DNA of 19,748 nucleotides from Candidatus Aenigmatarchaeota archaeon (GCA_043808015.1 JAZDFI010000005.1:1-19748); one strand, 5' to 3'. Positions 1-19,748 are shown, counted from the stretch's first letter. A program made the numbers and translations. Notes: generated from the letters alone by a model not told the origin.

Positions 1-102
1 CTGAGATTTACCCCCACACAATTTTATCTGCTAAACGCCGACAAAAGCGGCAAGCTTGAAAATCCATTTTTCTCTTTAAGCTCGAAAACAGAAACGCTTT
101 AC

Positions 103-612
103 ATGGACAATTTTGTGGTTTCCGAGGGCACGCCAATCGAAGGGAAACAGGACGGGATAAACTATGCGATATGCGTCCCTGAATACATAGAAAGAGGCAG
201 CGAACATTTTTTTCCAAATGGGCTGAAAGGGTTTCATTTTCCAGCAGGAAAAGCCGGCCATCCTTTGGTCATCGTGGAGCCAAAAATAACATTTAACGGT
301 GATATGCTATTTTTCGAACCATCCGAAATAGTGCAGGACCTTAGTATGTGCTACAATCTCTGGCACGGTCCGGATTTCAAAGACCCGGTCGAAACCGGCG
401 TGGCAAAAGAGCTTGAATTTTTTGTCCAAAGAAAAGACGGAGTGAGGCCGGCAACGGTAAACAATCTGCATCACGTGGATTGCACTTTACCTCTTTATTC
501 CGTTCTCGAGAACAATCCTGGTATCGGCTACAGGCCAGTTCTTGAGGGTTCGGTCGGCTATTTCATACTCTCAGAACCTGATAAAAAAGCGCAGCCGGTT
601 TTGACCGAATAA
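103..612 (+). CDS. Hypothetical protein (169 aa)
   Basis: Longest ORF in the region, ATG start, ends 39 nt before the helicase gene. No family motif recognised; looks more AT-rich than neighbours. Confidence 0.55.
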   Translation: MDNFVVSEGTPIEGKQDGINYAICVPEYIERGSEHFFPNGLKGFHFPAGKAGHPLVIVEPKITFNGDMLFFEPSEIVQDLSMCYNLWHGPDFKDPVETGVAKELEFFVQRKDGVRPATVNNLHHVDCTLPLYSVLENNPGIGYRPVLEGSVGYFILSEPDKKAQPVLTE

Positions 613-621
613 TCTATAGGA

Positions 622-629
622 TTTAATAT
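622..629 (+). promoter_or_regulatory. Archaeal TATA-like box for the helicase gene (probable leaderless transcript)
   Basis: TTTAATAT ends 22 nt before ATG 652; no SD seen. Confidence 0.5.
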
Positions 630-651
630 TCTAGTTTCCAATTAATACTTT

Positions 652-2856
652 ATGAACCCTACAGTCCAGCTGGTTCTCGAGAAGTCGGGCATCGCTCAGC
701 TGAATCCCGTGCAGGAAGCCGCGCTAAAAGCCGGGCTGCTCGAGGGAAAGAACATGGTCGTGGCAGCTCCGACTGCGAGCGGAAAAACGCTGGTTGCGGA
801 ATTCGCCGCGCTGAACGTGATCAAGAAGGGAATGAAAGTCGTTTACATCGTCCCGCTGCGCGCGCTCGCGAGCGAGAAGTATCATGATTTCACCAGCAAG
901 TACGAGAAACTCGGCATAAAGATTTCGCTCAGCATGGGCGATCTCGACTCGAATGACCCGTGGCTCTCCCGCTCGGACATCATAATCGTAACGTCGGAAA
1001 AGTTCGACTCGCTGCTGCGGCATGGCATCCCGTGGGTGGAGCAGGTCGGCCTCGTCGTCGTCGACGAGATTCACCTTCTCAACGACCCGTCCAGGGGCAC
1101 GACGCTCGAGGTGACGATAACCAAGCTGCGCCAGCTCGCTCGGCCCCAGATACTCGCGCTATCGGCGACGATAAAAAATTACGAAGAAATTGCCGCATGG
1201 CTTGACGCGACGCCCGTATATTCGGAATACAGGCCCGTGAAACTCTACAAGGGCGTGTGCTACGACAGCAAGATTCATTACGAGCCGAAGAAGCAGGAGA
1301 CGTCGCTAGCGAATGAGCTGCCGCCCGACTTCGAGATCGCCAAGGACACGCTGAGGCGTAACAAGCAGGCGCTCATATTCGTGTCGACGCGCAGCAGCAC
1401 AGAAGCGCTTTCCGGAAATCTCGGCAAAGTCATAGGAGAGTCGATAAGCGCCGCGGACAAGGAAAAGCTGAAGCGCATTTCGCAGAAAGTGCGCGGTGCA
1501 ATCGAGCGCCCGACCATGCAGTGCGAGAAACTCGCCAACCAGGTTCTCAACGGCGTCGCCTTCCACCACGCCGGCCTGACAAATGAGCAGAGAAAATCGA
1601 TAGAGGACGGCTTCAAGGAAGGCGCCATAAAATTCATCACGGCGACTCCGACTTTGGCGTGGGGGGTCAACCTTCCTGCGTACCGCGTCATCATACGCGA
1701 CCTCAAGCGTTTCTCATTGGGATACGGAAGCGATTACATACCGGCTCTCGAGGTGCAGCAGATGATGGGTAGGGCAGGCCGTCCCAAATACGACCAGGAA
1801 GGTGAAGCAATCCTTCTGGCGAAAAGCGAGGGGGAGGCAGAATACGTTTTCGACAACTACGTCAACGGCGAGCCGGAGGAAATCCAGTCGAAGCTCGGAG
1901 TCGAGCCCGTCCTCCGCATGCATTCGCTCGCGCTCGTTGCGAGCGGCCTCGCGTTCTCGAAGCAGCGGCTATCCGAATTCTTCTCGAAGACATTCTATGC
2001 AAAACAGTACGGCGACATGACGCAGCTCAATTGCAAGCTCGAAGCCGTTTTGGAAATGCTGAAGGACTTCGGTTTCGTGAAAGGCGACGGCAGCAAAGCC
2101 GCCGGCCCCAATCCTTTCCGCTCCGCGCTGGAAATGACAAAAGGCAGCGGCAAGCTCGAAGCGACGGCGATAGGCAAGCGCGTCTCCGAACTTTACATAG
2201 ATCCGCTCACCGCCAACTACCTGATAAAGAATCTCGCCAAGGCAGGCGACTACATCCACCCTTTCGCGCTCTTCCAGCTCATTTCGCGCACGCTCGAGAT
2301 GAGACCAGCGTTATCGATACGCAAGAGGGACATGGAAAAGATAAACGACATACTGGTCCAGAACGAGAAGCTGCTCGTCGACAAGCCGCCGAACCCGTGG
2401 GACGTCGAATACGAGGACTACGTGAGGTCGATAAAAACGGCTTGGTTCTTCCTCGAGTGGACTGACGAATTGGGCGAGGATATGATATTCGAGAATTTCG
2501 GAGTCGCGCCAGGCGAGCTGCATGTCCGCCTGTCGAATGCTGACTGGCTGCTCTATTCGACGCACGAGCTCGCGCTGCTGTCCGGCAAGAAGGAACTGTT
2601 AAAGCACATAAAGAAATCGCGCATACGGGTGAAATACGGCATTCGAGAAGAGCTGCTGGCGCTGGTTATGCTGAAAGGCGTGGGACGCGCTAGGGCAAGA
2701 TTGTTATTCGGCTCGAACCTGCGTTCGCTGGCGGATCTGCGCAAAGTGCCGCTGGAGAGCCTTTCAAGAATTATCGGCCCGAAAGTCGCGAAAGACATCA
2801 AGGACCAGCTGAACCAGGCAAAAGACGACCAGAAAATTCTGGAAGAAAAACTGTAA
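652..2856 (+). CDS. hel308: Ski2-like SF2 DNA helicase Hel308/Hjm
   Basis: Q-motif LNPVQ, Walker A APTASGKT, DEIH, ALSAT, FHHAGL, TPTLAWGVNLPA, QMMGRAGRP and C-terminal HhH GVGRARAR; 734 aa. Confidence 0.93.
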   Translation: MNPTVQLVLEKSGIAQLNPVQEAALKAGLLEGKNMVVAAPTASGKTLVAEFAALNVIKKGMKVVYIVPLRALASEKYHDFTSKYEKLGIKISLSMGDLDSNDPWLSRSDIIIVTSEKFDSLLRHGIPWVEQVGLVVVDEIHLLNDPSRGTTLEVTITKLRQLARPQILALSATIKNYEEIAAWLDATPVYSEYRPVKLYKGVCYDSKIHYEPKKQETSLANELPPDFEIAKDTLRRNKQALIFVSTRSSTEALSGNLGKVIGESISAADKEKLKRISQKVRGAIERPTMQCEKLANQVLNGVAFHHAGLTNEQRKSIEDGFKEGAIKFITATPTLAWGVNLPAYRVIIRDLKRFSLGYGSDYIPALEVQQMMGRAGRPKYDQEGEAILLAKSEGEAEYVFDNYVNGEPEEIQSKLGVEPVLRMHSLALVASGLAFSKQRLSEFFSKTFYAKQYGDMTQLNCKLEAVLEMLKDFGFVKGDGSKAAGPNPFRSALEMTKGSGKLEATAIGKRVSELYIDPLTANYLIKNLAKAGDYIHPFALFQLISRTLEMRPALSIRKRDMEKINDILVQNEKLLVDKPPNPWDVEYEDYVRSIKTAWFFLEWTDELGEDMIFENFGVAPGELHVRLSNADWLLYSTHELALLSGKKELLKHIKKSRIRVKYGIREELLALVMLKGVGRARARLLFGSNLRSLADLRKVPLESLSRIIGPKVAKDIKDQLNQAKDDQKILEEKL

Positions 2857-2878
2857 AATTCAAAAAATTAGAATCAAA

Positions 2879-3961
2879 CTATTTTTTCTTCTTGCGGCCG
2901 CCCGACTCTTTGCCGTAATAGACCTTCCTGATCGGCCACGATATCTCGATGCCTTCTTTGTCATAGCGCTCCTTCAGCGCCTTTATGAACTCGTGCCTGA
3001 CCGGGAATTTCGAGCCGAACTTATCGGAACTAAGCATAACGAAGAAGTTTATGTTCGAGTCCCCGAACTCCTTGAACATGATCGAGGGCTCGTAGTTTTT
3101 GACCGCGCCCGGCACGGTCTGCTGCACTTTCTTCGCGACGTCCAGCGTCGTCTTCTCGACGTGCTTCAGGTCCGAGCCGTACCCGACGCCGCAGTCCACG
3201 CTGAACACGTGGCTCTGCTCGGGCATCGAGTGATTGGTCATTATGCTGCCGGCAAGCTTGGCATTCGGGACGACCACGATGTTGTTGTTCCATGTCTTTA
3301 TCCTGGTCGAGCGCCAGCTTATGTCCTCCACGGTCCCTCTTATCGTGCCGTTCTCTATCTCGACTACGTCGCCCACGTTGACCGGCTTGTCCGTCAGTAT
3401 GTGCAGGCCCGCGAAGAAATTGGAAAGCGTGTCCTGGAGCGCGAGGCCCACGGCAATGCCGCCGACGCCAAGCGTCGCCACGAGCGGCGTTATCTCTATC
3501 TTGTAATATCCCATTATTATCAGGCCGGCGACAAGGAAAACGAAGACGCTCACTATCTTGCTTATCAGCTGGGGCGTCTTCTCGAACCTCTTCTGCACGT
3601 GCAGTGCATGCGTGACGAAGACTGACAATATTCTGGCCACGAGGTATGCCGCCGCGAATACGCATAGCACGAGGAAAATCATGTTGACCACGTCGGAGTA
3701 CGGGTCGACCGCGGTCAGCTTGTCAACCGCGAAGTAGAGCCCGACCGATATCGAGAGAAGATAAATCGGCTTTGTCACCGCCTTGAGCAGGTTGTCGTCA
3801 AGGTCGGTCGCCGTCTTTGCCGTCAGCCTCTTGACGTAGTTCTTGAGAATGTAATTGATGGCCCATGCCACCACGAACGATATTACGACTATGGCTGCTG
3901 CTGCGAAATACTCGTTCTGCATAATGCTTTCAAGACTCACGCCGTTTATCAGTTCGGCCAT
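2879..3961 (-). CDS. mscS: Small-conductance mechanosensitive channel (MscS family)
   Basis: TM3 motif LGVGGIAVGLALQDTLSNFFAG, then KPVNVGDVV, GTVEDISWRSTRI, VVVPNAKL and FGDSNINF; extra N-terminal TM helices. Confidence 0.93.
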   Translation of the reverse strand: MAELINGVSLESIMQNEYFAAAAIVVISFVVAWAINYILKNYVKRLTAKTATDLDDNLLKAVTKPIYLLSISVGLYFAVDKLTAVDPYSDVVNMIFLVLCVFAAAYLVARILSVFVTHALHVQKRFEKTPQLISKIVSVFVFLVAGLIIMGYYKIEITPLVATLGVGGIAVGLALQDTLSNFFAGLHILTDKPVNVGDVVEIENGTIRGTVEDISWRSTRIKTWNNNIVVVPNAKLAGSIMTNHSMPEQSHVFSVDCGVGYGSDLKHVEKTTLDVAKKVQQTVPGAVKNYEPSIMFKEFGDSNINFFVMLSSDKFGSKFPVRHEFIKALKERYDKEGIEISWPIRKVYYGKESGGRKKKK

Positions 3962-3984
3962 AAGTTATGATTTGGACCAATACA

Positions 3985-4000
3985 TATAAAAATTTTTATA
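3985..4000. promoter_or_regulatory. Back-to-back TATA boxes (bidirectional promoter) between mscS and the MFS gene
   Basis: Perfect 16-bp palindrome TATAAAAATTTTTATA, reading TTTTTATA on each strand, 23 nt from the mscS ATG and 21 nt from the MFS ATG. Confidence 0.7.
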
Positions 4001-4021
4001 GCCTGACGAAAAGAAAGTGTT

Positions 4022-4651
4022 ATGAATCGCACCATAAAACTTCTGATGATTGCCGACATATTTTTCCTGACAGGCTTCGGCCTCGTCAGCCCGATACTGG
4101 CGATTTACATAAAGGACAACCTCATAGGCGGGACGATTTTTACCGCCGGGCTGGCCAGCGCGCTTTTTCTCGTCACCAAAAGCGCCATACAGCTGCCGTT
4201 CTCCAAGTACGTCGACAAGAGCGACGATAAAGTACGGCTCCTCGTGATCGGGACCGTCATAGCGTCGACTGTTCCGTTCATATACATCTTCGCCGACAAC
4301 ATAATTTACGTTTACGTTGCTGAAATCGTAGCAGGCATCGGGGCGGGATTCTCTTTCCCGACGTGGCTCGGCCTGTGGAGCACGAACCTCGACAAGGGCC
4401 ACGAGAGCTACGAATGGAGCCTGTATTCGACGCTCACGGGCGTCGGCACGGCAGCGACGGCCGCTATAGGCGCGGCCATAGCAGAATTCATCGGGTTCAG
4501 ATACACCTTCCTGTTCGTCGGCGCCATGGCGCTCGCGAGCTGCTTCATCCTTTTCCAGCTCGAGACAGCGGATACGAAGAAGGTGAAAAAGACCGACTAT
4601 AAGTACGCTCACGAAAAGACGCCCACGGAGCCGGGCCTGCCCGTGGCCTAA
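4022..4651 (+). CDS. MFS-family membrane protein, half-size (about 6 TM, 209 aa)
   Basis: Six hydrophobic segments, motif-A-like loop FSKYVDKSDDK after TM2, and GIGAGFSFPTW in TM4. Confidence 0.8.
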   Translation: MNRTIKLLMIADIFFLTGFGLVSPILAIYIKDNLIGGTIFTAGLASALFLVTKSAIQLPFSKYVDKSDDKVRLLVIGTVIASTVPFIYIFADNIIYVYVAEIVAGIGAGFSFPTWLGLWSTNLDKGHESYEWSLYSTLTGVGTAATAAIGAAIAEFIGFRYTFLFVGAMALASCFILFQLETADTKKVKKTDYKYAHEKTPTEPGLPVA

Positions 4652-4692
4652 ACTTAATATATTTCAATATATAATACGATTCAGTGAATTCC

Positions 4693-5160
4693 ATGGAAAT
4701 AAAAAAACACGGCGCTATCGTGCGCCCAACCTGGGACGAATACTGGATGAACATCGTCGAGCAGGTCGGTAAACGCTCGACGTGCCTCCGCAGGAACATA
4801 GGCGCGGTCATAGTGAAGGACAACATAATAGTATCGACGGGATTCAACGGCGCGCCGAGAGGACTGCCTCACTGCCTCGAAATCGGATGCCTGCGTGACG
4901 AGCTGAATATACCTTCAGGCACGCGACATGAAATATGCAGAGGCGTGCATGCAGAGCAGAACGCGATAATCCGCGGCGACCCGCTCATGATGGATGGAGC
5001 GACGATGTACGTCAACGCGAAACCGTGCAAGATATGCGCCAAGATGATAGCCAACTCCGGAATAGCGAAAGTGGTTTACGTCGAGATTTATCCTGACGAC
5101 GAGGGAATCGAGATACTGAAACATACGAAAATCGAGCTTGCGCCATTCAGGAAGAAATAA
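4693..5160 (+). CDS. dCMP deaminase / ComEB-like Zn-dependent deaminase
   Basis: RPTWDEYWM, RSTCLRR, TGFNGAP, HAEQNAI and PCKIC. ATG 4693 preferred over GTG 4684. Confidence 0.9.
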   Translation: MEIKKHGAIVRPTWDEYWMNIVEQVGKRSTCLRRNIGAVIVKDNIIVSTGFNGAPRGLPHCLEIGCLRDELNIPSGTRHEICRGVHAEQNAIIRGDPLMMDGATMYVNAKPCKICAKMIANSGIAKVVYVEIYPDDEGIEILKHTKIELAPFRKK

Positions 5161-5185
5161 TTATAACCGGAAACATATTCTTCTT

Positions 5186-5557
5186 ATGAAAATCCTCAAC
5201 GTGACCAGAAGGACTGTTCTGGCCGAAAGAACAGAAACCGCCGAATCCGCGTGGCAGAAGACGAAAGGCCTGATGTTCCGCGCCTCGCTGGCGAAGAACG
5301 CTGGTTTGCTCATGCGCTTCGAGAAAGAATCGAGGCCGGGCATCTGGATGCCTTTCATGCGCTTCCCTATCGACATAATTTTCATATCTGCAGAAAAGAA
5401 GGTCGTGGACGTAAAGAAGAAAGCGAGTCCGATATCGAGGCATCCGAAAACTTGGAGAATCTACGTGCCGAAAGCAAAATGCAAATGGGTCCTCGAGGTC
5501 AGCGCCGGTCGCGCCAGGGAAACTAAAACAAAAATCGGCGATGAGCTCATGTTCTGA
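5186..5557 (+). CDS. DUF192 family protein
   Basis: KGLMFR, IWMPFMRFPIDIIF, WVLEVSAG and IGDEL. ATG 5186 follows an AT-rich TATA-like element near 5158-5166. Confidence 0.85.
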   Translation: MKILNVTRRTVLAERTETAESAWQKTKGLMFRASLAKNAGLLMRFEKESRPGIWMPFMRFPIDIIFISAEKKVVDVKKKASPISRHPKTWRIYVPKAKCKWVLEVSAGRARETKTKIGDELMF

Positions 5558-5567
5558 AAATCCGCTT

Positions 5568-8099
5568 CTAATTGTTGCCCGCGTCCGGGACGTCCTCGAG
5601 CTCCTCGTTCTCTATCGCTTTTTTACCGTCTTCCGGCATCTTTATGCCGATGAGCTTCGACTCGCCGTCCTCCATCGAGACGCCGTACACGATATCCGCG
5701 GCCTTCACCATCTCCGTGTTGTGCGAGATGATTATGAACTGGACTTTCTTCGACTGCTTCTTGACCATGTCTATCACGCGCTTGGTGTTTATCCTGTCGA
5801 GAGGGGCGTCGACCTCGTCGAGTATGTAGAACGGCGACGGCTTGAACTTCTGTATCGTGAAGAGAAACGCCAGCGCCGTCAGCGCCTTCTCGCCGCCTGA
5901 CATCGAGTCTATGTAAAGCAGCTTCTTGCCGGGCGGCTGCGCCAGTATGAGCAGGCCGGAGTTTATGTCGTTCGGCGTCTCGAGAGTGATATCGGCCTCG
6001 CCGCTGGTCAGCTCCATGTAAATCTCCTTGAAGAGCTTCGACATCTCGGTCATCGTGACGTTGAAGACCTCGCGCTTCCTGTTGTCTATCTCGTCCAGAG
6101 TCGACATTATACTGTTCTTCTCCCTGACTATCTGGTCTACCTTGCCCTTGAACTCCCCGAACTCCTCGAAAAGCACGTCGAACTCCTCTATCGCCTTCAT
6201 GTTGACCGGGCCGAGAGTCGCGATCTTGGAAAGCGCTTCCCTTTCCGCGTCCTTCAATGCCTGCAATCCCTTTTTCTGGTATTCCTCCTTGTCCGAAAGC
6301 GAAGCCCATTTCTGCTTGTTGCCTTCCCATTGTTCATTGAGGTTCTCGTAATTCGCCTCGTATCTCGCCATGTTTATCTTGAGCCTGTTTATCTCTTCCT
6401 GGGTCGTCGCCTTCCTGTCATACGCTTCTCTCCGCTTCGCGCTAAGGGCGGAAATCTCGTCTTTTATCTTGTTCATGCGCGTTTCGTAATCGAAGCTCTT
6501 CGTGTCCTTCAGCTGCTTCCTGAACTGCCCGAGCTGCTTATCGATCTCCTCTATCTCCAGCTTGAGGATGCGGTTCTCTTCCTCGAGTTTCGTGATGTCT
6601 GAGGCGTACTTCTTGGTCTCGGGCAGGGATGACGACTTGCCCTGCTTTGAATAGAAGCCGCCGAACACCGCCCCGGACGTCTCGAAAAGGTCGCCGTCCA
6701 GCGTGACCATGCGTGCTCGCGCTTTTTCAGTGATCTTCTTCGCTTTGTCCAAATCGTTGACGCACGCCGTCGTTCCGAAGACGTATTCGACGACGTTCGT
6801 GTATTCGCGCTCGTGATGCACCAGGTCGGAAATCCAGCCCAGCGTGCCGTCCGGCAGCTGCGACTTCGACGACGCGCGTATCTTGTCGAGCGGCAGGAAC
6901 CTCGCGCGGCCAACACGATTTTCTTTCAGGTAGCGCACGCAGCTCACCGCAGTATTCACGTTGTCGACGACTATGTCGTTCATGTGCGCGCCGGCTGCGA
7001 CATCCGCCGCTATACGATACTGGTCCGGAACGACGACGAGATCGCGCACGAACCCTCGCACGCCGCTCATCTGCAGGACGGGCTTGAGGTTCGGCGAAAC
7101 GTCGCGGGTAAGCATGGTAAGGCTCTTTATCATCTCGTTCAGGCGGCCGATTTCACGGCCGTTCGAATCGATGAGGTTCTCTTTACTCTCTACAGACGCC
7201 TCGAGCCTCGAGACCTTCGAGACGGCGTCTATCTGGTCCTTCCTCATGACCTCCTTCATCAGCGTATCCATTTCCTTTTCCTTCGCGTCCATCTGGATAT
7301 CGATCTTCTTCACTTCCGCGTCGAGCGTGACGAGCGACTTCTCCTTGCCGCCTATCTCGTCGCCGATGCTGCCCATGTTCTTCTCGGCGGAAGTGAACTC
7401 CTTCCAGATTATGGTGGACTTGACGAGCTCGAGCTCGTTGTTGAGCTTCTGGTATTCCAAGGCGGAGTCGTGGTCGCGCTTCAGCTTGTCCACGATCTGC
7501 TCCTTCTGCTGCAGGATGATTTCGGCTTCCATGACCTTCGCGTCGACTTTCTCCAGCTCCTTCATGGCGCGGTCGCGCTTCTCGTCGTATTCGCTTATGC
7601 CGGATATCTCGTCTATTATCTCTCGCCGCTGAAGCGGGTTCATGTCTATTATCTTCGACACGTCGCCCTGCTTTATCAGGTTGTGGCCGCCGGGATTGAG
7701 CCTGGCCTGCATGAATATGTCTATTATCTGCTGGCGCGTCGTGACCTTGCCGTTCATGCGATACGAAGAAACGCCTTCCTTGTTCAGCGTCCTCGTGACA
7801 GTGACGTTCCCTTCCTCGACGGGGAGCACTTTCTTCTCATTCGAAAAAACGAGATTGACTTTCGCGAAATCAGCAGCCCCTCGACTCTTGCTGCCGTGGA
7901 AAATCAGGTCCTGCGCCTTCTTCGCGCGCAGGTGCCTCGAGGACGAGCGGCCCAGAACAAAAGCTATCGAATCGCCTACGTTCGACTTGCCGCAGCCGTT
8001 CGGTCCGGTCACCACGACGAAGTTCGTGGGGAACTGCATCGTCACCGGGCGCTTGAACGACTTGAAGCCCTGGACAACTATCTTTTCGAGCCTTATCAT
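5568..8099 (-). CDS. smc: Chromosome segregation protein SMC with short arms (843 aa)
   Basis: GFKSF, Walker A GPNGCGKSN, Q-loop IKQGDV, hinge (GRARFLPLD; VTLDGDLFETSGAVFGG), LGPVNMKAIEEF, signature MSGGEK, Walker B/D-loop FYILDEVDAPLD and H-loop IISH. Confidence 0.93.
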   Translation of the reverse strand: MIRLEKIVVQGFKSFKRPVTMQFPTNFVVVTGPNGCGKSNVGDSIAFVLGRSSSRHLRAKKAQDLIFHGSKSRGAADFAKVNLVFSNEKKVLPVEEGNVTVTRTLNKEGVSSYRMNGKVTTRQQIIDIFMQARLNPGGHNLIKQGDVSKIIDMNPLQRREIIDEISGISEYDEKRDRAMKELEKVDAKVMEAEIILQQKEQIVDKLKRDHDSALEYQKLNNELELVKSTIIWKEFTSAEKNMGSIGDEIGGKEKSLVTLDAEVKKIDIQMDAKEKEMDTLMKEVMRKDQIDAVSKVSRLEASVESKENLIDSNGREIGRLNEMIKSLTMLTRDVSPNLKPVLQMSGVRGFVRDLVVVPDQYRIAADVAAGAHMNDIVVDNVNTAVSCVRYLKENRVGRARFLPLDKIRASSKSQLPDGTLGWISDLVHHEREYTNVVEYVFGTTACVNDLDKAKKITEKARARMVTLDGDLFETSGAVFGGFYSKQGKSSSLPETKKYASDITKLEEENRILKLEIEEIDKQLGQFRKQLKDTKSFDYETRMNKIKDEISALSAKRREAYDRKATTQEEINRLKINMARYEANYENLNEQWEGNKQKWASLSDKEEYQKKGLQALKDAEREALSKIATLGPVNMKAIEEFDVLFEEFGEFKGKVDQIVREKNSIMSTLDEIDNRKREVFNVTMTEMSKLFKEIYMELTSGEADITLETPNDINSGLLILAQPPGKKLLYIDSMSGGEKALTALAFLFTIQKFKPSPFYILDEVDAPLDRINTKRVIDMVKKQSKKVQFIIISHNTEMVKAADIVYGVSMEDGESKLIGIKMPEDGKKAIENEELEDVPDAGNN

Positions 8100-8246
8100 A
8101 GCCTTACCAACCGCTCAAAACCCACAATCCGCTATTGGCCGTTGCGTTCGCCAGCGTTTGTTGCTGCAATATTGCTGTAATTATAATACCAATTAATATA
8201 ATAATTGTGGCGCAACTTATTTATTCCTAAATCCCATCATCTCGTC

Positions 8247-8633
8247 ATGAAGGCGCTTCTCGACACGAATTTTCTCATGATACCGGTCGAATTCAGGGTC
8301 GACATCATTTCAGGGCTGATGAGCCTCGGCTACATCGAGATATTCACGCTCGACCTTGTCGTAGCTGAGCTGGAGAAGTTCTCGGTCAAAGGCGGGAAGA
8401 TAGCGAAAGCCTCGCGCGTCGCGCTCCAGATAGTCAGGAACTCAGGCGTCGTCGTCCTCCAGACCAAAGGCGACCTCAAGCGAGTAGACGACGAGATACT
8501 GCGGCTGGCGAAGACGAATGGATACGCCGTCTGCACCCAGGACCAGGAGCTCCTTCAAACCGCGAAGGCCGCCGGTCTTCGCTGCATCACGCTCCGCCAG
8601 AAGCGATATCTGGTTGAGACGGGCGACTATTAG
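8247..8633 (+). CDS. PIN-domain protein, archaeal Fcf1/Utp24-like (DUF188)
   Basis: LLDTNFLMIP, VVAELE, VDDEIL, VCTQDQEL and LRQKRYL. Confidence 0.85.
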   Translation: MKALLDTNFLMIPVEFRVDIISGLMSLGYIEIFTLDLVVAELEKFSVKGGKIAKASRVALQIVRNSGVVVLQTKGDLKRVDDEILRLAKTNGYAVCTQDQELLQTAKAAGLRCITLRQKRYLVETGDY

Positions 8634-8671
8634 ATAAATTTTATTTAAGAAACGAAAACAATTCTTTTTCT

Positions 8672-9343
8672 ATGGCAGCAGAACGGTCGCATTCAAAATA
8701 CAAAATGGTCGTCTTCGACCTCGACGGCACGCTAATCGACGGCACAGCTTCCATATGGTCCACGATGCACAGGATTCTCGGCATAGATGAGCATCCGAGG
8801 CGCGTTGAGCTGCGCAGGAAATTCAGGGAAGGCGAGATAGACTACAACCAGTGGGCCGAAGAGGACATGAAGCTGATGGTGGAGCACGGCTTGAACAGGA
8901 AAAATGTTTTTGAAGCCGCGGAGAAACTCAGGTTGACAGCAGGCACGCGCGAGACGCTGGATGCACTGAAGGCGAGAGGCATGAAACTCGCGCTCGTTTC
9001 AGGCAGCTTCGACATCGTGCTTGAAAAGCTCATCCCCGACTACAGGAAAATTTTCAGCCACGTCTACGTCGTCAAACTCGTTTTCGGCAAAGACGGAAAG
9101 TTCAAGGAAATGGACACATGCCACGACGCGTGGAACAAGGACATAGCGCTCCGCGAAATCTGCGCGAACGAGGGCGTATCGCTGGAAGAGTGCGTGTTCG
9201 TCGGCGACCACAGCAACGACGTGAGCGCCTCGAAAATCGCCGGCCTGGCGATAGCGTTCGACCCCAAGTCCGACAAGCTGCGCGAGGCGGCGGACGTAAT
9301 CATAGAGAAGAAGGACATGCGCGAGATCCTGAAGCACATCTGA
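8672..9343 (+). CDS. HAD-IB hydrolase, phosphoserine phosphatase (SerB)-like
   Basis: Motif I FDLDGTL, motif II VSGS, motif III Lys (NKD), motif IV VGDHSND, then GLAIAF. Confidence 0.82.
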   Translation: MAAERSHSKYKMVVFDLDGTLIDGTASIWSTMHRILGIDEHPRRVELRRKFREGEIDYNQWAEEDMKLMVEHGLNRKNVFEAAEKLRLTAGTRETLDALKARGMKLALVSGSFDIVLEKLIPDYRKIFSHVYVVKLVFGKDGKFKEMDTCHDAWNKDIALREICANEGVSLEECVFVGDHSNDVSASKIAGLAIAFDPKSDKLREAADVIIEKKDMREILKHI

Positions 9344-9602
9344 GCGCCGCATCGCATTTTTTAGCAAGCCGCAGACAAACCATTTACTATCATATATTGT
9401 TCGTGATTGTCCGTGGAATAGGAAAACTTTAAAAACCATTATGGCAATATAATAAGAAATTCATATTCGACGTGGCGAGCGCCGTGCTATGCAGACCGGC
9501 ATTTTGCAGTTCGCCTTACGCGCGCAGCGTCACTAGCGCAAAAAGTATAAAGAGGGCAGTCGCCCTATTTATTATTATTAAGGGTTGTTCGGGAGGGATA
9601 GC

Positions 9603-11567
9603 ATGATGTTCCTTGAGTTTTTCGTCTGGATATCGGTCGTAATAGCTCTTGTTTTCGCGGGCTATATGGCATGGACGCTGAAGAAAAAACCCGAAGGCAA
9701 CGACAAGATGAAGGAGATAAGCGGCATCATTCACAATGGCGCGCTTACCTATCTGAACAAGCAATACAAAATCCTGTCCGTGTTCGTCGTCGTGATGGCG
9801 ATCATTCTGCTCGTCCTCATAGGCAAGGAGACCGCGGCATCGTTCGTGCTCGGCGCGGTGTTTTCCGCCCTCACGGGCAACATCGGCATGCGCATTGCCA
9901 CGAGGTCGAACGCCAAGACGACGGAAGGCTGCAGGAAAAGCCTTAACGAGGGATTGCGCATCGCATTCTCCTCGGGGACTGTCATGGGAATGTCGGTGGT
10001 CGGCCTAGGCCTGCTCGGAGTGGCGTTCCTTTACATTGTTTTCGGCGACCCGCAGATAATCTACGGCTTCGGTTTCGGCGCTTCATCCATCGCTCTTTTT
10101 GCGAGAGTCGGCGGAGGCATATTCACCAAAGCCGCGGACGTCGGAGCTGACCTTGTCGGCAAAGTCGAGAAAGGCATCCCAGAGGACGACCCGAGAAACC
10201 CCGCCGTCATAGCAGACAACGTCGGTGATAATGTCGGCGACATAGCCGGCATGGGAGCCGACCTCTTCGAGAGCTACGTCAACTCGATAATCGCCGCCAT
10301 GGCGCTGGGCATGATATTCTCGTCCTTCCAGGGCGCCATACTGCCGCTAGCGCTGGCCGGCCTTGGCATCATCGCCTCGGTCATAGGCACGTTCCTCGTG
10401 CGCACGGGCGAGAAGACGCAGGTGAAAGGCGCTATATCCGCTTTCAACCGCGGCATATACGCCTCGTCAGCGATAATGTTAGTGTTCTCATATTTCATCA
10501 TAATCTATGCCGGCGCGCAGATAGGCGTGTGGTACGCGACTATCGCCGGTCTCGTCGCAGGCGTTGCGATAGGCCTCGCCACCGAATACTACACGTCGAA
10601 AGACAAGAGGCCCGCGCAGAGCATCGCCGAGGCGTCGCAGACGGGCGCGGGCACGACCATAATAACCGGTCTTGCTGTTGGAATGAAAAGCACGCTCATC
10701 CCGGTTCTTGCGGTGGGCGCTTCCATATTGATTGCATACCAGTTCGCGGGCATGTACGGCATCGCTATCGCAGCGGTGGGCATGCTTTCCACGCTGGGCA
10801 TCACGCTCGCAACGGATACGTACGGTCCGGTCGCGGACAACTCCGCAGGCATCGCCGAGATGTCCGGCCTTCGCGGCGAAGTGCGCGAACGAGCCGAAAA
10901 CTTGGATGCGGTGGGCAACACCACTGCCGCGATGGGCAAGGGCTTCGCCATCGCATCCGCAGCTCTGACCGCGCTGGTCCTGTTCATAGCCTACGCGCAG
11001 ACTTTTGGCCTTGAGAACATGTCCATAACGAATCCGTTCGTGGTCGTGGGGCTTTTCATCGGGGCGCTTTTGCCGTTCCTGTTCTCCTCGTTCGCGATGT
11101 CATCCGTGGGCAAGACTGCCTACAAGATCGTCAACGAGGTCCGCAGGCAGTTCAAGGACAATGGCATAATGAGCGGCAAGAAGAAGCCGGACTACACGCG
11201 CTGCATCGAGATATCGACGCAAGCGTCTCTGCGCGAGATGATAGTTCCCGGTTCGCTGGCGATAATCGCGCCTCTAGCAACGGGATTCGTTCTAGGGCCT
11301 GCGGCACTGGGCGGGCTGCTCGCTGGAGCGACGGCGACGGGATTCCTGCTCGCCCTGATGATGGCCAACTCCGGCGGCGCAAGGGACAACGCCAAGAAGT
11401 TCGTAGAAGACGGCAACTTCGGCGGCAAGGGCAGCGACACACATAAAGCCGCGGTCGTCGGCGACACTGTAGGCGACCCGTTCAAGGATACCGCTGGCCC
11501 GAGCATAAACATACTGATAAAGCTGATGTCCATAGTGGCACTCGTATTCGCTCCGCTGCTCATATGA
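9603..11567 (+). CDS. hppA: Membrane-bound K+-dependent, probably Na+-translocating pyrophosphatase
   Basis: [46 protein letters not shown] (Ala = K+-dependent), [22 protein letters not shown] at 9591 precedes ATG 9603. Confidence 0.95.
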
Positions 11568-11588
11568 GAAGAAATGACAGGATAAAAA

Positions 11589-12860
11589 ATGGTTACGCCT
11601 ATGCTGAGCGTCGTGCTCCTTGATTTTGTTTTAGTGCTAGTGGCAGCGAGACTGGGAGGATGGTTCGCTGAAAAAATAAGGCAGCCCTCGGTGCTGGGCG
11701 AGATAATCGCCGGCATAATGATAGGGCCAAGCCTGCTCGGCCTGATAAACCCTGCGGTCGCGGGCCAGGATGCGCAGTTCTCGTTCCAGTTCCTGCTGCT
11801 GCTCGGCGAGATAGGCGCGATGGTCCTGCTGTTCCAGGTGGGCCTGGAGTCCAGCCTGCACAAGATGATGAAATCAGGATCTACTTCATTCTGCGTCGCG
11901 CTGATCGGCGTGGTCGTGCCTGCGCTGCTCGGTTTCGTGTACTTTTATTATTTCCTCGGCCAGAGTTTCAACGTCTCGATATTCGTGGGCGGGACGCTGA
12001 CGGCGACGTCAGTGGGCATAACCATGCGCGTTCTCAAAGACATGGGCAAAATGAAAACAAACGATGGAAGAATAATACTGGGCGCCGCGGTGATAGATGA
12101 TGTAATGGGTCTGGTCATCCTTTCAATGGTCGTCGGCCTGATAGGGACGACGGTAGTCACTCCCGGCCAGATAATATTCGACACAGCCAGAATAACTATC
12201 ATATCCGTAATCTTCATGCTCGGCTCGCTCTGGCTCGGCATGCGCTGCATGCCGAAGATACTCGGATACCTTCACGGCATAAACATGCACAGGACCTTCA
12301 TAGTCTCGTCTTTCGTCTTCCTCATGATATACGGCTACCTGGCCGACATGATCGGCTTGGCAGCGATTGTCGGAGCTTTCGCTGCGGGCCTGGTTTTCGA
12401 AACGCTCGACACCAAGGAGCATTTCAGGGAAAAGGTCAAGCCGGTCGCAAACCTGCTGGTGCCGATATTCTTCGTCATGGTGGGCGCGCGCATGAACATC
12501 GCGGCGCTCGCGGCTCCTGAGACGCTGCCCATTATTCTCGTGCTGCTGGCCATAGCCATAGCCGGCAAGATGGCCGCGGGCCTGGGGGCATTGCGCACAA
12601 AGGCGAACAAGCTGGCGATAGGCATAGGCATGATACCGAGAGGCGAAGTCGGACTGATGTTCGCGGCCATGGGGCTGACCGTGGGCTTAATCACCATGCA
12701 GCTTTACTCCGCGCTGGTCATCGTCATATTGATAACGACGCTCATCACGCCGCCGTTCTTCGCCAGGGCGGTGAAAGGCATCAAATCCGACGAGCATGAA
12801 GAGGCGAAAAAGCAGAAAGGAAAAAATACGGAAGATGAAGACTTCCTTGCCCACGCCTAA
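11589..12860 (+). CDS. Cation:proton antiporter, CPA2 (NapA-like)
   Basis: [44 protein letters not shown] and [10 protein letters not shown]; about 12-13 TM segments. Confidence 0.92.
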
Positions 12861-12923
12861 ATCATTTCATGCCCGTTTGCGTCTTACGTGAAAACTTTTT
12901 AATAACGCATCACAATTTTATTC

Positions 12924-13955
12924 ATGCTCGTCGATGGCAGGCATTACCGCACGGTCTGGCTGGACAATCGCCATATTAAAATGATAAACCAGCTTCTTCT
13001 CCCACACGCATTCGAAATCGTAAGCCTGCGAAGCACGGACGAAATCGTCCGCGCGATAAAGACCATGGTCGTGCGCGGCGCGCCGGCTATAGGCGCGACA
13101 GCCGCTTTCGCAATGGCGCTCGGCGTCGCCAGCGCGCCCAGAAAGAACTTCGATGCCCGGATAGCGCAGACGGCCAAGAAAATCAAAGGCGCGCGGCCGA
13201 CTGCTTACGACCTGTTCCACGGAGTGGACTTCATTCTCGACGCGATTGCAAACGCAAAATCGCCTGAACAAAAGAAAAAGCTCGCCATCAAGGCAGCCGA
13301 AGAATACGCAAACGCTTCAGCAAAGGCGTGCGAGAAAATCGGGGAATACGGCTCGAAGCTGATAAAAAACAATTATCGCATCGCGACGCACTGCAACGCG
13401 GGCTGGATAGCATGCGTCGACTGGGGCACAGCCCTGTCGCCGATGTATTTCGCGAAGCGGCAAAACAAGAACATATTCGTATGGGTCGATGAGACCCGTC
13501 CCCGCCTCCAGGGAGCGAAGCTGACATCATGGGAGCTGCTCAACGAAGGAGTCGCTCATGCGGTCATAGCGGACAACGCCCTCGGCCACTACATGAGACG
13601 GGGCGAAGTCGACATGATGATAGTCGGCGCGGACAGGATCGCAGCGAACGGCGACTTCGCGAACAAGATAGGCACGTACGAGAAAGCCGTCCTAGCCAAA
13701 GAGAACAAGATTCCTTTTTACGTTGCCGCTCCGGCATCGACATTCGACCTGAACTGCAAGTCCGGCGACAAGATAATAATCGAGGAGCGTGACGAGGGCG
13801 AGATTCATTTCGTGGGACGCGAGCGCGTCACGCCAAAAGGCGCGAAGGCGCGAAATCCCGCGTTCGACGTGACGCCGGCGAAGTACGTCACAGGATTCAT
13901 CACGCCGCTGGGCATCATAAAGCCAGGCGCGATAGTCCGCGCTTTCAAAGAATGA
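12924..13955 (+). CDS. mtnA: S-methyl-5-thioribose-1-phosphate / 5-deoxyribose-1-phosphate isomerase
   Basis: NQLLLP, VRGAPAIG, ARPTA, THCNAG...GTAL, DETRPRLQGAKLTSWEL, GADRIAANGD.ANKIGT and NPAFDVTP. This is the MtnA pattern rather than ribose-1,5-bisphosphate isomerase. TATA-like TTTTTAAT near 12896. Confidence 0.92.
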   Translation: MLVDGRHYRTVWLDNRHIKMINQLLLPHAFEIVSLRSTDEIVRAIKTMVVRGAPAIGATAAFAMALGVASAPRKNFDARIAQTAKKIKGARPTAYDLFHGVDFILDAIANAKSPEQKKKLAIKAAEEYANASAKACEKIGEYGSKLIKNNYRIATHCNAGWIACVDWGTALSPMYFAKRQNKNIFVWVDETRPRLQGAKLTSWELLNEGVAHAVIADNALGHYMRRGEVDMMIVGADRIAANGDFANKIGTYEKAVLAKENKIPFYVAAPASTFDLNCKSGDKIIIEERDEGEIHFVGRERVTPKGAKARNPAFDVTPAKYVTGFITPLGIIKPGAIVRAFKE

Positions 13956-14018
13956 AAATAACTTTTATATTTCCAGAAATGTCTTTTATATCATCATATT
14001 TTGGTTTGGGGTGATGTT

Positions 14019-14807
14019 ATGGATTGGGGCAAGAAAAATCGCATGGACAGGATCATAAGGCCCGACGGCCACACGCTGATGCTCGCCGTCGATCACGGTT
14101 ATTTCCTGGGTCCGACAAGCGGCCTCGAGAAGCCGAGGAAGATGATAATGTCGCTGGCGCCTTACGCGGATTGTTTAATGCCGACGCGCGGCGTTCTCAG
14201 GAACTGCGTGGACACGAGCATCGACATTCCCGTCGTCCTGCGAGTATCGGGCGGAACCAGCGTGATCGGAAAAGAACTCCTTCACGAGGGCATAACCGTC
14301 TCGATGAAAGACGCGGTCCGGCTCAACGTAGCCGGCGTAGCGTTCTCGATAATGGTCGGCTCGGAATACGAGCGAGACACGATACTAGGGCTTTCGCAGG
14401 TCGTGGACCAGGCCGAGGAGTATGGAATCCCGGTCGTCGCTGTGACAGCCGTCGGCAAAGACATGGCCCGCGACGACAGGTATTTTGCGCTGGCGTCGCG
14501 CATCGCGGCCGAGCACGGCGCGAGCATAGTCAAGACGTATTACTGCGACCGCTTTGAAAGGGTGGTGGATACGTGCACAGTGCCGGTCGTAATCGCCGGC
14601 GGCAAGAAGCTGCCCGAAATGGAGGCGCTGGAAATGGCATACAAGGCGATAGAGGCCGGCGCAGCGGGCGTGGACATGGGCCGCAACATCTTCCAGGCGG
14701 ACAATCCTGTAGCGATGATAAAAGCCGTGAGGGCGATAGTCCACGAGAAGGCAACTCCGAAAGAGGCGTATAATATTTTGAAAGCGAATTCCAGAAAGAA
14801 GAAGTAA
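14019..14807 (+). CDS. lsrF: LsrF-type class I aldolase-fold 3-hydroxy-5-phosphonooxypentane-2,4-dione thiolase
   Basis: N-terminus [34 protein letters not shown], Schiff-base Lys in VKTYY, VIAGGKK and [19 protein letters not shown] at 14008-14014 precedes ATG 14019. Confidence 0.85.
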
Positions 14808-14842
14808 ACGAAAAATAAAGAAATTGGGGATTGGGTGAGAAT

Positions 14843-15148
14843 ATGGTGTGTTATATAATTCCGCTGGCGACCGGCATTATAACTGCGGCGCGAAGAAAGG
14901 TCATGCACAAGAAAGACAAGGAAAGTCTTTGGCTGAGCCTCATGTTTGCTGGCGCGTCCGTGTTCGGCGTGGTTGACCACGCGTGGAACGGCGAGCTGAT
15001 GATGATCGGCCCGAACATCGCTTCCGACCTCGCGCTAGGGACGGCAATCACAGCAGCCGTGTTCGTGAGCTGGGGCACCGTAACGCATAAAGACAGGATA
15101 TTCGAGGCGCTCAGGCCGCTCAGCAGGATAACGGGAATTCTGAAGTGA
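14843..15148 (+). CDS. Small membrane protein (about 3 TM), unknown function
   Basis: SD GGGTGA at 14833-14838 precedes ATG 14843; three hydrophobic segments; co-oriented within the cluster. Confidence 0.7.
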
Positions 15149-15185
15149 AATCAGCTGAAATTGAAAACCGGAAATGTGATTCAAG

Positions 15186-16205
15186 ATGAAAGTCGCCATG
15201 TATTACAACAACCACGACATCCGCCTTCAGGAAATGCCCGTGCCGGACATAGGCGATAAAGAGATTCTGCTCAAAGTCATGTCTTCCGGCATATGCGGCT
15301 CCGACGTGATGGAATGGTACCGCATAAAGAAGGCGCCGCTGGTCCTCGGCCATGAGGTCGCTGGTGTCGTGCACAAGACCGGCAAGAAAGTCAAAAGCTT
15401 CAAAAAAGGCGACCGCATATTCGTCACGCATCACGTCCCCTGCGACAGCTGCTCATACTGCAAAGGCGGCAACGAGACCGCGTGCCACACGCTCAAGACG
15501 ACGAACTTCCATCCGGGCGGCTTCTCCCAGTACATCCGCGTCCCTGAAATCAACGTGCGCAAAGGGACTCTCGAGCTTCCCAAGGGCATGACGTTCGACG
15601 AAGGCACGTTCGTCGAGCCCGTCGCATGCGTCGTCCGCGGCCAGCGCGTCGCGAACGTGCGCAAAGGTAACGTCGTCGCAGTGCTTGGCTCTGGAATGAC
15701 GGGCCTGCTCCACATACAGCTGGCAAAGGCGAAAGGCGCGGTCGTCATAGCGACGGACGTCAGCGAATACCGCCTGAAAATGGCCAAGAAGATGGGCGCG
15801 GATTACGTCATAGACGCGCGCGAAGACGTCCCGGCCAAGATAAAGGAGCTTGCAGGCAAGCTCGCGGACAGGGTAATCGTCTCGACGGGCGCGATGCCCG
15901 CGATAAAGCAGGCTTTCAGCTGTCTCGATGCCGGAGGAACCATATTGTTTTTCGCGCCAACCGACCCCGGAGCCGAAGTCGCAATGCCGTTCAACGACAT
16001 CTGGTTCAAGTCGGCCAGCATAGTCACCACGTACGCAGCCGCCCGCAGCGACCTGACAGAAGCGATAAAGCTGATAAAGACGAAGAAAATCAGGGTGAAG
16101 CCCATGGTCACGCATCGCCTGCCGCTCGCGCAGACGCAGAAGGGCTTCGGGCTGGTCATGAGCGGCGCGGCGTCGGTCAAGGTCATCATAGAGCCGCACA
16201 AATAG
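15186..16205 (+). CDS. Zn-dependent medium-chain dehydrogenase (sorbitol/threonine DH-like), probably NAD+-linked
   Basis: Catalytic Zn ligands CGSD, GHE and VEP; structural Zn CDSCSYC..C; Rossmann GSGMTG with an acidic residue (ATDVS) typical of NAD+ preference. Confidence 0.92.
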   Translation: MKVAMYYNNHDIRLQEMPVPDIGDKEILLKVMSSGICGSDVMEWYRIKKAPLVLGHEVAGVVHKTGKKVKSFKKGDRIFVTHHVPCDSCSYCKGGNETACHTLKTTNFHPGGFSQYIRVPEINVRKGTLELPKGMTFDEGTFVEPVACVVRGQRVANVRKGNVVAVLGSGMTGLLHIQLAKAKGAVVIATDVSEYRLKMAKKMGADYVIDAREDVPAKIKELAGKLADRVIVSTGAMPAIKQAFSCLDAGGTILFFAPTDPGAEVAMPFNDIWFKSASIVTTYAAARSDLTEAIKLIKTKKIRVKPMVTHRLPLAQTQKGFGLVMSGAASVKVIIEPHK

Positions 16206-16235
16206 CGGCAATTGCTATCGTTTCTTAGGGTTTGC

Positions 16236-16268
16236 GTTTAAACGAATGTTTAAACATAACTTTATATA
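16236..16268 (+). promoter_or_regulatory. Tandem GTTTAAAC palindromes plus TATA box upstream of the doc/fic gene
   Basis: GTTTAAAC at 16236 and 16248, ATGTTTAAACATAAC at 16246-16260, TTTATATA at 16261-16268, ATG at 16291. Confidence 0.7.
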
Positions 16269-16290
16269 TCCTTATTACGAAAAAGTATAT

Positions 16291-16647
16291 ATGAATTCGG
16301 AATACATAATCTCCAGGGACCAGATAAAAAGGATAAACGAAATGTATGGCGGGAGCCTGAGAAGCGACGCGGAGATAGAGACCGCGCTTGAGATGGGCAA
16401 AGGCAAGGCCGTTTTCCGGAAGGTAGCATGCCTGTGGAGAGCGATACTTGTCGGCCACCCGTTCACTGACGGCAACAAGAGGACAGCCCTAATGGTGGCG
16501 CTTACAATATTGGAAGATTGCAACATCAGGGCCGAGGAAAAGGCAAAGGAGGCCATGGTTTCGGAGATAACCAAAGTGGCGAAGGAGAACATAACCGATA
16601 TCAACAGGATAGAGAGGCTGGTAAGGTATGCAGTGGAAGGCAATTGA
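16291..16647 (+). CDS. Fic/Doc family protein (Doc-like toxin)
   Basis: HPFTDGNKRTA Fic motif with the Doc-type Lys; about 118 aa. ATG 16291 chosen because ATG 16246 lies inside the upstream motif. Confidence 0.85.
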   Translation: MNSEYIISRDQIKRINEMYGGSLRSDAEIETALEMGKGKAVFRKVACLWRAILVGHPFTDGNKRTALMVALTILEDCNIRAEEKAKEAMVSEITKVAKENITDINRIERLVRYAVEGN

Positions 16648-16840
16648 AAGGATAATGAAGGAGAACGAGAAATACGCGCAGATGCTGGAAGAGTTCGACA
16701 GGACAGGCGTCCTCTCGATAGACAAGATTCGCCGCTCCTTCACGATAAAAAATTCGACTTTCTCAGCCCTTAAATCCCGTTCGAAAGCGACGGGCATACC
16801 CATGAGCGATATCATCGACGGCCTCGTCGAGAAGAGCTGA
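16628..16840 (+). CDS. Small protein with C-terminal ribbon-helix-helix-like domain (candidate antitoxin)
   Basis: RRSFTI (strand), NSTFSALKSRSKATG and MSDIIDGLV match an RHH pattern; overlaps the doc 3' end. Alternative start at 16655. Confidence 0.65.
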   Translation: MQWKAIERIMKENEKYAQMLEEFDRTGVLSIDKIRRSFTIKNSTFSALKSRSKATGIPMSDIIDGLVEKS

Positions 16841-16886
16841 CTGGTTTCTTTATATACTCGTTCTGCAGATAGCTATACCAATAGGT

Positions 16887-17378
16887 ATGATTATGGCCAA
16901 GTCGAAAATTACGCCCAGAAAAGAATTCATGGCAGCAGCGATAGAGAAAGCCATGCGCACGAAAATCAAGGGCGACTACGCGTTCGGCGCAGTCGTTGTG
17001 AAGGGCGACAAGATAGTCTCGACTGGCGGCAACCACGTCAAACGCGATAGCGACCCCACGCGCCACGCCGAGATGGTGGCCATCCACCGCGCGTCGAAAA
17101 TCCTCGCCACCAGGCACCTCAAGGGATGCGTGCTCTACTCGACGCACGAGCCTTGTCCCATGTGCACGTCCGCCGCGATATGGGCAAAGATGGACGGCAT
17201 CGTGTTCGGAGCGAAGATAAAGGACATAGACGCGCACAGGAAGAAGAAGGGCAACGAGGAATTCGAATGGAGGACGATATCGATTCCCTGCTCCGTCGTC
17301 GCGGAGCACGGAGACCCGAAAATCGCAGTCGTCGAGGGATTCATGCGCAGGGAATGCATGCAGCTCTTCCACAATTAA
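16887..17378 (+). CDS. Cytidine-deaminase-fold nucleoside/nucleobase deaminase (GuaD/TadA-like)
   Basis: FGAVVVK, DPTRHAEM, LYSTHEPCPMC and IVFGA; TATA TTTATATA at 16849-16856. Confidence 0.88.
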   Translation: MIMAKSKITPRKEFMAAAIEKAMRTKIKGDYAFGAVVVKGDKIVSTGGNHVKRDSDPTRHAEMVAIHRASKILATRHLKGCVLYSTHEPCPMCTSAAIWAKMDGIVFGAKIKDIDAHRKKKGNEEFEWRTISIPCSVVAEHGDPKIAVVEGFMRRECMQLFHN

Positions 17379-17389
17379 GGCCGCGTTTT

Positions 17390-18025
17390 TTAAGCGACGT
17401 TCGCATCGTTGCTGTAACCTCTGCTCTCCCAGAAGCCCTTGTAATCCGGGTCGTCAGAGAGCTCGATTTCAGTCACCCATTTTATCCACTTGTAGCCGAG
17501 CTTGTTCTCGGCAACCAGCTGGAAAGGGAAGCCCCTTTCAGGCGGCAGGGTCACGCCGTTCATTTTATAGGCGAGCATTATGTTATTGTCCATGACGTAG
17601 TCTAGGGGCAGCGAAGTCGTGTAGCCGTCGTATGCGTGGAATATCACGGTATTCGCTTCAGGCTTCGCCGCGCCGATGAGGTCCTTCACCAGCACTCCCT
17701 CCCAAAGCAGCCGCACGTTCCACCCCTCGACGCAGTAAAGGGTGACGACCTTGGAGTATTTCTGGAGCGAGAGCGCGTCGTCGTAAGAAAGGCTGCGCGG
17801 GTTCTCCGCCAGGCCGGATATCCCCAGTTTGTACGAGTTAATATCGACGTGCTGCGGGCCTTCTATCGAATTCTCCCTGAAGTCGTTCACGGACGAGAGC
17901 CGCTCCCCCTGGTAGTCGCGTATCTCGACCCCGTCCAGGGTTATGGCGCCCTGCTGCACGCACCCGGAAACCAGCACAATCAAAGCCGTCACCGAAAGCA
18001 ACGAAAGCAGAACAGAGCGCTTCAT
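17390..18025 (-). CDS. Molybdopterin-dependent oxidoreductase, sulfite-oxidase family (MsrP/YedY-like), predicted lipoprotein
   Basis: LYCVEGW (Mo-ligand Cys), YTTSLPL, LAYKMNG, GFPFQLV, GYKWIKWV and GFWESRGY; N-terminal hydrophobic stretch ending VSGC. Confidence 0.88.
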   Translation of the reverse strand: MKRSVLLSLLSVTALIVLVSGCVQQGAITLDGVEIRDYQGERLSSVNDFRENSIEGPQHVDINSYKLGISGLAENPRSLSYDDALSLQKYSKVVTLYCVEGWNVRLLWEGVLVKDLIGAAKPEANTVIFHAYDGYTTSLPLDYVMDNNIMLAYKMNGVTLPPERGFPFQLVAENKLGYKWIKWVTEIELSDDPDYKGFWESRGYSNDANVA

Positions 18026-18294
18026 TTTTTCCCTCCGAAAATCCCTTTAGTCACAGATACGACCCACTTCCAGTGCAGCACGAAATGCAGCAGTGCCAGG
18101 ATCCCGAAAGCCAGCCCGACCCAGTCGTGCAGCACCGTCATCTGGTAAAGAGGCAGCGAACCGGCCAGCGCAGCGTAGCTTATGCCGAAAAACCGCCAGA
18201 AGTCATGGAACTTGAACATCCCGGTGACAAAAACAACCGCTATCGTCACAACCAGCCCGAGATCAACGACATAATTCAGCCTTGTCCTGTCCAT
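18022..18294 (-). CDS. DUF4405-like membrane protein (putative heme b partner)
   Basis: Two TM segments, VTG, LHDWVG and LLHFVLHWKW His motifs; ATGA overlap with the Moco gene; SD-like GGCGGTG before ATG 18294. Confidence 0.78.
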   Translation of the reverse strand: MDRTRLNYVVDLGLVVTIAVVFVTGMFKFHDFWRFFGISYAALAGSLPLYQMTVLHDWVGLAFGILALLHFVLHWKWVVSVTKGIFGGKK

Positions 18295-18402
18295 AATAAA
18301 CACCGCCTGCAATATTACAGCCCTTCGGAAGTTTTAATGGCCCCGGGACTTTATAAAATAAAGGTTCCGTATCCGAACTTCTGCAGCATTTCGCCGTCCG
18401 AT

Positions 18403-18427
18403 GTTTAAACAAATGTTTAAACATAAC
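18403..18427 (+). repeat. Second copy of the tandem GTTTAAAC / ATGTTTAAACATAAC motif
   Basis: GTTTAAAC at 18403 and 18415; the 15-mer occupies 18413-18427. Confidence 0.8.
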
Positions 18428-18490
18428 TATTTTATGCCGTCCGGGAATTCTGAAGCATGGACGGCCACGATCCCACTATTTATATAGACA

Positions 18491-18512
18491 TATATGCATA
18501 TAAGTTTATATA
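18491..18512 (+). promoter_or_regulatory. Palindrome TATATGCATATA plus TATA box of the wHTH-RelE operon
   Basis: 12-bp palindrome at 18491-18502, TTTATATA at 18505-18512, SD GGGGTG at 18523, ATG at 18536. Confidence 0.55.
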
Positions 18513-18535
18513 TAATACTCCAGGGGTGGGACTAT

Positions 18536-18865
18536 ATGCAGAGCCTAAAGACAGGCATGAATGCAACAGTGCAGTCGGGCAGAAGCATAAACATAAGCAT
18601 ATCGAAAACGGTTTACCACTGGCCCACGCTCAAGACCGTGCTGATGGTGGAGAAGGCCATACGCGACGCGGAAAAACCACTGTCAATCGAAGCCCTCAAA
18701 AGGGCGCTTCCTATGAAAATAATGGACCAGACGCTGAGGCTCATACTGGCGTACCTGGCAGACAAAGGCTCAATCATGATAGGCAAAAGAGGCATAGTGT
18801 GGATTGAGAACAGGAATCCCAAGTTCCTCAGGCTTATAGAGAAAGGCAAGAGCATCGAATTATGA
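18536..18865 (+). CDS. Winged helix-turn-helix protein (candidate antitoxin/regulator)
   Basis: PTLKTVLMVEKAI-LSIEALKRAL-DQTLRLILAYL-KGSIMI-GIVWI gives three helices plus a beta wing; ATGA overlap with the next gene. Confidence 0.7.
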   Translation: MQSLKTGMNATVQSGRSINISISKTVYHWPTLKTVLMVEKAIRDAEKPLSIEALKRALPMKIMDQTLRLILAYLADKGSIMIGKRGIVWIENRNPKFLRLIEKGKSIEL

Positions 18866-19221
18866 AACCGGTAAGGGTTATACTCAAAGGGGAAGCGGCA
18901 GACGAATACGGAAAGCTAAGCAAAATAACCAGGGAAGAGCAGGGCCGGGGCATTAAAAACTCGCATCACCAGCAATTGCTGAATTCCATAATAAGGGTGT
19001 CAGACCAGCTCAAGCAGGATCCGCAATACGGAACGCCGATATCCAAGGCATTCATCAGGAAAGCGCGCATCCCCGTGGATAACCTGTGGAAAGTCAATCT
19101 GACCGGCTACTGGAGGATGCTTTACACCATATCCGGCAGCAACGTTGAAATAATATGCTACGTTCTCGAAATAAGCGACCACAAAAAGTACGACAGGATT
19201 TTCGGCTACAAAAAGAAATAA
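18862..19221 (+). CDS. RelE/ParE-like toxin (putative)
   Basis: 119 aa, basic; LKQDPQYG, NLWKVNLTGYWRMLYTI and VLEISDHKKYD fit RelE-like topology; translationally coupled to the wHTH gene. Confidence 0.65.
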   Translation: MKPVRVILKGEAADEYGKLSKITREEQGRGIKNSHHQQLLNSIIRVSDQLKQDPQYGTPISKAFIRKARIPVDNLWKVNLTGYWRMLYTISGSNVEIICYVLEISDHKKYDRIFGYKKK

Positions 19222-19255
19222 CGGCAGTTCTATTTCATCCCGGCGCTTAAATACC

Positions 19256-19277
19256 ATGTTTAAACATAACAATATAA
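19256..19277 (+). promoter_or_regulatory. Third copy of ATGTTTAAACATAAC plus TATA-like AATATAA
   Basis: 15-mer at 19256-19270, degenerate upstream copy GCTTAAAT at 19245, ATG at 19302. Confidence 0.7.
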
Positions 19278-19301
19278 CCGCGCCCCATTCAAATTCTAAA
19301 T

Positions 19302-19568
19302 ATGGCCGAAGAAAAGCAGTCAGATTCTAAATCAGGTAAATCAGCGCTTGACAAAGTAGGCGACCTTCTGGAGAACGCAGCCAAGGTGATCAAGACCAAG
19401 AAGGTCACGGCAGGCGCACTGATGGCGGCGGTGTTAGGCGGCATGATAAAGCTGACCGTCCTTACAGAAACGTTTCCCCAGCCCTTCGACGTCGTGGGCA
19501 ACGTCATCATCTTCGCCGCGGTCCTGATGGTCATAATCGACCTGTGCCGCGGCGGCCTGGAAGACTAA
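19302..19568 (+). CDS. Small membrane protein (2 TM), unknown function
   Basis: Charged N-terminus followed by two hydrophobic segments; preceded by motif copy 3. Confidence 0.65.
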   Translation: MAEEKQSDSKSGKSALDKVGDLLENAAKVIKTKKVTAGALMAAVLGGMIKLTVLTETFPQPFDVVGNVIIFAAVLMVIIDLCRGGLED

Positions 19569-19617
19569 TTCAATCCTATCAAATCAACATAAACCATAAA
19601 GCAGCGCCTAAGAAGTT

Positions 19618-19638
19618 AAAATAAAGAAATAAAAAAAC
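19618..19638 (-). terminator. Oligo-T archaeal-type terminator for the minus-strand gene at the window end
   Basis: Minus strand reads TTTTTTTTATTTCTTTATTT about 50 nt after the stop at 19686. Confidence 0.45.
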
Positions 19639-19685
19639 CGAGGTTAGTTGTTTTCAGTTACAAAGGTTCGTCGGGTTACGCCTGA

Positions 19686-19748
19686 TTAAAAGCGCCTCGG
19701 CGGTCTGTGCTTCTGGTAGCAATCTCTGCAGTAAACGGGTTTGTCTCC
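19686..19748 (-). CDS. 3' end of a small CxxC-x17-CxxC zinc-ribbon protein (partial, runs off the window)
   Basis: Manual translation of the minus strand gives GDKPVYCRDCYQKHRPPRRF*; PVYCxxC is characteristic. Not in the ORF track. Confidence 0.8.
   Translation of the reverse strand, partial: GDKPVYCRDCYQKHRPPRRF

Follow-up and report, generated by a model that had tools for sequence, protein, structure and literature searches.

LsrF of Escherichia coli is annotated in the databases as a 3-hydroxy-2,4-pentanedione-5-phosphate (P-HPD) thiolase, and its thiolase activity was reportedly established by Marques in 2014. Its active-site residues, including the Schiff-base Lys203 and the phosphate site, have been listed, and Asp251 is specific to LsrF, with ADH synthase and archaeal FBP aldolase having Ala at that position (PMC2728841). 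The salvage of 5'-deoxyadenosine and 5'-methylthioadenosine is described, in the parts of two reports that deal with the DHAP shunt, as proceeding through MtnP or MtnN/MtnK, MtnA and the class II aldolase Ald2/DrdA (PMC6079011, PMC12632272); an anaerobic DHAP/ethylene route is mentioned in a section of PMC6302742. In this work, we analyzed a locus of an Aenigmatarchaeota genome in which mtnA, an LsrF-family gene, a small membrane ORF and a Zn-dependent MDR gene follow each other on the + strand with spacers of only 63, 35 and 37 nt, counting from the ATG starts. The window (the whole stretch of 19,748 nucleotides under analysis) bears out the co-oriented four-gene cluster proposed in the initial annotation, each gene lying where it had been placed. 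The 16 other large ORFs scanned in the window comprise a helicase, MscS, two deaminases, DUF192, SMC, PIN, HAD-IB, a membrane pyrophosphatase, CPA2, Doc, a Moco oxidoreductase and four ORFs without family; none of them is lsrK, lsrG, an ABC transporter, mtnB/C/D or a class II aldolase, in agreement with the claim that these genes, and with them an AI-2 transporter, are absent from the window.

Our reading is that this cluster constitutes the lower half of a 5'-deoxyadenosine/5'-methylthioadenosine salvage pathway in which LsrF and the MDR replace the class II aldolase, most likely by oxidative thiolysis, and we judge the case for and against it to be about balanced. With a little less assurance, we also propose that the LsrF family, ancestrally and still mainly, serves not quorum sensing but the oxidative thiolytic salvage of SAM by-products, in partnership with a dedicated Zn dehydrogenase, the AI-2-degrading LsrF of enterobacteria being a late recruit. 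If this were true, the LsrF branch would take the place of the class II aldolase in hundreds of species, most of them anaerobic or uncultivated, spread over more than 20 phyla of bacteria and archaea. We found no published description of such a route in the literature.

The first gene (12924..13955, + strand) encodes MtnA, with 383 bits to TIGR00512 (cut-off 279), 409 bits to NF004326 (cut-off 271) and a match to PF01008. Its assignment as a ribose-1,5-bisphosphate (R15P) isomerase (e2b2, TIGR00511) was rejected, the score of 206 bits being below the cut-off of 314; a second IF-2B paralog, e2b2-like and closer in looks to R15P isomerase, is encoded at G000:C25. About 24 nt 5' of the mtnA ATG, an A/T-rich TATA-like box, TTTTTAATAA, can be read at 12896..12905 (+ strand), which we take, by the usual consensus, to be a putative archaeal promoter element. 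Another TATA-like box, TTTTATAT, lies at 13984..13991 (+ strand), 28 nt 5' of the ATG at 14019, and might have a similar function. The LsrF-like ORF extends mechanically from a TTG at 14001 to 14807; the true start is probably the ATG at 14019, since homologs begin with MDWG and a GGTGA at 14010-14014, likely the ribosome-binding site, sits 5 nt upstream. The resulting protein of 262 aa (14019..14807, + strand) is a class I aldolase-fold enzyme of the LsrF family, and we propose that it is a CoA-dependent thiolase. It scored 396 bits against the P-HPD thiolase model NF006081 (cut-off 297), matched the structure of E. coli LsrF (3gkf) at E 6e-88 and shares 55% identity with LsrF of E. coli K-12, whose residues D57, H58, K203, Y205, G226, G227, D251, G253 and R254 are all kept. 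When the window protein was aligned with E. coli LsrF and seven archaeal homologs, Lys203, Asp57, Asp251 and His58/Gly226/Gly227/Gly253/Arg254 proved invariant. An LsrF query retrieved no other DhnA-type aldolase from the genome.

The small hydrophobic ORF (14843..15148, + strand; 101 aa from the ATG at 14843, the ORF opening at a TTG at 14831) carries hydrophobic stretches and matched no Pfam or NCBIfam family, its atlas neighbours being all "hypothetical protein". The last gene (15186..16205, + strand) encodes a Zn-dependent MDR of 339 aa and of the polyol/threonine-dehydrogenase type (Pfam ADH_N and ADH_zinc_N), for which we propose the function of a 5-deoxyribulose-1-phosphate 4-dehydrogenase. 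No NCBIfam model scored above its cut-off, the top one being threonine 3-dehydrogenase (TIGR00692, 186 against 458), and among solved structures sorbitol dehydrogenases come closest (E 1e-45). Residues C37/H56/E57/E144, C86/C89/C92/C100, G168xG170xxG173 and D191 do not vary across 91 LsrF-linked MDRs; based on the sorbitol dehydrogenase alignment and on what is generally held for MDRs, we assume that they represent the zinc ligands, the Glu of the EP motif, the GxGxxG motif and the NAD acid. The catalytic zinc site is of the Cys-His-Glu-Glu kind, and the nearest solved relatives (sorbitol, threonine and butanediol dehydrogenases) oxidise secondary alcohols. The LsrF-linked MDRs form a widespread group of their own, in which Arg151 is invariant and His82-His83 come just ahead of the structural-zinc lobe. 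A second MDR was not found in the genome (0.93 Mb, 90.7% complete).

The neighbourhood survey showed that LsrF and the MDR are a conserved two-gene module. Among 80 distant LsrF loci, an MDR gene lies beside LsrF in 66, from more than 20 phyla, on the same strand in 66/66 cases and with a median gap of 81.5 nt (300 nt or less in 52 loci); in 5-6 of the 14 loci without MDR, LsrF is about 1.4 kb or less from a contig end. The MDR also adjoins LsrF in 11/16 Desulfobacterota loci, while LsrK, LsrG, LsrR and LsrB were found in none of the 80 distant and none of these 16 loci. Besides the MDR, no gene family recurs in over 10 of these 80 neighbourhoods. The small ORF stands between LsrF and MDR in 11 of 30 loci of relatives, all from the window's own family, and in one of the 80 distant loci, and this near-confinement to one family places it outside the conserved module. 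The initial annotation had expected mtnA and a Zn-MDR gene next to LsrF and no lsrK/lsrG; the latter two expectations held, whereas mtnA accompanies the pair in some lineages only. Adjacency of mtnA is indeed lineage-specific: it adjoins the pair in 11 of the 30 relatives' loci, and it lies no farther than 8 kb from LsrF in four of the distant ones, namely L044, L048 (Altiarchaeota), L049 (Thermoplasmata) and L067 (Anaerolineaceae). In a further locus (L153), mtnA and mtnP are 3.4 kb away from LsrF. Within the order to which the window belongs (61 genomes), MtnA is above cut-off in 30/33 genomes with LsrF versus 6/28 without; in the outgroup samples MtnA is nearly universal (96/101, 143/151 and 71/81), so its co-occurrence with LsrF is uninformative there (58/60 with LsrF versus 38/41 without).

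Evidence of another kind came from the distribution of the class II aldolase (PF00596), which was not detected in this 90.7%-complete genome, as the hypothesis of a replaced aldolase had supposed, nor in any of the four other congeneric genomes. Within the window's own family it occurs in four genomes only, all of them lacking LsrF, and it is found on the mtnA contig at 45 nt in one (G011) and at about 2.4 kb in another (G008). In a Thermoplasmata-like class of 101 genomes (MtnA in 96), the aldolase is present in 5 of 60 genomes with LsrF versus 34 of 41 without, with 10 or more of the latter having it beside mtnA, and in 151 genomes of Desulfobacterota (MtnA in 143) in 21/49 versus 90/102; Fisher tests were used on these counts, and as the sampled genomes are kin the p-values overstate the evidence. 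Largely, then, LsrF and the class II aldolase are alternative partners of MtnA, and this alternation places LsrF and the MDR downstream of MtnA. The salvage interpretation of the initial annotation is sustained to this extent, by the two large outgroup samples and the window's own family, but not throughout. Over the whole order there is no association between LsrF and the aldolase, and the two enzymes co-occur in all three Nitrososphaeria genomes known to carry LsrF. Besides, another family of the Aenigmatarchaeota (f6) has the aldolase in 12/14 genomes, in at least seven of them within the same cluster as LsrF and MDR (order MtnA-(HAD)-LsrF-MDR-AldII); three Desulfobacterota loci are arranged likewise, and in two others an aldolase II-SDR fusion takes the place where the MDR would stand.

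The remaining gene inventory is in line with this salvage route. MtnP, the presence of which in the genome had been set as a question by the initial annotation, is encoded at G000:C8:76088-76798 (NF006334, 394 against a cut-off of 382), and would phosphorolyse 5'-deoxyadenosine and 5'-methylthioadenosine; at least seven radical SAM genes, as well as spermidine synthase family genes, are also present. MtnA would then convert 5-deoxyribose-1-P (or MTR-1-P) into 5-deoxyribulose-1-P (or MTRu-1-P), at which point the LsrF-MDR pair would take over from the DHAP shunt's class II aldolase. The NAD-dependent MDR would oxidise the C4 hydroxyl, a methyl carbinol; on structural reasoning, C4 oxidation of 5-deoxyribulose-1-P should give exactly P-HPD. 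The LsrF homolog, forming a Schiff base through Lys178 (K203 in E. coli), would transfer the acetyl group to CoA and release DHAP and acetyl-CoA. DHAP could enter glycolysis via TIM, which is encoded in the genome, and acetyl-CoA could yield ATP via an ADP-forming acetyl-CoA synthetase-like enzyme, for which we found an ACD-alpha-like gene (521 bits, under the curated cut-off of 567). Which compound is the substrate, in which direction the MDR works and whether CoA takes part are inferred. Since a dehydroquinate synthase II was not detected in the genome, the LsrF-like protein is unlikely to serve aromatic amino acid synthesis.

The main rival explanation is that the LsrF homolog acts in the DHAP shunt as a CoA-free class I aldolase, producing DHAP and acetaldehyde or 2-(methylthio)acetaldehyde, and that the MDR merely reduces the released aldehyde to ethanol or 2-(methylthio)ethanol. 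We consider it unlikely, albeit well short of negligible. It explains equally well why the pair clusters with mtnA and alternates with the class II aldolase. Chemically, LsrF could cleave the unoxidised sugar as an aldolase, because the Lys/Asp pair found in true class I aldolases, i.e. the Schiff-base lysine and the general-base aspartate, is retained in it. Moreover, D191 of the MDR predicts NAD(H), which suits either direction, and in the anaerobic DHAP/ethylene route the aldehyde is reduced by an alcohol dehydrogenase. Yet an MDR was found in none of ten MtnA-class II aldolase clusters (14 kb each), compared with 66/80 LsrF loci, so the route does not generally require an aldehyde reductase of its own. 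The MDR has a Glu zinc ligand and is of the polyol/threonine-dehydrogenase type, differing from the Cys-His-Cys zinc site of primary alcohol dehydrogenases. If LsrF performed the reaction of the class II aldolase, one of the two would also be redundant in the clusters that hold both (f6; L149-L151). In addition, E. coli LsrF, which is 55 to 68% identical to MDR-linked homologs and branches among them, is a thiolase for which no product was detected without CoA; in our tree it falls in a nine-row clade with eight Desulfobacterota homologs, five of them MDR-adjacent (SH-aLRT 99), and its recruitment into the lsr operon would most simply have kept the reaction. Oxidative thiolysis is therefore favoured over aldol cleavage on account of the fully conserved LsrF active site, including Asp251, the nesting of E. 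coli LsrF, the type of the MDR and its absence from 10/10 MtnA-aldolase clusters.

That the pair acts on another phosphosugar, the mtnA adjacency in Aenigmatarchaeota being secondary, seems to us distinctly improbable. The chemistry permits several 3-hydroxy-2,4-diketone phosphates: 1-deoxyxylulose-5-P would likewise give P-HPD upon C4 oxidation, and a 6-deoxyhexulose-1-P (fuculose- or rhamnulose-1-P) would give lactyl-CoA and DHAP. The scarcity of mtnA (4/80) and of any further recurrent family around the distant LsrF genes would fit, as would the two Desulfobacterota loci with the aldolase II-SDR fusion, whose GntR regulator and TRAP transporter have a sugar-catabolic look. However, mtnA adjacency recurs across four separate phyla, this reading does not predict the alternation that three lineages show between LsrF and an MtnA-adjacent class II aldolase, and the 0.93-Mb genome has no detected FGGY sugar kinase and no obvious deoxyhexose source; archaea use the mevalonate route, and DXP synthesis is not expected in them. 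We regard as very improbable a non-carboxylating route of the pentose-bisphosphate type, in which an R15P isomerase and a HAD phosphatase would lead to ribulose-1-P, LsrF would cleave it to DHAP and glycolaldehyde, and the MDR would reduce the latter. The haloarchaeal pathway does use the same gene types (isomerase, HAD, aldolase and reductase), and a HAD gene is found 3.6 kb upstream in the window and a beta-phosphoglucomutase-type one between mtnA and LsrF in f6; nevertheless, the former is HAD-IB, of the phosphoserine-phosphatase type and unrelated to the HAD-IA of f6, the window isomerase passes as MtnA and fails as R15P isomerase (206 vs 314), and the separate e2b2-like paralog, with a type III RuBisCO adjoining AMP phosphorylase, indicates the carboxylating route. 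Finally, autoinducer-2 processing is hardly credible here, although NCBIfam and source names ("AI-2 aldolase", "LsrF") imply it and PMC11442133 counts lsrF of ammonia-oxidising archaea among their quorum-sensing genes. The family extends far beyond the lsr operon, with E. coli LsrF nested inside it, lsrK, lsrG, lsrR and lsrB were found in 0/80 and 0/16 loci, and no FGGY kinase, the family of the AI-2 kinase LsrK, was found in the genome. We know of no way from AI-2 to P-HPD without LsrK and LsrG.

The proposed oxidative thiolytic salvage can be set beside the closest known systems. ADH synthase (MJ0400) and the archaeal class IA FBP aldolase (DhnA family) share the fold and the Schiff-base lysine and are the next-nearest families, but their models reach only 196-206 bits on the window protein versus 396 for the LsrF model, Asp251 of LsrF replaces their Ala, and the Tyr proton donor is not conserved (PMC2728841). 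With the polyol and threonine dehydrogenases, the window MDR shares the fold, the Cys-His-Glu(-Glu) catalytic zinc site, the NAD-type Asp and, by analogy, the oxidation of a secondary, often methyl-bearing, carbinol, and with threonine dehydrogenase also the structural-zinc Cys4 motif; it differs in scoring under every curated equivalog cut-off and in the phosphorylated substrate proposed for it. The upper steps, the isomerase, the C3 product DHAP and the biological task coincide with those of the DHAP shunt, as far as the relevant parts of the reports describe it (PMC6079011, PMC12632272). In contrast, the class II metal aldolase of the shunt is missing here, a class I-fold enzyme and a dehydrogenase being found instead, and the C2 product would be acetyl-CoA, with NADH, rather than acetaldehyde. 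The window protein resembles E. coli LsrF in its NF006081 membership, its 55% identity, the conservation of the described active-site and phosphate-binding residues and, as proposed, the product pair DHAP and acetyl-CoA. Unlike it, it lacks the N-terminal extension of about 25 residues, has no lsrK, lsrG, lsrR or lsrACDB nearby (the kinase missing genome-wide) and is partnered by a Zn-MDR, and its P-HPD would come from an oxidised SAM by-product instead of AI-2.

The cluster of four co-oriented genes read in the initial annotation is borne out: mtnA, an LsrF-family gene, a small ORF and a Zn-dependent medium-chain dehydrogenase (MDR) gene are real and follow one another closely on the same strand of contig C5, the window, in a genome of 934 kb (39 contigs, 90.7% complete). 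MtnA (12924-13955, +) scores above the curated MtnA cut-offs and below that of ribose-1,5-bisphosphate isomerase. The LsrF gene (14019-14807, +), whose probable start is the ATG at 14019, reaches 396 bits with the LsrF model (cut-off 297), and comparison of its product with solved structures gave those of E. coli LsrF at E 6e-88. Between LsrF and MDR lies a hydrophobic ORF of 101-105 aa (+) with no family match, all of whose Atlas neighbours are annotated as "hypothetical protein". The best solved relatives of the MDR (15186-16205, +), the last of the four genes, are sorbitol dehydrogenases, and no curated equivalog fitted it in the NCBIfam comparison. An ORF scan of the remainder of the window found no gene of the lsr system, methionine salvage or the class II aldolase family (PF00596). 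The closest named relative among the matches listed is a Candidatus Aenigmatarchaeota MAG (locus L044), with an LsrF homolog 98% identical.

Several other genes of the region were noted. A Doc/Fic-family (death-on-curing toxin-like) gene lies immediately 3' of the MDR (16246-16647), and such a gene again adjoins LsrF, on the opposite strand, at the related locus L006. The 19.7-kb window holds two cytidine/deoxycytidylate deaminase-family genes (4684-5160 and 16887-17378), the second weakly TadA-like. In L044, two tandem membrane pyrophosphatase genes (L044:2894-6885), 50% and 96% identical to that of the window, precede mtnA, whereas the window has a single pyrophosphatase gene followed by a CPA2 antiporter. 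A HAD gene at 8672-9343 was considered as a pathway member and is not supported, being a HAD-IB protein unrelated to the HAD of the f6 clusters described below.

The MTA phosphorylase (MtnP) that was to be sought in the genome was found, above cut-off, on contig C8, and with both MtnP and MtnA present, 5-deoxyribulose-1-P and MTRu-1-P would be produced. The genome also has at least seven radical SAM genes, spermidine synthase family genes, triosephosphate isomerase and an ADP-forming acetyl-CoA synthetase-like gene scoring slightly below cut-off. A second spermidine synthase-family match (L176, G000:C3:12175-12675) has an in-frame TGA within a 388-aa frame. No class II aldolase, the other enzyme to be sought, was found in this 90.7%-complete genome, nor was an FGGY kinase, a second DhnA-type aldolase, a second MDR or a dehydroquinate synthase II; because the last was not detected, a role of LsrF in the DKFP/aromatic amino acid pathway was rejected for this genome. 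A separate nucleotide route is represented by a type III RuBisCO adjoining AMP phosphorylase (L042, G000:C6:27776-30157) and by a second IF-2B paralog, nearest to R15P isomerase and putatively that enzyme, which lies apart from RuBisCO, beside a TATA-binding protein gene (L041). Except for the two neighbours of mtnA, LsrF and MDR, no known enzyme in the genome would process 5-deoxyribulose-1-P or MTRu-1-P further.

LsrF and MDR form a conserved pair well beyond this genome. A pattern scan with one genome per species matched LsrF relatives in at least 594 species, and the neighbourhoods of the best 80 of these by similarity, from more than 20 archaeal and bacterial phyla, were surveyed. The expected linkage to both mtnA and MDR held widely for only one of the two partners: among these best 80 loci the MDR is present at 66, on the same strand in every case and with a median gap of 81.5 nt, and LsrK, LsrG, LsrR and LsrB at none, but MtnA at only four. 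In five or six of the 14 loci of this set that lack the MDR, LsrF lies no more than about 1.4 kb from where its contig stops. Unbiased clustering of the neighbours, a rough procedure in that the greedy ORF caller overlooked 13 LsrF genes in G+C-rich loci, revealed no third conserved partner, no further family occurring in more than 10 of the same 80 neighbourhoods. The 16 desulfobacterotal loci surveyed include 11 with an adjacent MDR but none with LsrK or LsrG; 30 short loci from the window's order contain the MDR in 20 cases, and MtnA and the small ORF in 11 each. The unpublished genome G074 (L062) is included among the 80 loci, in the set of 50 genomes mentioned below and as one tree row, and no claim depends on it alone.

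In ammonia-oxidising archaea (L068, L073, L083, L087, L090, L093, L096, L098, L102, L103, L112, L114, L119 and L120) the MDR precedes LsrF and shares only 33-38% identity with that of the window, compared with 46-65% at the other loci; this dehydrogenase may belong to a different MDR subgroup with an equivalent job. A search for fused forms returned 33 longer proteins. Three MDR-LsrF proteins (P0260, P0263 and P0265) lack the 40-80 C-terminal residues of LsrF and the first 2-39 residues of the MDR, and since both halves are truncated and all come from a single protein-assembly source, they are treated as probable assembly chimeras of adjacent genes. The 676-aa LsrF-SDR protein P0256, a single sequence, may be a genuine fusion.

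The link to MtnA was also examined through gene content. Among 61 genomes of the window's order, MtnA exceeds its cut-off in 30 of the 33 with a strong LsrF match versus 6 of the 28 without. Outside this order such co-occurrence is uninformative because MtnA is near-universal (96/101 genomes of a Thermoplasmata-like class, 143/151 Desulfobacterota, 71/81 Nitrososphaeria), and the co-occurrence in 45 of 50 genomes carries little weight for the archaeal ones. The distribution of class II aldolase is more telling. In f1, the window's own family, it is confined to four genomes without LsrF; in two of these the aldolase gene and mtnA share a contig, 45 nt (G011) and about 2.4 kb (G008) apart. Among members of the Thermoplasmata-like class, the aldolase occurs in 5 of 60 genomes with LsrF versus 34 of 41 without, directly adjoining mtnA in at least ten of the latter, and only 7 of the 101 genomes have neither gene; one of the 101, G207, is unpublished, and no claim depends on it alone. 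For Desulfobacterota the figures are 21/49 with LsrF versus 90/102 without. LsrF and class II aldolase alternate in all three groups, a pattern characteristic of non-orthologous replacement at the step after MtnA. Since the genomes within each sample are kin, p-values for this alternation overstate the case, and its independent weight is that of three lineages, not of 300 genomes.

Replacement is not strict. In another Aenigmatarchaeota family, f6, 12 of 14 genomes have a class II aldolase gene, and at least seven share the cluster MtnA-(HAD-IA)-LsrF-MDR-class II aldolase; three desulfobacterotal loci (L149-L151) have a similar arrangement. The aldolase-family gene clustered with LsrF and MDR at these loci and in f6 (L137-L139, L145) is very divergent and encodes about 195 aa, and the best NCBIfam scores of the Aenigmatarchaeota-cluster genes are 39-68 bits, with MtnB, Ru1P aldolase and FucA far under their cut-offs, leaving the gene unassigned among MtnB, aldolase and epimerase types. 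At two other desulfobacterotal loci (L147:1846-8304 and L148:2346-7557) the gene after LsrF encodes a 698-aa fusion of a class II aldolase with an SDR, and genes for a GntR/FCD regulator and a TRAP transporter lie beside it; this may be a form of the module that serves deoxy-sugar catabolism. The three Nitrososphaeria genomes known to have LsrF all have a class II aldolase as well.

Taken together, these distributions point towards a pair that probably acts downstream of MtnA in the salvage of SAM by-products. As to the chemistry, the structural argument of the initial annotation is correct: oxidation of 5-deoxyribulose-1-P at C4 gives 3-hydroxy-2,4-pentanedione-5-phosphate (P-HPD), on which E. 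coli LsrF acts. All the active-site residues reported for that enzyme are conserved in the window protein, among them Asp251, which sets LsrF apart from both ADH synthase and the FBP aldolase of archaea. A quick-search tree of 128 homologs (LG+G4, with one long paralog as root) places LsrF of E. coli K-12 (L043) inside a clade of eight desulfobacterotal proteins (SH-aLRT 99), five of them MDR-adjacent and one near mtnA and mtnP. Desulfobacterotal homologs (L154-L159) share the N-terminal extension of E. coli LsrF, match the LsrF model over its full length at 480-520 bits and are linked to the MDR, not to lsr genes. Because E. coli LsrF nests among mostly MDR-adjacent homologs, the lsr operon would most simply have taken over an already existing P-HPD thiolase. 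In bacteria, C4 oxidation of 1-deoxyxylulose-5-P, which would likewise yield P-HPD, is a rival source.

In the MDR, the Cys-His-Glu-Glu zinc site is that of the polyol/threonine dehydrogenase branch; the protein further carries a structural zinc site, the NAD-type Asp191 and a conserved His82-His83. All these features are invariant or almost invariant among 91 MDRs linked to LsrF, and the solved enzymes closest to this MDR act by oxidising secondary carbinols. The same two proteins could work in the reverse order, LsrF as a class I aldolase cleaving the unoxidised sugar and the MDR reducing the released aldehyde. LsrF does retain the residues of true aldolases, and the 2009 LsrF structure paper only reports that no product formed without a then-unknown cofactor. 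Nevertheless, LsrF is almost always paired with a dehydrogenase, whereas none of ten MtnA-class II aldolase clusters contains an MDR, which implies that an aldehyde-producing route needs no dedicated reductase. The active site, the nesting in the tree, the type of MDR and these ten clusters favour a dehydrogenase followed by a thiolase, and we regard the aldolase-reductase order as the less likely. That the pair oxidises its substrate and then cleaves it with CoA, thiolytically, to DHAP and acetyl-CoA seems to us an evenly balanced proposition.

To our knowledge, disposal of 5'-deoxyadenosine is required in every organism with radical SAM enzymes, and the class II aldolase that underlies the known routes is lacking in many anaerobes and archaea, none having been found in this genome either. 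If the oxidative route is true, this gap would be filled by new chemistry that releases no toxic acetaldehyde and conserves the two carbons in acetyl-CoA, together with NADH, a gain in ATP for a fermenting archaeon of reduced genome. The route would also assign a function to a gene pair that is tightly conserved and very widespread, explain the origin of the enterobacterial AI-2 thiolase and correct the "AI-2 aldolase" or "LsrF" annotation, already taken as evidence of archaeal quorum sensing in a 2024 paper, where archaeal lsrF is counted among quorum-sensing genes (PMC11442133). The prediction is directly testable with four recombinant proteins.

The route had been put forward as not known to be described, and in full-text searches covering a minority of subscription journals we found no description linking LsrF to 5'-deoxyadenosine or MTA salvage. 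For archaea, a 2018 review puts forward an aldolase (PMC6302742). The DHAP shunt, in its published form, employs a class II aldolase (PMC6079011, PMC12632272). We propose that the oxidative branch formed by LsrF and MDR is a new form of this known type of pathway, with a wide phylogenetic reach.
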